Source: Pseudomonadota bacterium (GTDB lineage: Bacteria > Pseudomonadota > Gammaproteobacteria > Xanthomonadales > Xanthomonadaceae). Taken from it: a DNA stretch of 64,000 nt. Each line of letters opens with the position of its first letter. Position 1 is the stretch's first letter. Position numbers and translations under genes: made by a program. The stretch spans positions 35,044 to 99,043 of the forward strand of contig JAFEBW010000050.1 in NCBI GenBank assembly GCA_018242445.1, in the 5' to 3' direction. The notes beneath the pieces were generated by a model. That model was not told the DNA's origin. It ran no database searches and saw only the letters and a program-made list of their open reading frames with translations. This document shows positions 1-64,000 of this stretch, piece by piece.

Positions 1-1
1 G

Positions 2-445
2 GGCCTGTTCGTGAAGACCGATCACCGCGAGGTGCTGCTGCGCACGCGCAGCCCGGTGGATCTGGCCGAGATCAGCTACGAGCGCCTGCTTACCCTGTTC
101 CAGGGCCCGCTGGCCACCGAATGCCCGCGGCTGATGTACGCGATCGCCTCGCAGCTGGCCAAGCGCCTGCTCGACACCAGCCGCAAGGCCAGCCGGCTGG
201 CCTTCATGGATGTGTCCGGCCGCATCCTGCGCACCTTGCTGGACCTGTGCGAGGAGCCCGAGGCGCTCAGCCATCCGGAAGGCACCCAGATCCGCGTCTC
301 CAGGCAGGAACTGGCGCGCATCGCCGGCTGCTCGCGCGAGATGGCCGGGCGCGTGCTCAAGCAGATGCAGGCCGACAAACTCTTGCACGCGCGCGGCAAG
401 ACCATCGTGATTTACCGGGCGACCCGCGAGGACGCCCGGCATTGA
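2..445 (+). CDS. clp: CRP/FNR-family transcriptional regulator, C-terminal part (Clp-like), 5' end outside the window
   Basis: The reading frame is open from the window edge. The C-terminal wHTH segment RVSRQELARIAGCSREMAGRVLKQMQADKLLHARGKTIVIY is typical of CRP/Clp DNA-binding domains. Confidence 0.85.
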   Translation, partial: GLFVKTDHREVLLRTRSPVDLAEISYERLLTLFQGPLATECPRLMYAIASQLAKRLLDTSRKASRLAFMDVSGRILRTLLDLCEEPEALSHPEGTQIRVSRQELARIAGCSREMAGRVLKQMQADKLLHARGKTIVIYRATREDARH

Positions 446-517
446 CCGCGCTGCGGAGGGGGGCGGTCGGTGGCCTGCGAAGCCGCATCGGAACAGGCGA
501 GTAGACTGCAAGCCACG

Positions 518-973
518 ATGCCTGCGCATGCCGCCCCGTTGATCCACATCCGCGCCGTGAAGAACGGCGACGCGCGCGACGTCGCCGCCCTGCTCACCCT
601 GCTCGGTTACCCATGCCAGAAAGGCGAAGCGCTGCAACGCATACGCGCCATCGCCGCCGAGTCCGACCAGTCCCTGCTGGTCGCCGAACGCAAGGGGCAG
701 GTCTGCGGCCTGCTGGCGCTGGATGCGATGTACTACCTGCCGCTGGGCGCGCGCACCTGCCGCATCACCGCACTGGCGGTGGCGGCCGATCATCAGGGAC
801 AGGGCATCGGCCGCGAACTGCTGCTGGCCGCCGAGAGCTGGGCGCGGCAGGCCGGCGCGCGCCGGATCGAGGCCACCAGCGCGGCGCACCGCGACCACGC
901 GCATGCGTTCTACCGCGCTTGCGGCTATTCCGAAGGCGCGCTGCGCTTCGTCAAGCACCTCGGGGATGCCTGA
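518..973 (+). CDS. GNAT-family N-acetyltransferase
   Basis: The acetyl-CoA binding-like segment VAADHQGQGIGRELL and the overall length (about 150 aa) fit the family. The ATG at 518 is preferred over the upstream ATG at 470. Confidence 0.75.
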   Translation: MPAHAAPLIHIRAVKNGDARDVAALLTLLGYPCQKGEALQRIRAIAAESDQSLLVAERKGQVCGLLALDAMYYLPLGARTCRITALAVAADHQGQGIGRELLLAAESWARQAGARRIEATSAAHRDHAHAFYRACGYSEGALRFVKHLGDA

Positions 974-1040
974 GCGCGCCTGCGGTCAACGAACATCGCG
1001 ACCGGCGCCACCCCGAGCAATGCAAAGAGCCTGCTGTTTT

Positions 1041-1064
1041 TCTCCCCCGCTTGCGGGGGAAGGA
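1041..1064. repeat. REP-like GC-rich palindrome (TCTCCCCCGCTTGCGGGGGAAGGA) in a convergent intergenic region
   Basis: The CCCCCGC/GCGGGGG inverted repeat is read directly. A near-identical core recurs at 62881-62904. Confidence 0.6.
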
Positions 1065-1112
1065 GCCAAGCCAGCCTATGCCGGGCGGGCAAGAGTCAGG
1101 CGTTCTTTCACG

Positions 1113-1907
1113 TCAAACCGCGAACAGTCCGCGCAACGCGGCTCCCGGATCGTCGGCGCGCATGAACGTTTCGCCGACGAGGAAGGCATGCACGCCGGCC
1201 GCGCGCAGGCGGGCCACGTCGGCACGGTTGGCGATGCCGCTCTCGGTGACGAGGATGCGGTCGGGCGGCACGCGTTCGCGCAAGGCCAGCGTCGTGTCGA
1301 GTGAAACATCGAACGTGCGCAAGTCGCGGTTGTTCACGCCGATCAAGCGCGCCGGCGCATCCAGCGCACGTTCCATTTCTTCTGCGTCGTGCGTCTCGAC
1401 CAGCACGTCGAGATCGAGTTCGGCGGCCAGCAGCGACAGTTCCAGCAGCGCCGCATCGTCCAGCGCGGCGACGATCAGCAGGATGCAGTCGGCGCCCAGC
1501 GCGCGCGCCTCATAGACCTGATACGGATCGATCACGAAATCCTTGCGCAGCACCGGCAGCGCGCAGGCTTCCCGCGCCTGTCGCAAATAGTCATCACAGC
1601 CCTGAAAGAAATCGACATCGGTCAGCACCGACAGACAGGCCGCGCCACCGGATTCGTAGCTGCGCGCGATCGCGGCCGGATCGAACTCCGCGCGGATCAC
1701 GCCCTTGCTCGGGCTGGCCTTCTTCACCTCGGCGATCACCGCGGCCCGCCCGTTGGCGACGCGCGCCTCGATGGCATCGGCGAAGCCGCGCGGCGGCGGC
1801 AAATCCTTGCTGCGCGCCACCAGTTCGGCCATGGGCACGCGCGCCGAGCGCTCGACGACTTCCCCGGCCTTGCGGGCGAGGATGCGACGCAGGATGTCCG
1901 CGCTCAT
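1113..1907 (-). CDS. trpC: indole-3-glycerol phosphate synthase
   Basis: The translation [17 protein letters not shown]...[10 protein letters not shown]...VLTD..FFQG...LRKDF is a full-length TrpC signature. The start at 1907 overlaps the upstream stop (ATGA). Confidence 0.95.
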
Positions 1908-2251
1908 CGATCCGCGCGTGGGCCGGCGAAGGCGCGTTCGACCCTGGCCACGCGCAGCTCGAAGTGCTCGTACCACTCCAGCCGACCGCGCTTGCGCACC
2001 TCGGTGTGCTCGGCGTTGAACTTCCATGCCTGGATCGCCGCCTCGCTTTCCCAGTAGCTCACGGTGATGCCGAAGCCATCGGCATTGCGCGCGGTTTCCA
2101 CGCCGAGAAAACCCGGTTGCGTGGCCGCCAGCTCCAACATGCGCTCGGATGCCTCGTAATAACCGAGCGGATCGGCGTCGGTGCGCTGGCTGGCGAAGAT
2201 CACCGCGTAGTACGGCGGCTCGGGCGTGGTGGCGAAGGATTCACTGCTCAT
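1904..2251 (-). CDS. antibiotic biosynthesis monooxygenase (ABM)-domain protein inserted between trpD and trpC
   Basis: The 115-aa product has the ABM-like core YYAVIFASQ...GFLGVE...[15 protein letters not shown]. Its stop overlaps the trpC start by 4 nt. Confidence 0.7.
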
Positions 2252-2303
2252 GCTCTCTCCCCGGAATGGCGTGGCGACATCGTCGGCGTGGTCGCAAAGC
2301 GTA

Positions 2304-3344
2304 TCAGGACGCTTCAGCGAGCGAACGGGTCGTGGCGACGAATTCGTCGAGCTTGCGTCGCGCCGCGCCGCTGGCCAGCGCCTGCCGCGCCAGCGCGATG
2401 CCGTGGCCGATGTCGGCGGCCACGTCGGCCGCATACAGCGCGGCACCCGCATTCAGGGCGACGATCTCGCGCGGCAGCCCCGGGGTGTCGGCGAGCGCGG
2501 CGAGCAACAGCGCCTTCGACTCGTTCGCATCGGCCACGCGCAGGTTGCGGCTGGCGGCCATGGCGATGCCGAAGTCCTCCGGGTGCACCTCGTACTCGCG
2601 CACCACGCCATCGCGCAATTCGGCGACCAGCGTGGCCGCGCCCAGCGAGATCTCGTCCATGCCGTCGCGCCCCCACACCACCAGCGCATGCCGCGCGCCC
2701 AGGCGCTGCAGCACGCGGGCCTGGATGCCGACCAGATCGGGATGGAACACGCCCATCAGGATGTTCGGCGCACCCGCCGGGTTGGCGAGCGGGCCGAGGA
2801 TGTTGAACAGCGTGCGCACGCCCAGCTCGCGGCGCACCGCGGCGACATGTTTCATCGCCGGATGGTGGTTGGGCGCGAACATGAAGGCCATCCCGGTACG
2901 CGCGAGGCACTGCGCGACCTGTGCCGGTTGCAGGTCGATGCGCGCGCCGAGGGCTTCCAGCACGTCCGCGCTGCCGGACTTCGACGACACCCCGCGATTG
3001 CCATGCTTGGCGACCTTCGCGCCGGCGGAGGCGACCACGAACATGCTGGCGGTGGAAATATTGAAGGTGTTGGAACCATCGCCGCCGGTGCCGACGATGT
3101 CCACGAAGGGCGTGCCGTCGTCAGGCACATCGACTTTGGTCGCGAACTCGCGCAGCACACTCGCCGCGCCGGCGATCTCGCCGATGGTCTCCTTCTTCAC
3201 CCGCAGCCCGACGAGGATCGCCGCGACCAGCGTGGGCGAAACCTCCCCGCGCATGATCTGGCGCATCAGATCCACCATCTCGTCGTGGAAGATCTCGCGG
3301 TGCTCGATGGTGCGCTGGAGGGCTTCTTGCGGGGTGATGGGCAT
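2304..3344 (-). CDS. trpD: anthranilate phosphoribosyltransferase
   Basis: Full-length TrpD with the motifs [17 protein letters not shown] and [20 protein letters not shown]. Confidence 0.95.
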
Positions 3345-3350
3345 GGGGCC

Positions 3351-3470
3351 GGGAATCGGGAATGGGGAATGGGGAATCGGAAAGACAGGCAGTGGGAATC
3401 GGCGGGATCCGGCGGTGGGAGTACTCGCTTCGGCTTCTACGATTCCCGATTCCCGATTCCCGATTCCCGG
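3351..3470. repeat. inverted arrays of tandem heptamers, (GGGAATC/G)x4 facing (GATTCCC)x4 with a roughly 60-nt loop, at the trpG/trpD junction
   Basis: Read directly. GGGAATC GGGAATG GGGAATG GGGAATC lies at 3351-3378 and GATTCCC x4 at 3441-3468. An extra GGGAATC lies in the loop at 3394-3400. Confidence 0.9.
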
Positions 3471-4045
3471 CCTTCAAGAAAATTCCCCAACAGCGCATGC
3501 CCGTGCTGGGTCAGGATCGACTCGGGATGGAACTGCACGCCCTCGATGCGCAGCTCGCGGTGGCGCAGGCCCATGATGGCCTCGATCTCGCCGTCGCCAT
3601 CCTGCGTCCACGCGGTGACCTCGAGGCAATCGGGCAGCGACTCGCGCTCGACCACCAGCGAGTGATAGCGCGTGGCCTCGAAGGGCGCTGGCAGGCCGGC
3701 GAACACGCCCTTGCCATCGTGGTGCACCGGCGAGGTCTTGCCGTGCATGATGTTCCCGGCACGCACCACCCTGCCGCCGAAGGCCTGCCCCAGCGACTGG
3801 TGGCCGAGGCACACGCCGAGGATCGGGATGCGCCCACCGAGTTGCGTGAGCACATCCAGCGACACCCCGGCATCGTCGGGTGTGCCCGGCCCGGGCGAGA
3901 TCACGATGTGCGATGGCGCGAGCGCCTCGATGCCGGCCACGTCCAGCGCATCGTTGCGCACCACCCGCACCTCCTGCCCCAGCTCGCCGAAGTACTGCAC
4001 GAGGTTGTAGGTGAAGGAGTCGTAGTTGTCGATCATCAGCAGCAT
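3437..4045 (-). CDS. trpG: anthranilate synthase component II (glutamine amidotransferase)
   Basis: [19 protein letters not shown]...GVCLGHQ...HGK...QFHPES is the class-I GATase triad region. The last 10 codons ([10 protein letters not shown]) are encoded by the heptamer array. Confidence 0.95.
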
Positions 4046-4048
4046 AAA

Positions 4049-4182
4049 CGACGTATCCGTCTGTTTTTCAAGGGATGCCAGGCGGCATGTTGGTCGCGAT
4101 ACCCGCATGGATACCCGCAATTTCGCTGGGTACCTCACACAGGCGTCCAGACCACGTCGGCGAGCCATTTTGGCACGTATCC
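4049..4182. promoter_or_regulatory. cluster of GGATAC/GTATCC hexamers including a tandem GATACCCGCA direct repeat (possible operator region)
   Basis: ACGTATCC occurs at 4051-4058 and 4175-4182. GATACCCGCA occurs at 4098-4107 and 4110-4119, and GGGTACC at 4128-4134. The region lies between the trpG start and the island HTH gene. Confidence 0.25.
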
Positions 4183-4327
4183 ACAAGCCGCCAAATAACG
4201 CCAGAGGCCTCCGTAATACCCGGAACCGCTGGGGCGATCTGTCGCAGCCCGGTCGCGCCTCAAACGAAGTTGCGCCAGAACTGGCTAGACTTGGCAAGCT
4301 GAAGCCTACAGGGGGCAGAGCTGCACC

Positions 4328-4537
4328 ATGACCGCAAGCGACGGAGACATCCTCACGCTCGATGAGGTGGCCGCCTATTTGAAGGCCGGCAAGCGCACGG
4401 TGTACCGGTTCGCGCAAAACGGCGAACTCCCCGCCTTCAAGCTCGGCGGCACCTGGCGGTTCCGTCGCTCCGAGCTCGAGCGCTGGATCGACGCCAACAG
4501 CAACCAGCACAAATCGACAGGCAAGGGACGCCGCTGA
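4328..4537 (+). CDS. small helix-turn-helix DNA-binding protein (excisionase/MerR-like HTH)
   Basis: [46 protein letters not shown] is the typical excisionase-family HTH. The stop overlaps the helicase ATG (TGATG). Confidence 0.8.
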
Positions 4538-7500
4538 TGGAACTCCTCGACAACATCAGCCACCTGTTCGGCGACGATCTCAAGCAGGCGCTCACGTCCG
4601 GGGCCAAGCTCAAGGTCGCCGCCTCCTGCTTCTCGATGTACGCCTACGAGGCGTTGAAAGCCGAGCTGGAGCAGATCGACGAACTGCAGTTCATCTTCAC
4701 CGCACCCACGTTCGTTGCCGACGAAGTCACCGACCAGGTGAAACGCGAACGGCGCGAATTCCATATCCCCAAGCTGGATCGCGAGCGCAGCCTCTACGGC
4801 AGCGAGTTCGAGATACAACTGCGCAACAAACTCACCCAGCGCGCCATCGCCCGCGAGTGCGCCGACTGGCTGCGGCGCAAGGCGAAGTTCCGCAGCAACC
4901 GCAGCAAGGCCCCCATGCAGCAGTTTGCCGGCGTCCAGGACGCTGCAACGGCAACGGCATACATGCCACTGCACGGCTTCACCGCGGTTGATCTTGGCTA
5001 CCAGCAAGGCAACGCCGTCTCCAACTTCGTCAACAAGATCGGCGAGCCCACCTACGCCACGCAGTACCTGAACCTGTTCGAGCAGATCTGGAACGACGCG
5101 GAGAAGCTTGAAGACGTCACGGCGCAAATCTGCCAGCACATCGCTTCCGTGTACCAGGAGAACGCACCGGAGAGCGTCTACTTCCTGATGCTCTACAACA
5201 TCTTCAACGAGTTCTTGGGCGACCTCGACGAAGACGTGCTGCCCAACGACCGCACGGGCTACCAGGACACGCTGGTCTGGAACAAGCTCTTCAACTACCA
5301 GCGTGATGCCGCCACCGGCATCATCAACAAGCTGGAGACCTACAGCGGCTGCATCCTCGCCGACAGCGTGGGCCTGGGAAAAACCTTCACGGCGCTGGCC
5401 GTCATCAAGTATTACGAGCTGCGCAACAAGTCGGTGCTTGTGCTCTGCCCCAAGAAGCTGGCGGACAACTGGCTCAACTACAACCGTAACCTGAAGACCA
5501 ACCTGTTCGCCAAGGATCGTTTCAGCTACGACGTGCTTTGCCACACCGATCTGAGCCGCACCAGCGGCGAATCCTTCGGCACCCCACTCAACCGCATCAA
5601 CTGGGGCAACTACGACCTGGTGGTGATCGACGAGTCGCACAACTTCCGAAACAACGATGCCGTGAAGGAGCGCGAGACCCGCTACCAGAAGTTGATGCGC
5701 AAGGTGATTCGCGAGGGCGTCAAGACCAAGGTGCTGATGCTCTCGGCTACGCCGGTCAACAACCGCTTCAACGACCTGCGTAACCAGCTTGCATTGGCCT
5801 ACGAAGGCGACTCGGAGAACCTCAACAAGAAGCTTCGCACCAGCAAGTCGGTCGAAGAGGTGTTCCGCAACGCGCAGCGGGCTTTCAACACCTGGTCGCA
5901 GCTGCCACCGGAGCAGCGCACGCCGCGCGCCATCCTCGACGCGCTGGACTTCGATTTCTTCGAGCTCTTGGACAGCGTCACCATCGCGCGCTCGCGCAAG
6001 CACATCCAGACGTTCTACGACACCCGCGACATCGGCCCTTTCCCGGAGCGCCGCAAGCCACTGTCGTTCCACTGCCCGCTGACCACGCGGGTGGATGTCA
6101 TGAGCTTCAACGACATTTTCGAGCAGCTCGCCAAGCTCAACCTCGCGATCTACGCGCCGCTCAGCTACATCCTTCCCAGCCGCATCAAGAAGTACGAGGA
6201 CATGTACGACACCCAGGTATCGGGTGGCGGCGGCGCGTTGCGCCAGATAGACCGCGAACAAAGCCTGAAGAAGCTGCTCACCGTCAACCTGCTCAAACGC
6301 CTGGAAAGCTCGGTCGCCGCCTTCCGGCTGACCTTGAAGATGTTGCAAGGCAACCACCAGCACACACTCGGCAAGGTCGAAGCATTCGGAACAAGCGGCG
6401 GCAAAGGCAGCATCACCGACCACACGGCGGCACTCGACAGCCTGGACGCGGAAGACGACGACTGGCTGGACGCCGACGGCAGCGACTTCAACGTAGGCGG
6501 CAAGATCAAGATCGACCTGGCCGACATGGATTTGCCGCGCTGGCAGTTCGACCTTGAGCGCGACCGCGATGTGATCGCCACGCTCTTCGCGGAGATGGAG
6601 AAGATCACGCCAGCGGATGACACCAAGCTCCAGCATCTGAAAGCACTTGTGCAGGGAAAGATCGCCCAGCCGATCAACCCCGGCAACAAGAAGGTGTTGA
6701 TCTTCACCGCCTTCGCCGACACCGCCGACTACCTCTACGCCAACCTGGCACCCGAGCTATGGGCCAACCATGGCCTGCACAGTGCCGAGGTGACTGGCAG
6801 CACGCGACCCAAGTCCACCCTTGCCACGAAGTACGACTTCCAGGAACTGCTGACGTTGTTCTCGCCACGGGCCAAGGAAAAAGCCGTGGTATTGCCGCAA
6901 GAGCCGGCAGAAATCGACCTGCTCATCGGCACGGACTGCATCTCCGAAGGCCAGAACCTGCAGGACTGCGACTACCTGGTCAACTACGACATCCACTGGA
7001 ACCCGGTGCGCATCATCCAGCGCTTCGGCCGCATCGACCGCATCGGCTCGCCAAACGCCAGCATCCAATTGGTGAACTACTGGCCCGACATCTCGCTGGA
7101 CGAATACATCAACCTCAAGGAACGCGTCGAAAGCCGCATGACCATCGTCGACGTCACCGCCACCGGCGACGACAACGTGCTCTCGGCCCAGGCCAACGAC
7201 GTCGCCTATCGCAAGGAACAACTGCGGCGCCTGCAGGAAGAAGTGATCGAACTCGAAGACCTCAAGGCCGGCGTGTCGATCACCGACCTTGGCCTCAACG
7301 ACTTCCGCATGGATTTGCTGAACTACGTGAAGGCACATGGCGAGCTGAAGAGTGCCCCGAACGGCCTGCATGCCGTGGTACCTGCCAACACCCAGCTTGG
7401 CTTGCCGCCCGGCGTGCTCTTCACCCTGCGCAATCGCAATGCGGGTATCAACCCGGAAGCCAACCAACCCCACCACAACCGCCTGCACCCGTACTACCTG

Positions 7501-7830
7501 ATCTATATCGGGCGCGACGGTAACGTCGTCCACGACCAGACCGAAGTGAAGCGTTTGCTCGACCTGGCTCGCACTGCCTGCAAGGGGAAGAGCGAGCCTT
7601 GCCTCCCGCTGTGCGAGCAGTTCAACCGCGAGACGTCAGACGGCCGCAACATGCAGGCCTACTCGGATCTGCTGGGCAAGGCCATCCGCTCGATGATCGA
7701 CGTCAAGGAAGAGCGCGACATCGACAGCCTGTTCTCGGGCGGCAAGACCACGGCGCTGACCCAGACCATCGCCGGGCTGGACGACTTCGAGCTGATTGCC
7801 TTCCTCGTAATAGTGAGTGGTGAAAAGTGA
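4537..7830 (+). CDS. SNF2-family helicase with an N-terminal extension of about 270 aa (PLD-like architecture suspected, no HxK motif seen)
   Basis: Helicase motifs are ADSVGLGKT (I), [10 protein letters not shown] (II), MLSATPVNN (III) and [39 protein letters not shown] (V/VI). The stop TGA at 7828-7830 lies inside the heptamer arm. Confidence 0.9.
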
Positions 7831-8241
7831 AGAGTGAGATGGTGAGCGACATCAGGGAGCGGACGTTTGGTTTTGCCACGCGGGTGGTGAGGCTGTGCCA
7901 AAAGCTGGATGCCGCACCGGGAGTATCGCGGACGGTGGCAAACCAGTTGTTGCGTTCGGGCGCCTCCATCGGAGCCAACGTGGAAGAGGCGCATGGCAGT
8001 CAGAGCAAGGCCGATTTCACCGCAAAAATGTACATCGCCTGCAAGGAGTCCCGCGAAACGCACTACTGGCTGCGCCTGCTGGTCGCCACAGACATCGTCC
8101 CAGAAGCCAAGCTCGCCCCGTTACTCGACGAGTCCAATCAGCTCATCGCCATCCTGACCGCGATCGTGAAGACCGCCCGAAATGGTCGCGCCCCTCATGC
8201 CTGACCATTTCACTTCTCACCCTTCACTCTTCACTTTTCCC
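7809..8241 (+). mobile_element. cassette made of a purine-rich heptamer arm, a four-helix-bundle gene and a pyrimidine-rich heptamer arm, inserted at the helicase/DUF4391 junction
   Basis: The left arm is AATAGTGAGTGGTGAAAAGTGAAGAGTGAGATGGTGAG (7809-7846). The right arm is CCATTTCACTTCTCACCCTTCACTCTTCACTTTTCCC (8205-8241) and is its approximate reverse complement. The mobile nature is inferred. Confidence 0.5.
7839..8204 (+). CDS. four-helix-bundle protein (23S rRNA intervening-sequence protein family)
   Basis: ANQLLRSGASIGANVEEAHGSQSKADFTAKMYIACKESRETHYWLRLL matches the family core (xQLxRSxxSIxANIxEGxxxxSxxDFxxxLxIAxxSxxEtxyWL). The ATG at 7839 is preferred to the GTG at 7827. Confidence 0.85.
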   Translation: MVSDIRERTFGFATRVVRLCQKLDAAPGVSRTVANQLLRSGASIGANVEEAHGSQSKADFTAKMYIACKESRETHYWLRLLVATDIVPEAKLAPLLDESNQLIAILTAIVKTARNGRAPHA

Positions 8242-8880
8242 AAAAGCTCCGCTTTTGGGAAAGTTCTGCCCAAGGCCAAGCTTTACGAGCACGGCAGTGT
8301 CGGAACGCGCCTCAAAGGCCTCTTCACCGAGCAGGTCGAACAGATCGTCTGGCAGTACAAGCTGGCGCCGGAGACGATCAACCTGCCAGCATCGCCCGGC
8401 GTGCCGGAGATCCAGGTCTTCAGCGTGCGACTCCGGGCACCCGAGTTGCATCATGACGTGCTTCGCGGCATGGACAGCGCTATCGCGTTCCCGATCCTCT
8501 TCGAACTGAACTTCGAGGATCGCATCCAGGTCGTCGCTGCCTACAAGCGCCCCAGCGAGGCCGACGCTTCCCGCTGGGTACGCTCCGACTACTTCGCCTC
8601 GGAGTGGCTGCCCACAAGCAGCCCACGCAAGGCCATGCCCACCGCATTGAGCTTGGGCAATCTGTACCAGCAGGTGTTGTCGGCGCTGATCGCCCTACCT
8701 GCCCGGCCAAGCGAGTCTCTGCCCGCATTGGTCGAACGCGCCAGCCAGGTGCAGGCGCTCCGCCATGAGCTGCACAAGGTCGTCTCAAGGCTTGAGAAGG
8801 AAAAGCAGTTCAATCGCAGGGTAGAGATCAATGCGTCGGTGCGAGAGTTGAAGCACAACCTGAAATTGCTGGAGGGATAG
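8197..8880 (+). CDS. DUF4391 domain protein
   Basis: The N-terminus is [19 protein letters not shown]. The length of about 228 aa and the position next to an SNF2 helicase and a methyltransferase are typical of DUF4391. The start is uncertain (8182 or 8197), and both candidates lie inside the cassette. Confidence 0.75.
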
Positions 8881-8882
8881 CC

Positions 8883-10292
8883 ATGCATGAAATCATCTGC
8901 CCGCACTGCCAGAAGGCGTTCAAGGTCGACGAGGCCAGCTACGTGAGCATCCTGAAGCAGGTTCGCGACAAGGAGTTCGACAAGCAGCTGCATGAGCGGT
9001 TGGAACTCGCCGAGCGAGACAAGCTCAATGCGGTTGAGCTTGCCCAAGCCAAGCTTGCTGGTGAGCTGCAGAAGGAGGCTTTGGCCAAGGATGCCGAGAT
9101 CAAGGAACTGAAGGCCAGGCTGGACGCCGGTGACGCCTCGCGCAAGCTGGCCGTCACCGAGGCGTTGAGCCCGGTCGAGAAGGAGCGCAACCAGCTCGCC
9201 AACGAACTGGCGCAAGCCAAGCGTGACCTGGAGTCTGCGGCCAAGCTGGCCGAAGCAACGCGAGCAAACGCCGTTCAGACAGCCGCCGCCGCGAAAGACG
9301 CCGAAATTCAGGCGCTGCAGGCCAAGCTCGACGCTAGTGAAGTTGCCCAACAACTTGCGGTCAACAGGGCGGTCAGCGTCGTCGAGAATGAGCGCAACGC
9401 GCTGCAGAGCGGCCTGCAGCGTGCCGAGCTTGAAAAGGACCTGGCCGAGAAGTCCCTGAAGGAAAAGTACGAAACCCAGCTCAAGGATCGTGAGGAGACC
9501 ATTGAGCGCCTCAAGGACATGAAAGCCAAGCTGTCGACCAAGATGATCGGCGAGAGCCTTGAGCAGCACTGCGAGACCGAGTTCAACCGCATCCGCGCCA
9601 CCGCGTTCCCACACGCCTACTTCGAGAAGGACAACGACGCGCGCAGCGGCAGCAAGGGCGACTTCATCTTCCGCGACCAAGCCGAAGACGGCACCGAGAT
9701 CGTCTCCATCATGTTCGAGATGAAGAACGAGAACGACGAGACCGCCAGCAAGAAGAAGAACGAAGACTTCCTGAAAGAGCTCGACAAGGATCGCGCGGAA
9801 AAAGGCTGCGAGTACGCCGTGCTGGTTTCCCTGCTGGAGCCGGAGAGCGAGCTTTACAACACCGGCATCGTCGACGTGTTCCACCGCTACCCGAAGATGT
9901 ACGTCGTGCGGCCGCAGTTCTTCATCCCCATCATCACGCTGCTGCGCAATGCGGCCACCAAAGCCTTGGCCTACAGGCAGGAACTCGCGCTGGTTCGGGC
10001 ACAGAATCTCGACATCACGCGATTCGAGAAGCAGCTGGACGAGTTCAAGGGGGCGTTCGGCAGGAACTGGCGGCTTGCCTCCGACGGCTTCGAGGAGGCC
10101 GTCAAGCGGATCGACGAAGCCATCAAGGATCTGGAGAGGACCAAGGACGCCCTCCACAAATCTGCGAACAATCTGCGGCTTGCGAACGACAAGGCTGAAG
10201 ATCTGACGATCAAGAAATTGACCCGGGGCAACCCGACGATGGCGGCGAAGTTCGCCGAACTGAAAGACCACGATGCTTCCGGCGAAGCATGA
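8883..10292 (+). CDS. DUF2130 protein (N-terminal CxxC, long coiled coil, C-terminal PD-(D/E)xK-like motif)
   Basis: It has the [18 protein letters not shown]-terminus, about 200 aa of Ala/Glu/Lys/Gln-rich heptad-like sequence, and then GDFIF...x15...FEMK. Confidence 0.75.
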
Positions 10293-10309
10293 ACCCAAGG
10301 AAGCACACG

Positions 10310-12250
10310 ATGGACAAGTTGAAGATGCACTCGCCTGACCTCAGCCAGGACAACCTCGCGCGGCTACGCGAGATGTTTCCGGGCTGCGTGACGGAAGCAA
10401 GAGTGAAGGGTGAAGAGGGAAAAGTGAAATATGCGGTGGACTTCGACCTGCTGCGGCAGGAGCTGTCCGGGTTGCTGGTGGAGGGGCCGCAGGAGCGCTA
10501 CCAGCTCGACTGGCCGGGCAAGCGCGAAGCGCTGCTGACGGCCAATGCGCCGATTGCCAAGACCTTGCGCCCGGTGCGCGACGAAAGCGTGGACTTCGAC
10601 ACCACCAAGAACCTGTTCATCGAAGGCGACAACCTGGAGGCGCTCAAGCTGCTGCAGGAGACGTATCTGGGCAAGGTGAAGCTGATCTATATCGACCCGC
10701 CGTATAACACCGGCCGAGACTTCGTTTACGACGATGACTTTGCCGAGGATGCAGAGTCGTTCCTTGTGAAGTCGCTCCAGCAAAGCACGACGGGCGAAAA
10801 GCTTGTGGCAAACCCGGAGTCGAATGGCAGGTTTCACTCCGACTGGCTTTCCATGATGTATGCACGAACGCGTCTAGCAAAAAGTCTCCTGACCGACGAT
10901 GGAATTTTTCTCGCTTCGATTGACGATGGCGAGGTATCTAACCTACGGAAGGTCTGCGATGAGATTTTCGGTGAAGAGCAATTTGCTGCTCAGATCATCT
11001 GGAAAAAGCGCAATACACCGCCAAACGACAAGATCATCGGTGCCCAGCACGACTACATCTTGCTTTATGTAAAGAATGGCCTCTCTGGAATTAACCTCCG
11101 GCCAAGATCGCAGGATCAGATAGACCGTTACAAGAATCCAGACAATCACCCCAAAGGGCCATGGGTCGCCGGCGACCTCACCGGCAACGTGAAGGGCGGA
11201 CGTTACTCAGCCGCGCTGCATTACCCAATTAAAAACCCGAATACAGGGGAGCAATTCTATCCAGCCAATAACGGGAACTGGCGATTTAATAAAGAGAAAA
11301 TTGAGCAACTTATCTCCGAAGACGCAATTTATTTCGGAAAGGATGGCAAACAAGCCCCGAAACTTAAGCGCTTTCTCTCCGACGTGAAGGATGGCACTAC
11401 ATGGACATCCCTCTGGGATTTCGCACCATTCAACACATCCGGATCGAACGAGATGGGCGAAATTTTCGGCAACTCAACTCTCTTTGAGAACCCTAAGCCC
11501 GTTGGCCTACTCGAACATGTGATTGAGCTTGGTGCATCACCGGGTTCAATCGTAGTCGACTTCTTTGCTGGCACATCTACAACTGCACACGCCGTAATGA
11601 GGAAAAACGCTGAGGACAATGGCAATCGCCGCTTCATCATGGTGCAGTTGCCGGAGGCTTGCGCCAAGGATTCGGAGGCATTCAAGGCGGGCTACGCGAC
11701 AATCGCCGAGGTAAGTAAGGACCGCATCCGCCGCGCCGGTAAGAAGATCAGCGATGGCGGCTCACAGGTTGACATCGGCTTCCGCGTCCTCAAGATCGAC
11801 ACCTCCAACATGGCCGATGTGTTCTACACCCCCGACGCCGTTAGCCAAGGTGACCTGCTCAATGCAGTGGACAACATCAAGCCCGACCGCAGCGCCGAAG
11901 ACCTGCTGTTCCAGGTGATGCTGGACTGGGGCGTGGATCTTTCGCTCCCTGTCGGGCGCGAAAGAATAGTGAAGAGTGAAAATGGAATGGTGAAGTTCGA
12001 GCCGATAGCGCCAGAAGATTTCACTTCTCACTTTTCACCATTCACTCTTCTAACGGTTGACGGCAACGCCCTAATCGCCTGTTTCGACAACGCCGGCAAC
12101 ATCGACGATGCGTTAGCCAAAGAGCTGGCCAAGCGCAAGCCCCTGCGCGCGGTGTTCCGCGATGCCGGCTTCAAGGACAGCACGGTGAAGATCAACATCG
12201 AACAGATCTTCAAGCTGCTCTCGCCGGGCACCGAAGTGAAGTGCCTGTGA
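10310..12250 (+). CDS. site-specific DNA methyltransferase, Type III Mod-like (beta-class N6A/N4C order)
   Basis: MDKLKMHSPDLSQDNLARL is a Mod-type N-terminus. Motif IV IYIDPPYNTG precedes motif I VVDFFAGTSTTAHAV. The SD AAGGAAG lies 6-7 nt upstream of the ATG at 10310. Confidence 0.9.
   Translation: MDKLKMHSPDLSQDNLARLREMFPGCVTEARVKGEEGKVKYAVDFDLLRQELSGLLVEGPQERYQLDWPGKREALLTANAPIAKTLRPVRDESVDFDTTKNLFIEGDNLEALKLLQETYLGKVKLIYIDPPYNTGRDFVYDDDFAEDAESFLVKSLQQSTTGEKLVANPESNGRFHSDWLSMMYARTRLAKSLLTDDGIFLASIDDGEVSNLRKVCDEIFGEEQFAAQIIWKKRNTPPNDKIIGAQHDYILLYVKNGLSGINLRPRSQDQIDRYKNPDNHPKGPWVAGDLTGNVKGGRYSAALHYPIKNPNTGEQFYPANNGNWRFNKEKIEQLISEDAIYFGKDGKQAPKLKRFLSDVKDGTTWTSLWDFAPFNTSGSNEMGEIFGNSTLFENPKPVGLLEHVIELGASPGSIVVDFFAGTSTTAHAVMRKNAEDNGNRRFIMVQLPEACAKDSEAFKAGYATIAEVSKDRIRRAGKKISDGGSQVDIGFRVLKIDTSNMADVFYTPDAVSQGDLLNAVDNIKPDRSAEDLLFQVMLDWGVDLSLPVGRERIVKSENGMVKFEPIAPEDFTSHFSPFTLLTVDGNALIACFDNAGNIDDALAKELAKRKPLRAVFRDAGFKDSTVKINIEQIFKLLSPGTEVKCL
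11965..12052 (+). repeat. cargo-less heptamer-array hairpin inserted in frame in mod
   Basis: AATAGTGAAGAGTGAAAATGGAATGGTGAAG ... TTTCACTTCTCACTTTTCACCATTCACTCTTC. The arms are reverse-complementary and are translated as IVKSENGMVKFEPIAPEDFTSHFSPFTL. Confidence 0.8.
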
Positions 12251-12259
12251 GGGAGTGCC

Positions 12260-13924
12260 ATGGAGAAGACTGAGCTGACGCAGCTGCTGGAAAGCCTGAT
12301 CGCCACCTGGGAGAACGAGGTGGTGGAGTTCAAGCAGGCCGGCAGCGACTACAGCACCGACGACATCGGCAAGTATTTTTCCGCGCTGGCCAACGAGGCC
12401 AACTTGCGCGGGGCCGATGCCGGCTGGCTGGTGTTCGGCGTGAACAACAAGACGCGCCGCATGGTGGGCACGGACTACCGCCCGCAGGCTGCGCGGCTGC
12501 ACGCGCTCAAGATGCAGATCACCGAGAACGCCGAGCCGCGCATCAGCTTTCGCGATATCCACGAGTTGAGCCATGCCGATGGCCGCGTGCTGCTGTTCGA
12601 GATACCGGCAGCCCCACTCGGCATACCCATTGCCTGGAAGGGCCACTACTACGCCCGCGCTGGCGAAAGCCTGATCTCGCTGTCGCTGGACAAGCTGGAT
12701 GGCATCCGCCGCCAGACTCTGGCGCAGGACTGGACGGCGCAAGTCGTGCCTGGTGCGACCCTGGCCGACCTGGATGAAACCGCGCTGCGCAGGGCGCGTG
12801 AATCGTTTGCCAGCAAGTACGCGAACCGGGTTGCGCTCAGCGAAGTGCTGGGCTGGCCCATCAACACCTTCCTCGACCGGGCGCGGTTGACGCAGGACGG
12901 GCAGCTCACCCGCGCAACGCAGTTGCTGCTGGGCAAGCGCGAGTCGGCGTATCGCCTGTCGCCCCACCCCGCGCAACTGACATGGAGCCTGGTGGGCCAG
13001 GAGCGCGCCTACGAGCATTTCGGCCCGCCCTTCCTGCTGAGCACCACTCGCCTGTACCAGCGCATCCGCAACATCCAGTTGCGCATCCTGCCGCAGGACG
13101 AACTGGTGCCCGTGGAAGTGGCCAAGTACGACCAGAAGATCGTGCTGGAAGCCTTGCACAACTGCATCGCTCACCAGGACTACACGCGCCACGGCCGCGT
13201 GGTGGTGACGGAGCAACCCGACCGGCTGGTGTTCGAGAACGAGGGCGGCTTTTACGAGGGCAGCCCCGACGACTACATCACCGGCACCAAGCTTCCCCGG
13301 CGCTACCGCAACCCATTCCTCGCCCAGGCGATGGCCGAGCTGAACATGATCGACACCATGGGCTACGGCATCCACGACATGTACGTGCGCCAGGCGCGGC
13401 GCTACTTCCCGATGCCGGACTACGACCTTGGCGAAGCCGGGGCCGTGAAGATGACGATCTACGGCGGTGTGGTCGATCCGGCTTATAGCCGGTTGCTGAT
13501 CCAGCGCACCGATCTGCCGCTGGCGGACGTGCTGGCGCTGGATCGCGTGCAGAAGAAGCTGTCGATTCCAGACGAGGCCGCTGCGCGCCTACGCAAGGGC
13601 AGACTGATCGAGGGCCGCAAGCCGAACTACTTCGTGTCTGCCGAGGTGGCGACGGCCACGGACAGCAAGGTCGACTACATCCGCACGCGCCCTCAGGACG
13701 ACGAGTTCTACGCCAAGCTGCTCGTCGACTACTTGGAAAAGTTTGGCGAGGCCACGCGCACCGAGATCAACAAGCTGCTGCTGGACAAGCTCAGCGACGC
13801 GCTGGACGAGCAGCAAAAGTACAACAAGGTCAGCAATCTCCTCACCAATCTGCGCCGCCGTGGAGTTATCCGCAACGCTGGCGTCGACAGCGCGCCGCGC
13901 TGGGTACTTGCAGAGACGAATTAG
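12260..13924 (+). CDS. AlbA_2 (Schlafen-like DNA-binding) plus ATPase-like/wHTH protein, often annotated as ATP-binding protein or putative transcriptional regulator
   Basis: The N-terminus ENEVVEFKQAG...IGKYFSALANEANLRGADAGWLVFGV is typical of AlbA_2. The central NCIAHQDY...GGFYEG resembles the HATPase_c_4 region. The SD GGGAG lies upstream. Confidence 0.75.
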   Translation: MEKTELTQLLESLIATWENEVVEFKQAGSDYSTDDIGKYFSALANEANLRGADAGWLVFGVNNKTRRMVGTDYRPQAARLHALKMQITENAEPRISFRDIHELSHADGRVLLFEIPAAPLGIPIAWKGHYYARAGESLISLSLDKLDGIRRQTLAQDWTAQVVPGATLADLDETALRRARESFASKYANRVALSEVLGWPINTFLDRARLTQDGQLTRATQLLLGKRESAYRLSPHPAQLTWSLVGQERAYEHFGPPFLLSTTRLYQRIRNIQLRILPQDELVPVEVAKYDQKIVLEALHNCIAHQDYTRHGRVVVTEQPDRLVFENEGGFYEGSPDDYITGTKLPRRYRNPFLAQAMAELNMIDTMGYGIHDMYVRQARRYFPMPDYDLGEAGAVKMTIYGGVVDPAYSRLLIQRTDLPLADVLALDRVQKKLSIPDEAAARLRKGRLIEGRKPNYFVSAEVATATDSKVDYIRTRPQDDEFYAKLLVDYLEKFGEATRTEINKLLLDKLSDALDEQQKYNKVSNLLTNLRRRGVIRNAGVDSAPRWVLAETN

Positions 13925-13976
13925 TGTCGCCGCAGAGAACGTTTCAAGGAAAGCCATAACTATCAATTGCTTGCAT

Positions 13977-14003
13977 CTCTCTGCACGCCACCGATGCAGA
14001 GAG
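13977..14003 (+). other. 9-bp stem hairpin (CTCTCTGCA / TGCAGAGAG, 9-nt loop) in the only sizeable intergenic gap of the island
   Basis: Read directly. No T-run follows, so it is not a canonical terminator. Confidence 0.4.
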
Positions 14004-14031
14004 CCTGCAGAAAGAAGGCGCGTCAAAAGCC

Positions 14032-17000
14032 ATAAAGCTCAAGTTCAAGATCCAGCGTTACCAGACCGACGCCGTACAGTCCGTGGTGGATTGCTTCGAG
14101 GGCCAGCCACCAGCCAACGCCCGGGCCGTCAGCTACCGCATCGACCCCGGCAAGCTGGCCAAGGGACAGACCATCGGCAGCACGCTGAGTGCCGGCGACG
14201 GCTTCCGCAATGCCGACCTGCTGCTGACCGAGCAGGCCTTGCTGGCCAACGTGCAGAAGATGCAGCGCCACCAGAACCTGCCGATCTCCACCGCGCTGGT
14301 GAAGACCAAGATGTCGCCGGTCAATCTCGACATCGAGATGGAAACCGGCACCGGGAAGACTTATTGCTACATCAAGACCATGTTTGAGCTGAACCAGCGC
14401 TACGGCTGGAGCAAGTTCATCGTGGTGGTGCCCTCTATCGCCATCCGCGAGGGCGTGGCCAAGTCGCTGAAGATCACCGCCGACCACTTCCTGGAAACCT
14501 ACGGCAAGAAGGCCCGGTGCTTCATCTACGACTCCAAGCAGTTGCACCAGTTGGAGAGCTTCGCCTCCGACGCCGGCATCAACGTGATGGTCATCAACGT
14601 GCAGGCGTTCAACGCCGCCGGCAAGGACAACCGGCGCATCTACGAAGAGCTGGACGACTTCCAGTCGCGCAAGCCCATCGACGTCATCAGCGCCAACCGC
14701 CCCATCCTGATTCTGGACGAGCCGCAGAAGATGGAAGGCGACAAGACGCTCAAGTCGCTGGAGGCGTTCAAGGCCTTGATGGTGTTGCGCTACTCGGCCA
14801 CGCACAAGACCCGGCACAACCAGATTCACCGCCTGGACGCGCTCGACGCCTACAACCAGAAGCTGGTGAAGAAGATCGCCGTGCGCGGCATCACCATGAA
14901 GGGGCTGGCAGGCACCAACGCCTATCTCTACCTGCAGTCCATCGAGATTTCGACCAGAAAGCCGCCGGAAGCACGGCTGGAGTTCGAGCAGAAGCTGGCT
15001 GGCGGCAAGATCAAGCGCATCGTGCGCAAGCTCGGCAAGGGCGACAACCTGTTCACCCTCTCCAACGAATTGGACGAGTACCGCACCGGCTTCACGGTGG
15101 CGGACATCAATGCCAACACCGACACCTTGAGCTTCACCAACGGCGTGCAGCTCACCGTGGGCGATGCCACGGGCAACGTGAACGAATCAGCGCTGCGACG
15201 CATCCAGATTCGCGAAGCGATCAAGGCGCACTTCGACAAGGAAGAAGCCCTGTTCGCACAAGGCGTGAAGGTGCTCAGCTTGTTCTTCATCGACGAGGTG
15301 GCGAAGTACCGCGACTACTCAGCCGCCGACGAGAAAGGCGACTACGCCCGCATGTTCGAGGAGGAGTACGACGAAATAGTGAAGAGCGAATTGGGAAGAT
15401 TGAATGAGGAAAGTTCAATTCTCAATCTTCACCATTCACTCTTATATGCCGACTACCTGAAAGGCATCGCGGCGGAGAAAACCCACAGCGGCTACTTCTC
15501 CATCGACAAGAAGAGCAAGCGCCTGACCGACCCCACGGTGGCGAAACGCGGGGAGAACGCCGGGCTGTCGGACGATACCGATGCCTACGACCTGATCCTC
15601 AAGGACAAGGAGCGCCTGCTGTCGCTCGACGAACCAGTGCGCTTCATCTTTTCGCACTCGGCACTGCGCGAAGGCTGGGACAACCCCAACGTGTTCGTCA
15701 TTTGCGCGCTCAAGCACAGCGACAACACCGTCTCGCGGCGTCAGGAAGTGGGGCGCGGCTTGCGCCTTTGCGTGAACCAGCAAGGCGACCGCATGGACAA
15801 CCCGGTCACCGTGCATGACATCAACGTGCTGACCGTGGTGGCCAGCGAAAGCTACAAGGACTTCGTGGCCGGGTTGCAGGACGACATCAGCAAGTCGCTT
15901 GCCGAACGCCCACGCAAGGCCAACGAGGATTACTTCAAAGGCAAAGTGCTCAAGACCGAGCAAGGCGACGTGGACGTCACGCCAGCGATGGCGAAGCAGA
16001 TCTACAAATACCTGCTCAAAAACGACTACACCGACGATAACGACGGTATCGCCGATACCTATCACCAGGCACGCAAGGATGGTGCGCTGGCGGAGCTTCC
16101 TGCCGACTTGAAGCCCTACGCCGATCAGGTGGTCTTCCTCATCGACAGCGTCTTCAGCCAGGCGCTGCTCCCGGACATCGCCGACGGACGCAAGCCGAAG
16201 ACGAACCCGCTCAACGCCAACTTCGACAAGCAGGAATTCAAGGCGTTGTGGAACCGCATCAATCGCAAGGCGGCCTACAGCGTGCACTTCGACAGCGACG
16301 AACTGGTCGCGAAGGCCGCGGCCAAGCTCAACGACAAGGATGAAGGCTTGCGGGTCACCCCGCTGCAGTACGTCATCCAGGCCGGCACGCAGACAAAACA
16401 GGCCACCTACGACGACATCGCCGCCGGCAAGGGCTTCCGGATCACCGAGAGCGAAGTGGAGAACCACCGCGCCTCGATCCACTCGCTGGTGCGCTACGAC
16501 CTGATCGGCAAGCTGGCCGAGGGCACCCAGCTCACCCGACGCACCATCGCCGACATCCTGAAGGGCATGAACGTGGCAGTGTTCGCCCAGTTCAAGACCA
16601 ACCCGGAAAGCTTCATCGCCGAAGCCACTCGGCTCATCAACGAGCAGAAGGCCACCGTGATCGTCGAGCACCTGGCCTATGACCCGGTGGAAGAAACCTA
16701 CGACCTGGACATCTTCACCGCCAGCCAAAGCCGACAGGACTTCACGAACGCCGGCGGAAAGCTTCAGCACCACATCTACGACTACGTGGTCACCGACTCC
16801 AAGGTGGAGCGCCAGTTCGTAACCAATCTGGACACCAGCACCGACGTGGTGGTCTACGCCAAGCTACCCAGGGGCTTCCTCATCCCGACACCGGTAGGCG
16901 ACTACAACCCGGACTGGGCCATCAGCTTCAAGGAAGGCAAGGTCAAGCACATCTACTTCGTCGCCGAGACGAAAGGCTCGATGTCCAGCATGGAGCTACG

Positions 17001-17130
17001 CGAGATCGAGAAGACCAAGATCAAGTGCGCCCGCAAGTTCTTCGACGAAATGAATCACCGATACATACCCGAGAACGTCAAGTACGCGGTGGTGGATAGC
17101 TTCAGCAAGCTGATGGAGATCGTGAAGTAA
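14032..17130 (+). CDS. Type III restriction enzyme Res-like helicase-nuclease (start codon problematic)
   Basis: It has Walker [10 protein letters not shown], motif [10 protein letters not shown], and the C-terminal nuclease motif YNPDWAISF...FVAETKG (PD...ExK). The conserved N-terminus [25 protein letters not shown] is in frame from 14032, but that codon is ATA. The first standard start is the GTG at 14083. Confidence 0.85.
15375..15444 (+). repeat. cargo-less heptamer-array hairpin inserted in frame in res
   Basis: AATAGTGAAGAGCGAATTGGGAAGATTGAATGAGG ... TTCAATTCTCAATCTTCACCATTCACTCTTA, translated as [23 protein letters not shown]. Confidence 0.75.
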
Positions 17131-17217
17131 TGCCCGTCAAGATCAAGGAACTGGACAAGCCGGTGGACGGTCACGAACCCCAGCAGTGATGTGTGCTCCC
17201 ATGAGTCGATGCCGACC

Positions 17218-18396
17218 TCAATGACGGCTTGCGCCAAGCCCCGCATCCGTCGGGGTCGCGACCGTGACCTTGGTCGTCGTCGACGGTGTCGTTGAGGCAT
17301 CCGCCGTCGGCGCTGCATCCCCATCCACCCTCACGTAACCCTCCTGCTGCAGCCACGCGATCTGCCGGGCGGGATGGATGATGTTCTGCACGGGCACGCT
17401 GGTGAACACCACGGGGTATTTGGCGGCCGCCGTGCCGAGGGCCGCCAGCCACGCCTTGCGTTGCTCGGCTTCGCTGTCCACGCCTTGTTGCTTCGCCACC
17501 GCATCGTCGGTCGCCGTGGCAAAGCATGCGCGCAGGATCTGGTGGCTGCCCAGATACTCGGTCATCGCCGCCACATCGCCAGCCGCCCAGGCGCGGGCCA
17601 TGGTGCGCGAGGTTTCGCTCAACCCGGGGGCGGCATCGAGGATGGACTGGAAACAGGCGAGGTCGTCTGCATCGCTGGGCTGGAAAGCGCGCGCGGCCTT
17701 CTTGGGGTCCTTGATGGTCCAGTGCGCCATCGCATCGACCGTCGGCAGCTTGTACTTGGCCGCGTCCTTGTCGATCAAGCCGCCGATGGACGATTCCACC
17801 GCCACGCCCGAATGCTTGATCACCGCTTCGTAGAGTTTCCAGCCCGCGTACATGGGGCGCATGCGTTCGACGTCGCCGCCGGGCCGGTACTGCGCCTTCA
17901 ATGCCGTCCACTGCTGCAATTGCGCCGGGGTCAGCACGTCCGCCAGGTGTTTGCCGTCGGGCAGGTAGAGCGCGCCACGCGCGGCGTGCCAGATCGGCAG
18001 GATGTTGAACAGGTTGACATGTGCGGTGAAGTCGAACCACGGCGGGCCGATGATCGCGCCGGATTGCGTGATCGCGCGGTGGATGCTGGCGGGGACGTAG
18101 GAGAGCCCCTTGGGTTCGGGATACACCGTGCCCAGCACCAGCACCTTGCTGTTGCCCTTCTGATACGTCCAGATGTGCGGCTCGGGCACCGTCACCACGA
18201 CCGGCGCCATGTCCCTGGCGTCAGGGGGCGCGATTGCTGTCGCGCCGCTTGCCGGCTGCGCGTCCGGGCTTGCCGGCGATGGCCGGTCGGCTGGCGATGT
18301 CGAGGGTTGAGGGTTGCCGGGATCGGCGGAAGCCAGGACCTGCAAGGGCAAGGTGAGTGCGGCAAGGGTTGCGAGTGCTGCGATGAATCGGGGCAT
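17218..18396 (-). CDS. TraB/GumN-family protein with signal peptide
   Basis: It has the MPRFIAALATLAALTLPLQVLA signal, the conserved HIWTY..G.SKVLVLGTVY N-terminal block, and GumN-like length. Confidence 0.7.
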   Translation of the reverse strand: MPRFIAALATLAALTLPLQVLASADPGNPQPSTSPADRPSPASPDAQPASGATAIAPPDARDMAPVVVTVPEPHIWTYQKGNSKVLVLGTVYPEPKGLSYVPASIHRAITQSGAIIGPPWFDFTAHVNLFNILPIWHAARGALYLPDGKHLADVLTPAQLQQWTALKAQYRPGGDVERMRPMYAGWKLYEAVIKHSGVAVESSIGGLIDKDAAKYKLPTVDAMAHWTIKDPKKAARAFQPSDADDLACFQSILDAAPGLSETSRTMARAWAAGDVAAMTEYLGSHQILRACFATATDDAVAKQQGVDSEAEQRKAWLAALGTAAAKYPVVFTSVPVQNIIHPARQIAWLQQEGYVRVDGDAAPTADASTTPSTTTKVTVATPTDAGLGASRH

Positions 18397-18587
18397 CAAA
18401 ACCTCGGGGCAATGGATGTGGGGAAGACAGGATCTATATGCGGAATGCCGATGGGTGGCTCCGGCACGCAGCGCTGTGACCGCCGCCGAGGCATTTGGTT
18501 GCATGCCGGCGCCGCCCATCGTGCGAACGCGCGCAGACCCCATGGGGGCATGCGCGTCATAATGCATCGGCCGTGATGGGAGACCGC

Positions 18588-19517
18588 ATGATCCAGATTG
18601 CCCTCGCCGCGCTGCTGGCCGCAGCGCCCATGACCACCGCGACGCCAGCCGCCGCCAACGCCGACACCGCCTCCGACATGGCGCCGATCCACTGCGACGC
18701 CTGCGCGGACTGGAACCGCGATCAGGCACCGTTCCGCATCCTCGGCGACACCTACTACGTGGGCGTGCACGGCGTGTCGTCGGTGCTGATCCACACCCGC
18801 GATGGATTGATCCTGCTCGATGGCGACTTGCCGCAATCGGTGCCGTTGATCGTGGCGCACATCCGCGCACTCGGCTTCCACGTCAACAACGTGCGCTGGA
18901 TCCTCAGCTCGCACGCGCACTTCGACCACGCCGGCGGCATCGCCGCATTGCAGCGCCTGAGCGGCGCGAACGTCGCCGCCAGCACCCTGGCCGCGCCCGT
19001 CCTGCGCACCGGCCTGCTGCCCGCCGACGATCCGCAATACGACGGCGGCAAGGGGCGCGGATTCCCGCCCATCGCGCATGTGCACGCCACCCTGGATGGC
19101 GAGGTCATCCGCCTCGGCGGTGTCGCCGTCACCGCCCATTACACCCCGGGGCACACGCCCGGCGGGGTGACGTGGACGTGGCAGAGTTGCGATCCATGGC
19201 GCTGCCGCGACATCGTCTATGCCGACAGCCTGAATGCAGCACCGGTCGGCGATTTCCGCTTCGACGACCCGTCGCGGCATCCACGCCCCGCCGACGTGCT
19301 GCGCCGGAGCATCGACGTCGTGCGCGGCTTGCCCTGCGACGCGATCGTGAGCGTGCACCCGGGCTTCACCGACGTGCTCGCCAAGGCCGCGGCCAATGCG
19401 CGCGACCCCGCGCACAACGCCTTCGTCGATCCCAATGGCTGTCGCGCTTACGCCGATGGTGCGCTCGCGGCGCTCGATGCGGAATTGAAGAAGGAAGGCG
19501 CGGGCGCGACGCGCTGA
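18588..19517 (+). CDS. subclass B3 metallo-beta-lactamase (L1-like)
   Basis: Signal peptide is present. The zinc motif SHAHFDHAGG (HxHxDH) and YTPGHTPGG are characteristic of B3 enzymes. Confidence 0.85.
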   Translation: MIQIALAALLAAAPMTTATPAAANADTASDMAPIHCDACADWNRDQAPFRILGDTYYVGVHGVSSVLIHTRDGLILLDGDLPQSVPLIVAHIRALGFHVNNVRWILSSHAHFDHAGGIAALQRLSGANVAASTLAAPVLRTGLLPADDPQYDGGKGRGFPPIAHVHATLDGEVIRLGGVAVTAHYTPGHTPGGVTWTWQSCDPWRCRDIVYADSLNAAPVGDFRFDDPSRHPRPADVLRRSIDVVRGLPCDAIVSVHPGFTDVLAKAAANARDPAHNAFVDPNGCRAYADGALAALDAELKKEGAGATR

Positions 19518-19611
19518 CGGCGCGCAAGCGAACCCGTGCGGCCTTCAATTTCGTGCGCCGATCGTTTGGCTGCACGTGCCTGCACATGCCTGCGTGCGCG
19601 CTGCGGCGATA

Positions 19612-20055
19612 TCAATGCGAGATCGTGAACTTGCCGATGTCCACCCCGAGATCGACGCCGCGGCCGCCACCGGCCAGCGCCAGCGACACCGGGCCCTTGG
19701 TCAGCACCTGCGCCTCGCCGGACTTGACCACGCCGGCATTCGCGCTGGCCTGCACGTAATCGCCGAGCACCTCGGAGATGTCCTTCACGTCGGAGAACGA
19801 GCCCTCGCCGTGGTCGATTTTCCACTTGCCGGCGGTGATGCCCAGCGCCTGCGCGCTGACGCGCACACGCATCGACTTGCCGTTGGAGCACCTCACCACG
19901 CCTCTGCCGGTGGTGTGCTTGTAGATCAGCGACCAGCCGCTGAGGTTGTAGCTGAGCTTGCAGTCGATATTGGCTTCGGCGGCGCGCGCGGGCATTGCGA
20001 AGATCGTTGCCGCGAGGGCGGTGGAGGCAAGCAAGGCCAACAGCGTTCGGGTCAT
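19612..20055 (-). CDS. secreted hypothetical protein
   Basis: It has the MTRTLLALLASTALAATIFAMPARA signal peptide and high GC3. I do not recognise the family. Confidence 0.55.
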   Translation of the reverse strand: MTRTLLALLASTALAATIFAMPARAAEANIDCKLSYNLSGWSLIYKHTTGRGVVRCSNGKSMRVRVSAQALGITAGKWKIDHGEGSFSDVKDISEVLGDYVQASANAGVVKSGEAQVLTKGPVSLALAGGGRGVDLGVDIGKFTISH

Positions 20056-20173
20056 GACGGGCTCCTGATGATTCGGCGAGAAGGAAATCAACGATCGACA
20101 GTTTGCACCCACTGCCTGAACGCCGTGCAAAGCCGCAGCTCATATCGCGTGCCCGTGTCGAGTCAAAGCACTC

Positions 20174-20368
20174 TCACACGCAGCGAAAATACGGCCGCGC
20201 CGCGTTGCGCACATAGCGGCGGCCATCGGCCGGCGCGTAGCCATCGCTGTTGCCGTAACCGATGCCGAAATCGCGTTGACGATGCGGGGGCCGCGGCTGA
20301 TGGCGATCGCGCGCGCTTCCTCCTGTGCTGGAAGGATTGCGGCGCTGGTGGGTGACGAGGGCGTTCAT
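20174..20368 (-). CDS. hypothetical small basic Gly/Arg-rich protein (64 aa)
   Basis: The ATG is preceded by GGAG at 6-nt spacing. A hand count gives about 75% GC3. I recognise no family. Confidence 0.3.
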   Translation of the reverse strand: MNALVTHQRRNPSSTGGSARDRHQPRPPHRQRDFGIGYGNSDGYAPADGRRYVRNAARPYFRCV

Positions 20369-20511
20369 CGTGAACTCCGTGGTTGGGGTGCGCACAGAAA
20401 TACCCCGCCACGCATCGCGCGCCATGCGTCCGAAGTCATGCCATGACGAACGTTGGGTGACCGATGGCATACACCGCTTGCGGCACGCCACGCTCGTTGC
20501 ACGCGCAACGA

Positions 20512-21489
20512 TCAGACGGCGAGCACGATCTTGCCGACATGTTGGCCGGCTTCCAAACAGGCATGCGCCTGCGCGGCCTGTTCCAGCGGGAACGTGCGAT
20601 CGACGACGGCCCGCACGCGGCCTTCGCGGATCCACGGCCACACGACGCGTTCGACCTGCGCTGCGAGCCGGGCTTTCTCGTCGGCATCGCGCGGGCGCAG
20701 GGTCGATCCGGTCAGCACCGCGCGCTTGCGCATCAGCGTCCACACCGGCACCTGCAGCGTGCCGCCGCCCTGCGCGGCGATGTAGACGATGCGACCGCCG
20801 GTGTTGAGCGCGGCCAGGTTCGCCTCTAAATACGACGCGCCGACCATGTCCAGGGCCACGTCCACGCCGCCGGCCTGTTGGGCCAGCGCGCCGAAATCCT
20901 GAGTCAGCGTGTCGATGGCGATGTCCGCACCCAGCGCGAGTGCCTGCGCGGCCTTGTCGGCACCGCGTGCGGTGGCGATCACGCGCGCGCCGGCAGCCTT
21001 GCCCATCTGGATCGCCATCACCCCGATACCCGAGGTCGCACCGTGCACCAGCAGGGTTTCGCCTGCACGCAAGGCGCCATGCTCGAACACGTTGGCGTAC
21101 ACGGTGAACACGGTTTCCGGCAACGCGGCGGCACGCACGAAGTCGCTGCCATCGTCGCTCGTCTCGAACGGAATCGGCAGCGCATGCCGCGCATCGACCA
21201 CCGCGTACTGCGCGTAGCCGCCGCCACCGAGCAGGGCGCACACGCGATCGCCGACCTGCCAGCGCCCCGCCGCGACGACCACCTCGCCGGCGACCTCAAG
21301 ACCGAGCGTGTCCGGCGCACCCGGCGGCGGCGGGTAGTGGCCTTCGCGTTGCAGCAGGTCGGGGCGATTCACGCCGGCGGCATGCACGCGCAGCAGCAGC
21401 TCGCCCGCCGCGGGAACCGGCAGCGGTACGCGGACGGGATGCAGCGCCCCGGCCGGCCCGCGTCCATCACGGATGGCAATGGCGGTCAT
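20512..21489 (-). CDS. NAD(P)H:quinone oxidoreductase (PIG3/zeta-crystallin family, MDR superfamily)
   Basis: GVNRPDLLQREGHYPPPPGAPDTLGLEVAGEVV and VHGATSGIG motifs. Confidence 0.85.
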   Translation of the reverse strand: MTAIAIRDGRGPAGALHPVRVPLPVPAAGELLLRVHAAGVNRPDLLQREGHYPPPPGAPDTLGLEVAGEVVVAAGRWQVGDRVCALLGGGGYAQYAVVDARHALPIPFETSDDGSDFVRAAALPETVFTVYANVFEHGALRAGETLLVHGATSGIGVMAIQMGKAAGARVIATARGADKAAQALALGADIAIDTLTQDFGALAQQAGGVDVALDMVGASYLEANLAALNTGGRIVYIAAQGGGTLQVPVWTLMRKRAVLTGSTLRPRDADEKARLAAQVERVVWPWIREGRVRAVVDRTFPLEQAAQAHACLEAGQHVGKIVLAV

Positions 21490-21527
21490 GGTCTGGGCTG
21501 CGTGCATGCGCGTCATCCGATCATCGA

Positions 21528-22523
21528 ATGGCCCATTGTGCGCGACGACGGCAGCGTCGCGCGATGCGATACTCCGCGCATCGTCGCCGCATCCGCCTCC
21601 GCATGCCCGCTTACGCCTCGTCCATTGCCGCGTCGCTGTTGATGCTGGCAACGACCGCACCGACTGTCGTTGCCGCGCCGGTCGATGCCGTGGATGCCTC
21701 CACGTCGTCCGCAACCCACGCGCCGATACCGGCTGGCAGCATGCCCTTGCGGATGGATGCCAGCGGCCGTTTGCAGGCGCAGGCGACCCTCGACGGACGA
21801 GGCCCGTTGCTGCTCACCGTGGACACCGCCGCCACCGGCACGGCGCTGTCGCAGGCGGTGGCAGCGCGGCTGGGATTGCGCGCCGGCGCCGACCGGCAGG
21901 TCGTCGGCGGGATCGGCCGCGCGGACGCGCAAACCGTCACCGTCGGCCGTTTCCACAGCGACCTGTTCGACCTGCGCAACGTGCCGGTGCTGCTGCTGCC
22001 GCAAGCGCAGGGCGACGGCATCCTCGGCATGGCACCGTTCGCGGGCGGCCGCATCGAGCTGGACCTGCGCACACCCGCGATGCTGTATGGCCCCAGCGGG
22101 CCGACGCCGGAGGGTTTCGCGTCCGTCGATGGGCGTGTGCTTCACGGCATCCTCGTGGTGGACATCCGCATCGACGAGGTGACGGTGCAGGCGCTGGTGG
22201 ACACCGGCGCGCCCTACAACGTCGGCAACCCTGCCCTGCAGGCCGCACTGGGCATCGTTCCCGGCGACCCGCGCCTGAGCCCGGGCGGCACCTTCAACGA
22301 CACCTTCGGGCGCACGCGCGACGTGGAGCAGGCCACGCTGGGGCGCATCACGCTGGGCGGAGTTTCGTTCGCGCGCCCGACGGTGCGCTTCGCCGACATG
22401 CCGGTGTTCCGCGCGCTCGGCCTCGACGATGGCCCGGCGATGATCCTCGGCATCGGCCAGCTCGCGCAGATGGGTGTCATCGCGATCGACTTCCCGCGCG
22501 CGCAACTGCAATTGCGGCCGTGA
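21528..22523 (+). CDS. retropepsin-like (clan AA) aspartic protease, two-domain, secreted
   Basis: It has two D-T-A/G motifs (LLLTVDTAATGTAL and ALVDTGAPYNVG) and an N-terminal hydrophobic signal. The start is uncertain (21528, 21564 or 21603). Confidence 0.65.
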   Translation: MAHCARRRQRRAMRYSAHRRRIRLRMPAYASSIAASLLMLATTAPTVVAAPVDAVDASTSSATHAPIPAGSMPLRMDASGRLQAQATLDGRGPLLLTVDTAATGTALSQAVAARLGLRAGADRQVVGGIGRADAQTVTVGRFHSDLFDLRNVPVLLLPQAQGDGILGMAPFAGGRIELDLRTPAMLYGPSGPTPEGFASVDGRVLHGILVVDIRIDEVTVQALVDTGAPYNVGNPALQAALGIVPGDPRLSPGGTFNDTFGRTRDVEQATLGRITLGGVSFARPTVRFADMPVFRALGLDDGPAMILGIGQLAQMGVIAIDFPRAQLQLRP

Positions 22524-22592
22524 GGCAGCGCCGACGTTGACGCATGCGCGCGCATGCGGATCGTGCATGCGCGGGCCTTCCGCTCCAACCGC

Positions 22593-24314
22593 TCAACGCC
22601 GCACGATCAGTTTCATCAGCTCGCGCAACTCGTCCTTGTCCTCATCCGACAGGCCGCTTTGGGCTTGCTGCGATTTCAATTCGTCCACGCGCTGTTGCAG
22701 GGTCTGCTGATCGAGCTGCGCCAGCACGTCGCGCCATTCCTCGCGCCACACGGCGGCATCGCCGGGCAAGGCCTGCAACGCGAGCTTGCGCAGCGGCGCT
22801 TCCTCCTCGCGGCCGGCCATGTGTTCGAGCACGCCGCCGGTAGTGAGTTGCGGACGCTCGCGCACGATGGCGATCAGTTCCACCAGCAAGCCCACGCCGG
22901 GTTGGCGCAGGGCGGAAAACAGGGGCGGCCACGCCACCTCCAACGCCAGCGCAGGATCCTGCAGCAACAAGGTGATCGCGCCGCGCACGAGGCTGCGCCG
23001 CCCCACGGCGGCGGCGGGCGATGCCGTGGCCGCAGGCGCGGATGCCGCGCGGCCTTGCGCCAGCCGCGCGCCCGTCAACTCGACCAGGCGTGCGTGCATC
23101 AAGTCGCGGAACGCGCCATCGGGAATCTGCGCCAGCAGCGGCCGCGCGCGCTCGGCCAGACGCGCCTTGCCGTCGAGCGAGCCGAGCTTCACGTCTTTCG
23201 ATAATTCCGCGAACAGGAATTCCGACAATGGCATCGCCTGCGCGAGGCGCGCCTCGAAACCTACGGCACCATCCTTGCGCACGATGCTGTCCGGGTCTTC
23301 GCCTTCGGGCAGGAACAGGAAAAACGCCTGCCGCCCGTCGCGCATGCGCGGCAGCGCCGATTCCAGCGCCTTCCACGCCGCGCCGCGTCCGGCCTTGTCG
23401 CCGTCGAAGCAGAACACCACGTCGGGCGCATTGCGGAACAGCAGCTCGGCGTGCTCGGGCGTGGTCGCGGTGCCGAGCGTGGCGACCGCCTGCGTCACGC
23501 CGTACTGGAACAGCGCGACCACGTCCATGTAACCCTCGACCACGATCAGCCGCTCGATCTTCGAATACGCCTGCCGCACCTGCCACAACCCGTACAACTC
23601 GCGCCCCTTGTGGAACAGGCTGGTTTCGGGTGAATTGAGGTATTTCGGCGAATCGTCCTTGTCGGTGACGCGCCCGCCGAAGGCGATCACGCGACCGCGG
23701 CGGTCGTGGATCGGAAACATGATCCGCTTGCGGAACTTGTCATAGACGCGACCCGAATCGCCCTTCGAAAACAACCCCGCCGCTTCGAGCAGGCGCATGC
23801 GCTGCTCGTCGGTGCCGAGCGCATTCTTCAGCGCGTCCCAGGCGTCGGGCGCATAGCCGATGCCGAAGCGTTGGCGGTTGTCGGCATCCACGCCACGCTG
23901 GCGCAGATAGTCTTGCGCCGAGGGGGCGGCTTCGAGTTGCCGCTTGAAGAACTGCGCGGCGGCATCCAGCACCGCATACAGATCGACCGATTCGCCGCTG
24001 ACATTGCGCGCGCGGGTATCTTTCGGCACCTCCACGCCGGCACGCTTGGCCAACTCCTCCACCGCGTCGAGGAATTCGAGGCGGTCGTAGTTCATCAGGA
24101 AGCTGATCGCGGTGCCGTGCGCGCCGCAGCCGAAGCAGTGGTAGAACTGCTTGGTGGGCGATACCGTGAACGAGGGCGAGCGCTCGTCGTGGAACGGGCA
24201 GCGCGCCGAGTACTCGCGCCCCTGCCGCTTGAGCGGCACCCGCGCGCCGATCAACTCGACCAGGTCGGTGCGCGCGAGCAGGTCGTCGATGAACGCGTCG
24301 GGGATGCGGGCCAT
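22593..24314 (-). CDS. dnaG: DNA primase
   Basis: It has the zinc ribbon CPFHDERSPSFTVSPTKQFYHCFGCGAHG, the TOPRIM EGYMDV motif, and a length of 573 aa. Confidence 0.95.
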   Translation of the reverse strand: MARIPDAFIDDLLARTDLVELIGARVPLKRQGREYSARCPFHDERSPSFTVSPTKQFYHCFGCGAHGTAISFLMNYDRLEFLDAVEELAKRAGVEVPKDTRARNVSGESVDLYAVLDAAAQFFKRQLEAAPSAQDYLRQRGVDADNRQRFGIGYAPDAWDALKNALGTDEQRMRLLEAAGLFSKGDSGRVYDKFRKRIMFPIHDRRGRVIAFGGRVTDKDDSPKYLNSPETSLFHKGRELYGLWQVRQAYSKIERLIVVEGYMDVVALFQYGVTQAVATLGTATTPEHAELLFRNAPDVVFCFDGDKAGRGAAWKALESALPRMRDGRQAFFLFLPEGEDPDSIVRKDGAVGFEARLAQAMPLSEFLFAELSKDVKLGSLDGKARLAERARPLLAQIPDGAFRDLMHARLVELTGARLAQGRAASAPAATASPAAAVGRRSLVRGAITLLLQDPALALEVAWPPLFSALRQPGVGLLVELIAIVRERPQLTTGGVLEHMAGREEEAPLRKLALQALPGDAAVWREEWRDVLAQLDQQTLQQRVDELKSQQAQSGLSDEDKDELRELMKLIVRR

Positions 24315-24346
24315 GTTGGCCAGCTTAGTGCATCAGCCCTGCTGCA

Positions 24347-24793
24347 TCAGCCGGCAAGCTGCTGCTTCACCAGCGCCGACGCCTGCCCCATGTCGGCACG
24401 ACCGGCGATCTTCGGCTTGAGCACGGCCATCACCTTGCCCATGTCGGACGGGCCTTTCGCGCCGGCGGCGGCGATCGCGGCGGCGATTTCGGCAGCCAGT
24501 TCGTCGGCGCTCATCTGCTGCGGAAGATAGGTCGCGATGACGGCCATCTCGTCGCGCTCGACCTGCGCCAGATCCTCGCGCCCGGCTGCCGTGTACTGGG
24601 TGATCGAATCCTTGCGCTGCTTGAGCATCTTTTCCAGCACCGCCAGCACTTGCGCATCGTCGAGCGCGATGCGCTCGTCCACTTCGCGCTGCTTGATCGC
24701 GGCGTTGGCCAGCCGGATCACGCCGAGACGAAACTTCTCGCCGGACTTCATCGCGGCCTTCATGTCATCGGTGAGGCGGGCTTTCAGGGACAT
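24347..24793 (-). CDS. GatB/YqeY domain protein
   Basis: MSLKARLTDDMKAAMKSGEK...LAVLEKMLKQRKDSI is the classic rpsU-yqeY-dnaG context. Confidence 0.85.
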   Translation of the reverse strand: MSLKARLTDDMKAAMKSGEKFRLGVIRLANAAIKQREVDERIALDDAQVLAVLEKMLKQRKDSITQYTAAGREDLAQVERDEMAVIATYLPQQMSADELAAEIAAAIAAAGAKGPSDMGKVMAVLKPKIAGRADMGQASALVKQQLAG

Positions 24794-24920
24794 GGGTATC
24801 TCCAGCCGATGGATCGAGGGTGTGGTGGCTTGCGACGGCAACTTCATCGCCGATCAAACGCATCGCCGGTGATGACGCGTGCGCGGCCATGCGACGCAAC
24901 AACTCGCCTTCCACAAACGC

Positions 24921-24952
24921 AAAAAGCCGGCCACGCTCGCGCGCGCCGGCTT
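24921..24952 (-). terminator. rho-independent terminator downstream of rpsU
   Basis: On the minus strand, AAGCCGGC-loop-GCCGGCTT is followed by TTT. Confidence 0.55.
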
Positions 24953-24970
24953 CATGCGGAAACGCGAAAC

Positions 24971-25186
24971 TCAGTACAGACGCTGGCGCTTGGTCACGTC
25001 GCGCGCGCTGCGGTGCATCTGCCGCTTCACCGCCGCGGCGGCCTTGCGCTTGCGCTCCTGGGTCGGCTTTTCGTAGAACTCGCGCTTGCGGGTTTCGGCA
25101 AGGACACCGGCCTTCTCGCAGGTGCGCTTGAAGCGGCGCAGCGCAAACTCGAAGGGTTCGTTTTCGCGGACTTTGACGGACGGCAT
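24971..25186 (-). CDS. rpsU: 30S ribosomal protein S21
   Basis: [48 protein letters not shown], 71 aa. Confidence 0.97.
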
Positions 25187-25235
25187 GAAGACTCCGGGAA
25201 CATGTAGACCGTCCAGCCGGACGGGCGAGCCGCGT

Positions 25236-25265
25236 ATGATACGGGCATGAGCGCCCCCGTTGCAA
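25236..25265 (-). promoter_or_regulatory. candidate sigma70 promoter of rpsU (TTGCAA-N18-TATCAT)
   Basis: The hexamers were read on the minus strand about 50 nt upstream of the rpsU ATG. This is a sequence match only. Confidence 0.35.
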
Positions 25266-25503
25266 CCCGTTTTCCGACTGAGATTCTGGAGGCCGGTACA
25301 GGACGTGCCGACCCGCTCGGCGCGAATACGCCGGGCGGGCAAACGTGGCACGGCTCTGCCGGGGCCGTATGCGCGCCACCGCGCCCGCAGGACAGCGGGC
25401 GCGAACAGCGTGGCTGGCCCGGAGGGCGAGCTCCAGGATGTGGCGAGTCATCCGCGGCAGAGCCTGCCCCGGACTCGATCCGGGGATGCCCGGTCTTGCG
25501 CCC

Positions 25504-26553
25504 ATGAAACGCCCCATCCTCGGCATCGAAACCTCCTGCGATGAAACCGGGGTGGCGGTCTACGACCTCGCCACCGGTCTGCGCGCGCACGCCCTGTACA
25601 GCCAGATCGCCCTGCACGCGCAGTACGGCGGGGTGGTGCCGGAGCTGGCCAGCCGCGACCACGTGCGCAAGCTGTTGCCGCTGGTCCGGCAGACCCTCGC
25701 CGAGGCGGGCATCGGCGTGCGCGATCTGGGCGGCGTGGCCTACACCGCCGGCCCCGGGCTGGTCGGCGCGCTGCTGGTCGGCGCCGGCGTCGGCCGTGCG
25801 CTGGCATGGGCGCTGGAGGTGCCGGCGATCGGCGTCCATCACATGGAAGGCCACCTGCTGGCACCGCTGCTGGAAGATGCCGATCTCAAGCCGCCCTTCG
25901 TGGCGCTGCTGGTCTCCGGCGGGCACACGCAACTGATCGCCGTGCGCGCGATCGGCGACTACGAATTGCTCGGCGAAACCCTCGACGACGCCGCCGGCGA
26001 GGCCTTCGACAAGACCGCGAAACTGATGGGCCTGCCCTACCCCGGCGGCCCGCATCTGGCCGCGCTCGCCGAACGCGGCACGCCGGGCCGGTTCACGTTC
26101 TCGCGGCCGATGACCGATCGCCCCGGGCTGGACTTCAGCTTCTCCGGCTTGAAGACGCAGGTGCTGCTGGCATGGCAGAAATCCGACCAGTCCGATGTGA
26201 CACGCGCCGACATCGCCCGTGGTTTCGAGGACGCCATCGTGGATACGCTGGCGAGCAAATGCGAGCGCGCACTGGAGGCAGCCGGCATGGACAGTCTGAT
26301 CGTCGCCGGCGGCGTCGGCGCCAACCTGCGCCTGCGCGCGAAATTGCAGTCGCTGACGCAGCGGCGTGGCGGCCGCGTCAGCTTCCCGCGCCCGGCCTTC
26401 TGCACCGACAATGGCGCGATGATCGCCCACGCCGGCGCGCTGCGGCTGGCGGCGGGGCTGTACGATGGCGCGAGCGTGGACGTGCGTCCGCGCTGGGACA
26501 TGGCTGTTTTGCCCCCTTTGGGCGGCAAAACGGGAATAAGGAATAGGAAATAG
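25504..26553 (+). CDS. tsaD: tRNA N6-adenosine threonylcarbamoyltransferase
   Basis: [21 protein letters not shown]...HHMEGHLL...GGVGAN. It is divergent from rpsU. The last codons (TGIRNRK) are encoded by a heptamer array. Confidence 0.95.
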
Positions 26554-26675
26554 GGAGTGGGAAAGCGAAAAGCCTCGCGCTCCCGGATGGATTCTCACTC
26601 CCGGTATCCCTTGGTCAGATGCCTGCACGCACGCGCTTGTACCATTCCCCATTCCCCATTCCCCATTCCCGCCCC
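26532..26675. repeat. inverted arrays of tandem heptamers (GGGAATA AGGAATA GGAAATA GGGAGTG ... CCATTCC x4) at the tsaD/folB junction
   Basis: Read directly. The left arm is 26532-26566 and the right arm 26642-26675. An inner GGGAGTG/CACTCCC pair lies at 26553-26559 and 26596-26602. Confidence 0.9.
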
Positions 26676-27026
26676 ATGGATCGCGTCTTCATCGAAAACC
26701 TCGAGATCGACACCCTGATCGGCATCTACGACTGGGAGCGCAAGATCCGCCAGCCGCTGGTGTTCGACCTGGAAATGGGCTTCGACAACCGCGTGCCGGC
26801 CGGCAGCGACGACATCGCCGACACGCTCGATTACAAGGCCGTGAGCAAGCGCTTGATCGCGTTCGTGTCGGAATCAAGCTTTGGTTTGGTCGAAACGCTG
26901 GCCGAGCGCTGCGCGCAGATCGTGCTCGACGAGTTCCCGGTGGCATGGCTGCGCCTGAAATTGAGCAAGCCCGGCGCGGTGCGCGGCGCGCGCGCCGTGG
27001 GCGTGGTCATCGAGCGCAACCGCTGA
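26676..27026 (+). CDS. folB: dihydroneopterin aldolase
   Basis: MDRVFIENLEIDTLIGIYDWER...DYKAVSKRL...LVETLAE, about 116 aa. Confidence 0.9.
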   Translation: MDRVFIENLEIDTLIGIYDWERKIRQPLVFDLEMGFDNRVPAGSDDIADTLDYKAVSKRLIAFVSESSFGLVETLAERCAQIVLDEFPVAWLRLKLSKPGAVRGARAVGVVIERNR

Positions 27027-27033
27027 AGCCCGC

Positions 27034-27531
27034 ATGCACGCGGCTTACCTCAGCCTCGGCAGCAACCTCGATCCCGAGCGCCATCTGCGCGCCGCCGCCA
27101 GCGCGTTGCGCGAACGTTTCGGAAGCGTGGTTTTCTCGAGTGTGCTGCGCACGCCGGCGGTCGGCTTCGACGGCCCGGATTTCCTCAATGCCGCGGCCAT
27201 CGTCCACACCGACTTGCAGCCGCAGGCGCTGGACGACTGGCTGCACGCGCTGGAAGCCGCGCACGGCCGCGACCGCAGCGCGCCGCGCTTCGCCTCGCGC
27301 ACGCTGGACATCGACATCGTGTTTTTCGACGACCGCGTGATCGCGTCCGCGCCCGGATCGCACCTGCAGATCCCGCGCCCGGAATTGCGCCATGCCTTCG
27401 TGCTGCAACCGCTGGCGCAGGTCGCGCCGGACTTCGTCGATCCGCTGTCCGGCCGCACGCTGGCGCAGCTGTGGGCGGCGCATCCGCAGCACGCCACGCC
27501 GCTGCCGGCATCGGCGCTGCGCTGGGACTGA
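27034..27531 (+). CDS. folK: 2-amino-4-hydroxy-6-hydroxymethyldihydropteridine diphosphokinase
   Basis: AYLSLGSNL...F.N....V.T.L.P..LL..L..IE...GR.R...R.ASRTLDIDI pattern. Confidence 0.9.
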   Translation: MHAAYLSLGSNLDPERHLRAAASALRERFGSVVFSSVLRTPAVGFDGPDFLNAAAIVHTDLQPQALDDWLHALEAAHGRDRSAPRFASRTLDIDIVFFDDRVIASAPGSHLQIPRPELRHAFVLQPLAQVAPDFVDPLSGRTLAQLWAAHPQHATPLPASALRWD

Positions 27532-27588
27532 CGCTCGCGGCGCATGTCGCCGGCGTATGATGCGCGCATTCCATCGGGAGTGGCCGCC

Positions 27589-28434
27589 ATGGGCAAGTTC
27601 GCGCGCAGTTGGCAGATGGTGAAGGCGAGCGCAGACGTGTTGCGTTCGGACAAGGAACTGCTGGTGTTCCCGCTGGTCTCGGCGGTTGCCACCCTCATCG
27701 TGGGAGTGAGCTTTTTCCTGCCGATGTGGGGCTCGGGCGCATTCGCGCACGCGCAGCAACACCAGCCGCTGCCGGCGCCGTACTACATCTGGATGTGCCT
27801 GTTCTACGTGGCGCAGTACACGGTGATCTTCTTCTGCAACACGGCGCTGGTCGGCGCGGCGCTGATCCGCCTCGACGGCGGCACGCCCACCCTCGCCGAC
27901 GGCTTTGCCATCGCCCGCCGCAAGATCGTGCCGATCCTCGGCTACGCGTTGATCGCCGCCACGGTGGGCATGATCCTGCGCGCGCTGGAACAACGCGCCG
28001 GCTTGTTCGGCAAGTTCGTGATCGGCCTGATCGGCGCGGCGTGGACGGTGGCCACCGCGATGGTGGTGCCGGTGCTGGTGGAGGAGGACGTCGGCCCGCT
28101 GGATGCGATCCGCGAAAGCGTCGAGCTGCTGCGCCGCAACTGGGGCGAGAACCTGATCGGCAACGGCGGCATCGGCATCGTGTTCGGCATCATCACCGCG
28201 GTCGTGCTGCTCGGCGGATTCGGCCTGTCGATCGCCCTCGTCAACGCCCACGTCACCACCCTGGCGATCGCACTGGGCATCGCCACCGTGATCGCCCTGC
28301 TCGTCGTGGGCCTGGTGCAGTCGGCGCTGACCGGCATCTATTCGGCGGCGTTGTACCGTTACGCCAGCACCGGCGAGGTGCCCGACGGCTACGACCAGAA
28401 CGCGTTTCAGGAAGCGTTCCGCGTCAAGGAGTGA
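27589..28434 (+). CDS. multi-pass membrane protein (DUF6159-like)
   Basis: MGKFARSWQMVKASADVLRSDKELLVFPL is followed by about 6 hydrophobic helices. The family call is from memory and is weak. Confidence 0.5.
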   Translation: MGKFARSWQMVKASADVLRSDKELLVFPLVSAVATLIVGVSFFLPMWGSGAFAHAQQHQPLPAPYYIWMCLFYVAQYTVIFFCNTALVGAALIRLDGGTPTLADGFAIARRKIVPILGYALIAATVGMILRALEQRAGLFGKFVIGLIGAAWTVATAMVVPVLVEEDVGPLDAIRESVELLRRNWGENLIGNGGIGIVFGIITAVVLLGGFGLSIALVNAHVTTLAIALGIATVIALLVVGLVQSALTGIYSAALYRYASTGEVPDGYDQNAFQEAFRVKE

Positions 28435-28486
28435 GGCTCGACGCCGCGCCCGCACACAGGTAGTGGTGCGTGACCCAACGACGCCC

Positions 28487-29149
28487 TCAGTCGTAGAGAG
28501 AGCCTTCGTCGAAATCGAAGGCCTTGCCGGCGGCGGATTCGACCGCGAACAGGTCGATCGCGGTGCGCGCCACCTGCCGGGTGTCGTACCAGGCATAGGC
28601 ACCCACGCCCATCGCGCCGATCACCGGCAGCCAGCGCGCGGCGCCGCGGGCGATGCCGCGTTCGCTCAGGCGCACGCCGATGCGGCGTGCGATCGCACGG
28701 ATCGCCGAGGAGCTGGCGGCGCGCACCAGCCAGCGCTCGCCCACGCGCACCGCGATGTCGCGGAAAGCCTGCGCGGCGGTGTGGCGGAACAGGCAGAACA
28801 GCATCTGCTCGCGGGTGAGCTGCCAGCGCCGGCCATAGGTGCCGGCGATGTCGGCGACCATCTGCGCCTGGATCTTCCAGATCGCGTACAGCTCCGGCAA
28901 CACGGTGAGCCAGCCCGCCACGCCCGGCGGCAGGGCCAGCGTGCCGGCCACCAGCGCCGCCTTGCGGCTGGCGGTCTCGCCGATCGCGCGGGCGCGCGTT
29001 TCCGGCGCGAGGCTGGCGGCCTCGGCGGTCTGCGGCAGATCCGAGAGCAACTGGATGATCGACTCGCCGATGCGCTCGGACACCGAGCGGGAACGGCCCT
29101 TGCGCGCCGGGATGTATTCGGTGGCCGTGGACGGATCGGGCATGGACAT
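28487..29149 (-). CDS. EcsC-family protein (putative)
   Basis: LALPPGVAGWLTVLPELYAIWKIQAQMVADIAGTYG resembles the EcsC core. Confidence 0.5.
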   Translation of the reverse strand: MSMPDPSTATEYIPARKGRSRSVSERIGESIIQLLSDLPQTAEAASLAPETRARAIGETASRKAALVAGTLALPPGVAGWLTVLPELYAIWKIQAQMVADIAGTYGRRWQLTREQMLFCLFRHTAAQAFRDIAVRVGERWLVRAASSSAIRAIARRIGVRLSERGIARGAARWLPVIGAMGVGAYAWYDTRQVARTAIDLFAVESAAGKAFDFDEGSLYD

Positions 29150-29282
29150 GCCGCCAGCATAACAGCATGCCCGCGACACTCCACGCCCCGCGCCCGCGAC
29201 GCATGGCGAATCAGCCACGACGCAGCGGCGGCATGGCGTCCATGTGCGCTCGTCGCATCCGCCCGGGATTGCCAACAGCCGA

Positions 29283-30023
29283 TCAGATCGTGAGCGAACG
29301 TCCGCCGTCCACCCGCAGCACTTCGCCGGTGGTGTAGCGCGCATCGCGAACCAGATACAGCGCGGCATCGGCGACGTCTTGCGGGTCGCCGGCACGCTTG
29401 AGCGCGGTGCTGTCGAGCAGCTTGTGCTGGCGCTCGTCGTCGACCCCGCTCTCCGGCCACAACACCACGCCCGGCGCGATCGCGTTCACCCGCACCTGCG
29501 GGCCCAGATCCTTGGCCAGCGCGCGGGTGAGCATCACCAGCGCGGCCTTGGCCATGCAGTAGATCGGGTGGTCGCGCAAAGGCCGTTGCGCGTACACGTC
29601 CACGAGGTTGACGATGCTCCCGCCGGTGGCGCGCAGGTGCGGCGCGGCAGCCTGCGAAAGAAAAAATGGCGCGCGCGCATTGGCGGCGAACAAGGCGTCC
29701 CACTGCTCCGCCGTCGCGTGACCGATCGGCGTCGGGAAAAACGCCGAAGCATTGTTGACCAGCACGTCGATGCGCGAAAAGCGCATCACCGTGTCGGCGA
29801 TCATCAAGGGCAAGGCGTCGAGGTCGGCCAGTTCGGCGCGCAGTTCCAGCGTGCTGCCGGCGCGCCGCGATTCCAGTTCGGCCAGCAGCGCGTCCATGCG
29901 GTCGTCGTCGCGGCGATGATGCAGGGCGAGGTCGTAGCCGGCCGCGTGCAGGCGGCGGGCGATGGCCGCACCGATCCGGCGCGAGGCGCCGGTGATCAGG
30001 GCGACGGGACGGGATGCATCCAT
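29283..30023 (-). CDS. short-chain dehydrogenase, pteridine reductase-like
   Basis: It has TGASRRIG (NADP binding) and YCMAKAAL (YxxxK), and lies near folB/folK. Confidence 0.8.
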   Translation of the reverse strand: MDASRPVALITGASRRIGAAIARRLHAAGYDLALHHRRDDDRMDALLAELESRRAGSTLELRAELADLDALPLMIADTVMRFSRIDVLVNNASAFFPTPIGHATAEQWDALFAANARAPFFLSQAAAPHLRATGGSIVNLVDVYAQRPLRDHPIYCMAKAALVMLTRALAKDLGPQVRVNAIAPGVVLWPESGVDDERQHKLLDSTALKRAGDPQDVADAALYLVRDARYTTGEVLRVDGGRSLTI

Positions 30024-30129
30024 GCGCGAAAGTCCTGCAGGTTGCGTGCGCGGCCATCTACCGGCCGCGGGCGCACGCCTCCCGCAGCCGACGCGACGAC
30101 ATCGGCTGCGGGGGCCGAAGGCCGATGGA

Positions 30130-30603
30130 TCAATGCTCCGGGGCGCGCTGCCAGGTCTGGCTGCGACCGATCCAGGAGAAGCCGAGGTAGCCGCGCACGA
30201 TCAGGCTGTGGCCGCCATTGCTCAGGGTCAGCTTGGCCTTGTAAGGGTCCTCGTTGTTGCCCGGCTTCTGCGGGTCGAAGATGCGCCCGCCCGTCCACTG
30301 GTCGCCATCCTTCTCGAAGCCCCACATGATCACCAGCCCCTTGATCTTGTGGTTGTGCAGGCTGCCGGTGCACTTGTCGCACACCGGGTCGGGATCCTTG
30401 CCGGGCTCTGGATAAACCTCGATCACCTGCCCTGACAGCTTGCCGTTCGCCTCGTAGATCTTCACCAGCGACTTGACCCGGCCGGTCTTGTCGTCGACCG
30501 TCTTCCAGGTGCCGATGGGCGAGGCCAGATCCTCGGCCAGGGTGGTCGCACAGGCGGCCACGCCGAGCAGTCCGGCGGCGGCGATCAACACGAGCTTGCG
30601 CAT
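30130..30603 (-). CDS. DUF2147 domain protein, secreted
   Basis: It has a signal peptide. GTWKTVDDKTG..KSLVKIYE..GKL.G.V and G.I.DP..G..Y are typical of DUF2147. Confidence 0.75.
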   Translation of the reverse strand: MRKLVLIAAAGLLGVAACATTLAEDLASPIGTWKTVDDKTGRVKSLVKIYEANGKLSGQVIEVYPEPGKDPDPVCDKCTGSLHNHKIKGLVIMWGFEKDGDQWTGGRIFDPQKPGNNEDPYKAKLTLSNGGHSLIVRGYLGFSWIGRSQTWQRAPEH

Positions 30604-30747
30604 GGTGCTTCTCCGGTTGGGATGGGTCGCTGTCCGATGATAGTAGCGCGTCCGTCGGCCAATGCGCGGCCTGCGTCACGAATCGCGCAAGGCTTCGCGC
30701 CAGCCCTTGCGCATGCTTCAATAAGGGATTGCCTTGCGCACTTGCAC

Positions 30748-31935
30748 ATGCACCCGGCCTCCCACCTGCCCTTGCCCGATGCCGCGGCGCTCGCGCACAG
30801 CGCACGCCTGAGCGCGTTGATCGGCGAAGCGATCGCGCAGGCCGGCGGCGCGCTGCCGTTCTGGCGCTACATGGAGCTGGCCCTGTACGCGCCCGGACTG
30901 GGCTATTACAGCGCCGGAGCGCGCAAGTTCGGCCCCGAAGGCGACTTCGTCACCGCGCCGGAACTGGGTGGCCTGTTCGCGCGCTGCGTGGCCGACGCGG
31001 TCGCACCGGCGCTGCACGAGATCGGGCCCGACGCGGTGTTCTTCGAGTTGGGCGGCGGCAGCGGCGCGTTCGCGCAACAGGCCTTGTTGCGGCTCGCGCA
31101 GATCGACGCGCTGCCGGCGCGCTACGCGATCCTCGAACCTTCCGCCGACCTGCGCCAGCGTCAGCGCGAACGCCTGCATGCGCGCCTGCCAGCCGAGCTC
31201 GCCGCGCGCGTGGAATGGGTCGATGCGCCGCCGCAAGAAAACTGGGAAGGCGTGCTGTTCGCCAACGAAGTGCTCGACGCCCTGCCGACCTCGCGCTTTT
31301 CCATCGCGGACGGGCAGGTGCTGGAACTATGCGTCGGCCGCGACGAAACCGGCTCCTTGAAATGGACGGCGCGGCCGGCCGATGCCCTGCTGGCTCACGC
31401 CATCCGCCACCTCCAGCGCGGCCTGCCGGAACGCTTGCCGGAAGGTTACCGTTCCGAGGTGCTGCCGCAATTGCCGTACTGGATCGATGCGGTGGCCGGC
31501 ATGTTGCGGCGTGGCGCGATGCTGTTCGTGGACTATGGCCATCCACGGCGTGAGTTCTATCGGGCCGGACGCGACGACGGTACCCTGATGTGCCACTACC
31601 GCCAGCACGCGCACGCCGACCCCTTCCTGTGGCCGGGCTTGCAGGACATCACCGCATCGGTGGATTTCACCGCGCTGGCCGAGGCCGGCACGCGGATCGG
31701 TTTCGAGCTGGCCGGCTACTGCGCGCAGGCGCAATTCCTGCTCGGCAACGGTTTGGGCGAGGCGATGCAGGAGGCGCAGGGCTTGCCGGATGTCGCACGC
31801 CTGCAACGGGTGCAGGAAGCCCGACGCCTGACCTCGCCGGAAGCCATGGGCGAGCGTTTTGCCGCGATGGGTTTCCAGCGCGGCGTGGATTTCGAGCCGG
31901 CGTTCGCGTTCGGCGATCTGAGCGGGAGGCTGTGA
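30748..31935 (+). CDS. class I SAM-dependent methyltransferase (DUF185/MidA/NDUFAF7-like)
   Basis: FWRYMELALYAPGLGYYSAG...GDFVTAPE...ELGGGSG...ANEVLDALP. Confidence 0.8.
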   Translation: MHPASHLPLPDAAALAHSARLSALIGEAIAQAGGALPFWRYMELALYAPGLGYYSAGARKFGPEGDFVTAPELGGLFARCVADAVAPALHEIGPDAVFFELGGGSGAFAQQALLRLAQIDALPARYAILEPSADLRQRQRERLHARLPAELAARVEWVDAPPQENWEGVLFANEVLDALPTSRFSIADGQVLELCVGRDETGSLKWTARPADALLAHAIRHLQRGLPERLPEGYRSEVLPQLPYWIDAVAGMLRRGAMLFVDYGHPRREFYRAGRDDGTLMCHYRQHAHADPFLWPGLQDITASVDFTALAEAGTRIGFELAGYCAQAQFLLGNGLGEAMQEAQGLPDVARLQRVQEARRLTSPEAMGERFAAMGFQRGVDFEPAFAFGDLSGRL

Positions 31936-31937
31936 GG

Positions 31938-32318
31938 ATGCGTTCGTTCCGTTATCCGCAGGTGTGGCTTGCCATCTGGATGGCGATGGTCGTCGGCACG
32001 ATCGTGCTCTCGTTGATGCCCGGGCCGCCGATTCCCCACGAGCTCACCATCGGCAAGTTCGACCACGGATTCGCTTACTTTTGCCTGGCGGCGATGGGCG
32101 TGCAGGTGTTGTCGGATCGGCGCGGCTGGATCGGCGCGGCGATCGTGTTCGGCCTGCTCGGCATCGCACTGGAACTGGCGCAGGGCTTCTTGACCACGAC
32201 GCGCCACATGTCCGCCTACGACGCGATGATCGACTGCATCGGCGCAGCCATCGGTCTGGCAACCGGCTGGACGCCGCTGCGCGACGTGGTGCACTGGATC
32301 GATACGCGGCTGCCGTGA
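31938..32318 (+). CDS. VanZ-like small membrane protein
   Basis: It has four predicted TM segments, and DKFDHGFAYFCL and LELAQ motifs resemble VanZ. Confidence 0.5.
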   Translation: MRSFRYPQVWLAIWMAMVVGTIVLSLMPGPPIPHELTIGKFDHGFAYFCLAAMGVQVLSDRRGWIGAAIVFGLLGIALELAQGFLTTTRHMSAYDAMIDCIGAAIGLATGWTPLRDVVHWIDTRLP

Positions 32319-32343
32319 AGCCGCAGCGCAGATCGGCAACGCC

Positions 32344-33570
32344 CTATCGAGGCGGTCGTGCCGCCGCGATCGCCGCGATGCGTGCCGCCCGCAGGCGCAC
32401 GCCCACCTCCGGGCCGGCGACGCCCTGCGCCACGAGGGTGCCGGCATGCACCGCGCAGGCCGCGCGATGCAGCGCACGCAAGGTATCGGCCTGCGGATAG
32501 GCGCTGTCGTGCAGGCCCAGCCGGCCGCGCTTGTCGGCCTCGCACGCCACGGCCATGCGCTCGATGATCTCCGGCTTGCGGAAGCCGTCGCAGCGGGCGA
32601 TCAGATCGTGCACGGTGGCGTCGCGCAGTTCGTCGATGCGATGCACGTTGAGGTGTTCGCGGCACACCGCCACCGCCAGTTCGCGGTGCGCGGACGGCAC
32701 CTTCAGGCGTTCGCACAGCGTCGCCAGCGGTTTCAGCCCGGCCTGCTCGTGGCCCAGGTGGCGCGGCAGGACGTGCGCAGGCGTGAGCGCCTTGCCGAGG
32801 TCGTGGGTGAGCGCGGCGAAGGCCACCAGCCCATCGCCCGGCGCGAGCCGCGCGGCCATGTCGCTGACCATCATCTGGTGGATGCCGGTGTCCACTTCGG
32901 GATGGAACTCGACCCGCGCCGGCACGCCGAACAGCGCGTCCACTTCCGGCAGCACCCGCGCCAGCGCGCCGCAGTCGCGCAAGGTGGACAGGAAGGCCGA
33001 AGGCCGCGCTTCGACGAGCGCGCGCGACAGCTCCTGCCAGACGCGCTCGGGCACCAGATGGTCGATCTCGCCTTCGGCGACCATCGCGCGCATCAGCAGC
33101 AACGTCTCCGGCACAACCGAAAAACCCAGCGGCGCCAAGCGCGCCATGAAGCGCGCAGCGCGCAGGACACGCACCGGATCTTCGACGAATGCAGCAGACA
33201 CATGCCGCAGCACGCGCGCCTGGATGTCGCGCACGCCGCCGAACGGATCGATCAGCGCACCGTTCTCGTCCTGCGCGATGGCATTGATGGTGAAGTCGCG
33301 GCGCGCCAGATCCTCCTCCAGCGTCACCGCCGCATCGGCATCCACGACGAAGCCGCGATAACCGCGCCCGGACTTGCGCTCGGTGCGCGCCAGCGCGTAT
33401 TCCTCGTGGGTGTGCGGGTGCAGGAACACCGGGAAATCGCGGCCGACCGGCTTGAAACCACGTTCGAGCATCTGCGCGGGCGTGGCCCCGACCACCACGA
33501 AATCGCGGTCGCCATGCGCACGCCCGAGCAAGCCGTCGCGCACCGCGCCGCCGACGAGGTAGGTTTTCAT
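32344..33570 (-). CDS. cca: multifunctional CCA-adding enzyme / 2'-nucleotidase-phosphatase
   Basis: [26 protein letters not shown]...RTERK...HD domain (HDLGK). Confidence 0.92.
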
Positions 33571-33607
33571 CGCGCGTACTGTGAGGGACGCATGCCCGGG
33601 ATGTTCC

Positions 33608-33895
33608 TCATGCAACCTTGAGTACCAATTGCTTGCCGCACGCATCGGCGTACTTGCGGAGCGTGGCGAGGGAAGGCGAATGCTTGCCGGTAGCCAATGC
33701 GCGCTCGAGGCGGGCAATCGCCGGCGCGTGGGTGCCCATGCGCGCGGCTACCTCCGCTTGGGACAGCCCCGCCTCATGACGCGCCTTGAGCAGCGCATCC
33801 AGAAGCTCGCCTTCCTCGCGCTCTATGCGCTCGACTTCAGCGCGGACTGCGGGGCGGCGCAGGAGTGCCTTGACGAGCTGATCATGGCTTTTCAT
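33608..33895 (-). CDS. XRE-family HTH antitoxin (HigA-like)
   Basis: The 95-aa product has [21 protein letters not shown] and overlaps the upstream toxin ORF by 14 nt. Confidence 0.8.
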
Positions 33896-34214
33896 GTTTG
33901 CGCTCCTTCATCCTCGATGTGGCAAGTTTCAGGTCGCCCGACGGCGTCTTGTCGGATTTCTTGACGAACCCGTGCAGCATGACGATGCGCTTGCCGACGA
34001 GCGTGCAATAAAAGACGCGCGCGATGCCTTCGGCAGCTTTGAGTCGCAACTCGAACAAACCTTGCCCGAAGGTTTTGGTATGCGGCTCGCCCAGGTTCGG
34101 GCCGAGCGCCTGCATGCGACGGGTCAGGACGATATAGCGAGCGGCCAGCGTGTCAGGCAGAGCGAGGATGTCGTCCTGCACGGATTGATTGAAATACTCG
34201 ATCCGGTAGTCCAT
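33882..34214 (-). CDS. RelE/ParE-superfamily toxin (HigB / phage Gp49-like)
   Basis: The 110-aa product has LGEPHTKTFGQGLFELRLKAAEGIARVFYCTLVGKRIVMLHGFVKKSDKTP, typical of Gp49/HigB-type toxins that lie upstream of their antitoxin. Confidence 0.8.
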   Translation of the reverse strand: MDYRIEYFNQSVQDDILALPDTLAARYIVLTRRMQALGPNLGEPHTKTFGQGLFELRLKAAEGIARVFYCTLVGKRIVMLHGFVKKSDKTPSGDLKLATSRMKERKHEKP

Positions 34215-34244
34215 GCGCGACAGTAACAAATATGTTCACGTCAA

Positions 34245-34254
34245 GCAAGCTTGC
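34245..34254. promoter_or_regulatory. perfect 10-bp palindrome GCAAGCTTGC upstream of the TA pair (possible operator)
   Basis: Read directly. It lies about 30 nt upstream of the toxin ATG, with an AACA-N4-TGTT element at 34226-34237. Confidence 0.25.
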
Positions 34255-34325
34255 GTCACGCCCCTCAAACGGTGGAAGCGGCCACAACAACCTGACCGGA
34301 AAACGAAGGGCAGCGGTTGTTCCCA

Positions 34326-35270
34326 TCAGCCGATCTTCTGCCACGCCATCGCCGATGCGCCGGTTGGCGGCAGCAGCCAGTGGTCGATCAGCAGGAAGGC
34401 GAACAGCGCCATCAGATAGACGATGGAATAGCGGAACATCGCCATCGCGAACAATTCGCCGGGCGGTTTGAGCATGCGGATCGCGTAATACAGAAACGCC
34501 GCGTCGAGCACCAGCGCGCCGCCGAGATAGAACACGCCGCTCATGCCGGTCGCCCACGGCAGGATCGTCACGATGGTCAGCAGGATCGTGTAGAACAGCA
34601 TCTGCCAGCGGGTGAATTCCACGCCGTGGGTGACCGGCAGCATCGGCACCATCGCCCGCGCGTAGTCGTCGCGGCGGAAGATCGCCAGCGCCCAGAAGTG
34701 CGGCGGCGTCCACACGAACACGATCAGCACCAGCAGCAACGCATGCGGATGCAACTGGCCGGTGATGGCGGTCCAGCCCAGCGCCGGCGGCGCCGCGCCG
34801 GCCAGCCCGCCGATCACGATGTTCTGCGGGGTGGCACGCTTGAGGAAGACCGTGTAGATGACCGCGTAACCGATCATCGAAGCGAAGGTGAGCGCGGCGG
34901 TCAGGGCGTTCACCCAGACCGCGAGCACGGCCATCGAGGCAGCCGCCAGCGCCAGCGCGAAGGCCAGCGCACGGCCGGGCGTGATCTGCCCGACCACGAT
35001 CGGCCGCCACGAGGTGCGCGTCATCTTGGCGTCGATGCGCGCATCCAGCAGTTGATTGATCGCCGCTGCCGAAGCCGCGGCCAGCCAGATGCCGAGGAAA
35101 CCCAGCAGCGCCGGCCGCAGCGGTGGCAGGGTCGGCGGCGGGATCGGCGTACCGGGCGCGGTTTCCGGGCGCGCCAGCAACATGCCGATGGCGGCGGTGA
35201 ACACGATCAGCGCCACCACCCGCGGCTTGGTGAGCTGCCAATACTGGCGCGCGGTCGCAGCGATACTCAC
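34326..35270 (-). CDS. cyoE: protoheme IX farnesyltransferase (heme O synthase)
   Basis: [10 protein letters not shown]...[18 protein letters not shown]...[12 protein letters not shown]. The GTG start overlaps the ctaA stop (GTGA). Confidence 0.92.
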
Positions 35271-36421
35271 GGAGGGGCATCCGCCACGGCTGGCGGCGAG
35301 CGCAGACGCGCCAGCAGGCTCACCACCGTGAACAGCAGCAGGGCCGCGCCGGCGTTGTGCGCCACCGCCACCGGCAAGGGCAGCGAGAACATCACGTTGG
35401 CGATGCCCAACGAAATCTGCGTCAGCAACAACATCGCCAGCAACCCGCCCCAGCCGCGCAGCCCCGGGGTGCGCAGCAGGCGCACGCCGACCGCGCCGAG
35501 GTGCCCGAGCACGAGGAAGGCGACGATGCGATGGGTGAGCTGGATCGCCACCCGCGCGGGGTTGTCGAGCACGCCGCCGGAGTAGTCCACCCCGAAGCCG
35601 CGCCAGAGGATGAAGCCCTGATGGAAGTCGGCGTGCGGCCACCACGCGCCGAGGCACTTGGGGAACTGCGCGCCGCAGGCCCAGGCCGCGTAGTTGGAGC
35701 TCGTCCAGCCGCCGAGCGCGATCTGCAGCACGAGCAGACCGAATCCGATCCACAGCAGCCGCCGCAGCTTCGGCGCACCGGCCAGGGTCAGCCACGCGCC
35801 GGGGGTGGCGCGCCACGCCATCGCCACCAGCAGGGCGAAGGTCGCCAGCCCGCCGAGCAGGTGGCCGGTCACCACGATGGGCATCACCAGCCAGGTCACC
35901 GTCCACTGCCCGAGCAGCGCCTGGAAGACCACCGTCGCCAGCGTCAGTGCGGCCAGCCGCGCCGTGGTTTCATTCGCCGCGCGGCAAGCCATTCGCAACA
36001 ACAAGGCTTCGCCGAGGAGCGCCACCACGCCGGCGGCGACGTGCGCGCCTTGCATGTAGGCGAACACCGACAGCGCCACCGCGATGCTCGCCGTGGCCAC
36101 CTCGGCGATGCCGTTGCGCTGCCGGCGCACCGCCACCAACGCCAGCACCAGAACCAGCACGCCCAGCGTGCCGGCGAGCATGCGATGCACCTGCTCGCGC
36201 CACGCCAGCGCGGCCTCGTAAGGCCGCCCGGGGAAGGCCTGATCGGCGCGCACCACGTCGTGCGCCTGCGTCGGCCACGCCGCGTGGCCGTAGCAGGTGG
36301 GCCAGTCGGGGCAGCTCAGCCCGGCCTGCGACAGGCGCACGAAGGCGCCGAACACGATCAGACCCAGCGCGAAGGCGGCGGCCAGCCAGGCCAGCCGATG
36401 GAAATGGCGATGCGACGTCAT
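35267..36421 (-). CDS. ctaA: heme A synthase (COX15/CtaA)
   Basis: It is a multi-pass membrane protein with [12 protein letters not shown] and HR..A motifs, in the cox cluster. Confidence 0.88.
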
Positions 36422-36473
36422 GGGCTGTATTTTACCGGCAGCGGGTTCGGGATCGACGCAAGCGCGCGACCGC

Positions 36474-37040
36474 TCACATGCCCGGCTGCTTGATCAGCAG
36501 CAGCACGTCGCGGCGCAGCTTTTCCGGATCGAAGCCCGGCCCGTAGCGCATGAACAGGTAGCCCGTCGGATCGACGAGGTACACGGGGATGGCGTCGGGG
36601 CGGCTCGCGTCCGGCAGGTGCGCGCCCAGGCCGGCGTCGGCGGCGACCACGACGAGGTTGCGGAAACCGTGCGTCGGCGGCGCACCCACCCACAGCACCT
36701 GCACGCGATCGGCATGGTTGCCCAGGCCCACCCAGATCCGGTCGAGGGTGTCCTCGAGGCGGTCGCAGGCCCCGCCGCAATCGCGTGGCGCGGCGACCAG
36801 CAGCCGCCAGACGTGGTCTTCGTGGTTGAACACGAACGCGCCGCCATCCGCGCGAGTGAAGCGCACCGGCCGCAAGTCGCGCACCGGCTTGAGCAACTGC
36901 CCGTAATTGCGCGTGCGGGTGGGTTGCCACTGGCTGTAGTACAGCACCATCGCCACCGCCAGCGGGGCGAGGAAGATGGCGAACACCAGCAACAACACCA
37001 GCCGCGAGCGGGTGCGGCCGGGCACGGGCGCGCTTGCCAT
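36474..37040 (-). CDS. membrane-anchored thioredoxin-fold/SCO-like protein of the cox cluster (putative)
   Basis: It has an N-terminal TM helix and a CGGAC (CxxxC) motif. Its start overlaps the SURF1 stop (TGATG). The family call is tentative. Confidence 0.45.
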   Translation of the reverse strand: MASAPVPGRTRSRLVLLLVFAIFLAPLAVAMVLYYSQWQPTRTRNYGQLLKPVRDLRPVRFTRADGGAFVFNHEDHVWRLLVAAPRDCGGACDRLEDTLDRIWVGLGNHADRVQVLWVGAPPTHGFRNLVVVAADAGLGAHLPDASRPDAIPVYLVDPTGYLFMRYGPGFDPEKLRRDVLLLIKQPGM

Positions 37041-37798
37041 CAGGCCTTGCCCCCTTCAGGCGTGCGGGCTTCGCGCCAGTAACGTCGCGACACCACGATG
37101 GTGACCACGCCCAGCGCGATCGCCAAGCCGAACCACTGCACCGCATAGGCGCGGTGCGCGGCCGGCGGCAAGGTGCCGCTGAGCACTTGCAGGTCGCGCT
37201 TGTAGCCGACCTTCATGCCGGTATCCAGGATCAGCACGCGCGGCGCCAGGCCATTCTTGAGCTTGAGCGCATCGGCGATCTTGTCGGGCGTGATCCGCAT
37301 CAGCAGCAGCGAACCGTCTTTCGCCGGCACGATCTTTTCCGGGCCGAGCTTGAGCCCGCCCACAGGCGGCGGCGCGAGCAGGCCGCGGACCTGGGTCACA
37401 TCCGGCGGCGCGGGTTCTGGCGGCATCTCCTGCCGCGAGGGCAGCGCTCGCCAGCCCAGCTCGACGAGGATCGCGTGCTGCGCGCCGTCGGGCTGGAACA
37501 CGCGGTACACGCGGATGCCGGCCACGCCGTTGCGGATCTGGTTGTCCAGCCGGATCGGCGGCAGCGGCAGGAAGTGTCCGCCGCCGACGGTCCACTCGTA
37601 GGCATCCGCCTCGTTCGCCTGATCCTGCGCGTCGGCCGCGGCATACAGCACGTCGGGCCTGCGCTCGGACACGACCTGCCGGCTGTGCGCGAGCAGGCGC
37701 TCCTTGTAGTGCGCGCGATCGACCTGCCACAGGCCCAGCCGCACGAATGCGACGATCATCGCGATCGACAGCAGCAGCAACAGGATGCGCCGGGTCAC
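37040..37798 (-). CDS. SURF1-family cytochrome oxidase assembly protein
   Basis: It has the N-terminal TM segment plus RLGLWQVDRAHYKE and the C-terminal HR.YA.QWFGLA motif. Confidence 0.85.
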   Translation of the reverse strand: MTRRILLLLLSIAMIVAFVRLGLWQVDRAHYKERLLAHSRQVVSERRPDVLYAAADAQDQANEADAYEWTVGGGHFLPLPPIRLDNQIRNGVAGIRVYRVFQPDGAQHAILVELGWRALPSRQEMPPEPAPPDVTQVRGLLAPPPVGGLKLGPEKIVPAKDGSLLLMRITPDKIADALKLKNGLAPRVLILDTGMKVGYKRDLQVLSGTLPPAAHRAYAVQWFGLAIALGVVTIVVSRRYWREARTPEGGKA

Positions 37799-37881
37799 GC
37801 GGGCATCCCCCGCCCACGCATGCGCAAGCCGACGGCGTCGCGCGATAATGCGCCCATCGCGGCCATCAACGGAACCACGCC

Positions 37882-38088
37882 ATGCAGAAGCTCCTGATCA
37901 TCGCCTTCCTCGTGGTGATCGTCTACAACCTCGGCAGCGCCCTGTACTACATGATGGTCGACAAGGGCGACAGCGACCGCATGGTGCGCGCGCTCACCTG
38001 GCGCATCGGCCTGTCCATGCTGATGATCGCGCTGATCGCGCTGGGCATCTGGAGCGGCTGGATCCAGCCCCACGGCGTGGGCGGTTGA
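37882..38088 (+). CDS. twin-transmembrane small protein (DUF2909)
   Basis: The 68-aa product has two TM helices. MQKLLIIAFLVVIVYNLGSALYYMM...RALTWRIGLS is typical of the family in cox clusters. Confidence 0.8.
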   Translation: MQKLLIIAFLVVIVYNLGSALYYMMVDKGDSDRMVRALTWRIGLSMLMIALIALGIWSGWIQPHGVGG

Positions 38089-38122
38089 CGCGCCGATCCG
38101 CGCTGCCGCCGGCCCGGCCGGC

Positions 38123-39001
38123 TTACAGCACGTAGACGAAAACGAACAGACCCAGCCACACCACGTCGACGAAGTGCCAGTACCACGACACGGCCTCGAA
38201 CGCGAAGTGGCTGTGCTTGTCGAAATGCCCGCTCGCGCAGCGCAACCAGATCACCGACAGCATGATCGCACCCAGGGTCACATGCAGGCCGTGGAAGCCG
38301 GTGAGCATGAAGAAGGTCGATCCGTAGATGCCCGAGCCCAGGGTGAGGTTGTTCCGGGTGTAAGCCTCGATGTACTCGTGCGCCTGGAAGCCGAGGAAGA
38401 CGGCGCCCAGCAGCACCGTCGCGCCGAGCCAGAACAGCAACTGCCCGCGACGGCCGATGCGCAGCATGTGGTGGGCGATGGTCACCGTCATGCCCGAGGT
38501 GAGCAGGATCATCGTGTTGAGCAGCGGGATACCCCACGCGCTCATGGTTTCGAATGCGCCGCCGACGTTGCCCGGCCCGTTGGTCGGCCATGCCGCGCTG
38601 TACTGGCTCCACAGCACGTCGTTGGTCATGCCGCCATGACCGGCGCCGCCCAGCCACGGCACCGAGAAATTGCGGGCATAGAACAGCGCGCCGAAGAAGG
38701 CCGCGAAGAACATCACCTCGGAGAAGATGAACCAGAGCATCCCCATGCGGAAGGAGATGTCCACCTGGCTGTTGTAGTACTTGCGCAGGCTCTCGCGGAT
38801 CACGTCGCCGAACCAGCCGAACAGGGTGCCGACCATCAACACCAGACCGGTGAAGAAGATCGGCTTGCCCCACTCCAGATCGTTGACCCAGTTGGCCGCA
38901 CCGAACATGGTGGTGAACATCGCCACCGATCCGAAGATCGGCCAACGGCTGCCGTGCGGGACGAAATAGACGTTGGCATCCGGGGTCTGGGACTGCGCCA
39001 T
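38123..39001 (-). CDS. coxC: cytochrome c oxidase subunit III
   Basis: It has YFVPHGSRWPI and HGLHVTLG motifs. The ATG at 39001 has the SD AGGAA. An upstream GTG at 39037 (GTGA overlap with ctaG) is an alternative start. Confidence 0.9.
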   Translation of the reverse strand: MAQSQTPDANVYFVPHGSRWPIFGSVAMFTTMFGAANWVNDLEWGKPIFFTGLVLMVGTLFGWFGDVIRESLRKYYNSQVDISFRMGMLWFIFSEVMFFAAFFGALFYARNFSVPWLGGAGHGGMTNDVLWSQYSAAWPTNGPGNVGGAFETMSAWGIPLLNTMILLTSGMTVTIAHHMLRIGRRGQLLFWLGATVLLGAVFLGFQAHEYIEAYTRNNLTLGSGIYGSTFFMLTGFHGLHVTLGAIMLSVIWLRCASGHFDKHSHFAFEAVSWYWHFVDVVWLGLFVFVYVL

Positions 39002-39033
39002 GACGGTTTCCTGTGCGTCGATCGAAAGTGGGT

Positions 39034-39717
39034 TCACGGTGTTGCGCCGGCCGCGACCGCGTGCCCTTCGGCGATCGCCTTGGGGCTGGCCAGTTTCGCG
39101 GTTTCCAGCTCGTTATTGTAGAACGTGTAGGCCAGCGTGAGGGTGTGCACGTCGGCCGGCAGGGCCGGATCGACGTAGAAGCGCACCGGCATCAGGCGGC
39201 CTTCGCCGGGCTTGAGCATCTGCTGGGTGAAGCAGAAGCATTCGGTCTTGTTGAAATAGCGCGAGGCGCTGTCGGGCGAAATCGAAGGCGAGGCATTGCC
39301 GACGATGGCGTGGTCGGAGTCGTTTTTCGCCCAGAAGGTGGCGTTGTACAGCTCGCCCGGGTGCACGCGCATGCTGGTCTTGGTCGGGTGGAAGTCCCAG
39401 AGCAGGTCGGAGTGCACGTTGCCGTCGAAGGTCACCGTGACCCAGCGGCTTTCATCGGCGCGCATGCCCGCCACGCGATTCTGCCCGGCCGGGCCGGGTT
39501 GCACCTTGATGCCGAGCACCTTCTCGCAGGCGATGCGGTACAGCGGCACCAGCGAGAAGGTGAACACGAAACCGCCGACCATCACCAGCGCCAGGCGCTT
39601 GACCAGCCGCGCGGTGTCGCCGCCGCGCGGCGGCTCGGAAGGCGCTGCCGGCGGCGGGGCATCGCCAGCCTGCGCGCCGCTATCGGGACTTTCGCGCTGG
39701 CCTGCGTCCACGCTCAC
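39034..39717 (-). CDS. ctaG: cytochrome c oxidase assembly protein CtaG/Cox11
   Basis: It has a TM anchor and then [12 protein letters not shown] (copper-binding CFCF). Confidence 0.88.
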
Positions 39718-39833
39718 CGCTTCAGCACGAAATGCGCGATGAAGGCGAGGTAGATCGAAAGCGTCACCAGCGCGAGCACCAGCACGGTGCGCTTGGCGCG
39801 GGCGCGCTGCTGGTTGGGGTCAGTGGGTGACAT
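39714..39833 (-). CDS. small (39 aa) single-TM protein between coxA and ctaG, not in the supplied ORF track
   Basis: Hand translation gives [39 protein letters not shown]. The ATG overlaps the end of coxA and the stop overlaps the ctaG GTG (GTGA). Confidence 0.6.
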
Positions 39834-41445
39834 CGCCATGCGCGAGATCCCCGTCCTTGATGACCGGCGGCGTGGTGAAGCTGTGGTGCGGCGCCGGCGA
39901 AGGCAGTGTCCACTCCAGCCCGCGTGCGCCTTCCCATGCCCGCGCCTGCGCCTTCTTGCCGCCGCGCGCGCAACTCCACACGACGTACACGAACAGCAAC
40001 TGGCTGGCGCCGAAGCAGAAGCCGCCGATCGAGGACACCATGTTCCAGTCGGCGAAGGCCACGTTGTAGTCGGGGATGCGCCGCGGCATGCCGGCCAGGC
40101 CCAGGAAGTGCTGCGGGAAGAACAGCACGTTGACGAAGATCGCGCTCAGCCAGAAGTGCCACTTGCCGACCGTCTCGTTGTACATGTGCCCGGTCCACTT
40201 CGGCAGCCAGTAGTACACGCCGGCCATGATCGCGAAGATCGCGCCGGACACCAGCACGTAGTGGAAGTGCGCGACCACGAAGTAGGTGTCCTGGTACTGG
40301 AAGTCGGCCGGCACCATCGCGCACATCACCCCGGAGAAGCCGCCGATGGTGAACAGCACGATGAAGGCGATCGCGAACAGCATCGGCGTCTCGAAGGTCA
40401 TCGAGCCGCGCCACATCGTGGACACCCAGTTGAACACCTTCACCCCGGTGGGGATGGCGATCAGCATGGTGGAGTACATGAAGAACAGCTCGCCGCCCAG
40501 CGGCATGCCGACGGTGAACATGTGGTGCGCCCACACGATGAAGCTCAGGAAGGCGATCGAGGCGATCGCGTACACCATCGCCTGATAGCCGAACAGCGGC
40601 TTGCGCGCGAAGGTCGGCACGATCTCCGAGATGATCCCGAACGCCGGCAGGATCATGATGTACACCTCGGGGTGCCCGAAGAACCAGAAGATGTGCTGGT
40701 ACATCACCGGGTCGCCGCCGCCGGCGGCGTTGAAGAAGCTGGTGCCGAAATACTTGTCGGTGAGCAGCATGGTCACCGCGCCGGCCAGCACCGGCATCAC
40801 CGCGATCAGCAGGAAGGCGGTGATCAGCCAGCTCCACACGAACACCGGCATCTTCAGCAGGTCCACGCCGGGGGCGCGCATGTTGAGGATGGTGGCGATG
40901 ATGTTGATCGCGCCCATGATCGAGCTGATGCCCATCATGTGGATCGCGAACACCGTATAGGCGACGTTGTCGCTGCCCTGGATCGCCAGCGGCGGGTACA
41001 TCGTCCAGCCGCCCGCCGGGCCGCCGCCGCCGATCCCGAACATGCCCAGCACGAAGGGCAGCAGCAGGATGGTGAAGGCGAAAGGCATGATCCAGAACGA
41101 CCAGTTGTTCATGCGCGGCAGGGCCATGTCCGGCGCGCCGATCATCATCGGCACCATCCAGTTGGCCAGGCCCACGAAGGCCGGCATCACCGCGCCGAAG
41201 ATCATCACCAGCGCGTGCATGGCGGTGAGCTGGTTGAAGAACTCCGGTTCGAAGAATTGCAGGCCGGGCTTGAACAGCTCCGCGCGGATCGCCATCGCCA
41301 TGCTGCCGCCGATCAGGAACATCGTCAGCGAGAAAATCAGGTACAGCGTGCCGATGTCCTTGTGATTGGTGGACATGAACCAGCGGTGGAAGAAACCTTC
41401 CTTGTGGCCGTGGTCGTCGTGATGTTCGGCGGTCTGGGTTGCCAT
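39820..41445 (-). CDS. coxA: cytochrome c oxidase subunit I
   Basis: STNHKDIGTLYL...WFFGHPEVYI...HHMF...VAHFHYV canonical heme-copper oxidase motifs. Confidence 0.97.
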   Translation of the reverse strand: MATQTAEHHDDHGHKEGFFHRWFMSTNHKDIGTLYLIFSLTMFLIGGSMAMAIRAELFKPGLQFFEPEFFNQLTAMHALVMIFGAVMPAFVGLANWMVPMMIGAPDMALPRMNNWSFWIMPFAFTILLLPFVLGMFGIGGGGPAGGWTMYPPLAIQGSDNVAYTVFAIHMMGISSIMGAINIIATILNMRAPGVDLLKMPVFVWSWLITAFLLIAVMPVLAGAVTMLLTDKYFGTSFFNAAGGGDPVMYQHIFWFFGHPEVYIMILPAFGIISEIVPTFARKPLFGYQAMVYAIASIAFLSFIVWAHHMFTVGMPLGGELFFMYSTMLIAIPTGVKVFNWVSTMWRGSMTFETPMLFAIAFIVLFTIGGFSGVMCAMVPADFQYQDTYFVVAHFHYVLVSGAIFAIMAGVYYWLPKWTGHMYNETVGKWHFWLSAIFVNVLFFPQHFLGLAGMPRRIPDYNVAFADWNMVSSIGGFCFGASQLLFVYVVWSCARGGKKAQARAWEGARGLEWTLPSPAPHHSFTTPPVIKDGDLAHGDVTH

Positions 41446-41494
41446 GGGCTTGGGTGCCTCGAAAGAAAACGCTGGACTTTGGTACGCGGCCGGC

Positions 41495-42415
41495 TCAGTG
41501 CGCGAGCGCCTGCGCGGCGGCAGCCGTGGCCTGCGCCACGGCGGTTCCGGCGGGCGTGGCGGGTGCGGTCTGGGCGGTGTTGGCAGCGGCGTCGGCCGCC
41601 TTCTGCTGCGCCAGCCAGATCTTGAACTCCGCCTTCGGCACGGCCTTCACCACGATCGGCATGAAGCCGTGGTCGCGCCCGCACAGCTCGGTGCACTGGC
41701 CGCGGTAGATGCCCGGCTTGTTGATGCGCGTCCAGTTCTCGCTGACGATGCCCGGCTCGGCGTCCTGCTTCCAGCCGAACTCCGGCACCCACCAGGAATG
41801 GATCACGTCGTCGCCGGTCACGAGGAAGCGGATCTTGGTGTCCACCGGCAGCACCAGCGGGTGATCGACGTTGAGCAGGTAGACGTTGTTGCCGTTCGCA
41901 TCGACCACCTTGCCCGGATCCAGCCCCGAATCCAGGGTGCGCGTGCGGTCGCTGCTGCGGTCGAGGCGGCTCAGGAACTGCACGCCCTCGCCGACGTATT
42001 CGTAACGCCACATCCACTGGATGCCGTTGACCTTGACGGTCATCTCCGAGTCGGACGTGTCGTACATCTTGAACAGGGTTTTCGTGGCCGGAACCGCCAT
42101 CACGATCAGGATCAGGATCGGGATGACCGTCCAGATGATCTCGGCCTTGGTGTTGTGGGTGAACTGCGCCGCCACCGCGCCCCTGGATTTGCGATGGTGG
42201 ATGATCGACCAGATCATCGCCCCGAAGACGAGGACGCCGATGACCGTGCAGATGTACATGACCAGGTTGTGCAGGTCGTAGATCTCCCTCGCGGTGTCGG
42301 TCACGCCCGGCGGCATGTTGAGCTGCCACGGCACGGGATTGGCCTGTGCCATCCCGGCGGCGAGCGCTCCGACGAGCGTCAAACCGGTGGTGCGGATGCT
42401 GCGCGCTGCTTTCAT
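41495..42415 (-). CDS. coxB: cytochrome c oxidase subunit II
   Basis: It has the CuA site VIHSWWVPEFGWKQDAEPG...GQCTELCGRDHGFMP and an Ala-rich C-terminal tail. Confidence 0.95.
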   Translation of the reverse strand: MKAARSIRTTGLTLVGALAAGMAQANPVPWQLNMPPGVTDTAREIYDLHNLVMYICTVIGVLVFGAMIWSIIHHRKSRGAVAAQFTHNTKAEIIWTVIPILILIVMAVPATKTLFKMYDTSDSEMTVKVNGIQWMWRYEYVGEGVQFLSRLDRSSDRTRTLDSGLDPGKVVDANGNNVYLLNVDHPLVLPVDTKIRFLVTGDDVIHSWWVPEFGWKQDAEPGIVSENWTRINKPGIYRGQCTELCGRDHGFMPIVVKAVPKAEFKIWLAQQKAADAAANTAQTAPATPAGTAVAQATAAAAQALAH

Positions 42416-42434
42416 TCGGCCATTCCTGAGCAAA

Positions 42435-42971
42435 TCATGTCTGTGACGTGGCGTCGTCGGCGCGCGCGTCCGTCGCACGGCCCGCAGCCACCCGCAACGC
42501 ATCCTGCAATTTCCCGGCGAGCTCCTCGCGTTCGTCCGGCGCAAGGAAACCGCCCACCTCCACCCGCACTCCCCGCGAATCCAGCAACACGTGCGGCGCG
42601 TGCCCAGCCTGCCCTACCGACAGCCGCACCCAGTACGGATGGGCCTGAAACACCGTCCGCCCCTCGGCGTTTGCCGATGGATCGTCCAGCCTGCGCACGC
42701 TCACCGTCGTCGCATCGACGTCGATCTGCTCGCGCCTGCCACCCAACCGCCACACCCACCGCAATGCCGCCGCCACGATCAGGCTGTGCGCCAGCGCGAA
42801 GGGCGGGGCGAACACATTGCCCTGCCACGCACCCAGCAACGCCACCACCCACATCGTGCCCGACAGCACGGCGAACAAAGCGCCGAACTGGCGCCCGCTC
42901 AAGGCACGCGGTGGCCGCAACACCAATCGGACCGCCGGGCCTCCCGCCATCGCCGGGTGCGACTCGATCAT
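42435..42971 (-). CDS. DUF2244 integral membrane protein (cox-cluster associated)
   Basis: LRPPRALSGRQFGALFAVL is followed by two TM helices and lies upstream of coxB, as is typical. Confidence 0.7.
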   Translation of the reverse strand: MIESHPAMAGGPAVRLVLRPPRALSGRQFGALFAVLSGTMWVVALLGAWQGNVFAPPFALAHSLIVAAALRWVWRLGGRREQIDVDATTVSVRRLDDPSANAEGRTVFQAHPYWVRLSVGQAGHAPHVLLDSRGVRVEVGGFLAPDEREELAGKLQDALRVAAGRATDARADDATSQT

Positions 42972-43176
42972 CCCTGCCACCTCGCGCGAAAACGCGGGCA
43001 CAAGCACGGATTGTAACGATCGAACTTGACATGGATCAACCTCGGCGTTGCGCGACGACGCGAATCCAGTCACGGCGCGCAGGCTTGCGACGCACCCGAA
43101 CGCCGCCCCGCAGCCTGATAAACTTGCGCGAGCCCGCAGGCCCAGCGGCAAGCCAGCCAGCCCTTTGAACCCATCC

Positions 43177-46100
43177 GTGACCGCCATCCTCTCCCCCGAG
43201 CTGCCGCCGCCCGGCGACCCCTTGCGCGAGGCCATCTCCGCGGCCTGGCTGCGCGACGAGAACGCGCATGTGCGCGAGCTGCTGGCCGTCGCGCGGTTTT
43301 CGACCGACGACAGTGCCGCCATCGAACGCACCGCGGTCGGCCTGGTCGAGAAGGTGCGCGTGCGCGCGCAGGATCAGGGCGTGATCGAAGCCTTCATGCG
43401 CCAGTACGACCTGTCCTCGGAGGAAGGCGTGCTGCTGATGTGCGTGGCCGAGGCGCTGCTGCGCATCCCCGACCAGGCCACCGCCGACAAGCTGATCCGC
43501 GACAAGCTCGGCGACGCCGACTGGGAAGCGCATCTGGGCAAGAGCGAGTCCTTGTTGGTCAACGCATCGAGCTGGGGCCTGATGCTGACCGGGCGCATGG
43601 TCGGGCTGGCCGGGGAAACCCGCCGCAACGCCATCGGCGCGCTGCGCCGGCTGGTCGGGCGCGCCGGCGAGCCGGTGATCCGCCTCGCGGTGCGCCAGGC
43701 GATGCGCATCATGGGCCACCAGTTCGTGATGGGCCGCACCATCGCCGAGGCGCTGGCGCGCAGCCGCAAGGCGGAAGGCCCCTACCGGCACTCCTTCGAC
43801 ATGCTCGGCGAAGGCGCGTTCACCCGCGCCAACGCGGCGCGTTACCACGAGGCCTACCGCAAAGCCATCCTCGCCATCGGTGCCAGCGGCCCGAAAGGCA
43901 GCTGGCGGGGCACCGACGTGTTCGCCGCGCCCTCGATCTCGGTCAAGCTCTCGGCCCTGCACCCGCGCTACGAGCACGCCAAGCGCGCCCGCGTGCACGC
44001 CGAGCTCACCCCGCGCGTGCTGGAATTGGCGCAACTGGCCAAACAGCAAGGCATCGGCTTCACCATCGATGCCGAGGAATCCGATCGTCTGGAATTGTCA
44101 TTGGACGTGATCCTCGGCGCGTTCGCCGATGCATCGCTCGCCGGCTGGAACGGCTACGGGCTGGCCGTGCAGGCCTACCAGAAGCGCGCGCCGTTCGTGC
44201 TCGATGCGCTGATCGACGCCGCCCGGCGTGCCGGCCGGCGCATGCCGGTGCGACTGGTGAAGGGCGCGTACTGGGATTCGGAAATCAAGCGCAGCCAGAT
44301 CGACGGCCTGCCCGGCTACCCGGTGCTCACCCGCAAGCCCAACACCGACGTCAGCTACCTCGCCTGCGCGCGCAAGATGCTCGGCGCGACCGATGCGCTC
44401 TACCCGATGTTCGCCACCCACAACGCGCACACGCTGGCGGCGATCCACCACGTCGCCCGGCAGGTGCATGGCGCGTGGCGCAGCGGGCAGGCACCGTACG
44501 AATACCAGAAGCTGCACGGCATGGGCGACGACCTGTACCGCGAGGTGGTGGGTGCCGATCGCCTCGACGTGGCCTGCCGCGTGTACGCGCCGGTCGGCTC
44601 GCACGAGGATCTGCTGCCCTACCTCGTGCGCCGGCTGCTGGAAAACGGCGCGAACTCCAGCTTCGTCAACCGCATCACCGACGCGGCCATCGCACCGGCC
44701 GCGCTGGTCGCCGACCCGACCGCGGTGGTCGCCGGATTTTCCGACTGCAAGCATCCCAACATTCCGTTGCCGCGCGCGCTGTACGGCGCCGGGAGGATCA
44801 ATTCGATGGGCGTCAACCTCGCCAACGATCAAGACCTGCGCGCGCTCGCGCAAGCCATCGCCGCCGCCAGCGGCCCGTGGACGGCCGCGCCGCTGGTGCC
44901 GGGCGCCAACACCGCCGGCACCCAGATCACCACCACCAGCCCGGCCGACCGCAAGCAGATGGTCGGCCACTGGCTGACCTCCGATGCGGCCACGGTCGAA
45001 CGCGCGCTGGCCAACGCCGCCGCCGCACAGGCCGATTGGGATGCGGTGCCCGCGGCCGGCCGCGCCAAGCTGCTCGAACACGCCGCCGACCTGCTGGAAG
45101 CGCGCCTGCCCGAGTTCCTCGCCCTGTGCACGCGCGAAGCCGGCAAGACGATTCCAGATGGGGTGGCCGAAGTGCGCGAGGCGGTGGACTTCCTGCGCTA
45201 CTACGCACAGCAGGCGCGCACGCTGCTGGCCGAACCGGAGAAACTGCCCGGCCCGACCGGCGAGTCCAACGAACTGCACCTGCACGGCCGCGGCGTGTTC
45301 GTGTGCATCAGCCCGTGGAACTTCCCGCTGGCGATCTTCATCGGCCAGGTCGCCGCCGCGCTGGTCGCCGGCAACACGGTGATCGCCAAGCCCGCCGAGC
45401 AGACCAACCTGATCGGCCATGCCGCGGTGAAGTTGCTGCACGAGGCCGGCGTGCCCGAGGACGTGCTGCAATTCCTGCCCGGCGACGGCGCGACCGTCGG
45501 CGCGGCGCTCACCCGCGATCCACGCGTGGCCGGCGTGGCCTTCACCGGCTCCACCGAAACCGCGCGCGCGATCAACCGCGCGCTGGCCGCGCGCGATGCC
45601 GCGATCGCGGTCTTGATCGCCGAGACCGGCGGGCAGAACGCGATGATCGCCGATTCCTCCGCCCTGCCCGAGCAATTGGTGAAGGACGCGATGACCTCGG
45701 CCTTCGGCTCCGCCGGACAACGTTGCTCCGCCGCGCGCGTGCTGTTCGTGCAGGCCGACATCGCCGACAAGGTGATCGGCATGCTCGCCGGGGCGATGGA
45801 CGAACTCGTGGTCGGCGACCCGGCCCTGCTGTCCACCGACATCGGCCCGGTGATCGATGCCGATGCGCTGAAGATCCTCAGCGACCACGCCGCGCGCATG
45901 GATCGCGAGGCCAAGCTGATCAAGACCGCGAAGCCAGGCGACGGCACCAGCAACGGCACCTTCTTCGCGCCACGCGCCTACGAATTGAATTCGCTCGACC
46001 AGCTCACCCGCGAGGTGTTCGGCCCGGTGCTGCACGTGATCCGCTACGCCGCCGGCGACTTGGACAAGGTCATCGACGCGATCAACGCCACCGGTTACGG

Positions 46101-46362
46101 GCTCACGCTGGGCATCCATTCGCGCATCGACGCCACGGTGGATCGCATCAGCGCACGGGTGAAAGCCGGCAACTGCTACGTCAACCGCAACATGATCGGC
46201 GCGGTGGTCGGCGTGCAGCCCTTCGGCGGCGAAGGCCTGTCCGGCACCGGCCCCAAGGCCGGCGGCCCGCACTACCTGCTGCGCTTCGTCACCGAGCGCA
46301 CCCGCACCGTGAACACCACCGCCGCCGGCGGCAATGCCTCGCTGCTGACATTGGGTGAGTGA
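43177..46362 (+). CDS. putA: bifunctional proline dehydrogenase / L-glutamate gamma-semialdehyde dehydrogenase
   Basis: It has the PRODH region (HSFDMLGEGA, VKGAYWDSE) and the ALDH region (ISPWNFPLAIF, ETGGQNAMI, QRCSA). The start is uncertain (GTG at 43177 proposed). Confidence 0.92.
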   Translation: MTAILSPELPPPGDPLREAISAAWLRDENAHVRELLAVARFSTDDSAAIERTAVGLVEKVRVRAQDQGVIEAFMRQYDLSSEEGVLLMCVAEALLRIPDQATADKLIRDKLGDADWEAHLGKSESLLVNASSWGLMLTGRMVGLAGETRRNAIGALRRLVGRAGEPVIRLAVRQAMRIMGHQFVMGRTIAEALARSRKAEGPYRHSFDMLGEGAFTRANAARYHEAYRKAILAIGASGPKGSWRGTDVFAAPSISVKLSALHPRYEHAKRARVHAELTPRVLELAQLAKQQGIGFTIDAEESDRLELSLDVILGAFADASLAGWNGYGLAVQAYQKRAPFVLDALIDAARRAGRRMPVRLVKGAYWDSEIKRSQIDGLPGYPVLTRKPNTDVSYLACARKMLGATDALYPMFATHNAHTLAAIHHVARQVHGAWRSGQAPYEYQKLHGMGDDLYREVVGADRLDVACRVYAPVGSHEDLLPYLVRRLLENGANSSFVNRITDAAIAPAALVADPTAVVAGFSDCKHPNIPLPRALYGAGRINSMGVNLANDQDLRALAQAIAAASGPWTAAPLVPGANTAGTQITTTSPADRKQMVGHWLTSDAATVERALANAAAAQADWDAVPAAGRAKLLEHAADLLEARLPEFLALCTREAGKTIPDGVAEVREAVDFLRYYAQQARTLLAEPEKLPGPTGESNELHLHGRGVFVCISPWNFPLAIFIGQVAAALVAGNTVIAKPAEQTNLIGHAAVKLLHEAGVPEDVLQFLPGDGATVGAALTRDPRVAGVAFTGSTETARAINRALAARDAAIAVLIAETGGQNAMIADSSALPEQLVKDAMTSAFGSAGQRCSAARVLFVQADIADKVIGMLAGAMDELVVGDPALLSTDIGPVIDADALKILSDHAARMDREAKLIKTAKPGDGTSNGTFFAPRAYELNSLDQLTREVFGPVLHVIRYAAGDLDKVIDAINATGYGLTLGIHSRIDATVDRISARVKAGNCYVNRNMIGAVVGVQPFGGEGLSGTGPKAGGPHYLLRFVTERTRTVNTTAAGGNASLLTLGE

Positions 46363-46452
46363 GCGCGCTTGCGAGGCATTGCCTCGCGCGCCCACGAACG
46401 CCCGCGCGGGAAGCGCGGGCCGGGACGAATGAAGGCGACGGCGGCGCGCGGA

Positions 46453-47517
46453 TCAGCGCGCCGCGACGCGCAGCCGCAAACCATCGAAGGCCTGCAGCAC
46501 CAACGGCAAACCGATGTCGGCGACCCGTGACGACAGGGGCGGCCCGCCCAGCGACACCACGTCGCTGCCGAACGGGCTGCGCGGCAACCACGTCTGCGGC
46601 GAGGCGGCTCCGAACATCACCACCAGCGGGCATCCCAGCGCCGCGGCCATGTGCGCCGGCCCGGTATCCACCGAAATCATGCCGCTCGCCACTTCCAGCA
46701 GCGCCATCAATCGGCGCAGCGGCAAGTCCATGGCGGCGACTGCCACCCCGGCAACGTTGGATCGCCGGCGAATATCCTCCAGCAATCCGGCCTCGCTCGG
46801 AGCACCGCACAGCAACACCCGGCGCTCGCTGCCGCCGCGTGCCAGCGCGTCGGCCAATGCCGCCCAGCGTTCGATGGGCCAGGTCTTGTCGTCGCCGAGT
46901 TGGCCGAGGCGGCCGCGCTTGAGCGTGCGCTTGTTGCCCGGTTGCAGCAACAGCAAGGTCTTGCCGATGAACCCGCGTGCGTTCAGCCACTGCCGCAGGT
47001 CGTCGCGATCGCGATCGGCGACGAACAGGCGCGGCGCGGCCCAGCGATCCTCAGGCGAGCTTTGACACGCCACCGCCGCGAAGGCAGCCGGCGTGCACTC
47101 GCCCAGATGCAGCCACAAGTCGTTCCAGTGCCCACCTTTCGCGCCTGCCGCCACATCGGCCACGTACACGCAGCATTGCGGCGCGATGCCGGCACGCGCC
47201 AGCAGCCAGCGCACCTTGTCCAGGGCATGCGTGTCGCACACGTACACCGGCCCTGGAATGCGGGCCCGCAACAGTTCGACGATGCGCCGCTGCGAGGCAT
47301 CCAGCAGGTAGGGGCGCCGCCGGCTGTCGAGGGTGTGGATGGCGCGGACGTCGGGATTGCCGGCCAGCAGGGGCGCCATCCACGCGCCCGAACCCAACAG
47401 ATCGCAGGGCTGGCCGAGACGCCGATGCAGCAGGTGCAGCAGCGGCGTGAGCAAGACCAGGTCGCCGACCGCGCCGAAGCGCACGACCAGCGGACTGCCT
47501 GACATCGATGGGGGCAT
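46453..47517 (-). CDS. glycosyltransferase family 9 (LPS heptosyltransferase-like)
   Basis: RFGAVGDLVLLTPLL, LLLLQPGNKRTLK and VSVDTGPAHMAAALGCP motifs. Confidence 0.8.
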   Translation of the reverse strand: MPPSMSGSPLVVRFGAVGDLVLLTPLLHLLHRRLGQPCDLLGSGAWMAPLLAGNPDVRAIHTLDSRRRPYLLDASQRRIVELLRARIPGPVYVCDTHALDKVRWLLARAGIAPQCCVYVADVAAGAKGGHWNDLWLHLGECTPAAFAAVACQSSPEDRWAAPRLFVADRDRDDLRQWLNARGFIGKTLLLLQPGNKRTLKRGRLGQLGDDKTWPIERWAALADALARGGSERRVLLCGAPSEAGLLEDIRRRSNVAGVAVAAMDLPLRRLMALLEVASGMISVDTGPAHMAAALGCPLVVMFGAASPQTWLPRSPFGSDVVSLGGPPLSSRVADIGLPLVLQAFDGLRLRVAAR

Positions 47518-47563
47518 TTCAGGCTCGCGATGGAATCCGTTGACGACGACGAACCTCTACGCG

Positions 47564-47595
47564 TAAATGCAGACGGGGCGCCGAAGCGCCCCGTC
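47564..47595 (-). terminator. strong stem-loop GACGGGGCGC-TTCG-GCGCCCCGTC downstream of the FadL-family gene
   Basis: It is a 10-bp GC stem with a tetraloop, followed on the minus strand by TGCATTTA (a weak U-tract). Confidence 0.5.
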
Positions 47596-47623
47596 GCATG
47601 CCGCGGATGTTACAGCGTTGCGA

Positions 47624-48964
47624 TCAGAACGCGAACGTCGCCGACACGCCGAACAGGTTGGCATCGCCGTTGTAAGTGCCCACCAGGGTGGAACCGGTGG
47701 CCGCGAGGTCGTTCACCGACGTCTTGTTGATCGACACGTAACTGTAACCGGCGTTGATGCTCACCTTGTCGTTCGGCATCCAGCCCAGACCGATCGAGTA
47801 CTGGTTGCGGTTGCCGTCCGGCAGGCGCGGATCGCGCCAGGTGTTGTTGGTCGGAGTCTGATCATGCCCGTAACCGGCGCGCAGCACCCAGTGCGGATCG
47901 AACTGCCAGTCCATGCCGATCGCGAAGGCAGTGGTGTCTTTCCAGAAGAACCCCTCAGCCGACACCGGTTGCGCCGGGTTGGCAAAAGAGACCACGAGCT
48001 GCTTGAGCGAGCTCCAGTTGGTGCGCTCCACGGAGGCCGACAGGGTGAAGGTGTCGCTGAGCTTCTGCGAGGCGCTCAGGGTCCACACGCTGGGCGTGGC
48101 CACGCTGGTGTAAGCCGCGGTGTTCTGGAAGGCGGTGATGCCCTTGAGGTTGAAGATCGCCTGCACGTTCGCCGGCACGTTGAAGTACGCGTTGCCATTG
48201 ATCGTATGGTTGATCCTGGCGCGGTAGTTCAGGCCGATGTTGGTGTCCTTGCTCGGGCTGAACAGGGCGCCGATGTCCCAGCCCCAGTTGCTGTCGTTGC
48301 CCTTGATGCGCGCGGTGCCGTCGGCCGACTGCGGCTGGAACAGCGGGTTGGCGGCGGGGGTGAGGATCGCGCCGAAGTCCACGGCATTGGTCAGCTCGGC
48401 GTCGAGGCGCTGGTAGATCGCGCTGGCGCCGACCGAGAACATGTCGTTGAACTTGTACGACCCGGCCAGGGTGAAGTCCACCGTGCGCACGTCGGACTTG
48501 AGCGCCTGGTAGCGGCCCACCCAAGTGTTGTCGTTGTACTCGGTCTTCAGGCCGAACGGCGCGGTGACCGAGGCGCCGAGGGTGAAGCCGTTGCCGAACG
48601 GGATGATCGCGTGGAACGCGGGCACCGGCGCGCTGTCGCCGAGGTTGCCGCCGTTGCCGCCGGTCAGCGGCCGGGCGAGCGCGTCCACGCCGCCGCCGGT
48701 GAAATGGCCGCTCAGGTCGATCAGGGTCAGGTCGGTCTGCACCGTGGTCTGGTTGAACAGCGACATCGCTGCCGGATTGTTGGCCACCACCGCGGCGTCG
48801 CCCCAGTCGGAACCCGAACCGGCCATCGAACGCGACATCCCCTGGATGCTGTCCTCGCGGATCTGGAAGCCGCTGGCCATCGCCTGCGTGCAGGCAAGCG
48901 CCGCCACGACCGCGATCGCGAGCGTGGAAACCGCCATGGAATTGGATTTGCGCATGTCTGCCAT
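47624..48964 (-). CDS. outer-membrane long-chain fatty acid/aromatic hydrocarbon transporter (FadL/OmpP1/TodX family)
   Basis: It has a signal peptide, ASGFQIREDSIQGMSRSMAG at the N-terminus, and a C-terminal ...GVSATFAF beta-barrel signature. Confidence 0.88.
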   Translation of the reverse strand: MADMRKSNSMAVSTLAIAVVAALACTQAMASGFQIREDSIQGMSRSMAGSGSDWGDAAVVANNPAAMSLFNQTTVQTDLTLIDLSGHFTGGGVDALARPLTGGNGGNLGDSAPVPAFHAIIPFGNGFTLGASVTAPFGLKTEYNDNTWVGRYQALKSDVRTVDFTLAGSYKFNDMFSVGASAIYQRLDAELTNAVDFGAILTPAANPLFQPQSADGTARIKGNDSNWGWDIGALFSPSKDTNIGLNYRARINHTINGNAYFNVPANVQAIFNLKGITAFQNTAAYTSVATPSVWTLSASQKLSDTFTLSASVERTNWSSLKQLVVSFANPAQPVSAEGFFWKDTTAFAIGMDWQFDPHWVLRAGYGHDQTPTNNTWRDPRLPDGNRNQYSIGLGWMPNDKVSINAGYSYVSINKTSVNDLAATGSTLVGTYNGDANLFGVSATFAF

Positions 48965-49213
48965 CTCTCTTCAAGTTTGAGGGATGAATCCTTGGAAAGG
49001 GCCGTCAGGGTGGCGCATGGACGCACCCCCTCGAAACGTTTGCCCGTGCGGCCGGGATCCACGACCGCACCACATACCGCACCGTACTGGAACCGCTGAC
49101 GCATTATGCCTTAACTAATATCTAACATCAAACCGGCGGGTGCAAGTGCCGCGCATCGCGTCCGGATGTCACACTGACGGGCTCACGTCCACGGGCCCGC
49201 CATCGCCGCCGCC

Positions 49214-50911
49214 ATGTATCTGGATCACTACGGCCTGCGCGAGCCGCCTTTTTCGATCACCCCCGATCCGCGCTTCGTGTTCCTGTCCGAGCGCCATCGG
49301 GACGCGCTGGCGCACCTGCTGTACGGCATCGGGCAGGGCGGCGGCAGCGGCTTCGTGCAGCTCACCGGCGAGGTGGGCACGGGCAAGACCACGCTCAGCC
49401 GCCTGTTGCTGGAACAATTGCCCGACAACGCGCGGGTGGCGCTGATCCTCAATCCGTTGCTGTCGCCCGCCGAACTGCTGGAGGCGATCTGCGAGGAACT
49501 GCGCATCGACCTCGACGGCCGGCGCGGCAACCTCAAGGCGCTGGTGGACGCGCTGAACGCGCACCTGCTGGCCGCGCACGCCGCCGGCCTGCGCGTGGTG
49601 GCGATCATCGACGAGGCGCAGAACCTGTCGCCGGCGGCGCTCGAACAAGTGCGCCTGCTGACCAATCTGGAAACCCCCACGCAGAAACTGCTGCAGATCA
49701 TCCTGCTCGGCCAGCCCGAACTGCGCGACATGCTGGCGCGACCCGACCTGCGCCAGCTCGCGCAGCGCATCACCGCGCGCTACCACCTCGCCCCGCTGGA
49801 TGCACATGAAAGCGATGCTTACCTGCGCCATCGCTGGGCAGTGGCTGGCGGCGCTGCGTTCCCGTTCACGCCCGCAGCAATCAAGCGCCTGCACCGCCAC
49901 GCCGGCGGCGTTCCGCGCCTGCTCAACGTGATCGCCGAGCGCGCCTTGCTGGCCGGCTATGCGCGCGGCACGCGCAGCATCGACGAGAACCTGCTGGAAC
50001 AAGCCGCACGCGAGGTGCTGGCGCCGCCGGCGCGTACGAAGCACTGGCCACGGACGACGGCGATCGTACTGGCCACGCTGGCGCTGGCGGGGCTGGGCAT
50101 CGACTCGCTGCATCGCTGGTGGTCGGCACCGGCGCGCGCGCCTGCCGCACCGCCAGCGCGCACGGCCGCACGCACGGCTCCGATACCGGCATCGTCGCTG
50201 GCATCGGCGGCACGCCGACTCGCATCCGTTCCCGACGTGCGGAAAGGTAGCGATGCCGCCACCGCTGCATCCCCGCTCGACGCGGCGCCGCTGCTCGATG
50301 CCGCGCAATTCACCCAGCGCATCGACGGCGGCCCGGGCGATGCCGCGGGCGCATGGCGCGAGTTGCTCGCCTTGTGGGCGATCCGGCCCGATCCCTCGCT
50401 CGACGCGATGGTCTCGTCCTGCCCGGCGAAGCAGCGTCCGGGCCTGTTCTGCGCCAGCGGCAAGCAGCGCCTGAGCCTGCTCGCGCAGTTCGACCGCCCC
50501 CTGCTGCTGCGCCTGCGCCACGAAGGCCATGCTGCGTGGGCGATCCTGCTCGGTCTGGGCTCCTCGCACGCACTGCTGCGCATCAACGACCACGACGTGC
50601 AGGTTCGCCGCGCGGTGCTCGAGGCGGCATTGGATGGCTACGCCGCGGCCGGGCGCGGGCCGGAGGCGGTCGCATTGCCGATCAAGCCGGGGGACTCCGG
50701 GCCCGGCATCGCATGGCTGCGACGGCAATTGAACGCGACCGCGGCGACCGCCGGCGACGGCAACACCTACTCCGGACCGCTCGTCGAAGCCGTGCGTTCG
50801 CGGCAACGCGACCTCGGCCTGCGCGCCGATGGCGTGGTCGGCCCGGAAACCCTGCTCGCCCTGCTGGCCACCGATCGCGACGGCCCGCACCTGCGCAAAC
50901 TCCCGGAGTAG
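49214..50911 (+). CDS. ExeA/GspA-family AAA ATPase with a C-terminal peptidoglycan-binding domain
   Basis: MYLDHYGLREPPFSITPDPRFVF...TGEVGTGKTT...IDEAQNL. The C-terminal LRADGVVGPETL is PG_binding_1-like. Confidence 0.85.
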   Translation: MYLDHYGLREPPFSITPDPRFVFLSERHRDALAHLLYGIGQGGGSGFVQLTGEVGTGKTTLSRLLLEQLPDNARVALILNPLLSPAELLEAICEELRIDLDGRRGNLKALVDALNAHLLAAHAAGLRVVAIIDEAQNLSPAALEQVRLLTNLETPTQKLLQIILLGQPELRDMLARPDLRQLAQRITARYHLAPLDAHESDAYLRHRWAVAGGAAFPFTPAAIKRLHRHAGGVPRLLNVIAERALLAGYARGTRSIDENLLEQAAREVLAPPARTKHWPRTTAIVLATLALAGLGIDSLHRWWSAPARAPAAPPARTAARTAPIPASSLASAARRLASVPDVRKGSDAATAASPLDAAPLLDAAQFTQRIDGGPGDAAGAWRELLALWAIRPDPSLDAMVSSCPAKQRPGLFCASGKQRLSLLAQFDRPLLLRLRHEGHAAWAILLGLGSSHALLRINDHDVQVRRAVLEAALDGYAAAGRGPEAVALPIKPGDSGPGIAWLRRQLNATAATAGDGNTYSGPLVEAVRSRQRDLGLRADGVVGPETLLALLATDRDGPHLRKLPE

Positions 50912-50921
50912 GCTCACGGCC

Positions 50922-51839
50922 ATGTCGCTGATCCTCGAAGCCCTGCGCAAATCCGAAGCCGAACGTCGCCTCGGCCAGGCACCCGACGTGCTCGCGCCGA
51001 TGCCGGCAGCACCCGCCACGACCGAACCTGCGCGGCGACACGGCGCACGGCTCATCGGCGGCCTCGCCGTGGTCGCCATCGTACTGGCCGCCCTTGCCGG
51101 CGGCTGGCTCTTGCGCGGCGCTCGCACACCGACCAGCACATCCATTCCGGTCGCCAAGCCTTCCACGGCGAACGACGCAGCCGTGGCGAGCGGCGCAACT
51201 TCATCGCCTGCATCTGCAACGTCAGCGCCGCCGCCAGCGACGACGACTGCCACGCCATCGCCATCTCCATCGCTGCCCGGTGCGCCGATCGAAGCCGTCG
51301 CATCAGCACCACCACCGGTTGCGCCGCCCAGTGCCACGGCGACGACATCTCCCGCGGGCAACATCGCGTTGCCCGCACCCGCACGCTCGCCCAGCACCAC
51401 TGCCCATGCATCGTCGCATCCACTTGCGACACGCGACACATCGGCGGCCAGACCGGCGACGGAGCGCGCCAGCGCCCACGATCTGGCCACTGCCACCCGC
51501 GCCGCCGCGTCGCTGCCGTCGTTCGCCAGCTCACCGCCCGTCCCGCCGGCAACCGCGCCGACCAGCGCCCCTGCACCCACGAATGCAGCGCCCGCTCCGA
51601 ATGCGCCGACGCTGCTGCCGCTCTCGGTGCTCTCGCCCGCCGCGCGCGCCAGCCTGCCGCCCTTGAAAGTGACGATGCACGTGTATTCCGCCGATCCGGC
51701 TGGCCGCTTCATGATCGTCGATGGCCAGCGCATGACCGAGGGCGCACGCATCGCCGACGGCGTGGTGCTGGTGCGCATCCGCCGCGACGGCGCCGAACTG
51801 GACGTGCGCGGCCAGCGCGTGCTGCTGCCCAATCCATGA
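50922..51839 (+). CDS. GspB-like general secretion pathway protein
   Basis: It has MSLILEALRKSEAERR at the N-terminus, a TM segment, an Ala/Pro/Ser/Thr-rich linker, and the C-terminal LKVTMHVYSADP..RF..V.G domain. Confidence 0.7.
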   Translation: MSLILEALRKSEAERRLGQAPDVLAPMPAAPATTEPARRHGARLIGGLAVVAIVLAALAGGWLLRGARTPTSTSIPVAKPSTANDAAVASGATSSPASATSAPPPATTTATPSPSPSLPGAPIEAVASAPPPVAPPSATATTSPAGNIALPAPARSPSTTAHASSHPLATRDTSAARPATERASAHDLATATRAAASLPSFASSPPVPPATAPTSAPAPTNAAPAPNAPTLLPLSVLSPAARASLPPLKVTMHVYSADPAGRFMIVDGQRMTEGARIADGVVLVRIRRDGAELDVRGQRVLLPNP

Positions 51840-51894
51840 CCGCCCGCGCGCCCTGCAGTCGAAGGCGGCGCGGGCCTTGCGTACACTGCCTGCC

Positions 51895-52218
51895 ATGACC
51901 ATCCGCAAGCTCTACAAGATCAGCTTCCTCAGCGCCGGGCGCATCTACGAGCTGTACGCCCGCAAGGTGGCCAGCAGCGAGCTGTGGGGCTTCACCGAAG
52001 TCTCCGACCTCGTGTTCGACCACGGCGAGGGCGTGGTGGTCGATCCCACCGAGGAGCGTCTGCGCGACGAATTCGGCGCGACCCGCCGCCTGCATCTGCC
52101 GATGCAATCCATCCTGCGCGTGGAGGAAGTCGAGCGCCGCGGCGCGGCGCGCATCCGCGATGCCGCCAGCGGCGAAGCGGTGGTCACCCCATTCCCGATG
52201 CCGGGCAAGGCGCGGTAG
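51895..52218 (+). CDS. DUF1820 family protein
   Basis: LYKISFLSAGRIYELYARKVASSELWGFTEVSDLVF. Confidence 0.7.
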   Translation: MTIRKLYKISFLSAGRIYELYARKVASSELWGFTEVSDLVFDHGEGVVVDPTEERLRDEFGATRRLHLPMQSILRVEEVERRGAARIRDAASGEAVVTPFPMPGKAR

Positions 52219-52272
52219 GCGTTCGTCGCCAGACGACGGATCGGGCGATCCCGGTCGCCGCGACCGGCGCCC

Positions 52273-53712
52273 TCAGTGCGTCGAAGTCGCCGTGGCCGCC
52301 TTCGCCATCGTCGCCGGCAACTTCTTGAGCGCCTTCAGCCCCTCGGCGATCGCGTAGTCGTCGGCGAACACCACCGCAGCACCGCCTTCGTCGCTGCTGC
52401 CGCCGTCGCTGCCGTTGGACAGGTGCTGCGGCAAGTCGCGTTCGCGGGTGCCGCCATCGTCGGCCGCCAATTCGCTGCCGTGCGCCTTGAGGATGATGTC
52501 CGGCACGATGCCGCGGGACTGGATCGATTTGCCGCTGGGCGTGTAATAGCGCGCGGTGGTGAGCTTGATCGAATCGCCGTTGTCCAGCGGGATCACGGTC
52601 TGCACCGAGCCCTTGCCGAAGGTGCGGCTGCCGACCACCTCGGCGCGGTGGTTGTCCTGCAGCGCGCCGGTGAGCACCTCCGAGGCGCTGGCGGTGCCGC
52701 CATCGACCAGCACCACCATCGGCGCGCCATCGAGCACGTCGCCGGGGCTGGCGGTGAAGGTGGCGTTGGAATAACTCAGGCGGCCACGGGTGGACACGAT
52801 GACGCCACTGTCGAGGAAATCGTCGGCCGCCTCCACCGCCGCATTGAGCAGGCCGCCGGGATTGCTGCGCAGGTCGAGCACGAGGCCGCGCAGAGGGCCG
52901 TGGTTTTGCTTGAGCAGGTCGCCCACCTGCGCGCTCAGGTCGCTGGCGGTATCGACCTGGAACTCGCTGATGCGCACGTAGCCGTAGCCCGGCTCGAGCA
53001 TCCGCGAGGTCACGCTGCCGATCTTCACCACGCCGCGCTTGACGAAGACCGTCATCGCGCCTTTCACGCCATCGCGTTGCACGGACAGCTTCACCGTGCT
53101 GCCCGGTGGCCCGCGCAGGCCGAGGGTGGCGCCTTCGGCGTTGTCGGCGTCGATGGGCTTGTCGTCGATCTTCGTGATCACGTCGCCCGGGCGCAAGCCG
53201 GCCCGCGCCGCCGGCGAACCGTCGATCGGCGCGATCACCCGCAGGCTGCGATCGGGCAATTGCATCACCTCGATGCCGATGCCCTGGTAGGCGCCGCTGG
53301 AATCCTCCGACAACTGCTGCGCTTCCTGCTTGTCCAGATAGGCGCTGTGCGGGTCGAGGTTGGTGAGCAGGCCGCGCACCGAGGCCTGCATCAGGCGGCG
53401 GTCGCTGATCGGATCCACATACGCCTGCTTGACCGCGCGATAGACCGCGACGTAGCGCTGGATCTCCTCCAGCGGGACGTTGCCGTCGCGGTCGGCCTTG
53501 CCGGCGCGCCGCGCCGCCTGCGTCGCTTCCTGGATTTCCTGCGGGGTCGGCGGGGCGGCCTGCGCGGCGGGACTGGCGTCTTGTGCCGGCGCGGGCGCGG
53601 CTGCCGGTGCCGGCCCGGGCGCAGGCGCGGCATCCTGCGCGTGCGCGCAGGGCACGGCCAGCGCGGCGGCCAGCAGGGCCGTGGTCAACGTCGTGCGGAT
53701 CGAAAGGCTCAT
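52273..53712 (-). CDS. ctpA: S41-family carboxy-terminal processing protease
   Basis: It has a PDZ region, then LDLRSNPGGLL and VLVDGGTASASE motifs, plus a signal peptide. Confidence 0.9.
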   Translation of the reverse strand: MSLSIRTTLTTALLAAALAVPCAHAQDAAPAPGPAPAAAPAPAQDASPAAQAAPPTPQEIQEATQAARRAGKADRDGNVPLEEIQRYVAVYRAVKQAYVDPISDRRLMQASVRGLLTNLDPHSAYLDKQEAQQLSEDSSGAYQGIGIEVMQLPDRSLRVIAPIDGSPAARAGLRPGDVITKIDDKPIDADNAEGATLGLRGPPGSTVKLSVQRDGVKGAMTVFVKRGVVKIGSVTSRMLEPGYGYVRISEFQVDTASDLSAQVGDLLKQNHGPLRGLVLDLRSNPGGLLNAAVEAADDFLDSGVIVSTRGRLSYSNATFTASPGDVLDGAPMVVLVDGGTASASEVLTGALQDNHRAEVVGSRTFGKGSVQTVIPLDNGDSIKLTTARYYTPSGKSIQSRGIVPDIILKAHGSELAADDGGTRERDLPQHLSNGSDGGSSDEGGAAVVFADDYAIAEGLKALKKLPATMAKAATATSTH

Positions 53713-53791
53713 GCCGTCATCATCGCATTGCCGGGGAAGGAAGTGCATGGCGGCTCAGACCGGGGCCAGACGGCGAGGTTCCGGCGCGGCG

Positions 53792-55135
53792 TCAGCGCGG
53801 GCGCAACCATGCGCGCGGATCGACCGCCTTGCCGTTCAGGCGGATCTCGAAATACAGGGCGTTGCGGCCCTGCCCGCCCGAGCTGCCGACGGTCGCCAGC
53901 GCATCGCCGGCGCGCACGACATCGCCGGCGTTCTTCAACAAGGCGTCGTTGTTGGCGTACAGGCTCATCACGCCATGCCCGTGATCGACGATCAACAGCA
54001 GGCCATAACCCTTGAGCCAATTGGCGAACGCCACCCGGCCATCGGCCACGGCATGCACCTCCTCGCCGGCGCTGCCGGCGATCAGCAGGCCGTTGCTGTC
54101 GCCGCCGAAGCCGGCCAGCACATGCCCCTGGATCGGCCAGGCGAAATGCCCCGGCGTGCCGGAGAACGGCACTTCGACGACCGGCGGTCGGGCGGGCGGC
54201 GCGATCTCGGGCGTGGGCAGCGGATGGGCCGGCGCGGCCACGGCCAGCGCAGGCTGAGGATGGCTCGGCGCGACGATGCGGGGCTTTGGCGCCGGTGGTG
54301 GCGGTGGCGGTGGCGCGTGCGCCATCACCTCGCCGAGTTGCAGCACCAGCCGATCGAGCGCCTGCGAATCGCGGCCCAGTGCCTGCATGCGCGCCGCGCG
54401 ATCGCGATAACCGGCGTTGAGCGTGGCCAGCACGCGCCCGCGCTGCGCGCGTTGCGCCTGCACGGCGGCCAGCTTGGTCGCCTGCTCCTGCCGCGACGCG
54501 GCCAGCGCGGCTCGCTGCGCATCGACCTGCCGCGACAGCTCGGCCAGGGCCTGCATCTGCGCGGTGAGGTCGTGGATGCGGCGCAGGCGGTCGGCTTCGA
54601 AATAACGGTGGTACTGCAAGGCGCGTGCCAGATCGACCACGCGATCTTGCGCCAGCAACAGCTTGAGCTGCTCATCGCCGCCCAGGGCGTAGGCCGAGCG
54701 CACCAGCTCGGCCAGTTGCGCGCGCTGGTGCGCGAGTTGCTTGCGCAAGGCTGCCTGCTGCTTTTCGAGGGTGCCCAGTTTCGCCTGCTGGGCGGCGATG
54801 GCCGCGTCGGTGTCGTGCAGGGCGCGCGTGGCTTCACCGAGCCCGGTATCGGCCGCGCGCAACGCCTTGCTGGCATCGCTGCGCTGGCCGGCGGCTTCCT
54901 GCTGTTGCTGGGCAAGGGCATCGAGCTGCCCGCGCACATCGCGCAGGCGCGCCTCGGCATCGGCCTTGCCCGCGGCAGCCTGCGCCTTCGCCTTCGCATC
55001 GGCAGCGCGCGCGGCCTCGTATCGGGCCTGCGCATCCGACTCGGCGCTCGCCTGCGGTTGCGGGTGGTGCGGCGGCGCGGCGAAAGCGCCCGCGCACAGC
55101 AACATCGTCGCAGCCAGCGCCCGGCGCGGCGTCAC
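53792..55135 (-). CDS. envC: murein hydrolase activator EnvC-like (coiled coil plus M23 peptidase domain)
   Basis: A long Gln/Ala-rich coiled coil is followed by a Pro-rich linker and a C-terminal M23 domain (GLLIAG..G..V.AVADGRV.FA.WLKGYGLLLIVDHG). The GTG start overlaps the gpmI stop (GTGA). Confidence 0.85.
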   Translation of the reverse strand: MTPRRALAATMLLCAGAFAAPPHHPQPQASAESDAQARYEAARAADAKAKAQAAAGKADAEARLRDVRGQLDALAQQQQEAAGQRSDASKALRAADTGLGEATRALHDTDAAIAAQQAKLGTLEKQQAALRKQLAHQRAQLAELVRSAYALGGDEQLKLLLAQDRVVDLARALQYHRYFEADRLRRIHDLTAQMQALAELSRQVDAQRAALAASRQEQATKLAAVQAQRAQRGRVLATLNAGYRDRAARMQALGRDSQALDRLVLQLGEVMAHAPPPPPPPAPKPRIVAPSHPQPALAVAAPAHPLPTPEIAPPARPPVVEVPFSGTPGHFAWPIQGHVLAGFGGDSNGLLIAGSAGEEVHAVADGRVAFANWLKGYGLLLIVDHGHGVMSLYANNDALLKNAGDVVRAGDALATVGSSGGQGRNALYFEIRLNGKAVDPRAWLRPR

Positions 55136-56679
55136 GCCAGTTGCACCAGCGAGCGCCCGCTCATCGCCGCCGGTTGCGGCAGGCCCATCAGCAGCAGCAG
55201 GCTGGGCGCCAGGTCGCGCAGCGAACCGCCATCGCGCAGGTTGGCCTTGCGCCCGAGGTACACGCACGGCACCGGGCCGACGGTGTGCGCGGTGTGCGGC
55301 TGCCCGGAGACGGGGTCGCGCATCATCTCCAGGTTGCCGTGGTCGGCGGTGACGATCATCTCCCCGCCGACGCCCTCCAGCGCGCTGCGGATCCTTCCTA
55401 GCGCCACGTCCACCGCCTCGGCGGCCGCGATCGCCGCGGCGAGGATGCCGGTGTGGCCGACCATGTCCGGGTTGGCGATGTTGCACACGATGGCGTCGTA
55501 GGTTTGCGCCGCGATCGCCGCGCACAGCTTGTCGGTCAATTCCGGCAGGCTCATCTGCGGTTGCAGGTCGTAGGTGGCGACCTTGGGCGAGGGGATCAGG
55601 ATGCGCTCCTCGCCGGCCACCGGCGCTTCCACGCCGCCGTTGAAGAAGAAGGTGACGTGCGCGTACTTCTCGGTCTCGGCGATGCGCAACTGGCGCAGGC
55701 CGTGCGCGGCCAGCACCTCGCCGAAGGTGTCGTGCAGATCGGCCGGCGCGAAAGCCACCGGCGCGGGCAGGGAGGCGTCGTATTCGGTCAGGCAGACGTA
55801 GCGTGACAGGCGAATCGTCCGCGGCCGAGTGAAACCCGAAAAATCCTCGCGCACGAAACAGGCGCTGATCTCGCGGGCGCGATCGGCGCGGAAGTTCATG
55901 AACACCACCGCGTCGCCATCGCGCATCGGCGTCGAACCTGCGATCACGGTGGGCTTGACGAACTCGTCGTTCTCGCCGCGCGCGTAGACATCGGCGAGCG
56001 CGTGCAGCGCATCGGGCGCGGTGTAGACACCCTTCGCCTCGGCGATCGCCAGATACGCCTGTTCGACGCGATCCCAGCGCTGGTCGCGATCCATCGCGTA
56101 ATAGCGGCCGCTGACGCTGGCGATACGCGCATTGCCGGCTTTCGCGCACGCATCCTGCAACGCGCGCAAACTCGCCTCGGCCGAGCGCGGCGGGGTGTCG
56201 CGGCCATCGAGGAAGGCGTGCACGGCCACCTGCTGCACGCCACGCCGGCGCGCCAGTTCCAGCATCGCGAAGATGTGCGTCTCATGGCTGTGCACGCCAC
56301 CGGGCGAGAGCAGGCCGAACACCTGCAGCGTGCCATCGTCGGCCTTGGCGGCATCGCAGGCCGCGCACAGTTCGGCATTGGCGAAGAACGAGCCGTCCTC
56401 GATCGCCGCGTCGATGCGGGTGAGGTCCTGATACACGATGCGGCCGGCACCGATGTTCATGTGCCCAACCTCGGAATTGCCCATCTGCCCGTCGGGCAAA
56501 CCGACGAATTTGCCTTCGGTGTGCACCAGCGTGTGCGGGCAGTCGGCCAGCAAACGCCGCCAGTTCGGCGCATGCGCCTGCGCGATGGCGTCGTCGGGAG
56601 CATGCGCGATGTCGCGATGGCCCCAGCCATCGAGGATCAGCAGCAGGACGGGTCGGGGGCGGTGACTTTCGGCACTCAC
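55132..56679 (-). CDS. gpmI: 2,3-bisphosphoglycerate-independent phosphoglycerate mutase
   Basis: LLILDGWG...GNSEVGHMNIGAGR...SPGGVHSH...TADHGN. A GTG start at 56679 is proposed. Confidence 0.95.
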   Translation of the reverse strand: MSAESHRPRPVLLLILDGWGHRDIAHAPDDAIAQAHAPNWRRLLADCPHTLVHTEGKFVGLPDGQMGNSEVGHMNIGAGRIVYQDLTRIDAAIEDGSFFANAELCAACDAAKADDGTLQVFGLLSPGGVHSHETHIFAMLELARRRGVQQVAVHAFLDGRDTPPRSAEASLRALQDACAKAGNARIASVSGRYYAMDRDQRWDRVEQAYLAIAEAKGVYTAPDALHALADVYARGENDEFVKPTVIAGSTPMRDGDAVVFMNFRADRAREISACFVREDFSGFTRPRTIRLSRYVCLTEYDASLPAPVAFAPADLHDTFGEVLAAHGLRQLRIAETEKYAHVTFFFNGGVEAPVAGEERILIPSPKVATYDLQPQMSLPELTDKLCAAIAAQTYDAIVCNIANPDMVGHTGILAAAIAAAEAVDVALGRIRSALEGVGGEMIVTADHGNLEMMRDPVSGQPHTAHTVGPVPCVYLGRKANLRDGGSLRDLAPSLLLLMGLPQPAAMSGRSLVQLA

Positions 56680-56815
56680 GGAAGGGCTCGCGGTCGGCGC
56701 ATGGTGCGTGGAGGAATATTGTAGCCGACGCCTTCCTGCCCCTCGCTGCCGGTCGCACTCGCGCGCGGCGACGGCGCAAGCAGCGAACGCCGGCACGCCA
56801 CGCGGAGGACACGTC

Positions 56816-57520
56816 ATGCGCATCGCCCCCTTGCTTCCCATCGTGCTGGGCACGCTGCTGCTCGCCGCTTGCGACATCGGCGGGGCGCTCGGCAAGGTCA
56901 ACGGCAGCGTGACCGTGCAGGCCGGCACGCACGCCGACCACGCGAGCACGGTCAACGGCAGCATCGAGATCGGCCACGACGCCACCGTCGGCAACGCCAA
57001 GACCGTCAACGGCTCCATCACCCTCGGCGCAAAAGCGACTGCACAGGAACTCAAGGCGGTCAATGGCGCGATCACCCTGAACGATCACGCGAGCGCCGGC
57101 TCGGCGACGTCGGTCAACGGCGACATCCGGCTCGCCGCCGCGGCGGCGCTCGCGCAGGGCGCGACCTCGGTCAACGGCAGCGTGACCCTGGCGAACGGCA
57201 GTCACGTCGGCGGCGCGGTCACCAACGTCAACGGCGCCATCGCGCTGGATCATGCCAACGTCGACGGCGGCATCACGACCGCCAACGGCGACGTCACCGT
57301 CGGCACCGGCTCGGTGGTTCGCGGCGGCCTGCACGTGGTCAAGCCGCAGGGCATCTCGTTCGGCGAGAACCGCAAGCCGCGCATCGTGATCGAATCGGGC
57401 GCGACCGTGGAAGGCACCCTGCAATTCGACCGCCCCGTGGATCTGCGCGTCGCCGCCGATGCGAAGATCGGCCCGGTGGTCGGCGCGACGGCCCAGCCCT
57501 GGTCTTCGAGCGCGCAGTAA
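56816..57520 (+). CDS. lipoprotein built from repeated xVNGxIxL units with a period of about 18 aa (beta-helix/bactofilin-like repeat)
   Basis: It has the lipobox LLAAC and 7 VNG plus 1 ANG repeat cores. The SD GGAGGA lies upstream of the ATG at 56816. Confidence 0.65.
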   Translation: MRIAPLLPIVLGTLLLAACDIGGALGKVNGSVTVQAGTHADHASTVNGSIEIGHDATVGNAKTVNGSITLGAKATAQELKAVNGAITLNDHASAGSATSVNGDIRLAAAAALAQGATSVNGSVTLANGSHVGGAVTNVNGAIALDHANVDGGITTANGDVTVGTGSVVRGGLHVVKPQGISFGENRKPRIVIESGATVEGTLQFDRPVDLRVAADAKIGPVVGATAQPWSSSAQ

Positions 57521-57539
57521 AGGCTGTTCCCGCCGCAGG

Positions 57540-58415
57540 TCAGGCCCTGGCCACCGGCCGCGCGGGGTCTTCGATCCAGCCGCTCCACGAATCGGCATAC
57601 AACCGTGCGCCGTGGAGCCCGGCATGCTCCATCGCCAGCAGGTTGTGGCAGGCGGTGATGCCCGAGCCGCACATCGCCACGACCTGCGAGGGTTCGCGCG
57701 CGCCGAGCAATTCGCGGAACGACGCAGCCAGTTCGGATGGCGAGCGAAAGCGGCCGTCCGCCTGCAGGTTCATCGACAGCGGACGGTTCACCGCGCCGGG
57801 CACGTGGCCGGCGACGCGATCGATCGGTTCGACCTCGCCGCGGAAACGTTCCGCCGCGCGCGCATCCACCAGCAAGGGCGCGCCGGGGCGGCCCGGATCG
57901 AGCAGCGCATCGGCATCGACCAGCCGCGCCACGTCGTAGTGCGCCACGTACCGCGACTCCTGCGGCGTCGCCGCACTGGCGTCGGTCGGCAGGTGCAGGT
58001 CGCGCCAGCGGGCGAAACCGCCATCGAGCACGGCGACGTAGCGATGGCCGAGCAGGCGCAGCATGAACCACGCCCGCGCAGCGGCCATCGCGCCATCGCG
58101 GGCGTCGTACACCACCACCTGGTGCTCGGGGGTGATGCCCCACAGCTCCAGCCAGCGGCAGAAGCTGTCCGCATTCGGCAACGGATGGCGGCCGCGGCCC
58201 TTGCGCGACAGATCCGACAAGTCGCGTTCGAGGCTGGCATGCACCGCGCCGGGGATGTGCGCGGCGGCATAGTCGCGATGGCCCTGCAGCGGGTCGGACA
58301 GCCCGGCGCGGGCGTCGATGATCGCCAGCCCAGGCTGGCCGAGCGCGGTCACCAGCGCTTCGGCGGAAACCAGAGTGGTCCAGTGCATCGGTTCGAGCAC
58401 GACCCAGTCGTTCAT
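57540..58415 (-). CDS. sseA: 3-mercaptopyruvate/thiosulfate sulfurtransferase (tandem rhodanese)
   Basis: It has two rhodanese domains and the active-site loop CGSGITAC. The start overlaps the upstream stop (ATGA). Confidence 0.85.
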   Translation of the reverse strand: MNDWVVLEPMHWTTLVSAEALVTALGQPGLAIIDARAGLSDPLQGHRDYAAAHIPGAVHASLERDLSDLSRKGRGRHPLPNADSFCRWLELWGITPEHQVVVYDARDGAMAAARAWFMLRLLGHRYVAVLDGGFARWRDLHLPTDASAATPQESRYVAHYDVARLVDADALLDPGRPGAPLLVDARAAERFRGEVEPIDRVAGHVPGAVNRPLSMNLQADGRFRSPSELAASFRELLGAREPSQVVAMCGSGITACHNLLAMEHAGLHGARLYADSWSGWIEDPARPVARA

Positions 58416-59218
58416 CGCACGGCCTCCAGACGCTCGCGCAGATTCACCAGCATCGCGGCGGTGGCGCCCCAGATGCGATGCCGTCCGTACCGGCACTCAT
58501 GGTAACGCCGTTGGCGGCCGGCGAATTCGCGCTCCACGAGCTGGATATTGTCCGCATTCAGGAGGAAGTCCAGCGGCACCTCGAAGGCATCGGCGACCTC
58601 GCGCGCATTAAGCCGCAGCATGTAATCGGGCGATACCCGCGCGACCACGGGCAGCACGTGGTAGCTGCTGATGGTGTCGAATGGATCGAGGTAGCCCAAC
58701 GGCGCGACCCACGCCGCGGCCAGACCGATTTCCTCACGCGCCTCGCGCAGCGCGGCGGCGACCGGATCGGCATCGCCCGCCTCCATGCGCCCGCCGGGGA
58801 AACTCACCTGCCCCGCATGCTGGCGCAGCTCGGCGGTGCGCAAGGTCAGCAGCACCTGCCAGCCGGCACCGCGCGGCACCAGCCCGACCAGCACCGCCGC
58901 GGGCGTCAGTGGATCGGCCAGCAGGTCCTCGATCCCGGCGCGGTTCCAGCCCGGGGCGGTCGGCGTCGCCGCCAGCGGGTGCAGCGCACGCACGACGGCG
59001 TCCAGTTCCGCCTCGCGATGCGCGGCCTGCGCCTGCGCACGCGCGGGAAGCACGACCTCCATGCAATGCCGGCGCGCGGCGTCGTCCATGCCCAGCCACG
59101 CCGCGATTTCCTCGCCGCTGCGCTGGCAACCTTCGCAATACCCGCGCGCATCCAGCCTGCACGTGCCGATGCACGGGCTGGGCACGGCGCGCGTGGACGG
59201 TTCGACGGGCGTGTTCAT
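58412..59218 (-). CDS. CoA pyrophosphatase-type Nudix hydrolase fused to an N-terminal DUF1289 Cys-rich domain
   Basis: The N-terminus PCIGTCRLDARGYCEGCQRSGEEIAAW is DUF1289-like. The Nudix box is GGRMEAGDADPVAAALREAREEIGL. Confidence 0.8.
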   Translation of the reverse strand: MNTPVEPSTRAVPSPCIGTCRLDARGYCEGCQRSGEEIAAWLGMDDAARRHCMEVVLPARAQAQAAHREAELDAVVRALHPLAATPTAPGWNRAGIEDLLADPLTPAAVLVGLVPRGAGWQVLLTLRTAELRQHAGQVSFPGGRMEAGDADPVAAALREAREEIGLAAAWVAPLGYLDPFDTISSYHVLPVVARVSPDYMLRLNAREVADAFEVPLDFLLNADNIQLVEREFAGRQRRYHECRYGRHRIWGATAAMLVNLRERLEAVR

Positions 59219-59249
59219 GGCAGGGCGCTGCGTGTGCGGAGGCGCCCGC

Positions 59250-59936
59250 TTACTTGAGCACCTCGACCATCTTGATGTCCATCAGCAGCGCCTGGTTGGG
59301 CCCCACCGGCGAGCCGGGGCCGGCGCCGTAGGCTTGATCGGGCGGCAACAGCACTTCCCAGTGCGAGCCCTGGCGCATCATCGGCAGGATCTGGCGCACC
59401 CCGGCCAGCGGCGATTCGTTGATGACGATGGATGTCGGCTGCGGATTGGGCGTGTTGTAGCTGCTGACGAATTCCTGCCCGGTGGCCACCGTCACCTTGT
59501 ACAGGATGCGCGCCTTGCCATCGGGACGCGGGCTGGGCCCGTTGCCTTCCTGGATGACCCGGTACTGCACGCCGCTGGGCAACACTTTCACCCCGGCCTT
59601 GATGCGATTTTTCGCCAACAGCGCGTCGCTGGCCGCCTTGTTCTCGGCGGACGCCTTGTCGAACTCGGCTTTGGCCTGCGCGTACAGTTTCTGCTTGAGC
59701 GCGTGCAGCATCTGCCCGATCTGCTGCGGCGGCAGCGCGGGATTCTTGTGCGCCATGCCGTCCTGCACCGCGCGCAGCACGATCGCCGGATCGACATCGA
59801 GCTTGTTGTCGGCCACGCTGCGGCCAAAATCGTAGCCGACCGCGTAGCTGAGCTTGTCCTTGTCCGACGTCATCTGCTGCGCGCCGGCCAACGGGCTCAC
59901 GCAAACCAGCGCCAGAATCAGCCACCGCATCTTCAT
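59250..59936 (-). CDS. FKBP-type peptidyl-prolyl cis-trans isomerase (FkpA/Mip-like, periplasmic)
   Basis: It has a signal peptide, an N-terminal dimerisation helix region, and a C-terminal FKBP domain (GSHWEVLLPPDQAYG). Confidence 0.88.
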   Translation of the reverse strand: MKMRWLILALVCVSPLAGAQQMTSDKDKLSYAVGYDFGRSVADNKLDVDPAIVLRAVQDGMAHKNPALPPQQIGQMLHALKQKLYAQAKAEFDKASAENKAASDALLAKNRIKAGVKVLPSGVQYRVIQEGNGPSPRPDGKARILYKVTVATGQEFVSSYNTPNPQPTSIVINESPLAGVRQILPMMRQGSHWEVLLPPDQAYGAGPGSPVGPNQALLMDIKMVEVLK

Positions 59937-60106
59937 CCGCTTCTCCACGATTCGCCGCATCGCCACGACGGCTCCGCCACGACGGGCGTCGCGGTCGCGG
60001 CCGCGACGGGCTAGGATAGCCGCCGCCCCGTCGGGACGCCACACGACTCGACCACGCCACCGCGCGGGAGTTCCGTGCGGCCCGCATTCCTTGCCCGAGT
60101 AAGCCC

Positions 60107-60901
60107 ATGTCCACAGCCGCAGCCTTCCAGCACCTGCTGATCGAGGATCGCGATGCCGTCCGCATCGTCACCATCAACCGCCCCGACAAGCTCAACGCGC
60201 TCAATCGCGAGGTGCTGACGGAATTGCGCGACGTCTTCCGCGCCATCGCCGAAGATCCATCGGTGCGCGTGGCGGTGTTGCGCGGCGCGGGCGAGAAGGC
60301 CTTCGTGGCCGGCGCCGACATCGCCGAACTGGCCGCGCTGAGCCCGACCCAGGCGCGCGATTTCTCGCAACACGGGCAGCGCATGATGCGCGGCATCGAA
60401 CTGCTCGGCAAACCCGTCATCGCGATGATCCGCGGGTATGCGTTGGGCGGCGGCATGGAGCTGGCGATGAGTTGCCACCTGCGCATCGCCGCCGACAACG
60501 CCAAAGTGGGCCAGCCGGAAATCAACCTCGGCGTGCTGCCCGGCTTCGGCGGCACCCAGCGCCTGCTGCGGCTGGCCGGGCGCGGGGCGACCCTGGAGCT
60601 GTGCCTGACCGGCGCGCCGATCAACGCGCAGCGCGCCTTCGAGCTGGGCTTGCTCAACCGCATCGTGCCCGCCGAACAACTCGAAGACGCGACCCTCGCC
60701 CTGGCCGCGCAATTGGCCGCTGCCGCGCCGCAGGCCCTGCGCGGCATCCTCGACGCGGTGCAGATCGGCGGCGAGTGCGGCATCGATGCGGGGCTGGAGT
60801 TCGAGACGCAGGCGTTCGCGGTGTGCACCTCCACGAACGACATGCGCGAGGGCACGAAAGCCTTCCTCGAACGCCGCAAGCCGGTGTTCCGCGGCGATTG
60901 A
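60107..60901 (+). CDS. enoyl-CoA hydratase/isomerase family protein
   Basis: ITINRPDKLNAL...FVAGADI...GYALGGGMELAMSCHLRIA. Confidence 0.9.
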   Translation: MSTAAAFQHLLIEDRDAVRIVTINRPDKLNALNREVLTELRDVFRAIAEDPSVRVAVLRGAGEKAFVAGADIAELAALSPTQARDFSQHGQRMMRGIELLGKPVIAMIRGYALGGGMELAMSCHLRIAADNAKVGQPEINLGVLPGFGGTQRLLRLAGRGATLELCLTGAPINAQRAFELGLLNRIVPAEQLEDATLALAAQLAAAAPQALRGILDAVQIGGECGIDAGLEFETQAFAVCTSTNDMREGTKAFLERRKPVFRGD

Positions 60902-60904
60902 TCC

Positions 60905-61345
60905 ATGGCGATCGCGCACGCCCCGCAGGAGCAGCCCTGCATCCGCTGCGGCGATTGCGCGGCGGTGTGCCCGGAGCAACTGCAACCGCAGCGGCTGCTG
61001 TTGCACTTGCGCGATGAACGATGGGCGCAAGCCGAGCACGAGGGTTTGCAGGACTGCACCGCATGCGGCCGCTGCGATGCGGTCTGCCCGAGCATCATCC
61101 CGTTGTCGCAACATTTCCGGCAGGCCAAGGCGCAGATCGCCGAAACCGCCACGCGCCGCACCCGCGCCCTGGCCGCTCGCGAACGCTACCGTTCCCGACA
61201 GGCGCGGTTGAGCCGCAACGAGGAAGCGCGCGAGGAGCGCATCGTCACGCAGACCGCGAACGCCGCCAGCGCCGACGCCGTGGCCGCCGCGATCGCGCGC
61301 GCGCAGGCCAAGCGCGCAGCGCGGACGCATCCGCCGAAGGCATGA
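60905..61345 (+). CDS. RnfC C-terminal-like 2x[4Fe-4S] ferredoxin fragment protein
   Basis: It has CIRCGDCAAVCP and CTACGRCDAVCP clusters followed by a basic tail. The NADH/FMN-binding N-terminal part of RnfC is absent. Confidence 0.7.
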   Translation: MAIAHAPQEQPCIRCGDCAAVCPEQLQPQRLLLHLRDERWAQAEHEGLQDCTACGRCDAVCPSIIPLSQHFRQAKAQIAETATRRTRALAARERYRSRQARLSRNEEAREERIVTQTANAASADAVAAAIARAQAKRAARTHPPKA

Positions 61346-62193
61346 ACACGCCCGATCCGTCGGCGGAAACCGCAAAGCCCCTGCGCCCCACGCCCGATCT
61401 GCAAGCGCGCGCGGATACCGCCACGTTCGCCCTGCTGCCCGTGCTCGCGGCGCTGGCATGGCTCACCCGCAGCCCGGCATGGAGCATCGCTGCCGGGCTG
61501 GCGTTAATCGCGCCGATCCTGCGCCGATGGCTGGATCGAAACCGCAACACGGCCGTGTGGCGAATCGTGCCGAATCTGCTCCTGATCGCGGTGTGGCTGC
61601 CCGTCGATGCGATGCCTGCGCGCATCGCGGCGATGGCGGGTTACCTCGTGTTGTGCGCGCTTTGGCGCGACCGCGATGCCGCCAACCCTTTCCATCCGGC
61701 GATGATCGCCATCGCGGTTGTGTTGCTGGCATGGCCGGCGACGCCCGCCGCCATGCCGCCGGATCACGCCCTCGTGCTGGCCGCCTCCGCAGCTCTGGGC
61801 GGACTGTTCCTGCTGCTGCGTGGCGCGATCCGCTGGCAGGCGCCGACCGGGATGCTGGCCGGGGCGGCCATCGCCATCATGGGCGGATTACTGTGGATGC
61901 CTGCACTCAACGCCGACCCCATGCTGCCGGCCCTGCTGCCATCACTCGTCCTCACCGCGCTCTTCATCGCCGACGACCCGCCCCGCACCTGCATGCAGCC
62001 GCGTGCGCGCGGCCTGCTCGGCGCACTGATCGGATTGCTGGCGATGGCCGCGATGCTGGTTTTGCATGCAACGCAACGCGACGCGCACATGTTGCCGACG
62101 CTCGCCGGCATGGTGTTGCTGGGCAATGCCGCCGCGCCCACGTTCGACCGCCGGTTCACCACACCGCGCAAGCCACGCCCAACCACGCCATGA
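61342..62193 (+). CDS. RnfD/NqrB-like integral membrane protein (short)
   Basis: It has NPFHPAMIAI, LFIADDP and LLGNAAAPTFD, which resemble RnfD motifs. There are ATGA overlaps with both neighbours. Confidence 0.65.
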   Translation: MNTPDPSAETAKPLRPTPDLQARADTATFALLPVLAALAWLTRSPAWSIAAGLALIAPILRRWLDRNRNTAVWRIVPNLLLIAVWLPVDAMPARIAAMAGYLVLCALWRDRDAANPFHPAMIAIAVVLLAWPATPAAMPPDHALVLAASAALGGLFLLLRGAIRWQAPTGMLAGAAIAIMGGLLWMPALNADPMLPALLPSLVLTALFIADDPPRTCMQPRARGLLGALIGLLAMAAMLVLHATQRDAHMLPTLAGMVLLGNAAAPTFDRRFTTPRKPRPTTP

Positions 62194-62831
62194 AACCCGC
62201 CGACCGCATCGAACTGTTCACCCGCCTGCGCGAGCTGAACCCACACCCGCGCACCGAACTGGTGTACACCACGCCCTTCGAATTGCTGGTCGCGGTGATG
62301 CTTTCCGCGCAAGCCACCGATGTCGGCGTCAACAAGGCCACCCGGCACCTGTTCAAGGCTGCGAACACGCCGCATGCCATGCTCGATCTGGGCGAGGACG
62401 AACTCAAATCGCACATCGCCACGATTGGTTTGTTCAACGCCAAGGCGCGGCACATCATCGCCACCTGCCAGTTACTGATCGCACATCACAATGGACAAGT
62501 GCCGGCCGATCGCGCGGCGCTGCAAGCCCTGCCCGGCGTGGGGCGCAAGACCGCCAACGTGATGCTCAACGTGGCCTTCGGCGAGCCGACTATCGCGGTG
62601 GACACGCACATCTTCCGGGTCGCCAATCGCACCGGACTGGCCACCGGAAAAAACGTCGCCAGCGTCGAACGCAAACTGGAGAAGAACGTGCCGGCGCAGT
62701 TCCGCCAGCACGCCCACCACTGGCTGATCCTGCACGGCCGCTACGTGTGCAAGGCGCGCAAGCCGCTGTGCCCGAGCTGCGCGATCCGCGACCTGTGCGC
62801 GTACAAGCACAAGACCGTCGATGCAGATTGA
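62190..62831 (+). CDS. nth: endonuclease III
   Basis: It has HhH-GPD (LPGVGRKTANV), the catalytic VDTH, and the FeS cluster loop C..ARKPLCPSCAIRDLC. Confidence 0.95.
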   Translation: MKPADRIELFTRLRELNPHPRTELVYTTPFELLVAVMLSAQATDVGVNKATRHLFKAANTPHAMLDLGEDELKSHIATIGLFNAKARHIIATCQLLIAHHNGQVPADRAALQALPGVGRKTANVMLNVAFGEPTIAVDTHIFRVANRTGLATGKNVASVERKLEKNVPAQFRQHAHHWLILHGRYVCKARKPLCPSCAIRDLCAYKHKTVDAD

Positions 62832-62833
62832 TG

Positions 62834-62926
62834 GCAACAACTTGTCCCCGCCTCGTACCACCGGTCAGCCTGCTTGAGCCCCTTCCCCCGCATGCGGGGG
62901 AAGGCTGGGATGGGGGGAGTTGTTGT
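62834..62926. repeat. compound REP-like palindrome (perfect 24-nt CCTTCCCCCGCATGCGGGGGAAGG nested in CAACAACT/AGTTGTTG arms)
   Basis: Read directly. It lies in a convergent intergenic region, and its core is related to 1041-1064. Confidence 0.65.
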
Positions 62927-62979
62927 CGTACATCCTCAAACCGGGCAGATCACATCCGTTGCCCCATCTCCGTTTTTGA

Positions 62980-64000
62980 TCAGAACGCGATGTCGCCGAA
63001 CATCCCGACCTCGCGCGTTTTCTGGGTGTTGGTCGCGCTGCCCAGATCGTCGTTCTTGAACACCAGCGCCAGCTTCACGCCACGGCGCACATCCCACTGC
63101 GCGCCGAGGTTGTAGTAGCGATCGCGCAGGGTCGGGTTCAGATCCTTGCTCGGATCGACGCGATCGTAGCGGGCGAACACCGACCATGCCGGTGCGAACC
63201 CGTAGCTGCCCCACAGCGAGTAGCCGCTGGCGCGGTCGCGCATCGGCGTCAGCACGGTGTTCCAGTTGCTTGCGGTGAAATACTCCGCGCCCAGGCGCGT
63301 GTTGCCGTTGGCCCACGCGATCACGGCATCCGCGCGGCTGGCGGTGTGGATGGCCTGGTTCGCCTGCGTGTGCTGCCCGCGATCGCCGCTGTAGCCGCCC
63401 ACCGCGATGGTCAGGTGGTCGATCGGCGAAAAGCCCAGCCGCCCTTCGAAGTCCATGCCCTTGCTGCGCGTCGGGTTCTTGTAGCCGCCGCCGTTCACCA
63501 TCGTGGCTGCGTAATCGAGCCGTCGGTCGCCGAACACGCCGTTCGCGCCCACGCCCCAGTCGGCGGAATTGCCCATCTTCATCCGATCGACGAGGGTGTT
63601 CTCCACGTAGCGGTAGCCGTACAAGCCTTCCACATACGGAATCCACGGCATCGGCACCGCACCGGCGCGGAACGCGAAGGCGTCGATGAACCTGCCTTGC
63701 AGGTAAAGGTTCTTGATGAACAACTGCGTTTGCCCGGTCGCCGCGACGTAATTGAAATCGGTGGTCAGGCTGGCCGACCAGGTGTCGTCGAAGCGATGGC
63801 TGACGGTGAGGTAGCCGCGCTTGACGTCGAGCCCGTAGCCGCTGGCCGCTGTCGCCCCGCCGTTCTTCGTCTGCTGGATGTTGCTGATATCGACGAACAC
63901 GCGCCCGCCGATGCTGGTGTCGTTGACGACCTTCTCCAGCATGTCGGTTTTTTTCGCGCCGGCCTGCAAATCCTCGACCGTGTGCGCGGTCTGCACGTTG
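62980..64000 (-). CDS. outer-membrane porin (beta-barrel), N-terminus outside the window
   Basis: It has alternating amphipathic strands, Tyr/Gly-rich turns and a C-terminal ...GMFGDIAF. The ORF is open to the window edge. Confidence 0.7.
   Translation of the reverse strand, partial: NVQTAHTVEDLQAGAKKTDMLEKVVNDTSIGGRVFVDISNIQQTKNGGATAASGYGLDVKRGYLTVSHRFDDTWSASLTTDFNYVAATGQTQLFIKNLYLQGRFIDAFAFRAGAVPMPWIPYVEGLYGYRYVENTLVDRMKMGNSADWGVGANGVFGDRRLDYAATMVNGGGYKNPTRSKGMDFEGRLGFSPIDHLTIAVGGYSGDRGQHTQANQAIHTASRADAVIAWANGNTRLGAEYFTASNWNTVLTPMRDRASGYSLWGSYGFAPAWSVFARYDRVDPSKDLNPTLRDRYYNLGAQWDVRRGVKLALVFKNDDLGSATNTQKTREVGMFGDIAF

What the first reader, a model, noticed from the sequence alone, without database searches (positions are those of the whole stretch)
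15375..15444. Second cargo-less heptamer hairpin inserted in frame in res
AATAGTGAAGAGCGAATTGGGAAGATTGAATGAGG faces TTCAATTCTCAATCTTCACCATTCACTCTTA and is translated as [23 protein letters not shown], between the helicase core and the C-terminal nuclease region. It has the same 5' boundary and the same reading phase as the copies in the helicase and mod genes. Three copies of one element family occur within 8 kb, all inside genes of one defence operon and none elsewhere in the 64 kb. This suggests either targeted insertion or selection. One possible function is RNase III-type post-transcriptional control of the toxic Res component.
Basis: seen in the sequence. Interest (0 to 1): 0.7.

Follow-up and report, generated by a model that had tools for sequence, protein, structure and literature searches.

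The report
Translated heptamer hairpin inside a restriction gene
A 69-base AT-rich palindrome made of 7-base repeats sits in frame inside a restriction-enzyme gene; it is an empty copy of the hairpin element known from split ribosomal RNA genes, and such copies recur at the same few sites in related restriction-modification genes.

Summary
Window 15376-15444 is a 69-nt hairpin of degenerate GTGAAGA heptamers (36% G+C in a 60% G+C gene), read in frame as 23 aa of a type III Res.

- It is absent from 119 of 120 listed Res homologues.
- It is not a clean insertion: it replaces 12 conserved residues (YLNEVLxLEETP), a net gain of 11 aa.
- It lies inside the helicase module, between motif IV and motifs V/VI, not between helicase and nuclease.

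It is a cargo-less copy of the operon's own IVS-type element. That element is a PF05635 (S23p) gene at 7839-8204 bracketed by the same heptamer arrays, which is the architecture of the Coxiella 23S rRNA intervening sequence.

- All four arrays in the operon start in the same codon phase. Codon 7 is the helicase's TGA stop in the cargo copy and GGA in the three internal copies.
- The family is not defence-specific. Most copies found elsewhere are intergenic, and PF05635 neighbours are mostly housekeeping genes.
- In-frame copies nevertheless recur at fixed sites in Mod, Res and HsdS genes, with at least three different heptamer units.

The most likely reading is a tolerated selfish passenger in a permissive loop. 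RNase III control is untested.

The parts
15376..15444 (+). Cargo-less heptamer hairpin translated in frame in Res. Left arm about 15376-15409 (ATAGTGA AGAGCGA ATTGGGA AGATTGA ...), loop about 15410-15414, right arm about 15415-15444. The in-frame GGA (where the consensus unit would give TGA) is at 15394-15396.
14083..17130 (+). Type III restriction subunit Res (ResIII/DEAD helicase plus RE_endonuc). The ORF as listed starts at GTG 14083.
14032..14034 (+). ATA at the position where the two aligned Res homologues (L001, L002) have the ATG start codon.
11966..12052 (+). Cargo-less heptamer hairpin in frame in Mod (site 2, 29 codons IVKSENGMVKFEPIAPEDFTSHFSPFTLL). It replaces the native IQGK-turn region.
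10400..10432 (+). Solo left-arm heptamer array in frame in Mod (site 1, RVKGEEGKVKY). It has no partner arm and no fold.
10289..12250 (+). Type III methyltransferase Mod (N6_N4_Mtase).
7810..7838 (+). Left heptamer arm of the cargo-bearing element. It encodes the last 7 codons of the helicase and its stop (ATA GTG AGT GGT GAA AAG TGA, stop at 7828-7830).
7839..8204 (+). PF05635 gene (23S rRNA intervening-sequence protein, also called S23p or four-helix-bundle protein), 121 aa from ATG 7839.
8205..8241 (+). Right heptamer arm (TTCACTTCTCACCCTTCACTCTTCACTTTTCC). It encodes the first residues of DUF4391 if that gene starts at ATG 8197.
4537..7830 (+). SNF2-family helicase, first gene of the operon after the HTH_17 gene at 4328-4537.
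8197..8880 (+). DUF4391 gene.

Best explanation
The segment is a non-autonomous ('empty') copy of an IVS-type heptamer palindrome. The full element is a PF05635 (S23p) gene between two inverted arrays of 7-nt repeats. One lies 7.5 kb upstream in the same operon.

The res copy was most likely seeded from that local element. The process left no target-site duplication and overwrote 12 native codons. That points to recombination, gene conversion or template switching rather than cut-and-paste transposition (inferred).

The copy survives because it lies in a variable, probably surface-exposed stretch of the helicase module, and because it is readable. A GTGAAGA array has a TGA in frame every third unit, and here that codon is GGA.

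On this reading it is mainly a tolerated selfish passenger that adds 11 residues to Res. Any effect of the mRNA hairpin or of its rare codons on Res output is a by-product.

Shown: identity, family membership, derived state, open frame, recurrence elsewhere. Inferred: source copy, mode of insertion, neutrality.
For: - Same unit, same ATAGTGA boundary and same codon phase in all four arrays of the operon. Codon 7 is TGA (the helicase stop) in the cargo copy and GGA in the three internal copies.
- PF05635 is identified.
- PF05635 genes in 73 genome loci were examined. In most of the 49 whose flanks I printed, the gene sits between inverted short-repeat arrays (mostly 7-nt units) whose unit differs by lineage.
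- The Coxiella 23S IVS has the same build: an S23p ORF, tandem heptamers and a terminal stem (PMC4990558).
- In L143 (36% G+C) the local PF05635 element and the in-frame Mod hairpin share a different unit, GGATGAA.
- The res segment is absent from 119 of 120 Res homologues.
- No direct repeat flanks the element, and native codons are missing.
- Outside the element, the window branch of Res has 53 synonymous and 15 non-synonymous changes, so the gene stayed under constraint.
- The homologous copy in L003 has a decayed stem (z = -1.3), as expected without selection on structure.
Against: - Hairpins at the same Mod and Res sites arose with at least three different heptamer units. This is more recurrence than a simple neutral model predicts and could mean site-specific homing.
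- In L064, L070 and the window, the T-to-G change that removes the stop is matched by a pairing change on the other arm. That hints at selection, or a copying mechanism, that preserves the stem.
- Contigs L139-L142 carry in-frame hairpins with no PF05635 gene in the available DNA.
- The permissive-loop claim rests on a sequence alignment to EcoP15I only. The structure model failed (pLDDT 37).
- The Res start codon is ATA, so present-day function of Res is not assured.
Confidence: 0.55

Rival explanations
1. The hairpin is a post-transcriptional control element. In the res mRNA the roughly 22-bp imperfect stem is cut by RNase III, or it stalls ribosomes through structure and rare codons. Either would lower or delay synthesis of the toxic Res subunit relative to Mod.
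For: - rRNA IVS stems built of heptamers are cut by RNase III (PMC4990558).
- Correia hairpins in mRNAs are cut or bound by RNase III (PMC2649163; PMC10969869).
- The stem is significant on the sense strand (z = -3.9).
- A rough codon-adaptation index against host ORFs is 0.31 for the element and 0.79 for Res as a whole.
- Pairing-preserving changes accompany the stop-removing change.
Against: - No transcript data exist.
- Cleavage inside a coding region would destroy the message rather than tune it.
- Coupled translation should keep the stem open.
- The homologous hairpin in L003 is decayed (z = -1.3).
- 119 of 120 homologous Res genes manage without it.
- There is no terminator-like tail and no Rfam family hit.
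Confidence: 0.17
2. The elements home to specific sites. An unknown machinery, possibly involving the PF05635 protein, recognises features of these Mod, Res and HsdS sites or of earlier remnants there, and replaces the local sequence. On this reading the clustering in restriction-modification genes reflects targeting rather than tolerance.
For: - One Res site is occupied in two alleles that are only 76% identical, with no extended conversion tract around it.
- Mod site 2 is occupied in the window, in the L004-6 contigs, and in P0318, P0327, P0343 and P0328/P0349. The insertions are in the same QGK-turn region, with boundaries differing by up to about 4 codons, and use three different units.
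- Mod site 1 is occupied in three lineages.
- Within the 73 PF05635 loci, the complete intragenic hairpins I confirmed all lie in restriction-modification genes: a Mod-like methyltransferase in L059, a Mod-like methyltransferase in L064, and HsdS in L070.
- Native sequence is replaced rather than interrupted.
Against: - The occupied places are turns between conserved strands or helices, exactly where a selection filter would leave survivors.
- Cargo-bearing elements sit next to all kinds of genes.
- An in-frame copy also occurs in a sensor kinase (L023).
- The loci were gathered through Res, Mod and PF05635 queries, so the sample is biased.
- No recombinase or target motif was found.
Confidence: 0.2
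3. The inserted peptide is adaptive at the protein level. It might alter Res-Mod contacts or translocation, or it might remove a surface recognised by a phage anti-restriction protein.
For: - The element replaces a conserved helix-like motif (YLNEVLxLEETP) with a sequence that keeps a hydrophobic/Leu-Gly pattern.
- Res stays under purifying selection.
- In HsdS the hairpin lies just after the first target-recognition domain. From general knowledge of type I enzymes, not tested here, spacer length there sets specificity.
Against: - The peptides are simply what the heptamers encode (KSE.GR ... SPFTL) in unrelated host proteins.
- The insertion is rare among homologues (1 of 120).
- There are no functional data and no usable structure model.
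Confidence: 0.08
4. It is a phase-variation tract. Slippage by one 7-nt unit would shift the frame and switch Res on and off, as simple repeats do in phase-variable restriction-modification genes.
For: - A 7-nt unit is not a multiple of three.
- Restriction-modification genes are classic hosts of contingency repeats (general knowledge).
- A perfect (AGCAGCG)x5 tract exists in the Mod gene of L139.
Against: - No two adjacent heptamers in the res copy are identical (AGTGAAG AGCGAAT TGGGAAG ATTGAAT), so slippage should be rare.
- The arrays come as inverted pairs, which slippage models do not need.
Confidence: 0.03

Closest known systems
23S rRNA intervening sequences carrying an S23p ORF (Coxiella, Leptospira)
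   Same: - A PF05635/S23p gene.
- A terminal inverted repeat forming a long stem.
- A stem region that contains tandem heptamers whose number varies.
- The rRNA stems are RNase III substrates (PMC4990558).
- The cargo copy at 7810-8241 has this build.
   Different: - Here the element sits in a protein-coding operon, not in helix 25/45 of 23S rRNA. The window has no Rfam hit at all.
- The res copy has no ORF of its own.
- It is translated as part of the host protein.
- Excision at the RNA level would break the mRNA rather than yield a working product.
Rickettsia palindromic elements (RPE)
   Same: Short palindromic repeats inserted in frame into unrelated protein-coding genes and translated as extra peptide segments that the proteins tolerate (PMC10969869).
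   Different: - Different sequence family and host.
- RPEs are about 150 bp, are not built of heptamers, and have no associated protein-coding master copy.
- Here native codons are replaced, and the hosts found so far are mostly restriction-modification genes.
GGGAATC-type heptamer repeats of xanthomonads and heptamer repeats of Nostoc (Rehm et al. 2015)
   Same: - Tandem 7-nt units.
- Often found as convergent inverted pairs able to form stem-loops, close to or overlapping gene ends (PMC4692102).
- The host's own copies are at 3347-3472 and 26643-26670.
   Different: - The unit is GTGAAGA, with no four G-tracts, so no quadruplex.
- The published repeats are under-represented in coding sequence and were not linked to PF05635 genes.
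- This copy is inside an ORF.
Correia repeat enclosed elements and other bacterial MITEs
   Same: Small, non-autonomous inverted-repeat elements that are co-transcribed with genes. Correia hairpins are cleaved or bound by RNase III and change expression (PMC2649163; PMC10969869).
   Different: - No target-site duplication.
- No related transposase-bearing IS.
- Arms made of heptamer arrays that differ between copies.
- Mostly studied in intergenic positions.
Avd accessory protein of diversity-generating retroelements
   Same: The cargo protein family (PF05635) is homologous to Avd (PMC10053308). Like a DGR variable region, the hairpin overwrites a short in-frame stretch of a target gene.
   Different: - No reverse transcriptase among the seven operon genes.
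- No template repeat.
- The copies differ by whole heptamer variants, not by adenine-specific changes.

Membership tests
IVS-type element (S23p ORF between heptamer inverted repeats) | Carries a PF05635 (S23p) ORF | tested here: not met
   The res copy has a loop of about 5 nt and no ORF of its own. The sister copy at 7810-8241 does carry one (PF05635, E = 1e-19).
IVS-type element (S23p ORF between heptamer inverted repeats) | Terminal inverted repeats that form a long stem | tested here: met
   MFE -23.6 kcal/mol, z = -3.9, 0 of 200 shuffles as stable.
IVS-type element (S23p ORF between heptamer inverted repeats) | Stem built of tandem heptamers | tested here: met
   Both arms match a run of at least three heptamers. 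The same build is seen around PF05635 genes in most of the 49 loci whose flanks were printed and in Coxiella (PMC4990558).
IVS-type element (S23p ORF between heptamer inverted repeats) | Located in 23S rRNA (helix 25 or 45) | tested here: not met
   It lies in codons 432-454 of a Res gene. There is no Rfam hit in the window.
IVS-type element (S23p ORF between heptamer inverted repeats) | Excised from the transcript by RNase III | not testable with these tools
   Needs transcript end mapping with and without rnc.
MITE | Terminal inverted repeats, small size, no transposase | tested here: met
   69 nt, two arms, no ORF.
MITE | Target-site duplication flanking the element | tested here: not met
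   Alignment with empty alleles L001 and L002 shows no direct repeat. Instead about 36 nt of native sequence is missing. The same holds at Mod site 2.
MITE | Parent IS with a transposase sharing the arms | tested here: not met
   The only cargo-bearing relatives found encode PF05635, not a transposase.
Rickettsia palindromic elements | In-frame, translated palindromic insertion in a protein-coding gene | tested here: met
   The frame is open through the element and the host ORF runs 1015 codons.
Rickettsia palindromic elements | Sequence belongs to one of the RPE families | not tested
   No RPE consensus was on hand. The heptamer periodicity and a 68% G+C gammaproteobacterial-type host (nearest Res relatives are Rhodanobacter and Lysobacteraceae) make membership unlikely.
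GGGNATC quadruplex-forming heptamer repeats (Rehm 2015) | Unit GGGNATC with at least 4 G-tracts | tested here: not met
   The units are AGTGAAG, AGCGAAT, TGGGAAG and ATTGAAT. The host's GGGAATC arrays lie elsewhere, at 3351-3378, 3441-3468 and 26643-26670.
Phase-variable simple repeat in a restriction-modification gene | Run of identical tandem units long enough to slip | tested here: not met
   No two adjacent heptamers are identical in the res copy.
DGR variable region | Reverse transcriptase and template repeat nearby, with adenine-specific differences | tested here: not met
   None of the seven operon proteins is a reverse transcriptase. The copies differ at all base types. The rest of the window was not screened for reverse transcriptases.
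Type III restriction subunit Res (host gene) | SF2 helicase motifs plus a C-terminal PD-(D/E)xK endonuclease, next to a type III Mod | tested here: met
   ResIII, DEAD and RE_endonuc domains. PADLOC REase_III 1089 bits and MTase_III 737 bits. EcoP15I Res E = 9e-76.

The most novel reading that the evidence does not exclude
IVS-type heptamer palindromes are a general, phylum-spanning class of mobile hairpins, with PF05635 as their cargo. Their empty copies home to a handful of fixed sites in type III and type I restriction-modification genes. They stay translatable through a TGA-to-GGA change that is compensated on the opposite arm. There they act as RNase III-sensitive or structure-dependent switches that set the Res:Mod balance, or they alter subunit function.
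Probability: 0.15. Interest if true: 0.8.

Novelty: new variant of a known kind. Interest (0 to 1): 0.6.

Why it matters
Intervening sequences of 23S rRNA have been known for over thirty years, and their origin and mobility are still unexplained.

These data add four points:
- The same build (an S23p gene between heptamer arrays) is common outside rRNA, in many phyla.
- The repeat unit changes by lineage.
- Empty copies can live inside open reading frames.
- In one widespread type III restriction-modification operon family, almost every rare large insertion in Mod is such a hairpin, at three fixed sites.

That links three separate literatures: rRNA IVS, unexplained bacterial heptamer repeats, and in-frame palindromes such as RPE. 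It also gives concrete, testable cases for how these elements move and whether their RNA stems regulate toxic genes. Finally, it marks natural insertion-tolerant sites in Mod and Res.

Tried and rejected
- **Structure of Res.** AlphaFold2 on a 22-sequence alignment gave mean pLDDT 37, which is unusable. Placement relies on the sequence alignment to EcoP15I.
- **Known RNA families.** Rfam at gathering thresholds found nothing in the window.
- **Terminator role.** No + strand terminator-like site lies at any hairpin.
- **Recent gene conversion from an L003-like allele.** Sliding-window identity shows no raised similarity in the flanks.
- **A large 'coding-adapted' subfamily** (AGYGAAKTGGGAAGR ... 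CACYCTTC). There were 0 hits in viral contigs and 8 in metagenome contigs, of which only 2 are real hairpins. Such a subfamily, if it exists, is rare.
- **Defence bias of the cargo element.** Rejected by the Pfam survey of neighbours.
- **DGR-like retrohoming and phase variation.** Both considered and set aside (see the membership tests).
- **Source genome.** The 100%-identical PF05635 protein P0121 comes from a 128-kb MAG contig, but its locus could not be fetched. No genome-wide count in the source organism was therefore possible.
- **Chance similarity between the native 12 codons and the left arm.** About 11 of 30 bases match by eye against the alignment. I judged this inconclusive.
Full report
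**1. Check of the observation**

The stretch is exactly as described. Window 15376-15444 reads ATAGTGAAGAGCGAATTGGGAAGATTGAATGAGGAAAGTTCAATTCTCAATCTTCACCATTCACTCTTA. In the frame of the 1015-codon ORF 14083-17130 it translates as [23 protein letters not shown].

- It folds into an imperfect hairpin on either strand. On the + strand the energy is -23.6 kcal/mol (z = -3.9). On the - strand it is -26.6 kcal/mol (z = -4.6). None of 200 shuffles folds as well in either case.
- It is 36% G+C in a 60% G+C gene, and the rest of the window is 68.5% G+C.
- The 12-mer AATAGTGAAGAG with up to 2 mismatches occurs 9 times, against 0.7 expected.
- A regex for runs of at least three GTGAAGA-like heptamers hits only between 7810 and 15442, apart from one GGGAATG array at 26646.

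**2. The surroundings**

Positions 4328-17130 form a roughly 60% G+C island. Its genes, in order, are:

| Coordinates | Gene |
|---|---|
| 4328-4537 | HTH_17 |
| 4537-7830 | SNF2 helicase |
| 7839-8204 | PF05635 '23S rRNA intervening-sequence protein' |
| 8197-8880 | DUF4391 |
| 8883-10292 | DUF2130 |
| 10289-12250 | type III Mod |
| 12260-13924 | Schlafen/AlbA_2 protein |
| 14083-17130 | type III Res |

There are four heptamer sites, not three:

- The PF05635 gene is bracketed by arms at 7810-7838 and 8205-8241.
- Mod has a solo left arm at 10400-10432. It has no partner arm and no fold.
- Mod has a full hairpin at 11966-12052 (z = -3.5).
- Res has the hairpin in question.

All four arrays begin in codon phase 0 with (A/G)TA or AGA followed by GTG.

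Because 7 and 3 share no factor, a perfect GTGAAGA array puts a TGA in frame every third unit, whatever the frame. The complementary TCTTCAC arm has no stop in any frame. In these four copies the critical codon is the seventh. It is TGA in the cargo copy, where it serves as the helicase's stop codon. It is GGA in all three internal copies.

**3. Is it an insertion?**

Of the 120 best Res homologues (76-94% identity), 117 match one regular expression for an 18-residue stretch, xxYLNEVLxLEETPYxKY, after FEEEY. Two of the other three (P0016, P0088) carry a native-type stretch of the same length. The window has 29 residues there.

DNA alignment with the empty alleles L001 (94% identical protein) and L002 (Rhodanobacter) shows three things:

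- The flanking variable residues are kept.
- The 12 conserved codons YLNEVLGLEDTP are gone.
- The 23 element codons stand in their place, a net gain of 33 nt.

No direct repeat flanks the element. The same 'overwriting' is seen at both Mod sites.

By alignment with EcoP15I Res (4ZCF chain C, E = 9e-76), the site lies between motif IV (LSLFFIDEV) and motifs V/VI ([17 protein letters not shown] ... QEVGRGLRL). The alignment is gapped in that region. So the site is inside the helicase module, not between helicase and nuclease. A structure model failed (mean pLDDT 37).

**4. What family is it?**

The cargo copy has the build described for the Coxiella burnetii 23S rRNA IVS. That IVS has an S23p ORF and tandem heptamers (GACAGAT) of variable number upstream of it. 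It also has terminal inverted repeats forming a 28-bp stem, and RNase III cuts at the first repeat (PMC4990558).

I fetched 73 genome loci encoding relatives of the window's PF05635 protein. They are mostly Verrucomicrobiota, Planctomycetota and Chlorobiota, with a few Proteobacteria. I printed the flanks of 49 of them. In most, the gene sits between inverted arrays of short repeats. The units are mostly 7 nt and change with lineage: GTGAAGA, GTGAATA, GCGAATA, GGCGAAT, ATGAAGG, GTAAATG, GAAAATA, AGAGATA and others.

The host's own heptamer family is GGGAATC, at 3347-3472 and 26643-26670. That family is already described for xanthomonads, including convergent pairs (PMC4692102). I found no paper linking heptamer arrays in general to PF05635 genes, or describing in-frame copies.

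**5. Is the family tied to defence genes?**

As a family, no.

- A scan of viral contigs for GTGAAGAGYGAA(31-61 nt)YTCACTCTT returned 47 loci with 50 hairpins. Most come from low-G+C contigs of one sample. For 45 of the 50, no ORF of at least 150 codons spans the hairpin, and no PF05635 gene is nearby.
- The 115 ORFs immediately next to 69 PF05635 loci hit 153 Pfam families. The commonest are housekeeping families: enolase, phosphoglycerate kinase, LpxC, FabA, carbamoyl-phosphate synthase. Only 2 hit N6_Mtase.

Within this operon family the association is strong.

- The PF05635 element sits at the helicase|DUF4391 junction in L004-L010, L058-L059, L061 and L143, always with the helicase stop inside the left arm.

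In-frame empty copies recur in restriction-modification genes.

- The Res site is also occupied in L003 (P0079, 76% identical). That copy shares the odd unit ATTGGGA, yet similarity in the flanks is not raised.
- Mod site 2 is occupied in the window, in L004-6, and in P0318, P0327, P0343 and P0328/P0349.
- Mod site 1 is occupied in the window, P0259 and P0318.
- A third Mod site is occupied in P0259.
- At least three heptamer units are involved (GTGAAGA, GGATGAA, GCAGATT). Stems reach -36 to -64 kcal/mol.
- In the alignment of 121 Mod proteins, most rare insertions of 8 aa or more outside the N-terminus are heptamer hairpins. A few (in P0260, P0338 and one in P0343) were not examined.
- Further in-frame copies lie in a second methyltransferase (L064, two copies), in a type I HsdS (L070), and, outside defence, in a hybrid sensor kinase (L023).
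- In L143 the in-frame Mod hairpin uses the same GGATGAA unit as the local PF05635 element. This supports seeding from the local cargo copy.

**6. Selection**

Outside the element, parsimony with L002 as outgroup assigns 53 synonymous and 15 non-synonymous changes to the window branch of Res. The L001 branch has 55 and 6 (Fisher p = 0.09). So Res has been under purifying selection, perhaps slightly relaxed.

Evidence on selection for the stem is mixed.

- In the window, L064 and L070, the T-to-G change that removes the stop is matched by a pairing base on the other arm.
- The homologous L003 hairpin has largely decayed (z = -1.3).

A rough codon-adaptation index against host ORFs is 0.31 for the element and 0.79 for Res. 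The reference set may contain some wrong-strand ORFs.

**7. Explanation**

The best-supported reading is that the segment is an empty copy of the operon's own IVS-type heptamer palindrome. It was placed by a recombination-like process that overwrote 12 codons. It was kept because it is readable and sits in a tolerant part of the protein. In kind, this is an RPE-like translated passenger (PMC10969869).

Rivals are:
- RNase III or structure-based control of res, by analogy with rRNA IVS and Correia elements, untested;
- true site-specific homing, which the recurrence with different units makes a serious option;
- an adaptive change of the protein;
- phase variation, which is unlikely because no adjacent units are identical.

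**8. Verdict**

'Targeting or selection' for the in-frame copies remains open. The RNase III idea remains a hypothesis.

The thing is a new variant of known kinds: IVS elements and in-frame palindromes. The wider pattern is, as far as my literature searches show, undescribed. That pattern is heptamer arrays as the general livery of PF05635 elements, and their empty copies as the main source of large insertions at fixed sites in a type III Mod family.

Noticed in passing
window 14032-14034: At the position where the aligned Res homologues L001 and L002 have their ATG start, the window has ATA. The next start is GTG at 14083, which would drop 17 conserved N-terminal residues (MKLKFKxQxYQTxAVQ). 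Res may be under-expressed or N-terminally truncated here.
   Followed up: partly
window 3347-3472 and 26643-26670: These are the host's own heptamer family (GGGAATC/GGGAATG). One is a strong hairpin (z = -6.7) lying just past the 3' end of a minus-strand trpG-like GATase gene. Its arm encodes the last residues of that ORF as read (...[11 protein letters not shown]). The other is a solo array.
   Followed up: partly
loci L058-L130 (73 genome contigs): PF05635 genes across many phyla mostly sit between inverted short-repeat arrays (mostly 7-nt units) whose unit differs by lineage. They usually have the same orientation as neighbouring housekeeping genes. This general architecture seems undescribed beyond the Coxiella rRNA IVS.
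   Followed up: partly
window 7810-8241: The cargo element is woven into its neighbours. Its left arm supplies the helicase's last 7 codons and its stop. Its right arm supplies the first residues of DUF4391, whose likely start (ATG 8197) lies in the 3' end of the PF05635 gene. The same arrangement occurs in L004-L010 and L143.
   Followed up: yes
L070:7031-7099: An in-frame GTGAAGA hairpin lies in a type I HsdS gene (Schlesneria MAG) directly after the first target-recognition domain, next to a PF05635 gene. From general knowledge, spacer length in this region can set recognition specificity.
   Followed up: no
L139:1728-1767: A perfect (AGCAGCG)x5 tandem heptamer tract lies inside a Mod gene that also carries a GGATGAA hairpin at site 2. 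It could be a phase-variation tract.
   Followed up: no
window 12260-13924: The Schlafen/AlbA_2 gene shows 52 synonymous and 44 non-synonymous changes on the window branch, against 41 and 11 on the Rhodanobacter (L002) branch. This suggests relaxed or diversifying selection.
   Followed up: no
L141:4323-7539: In this related operon the Res reading frame is split into three called genes (61, 181 and 829 aa). No heptamer array lies at the breaks.
   Followed up: partly
window 10430-11880 versus L002: The central part of Mod (the target-recognition region) is unrelated between the window and the Rhodanobacter allele, while both ends are about 90% identical. The two heptamer sites lie in the conserved ends, outside the swapped block.
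   Followed up: no
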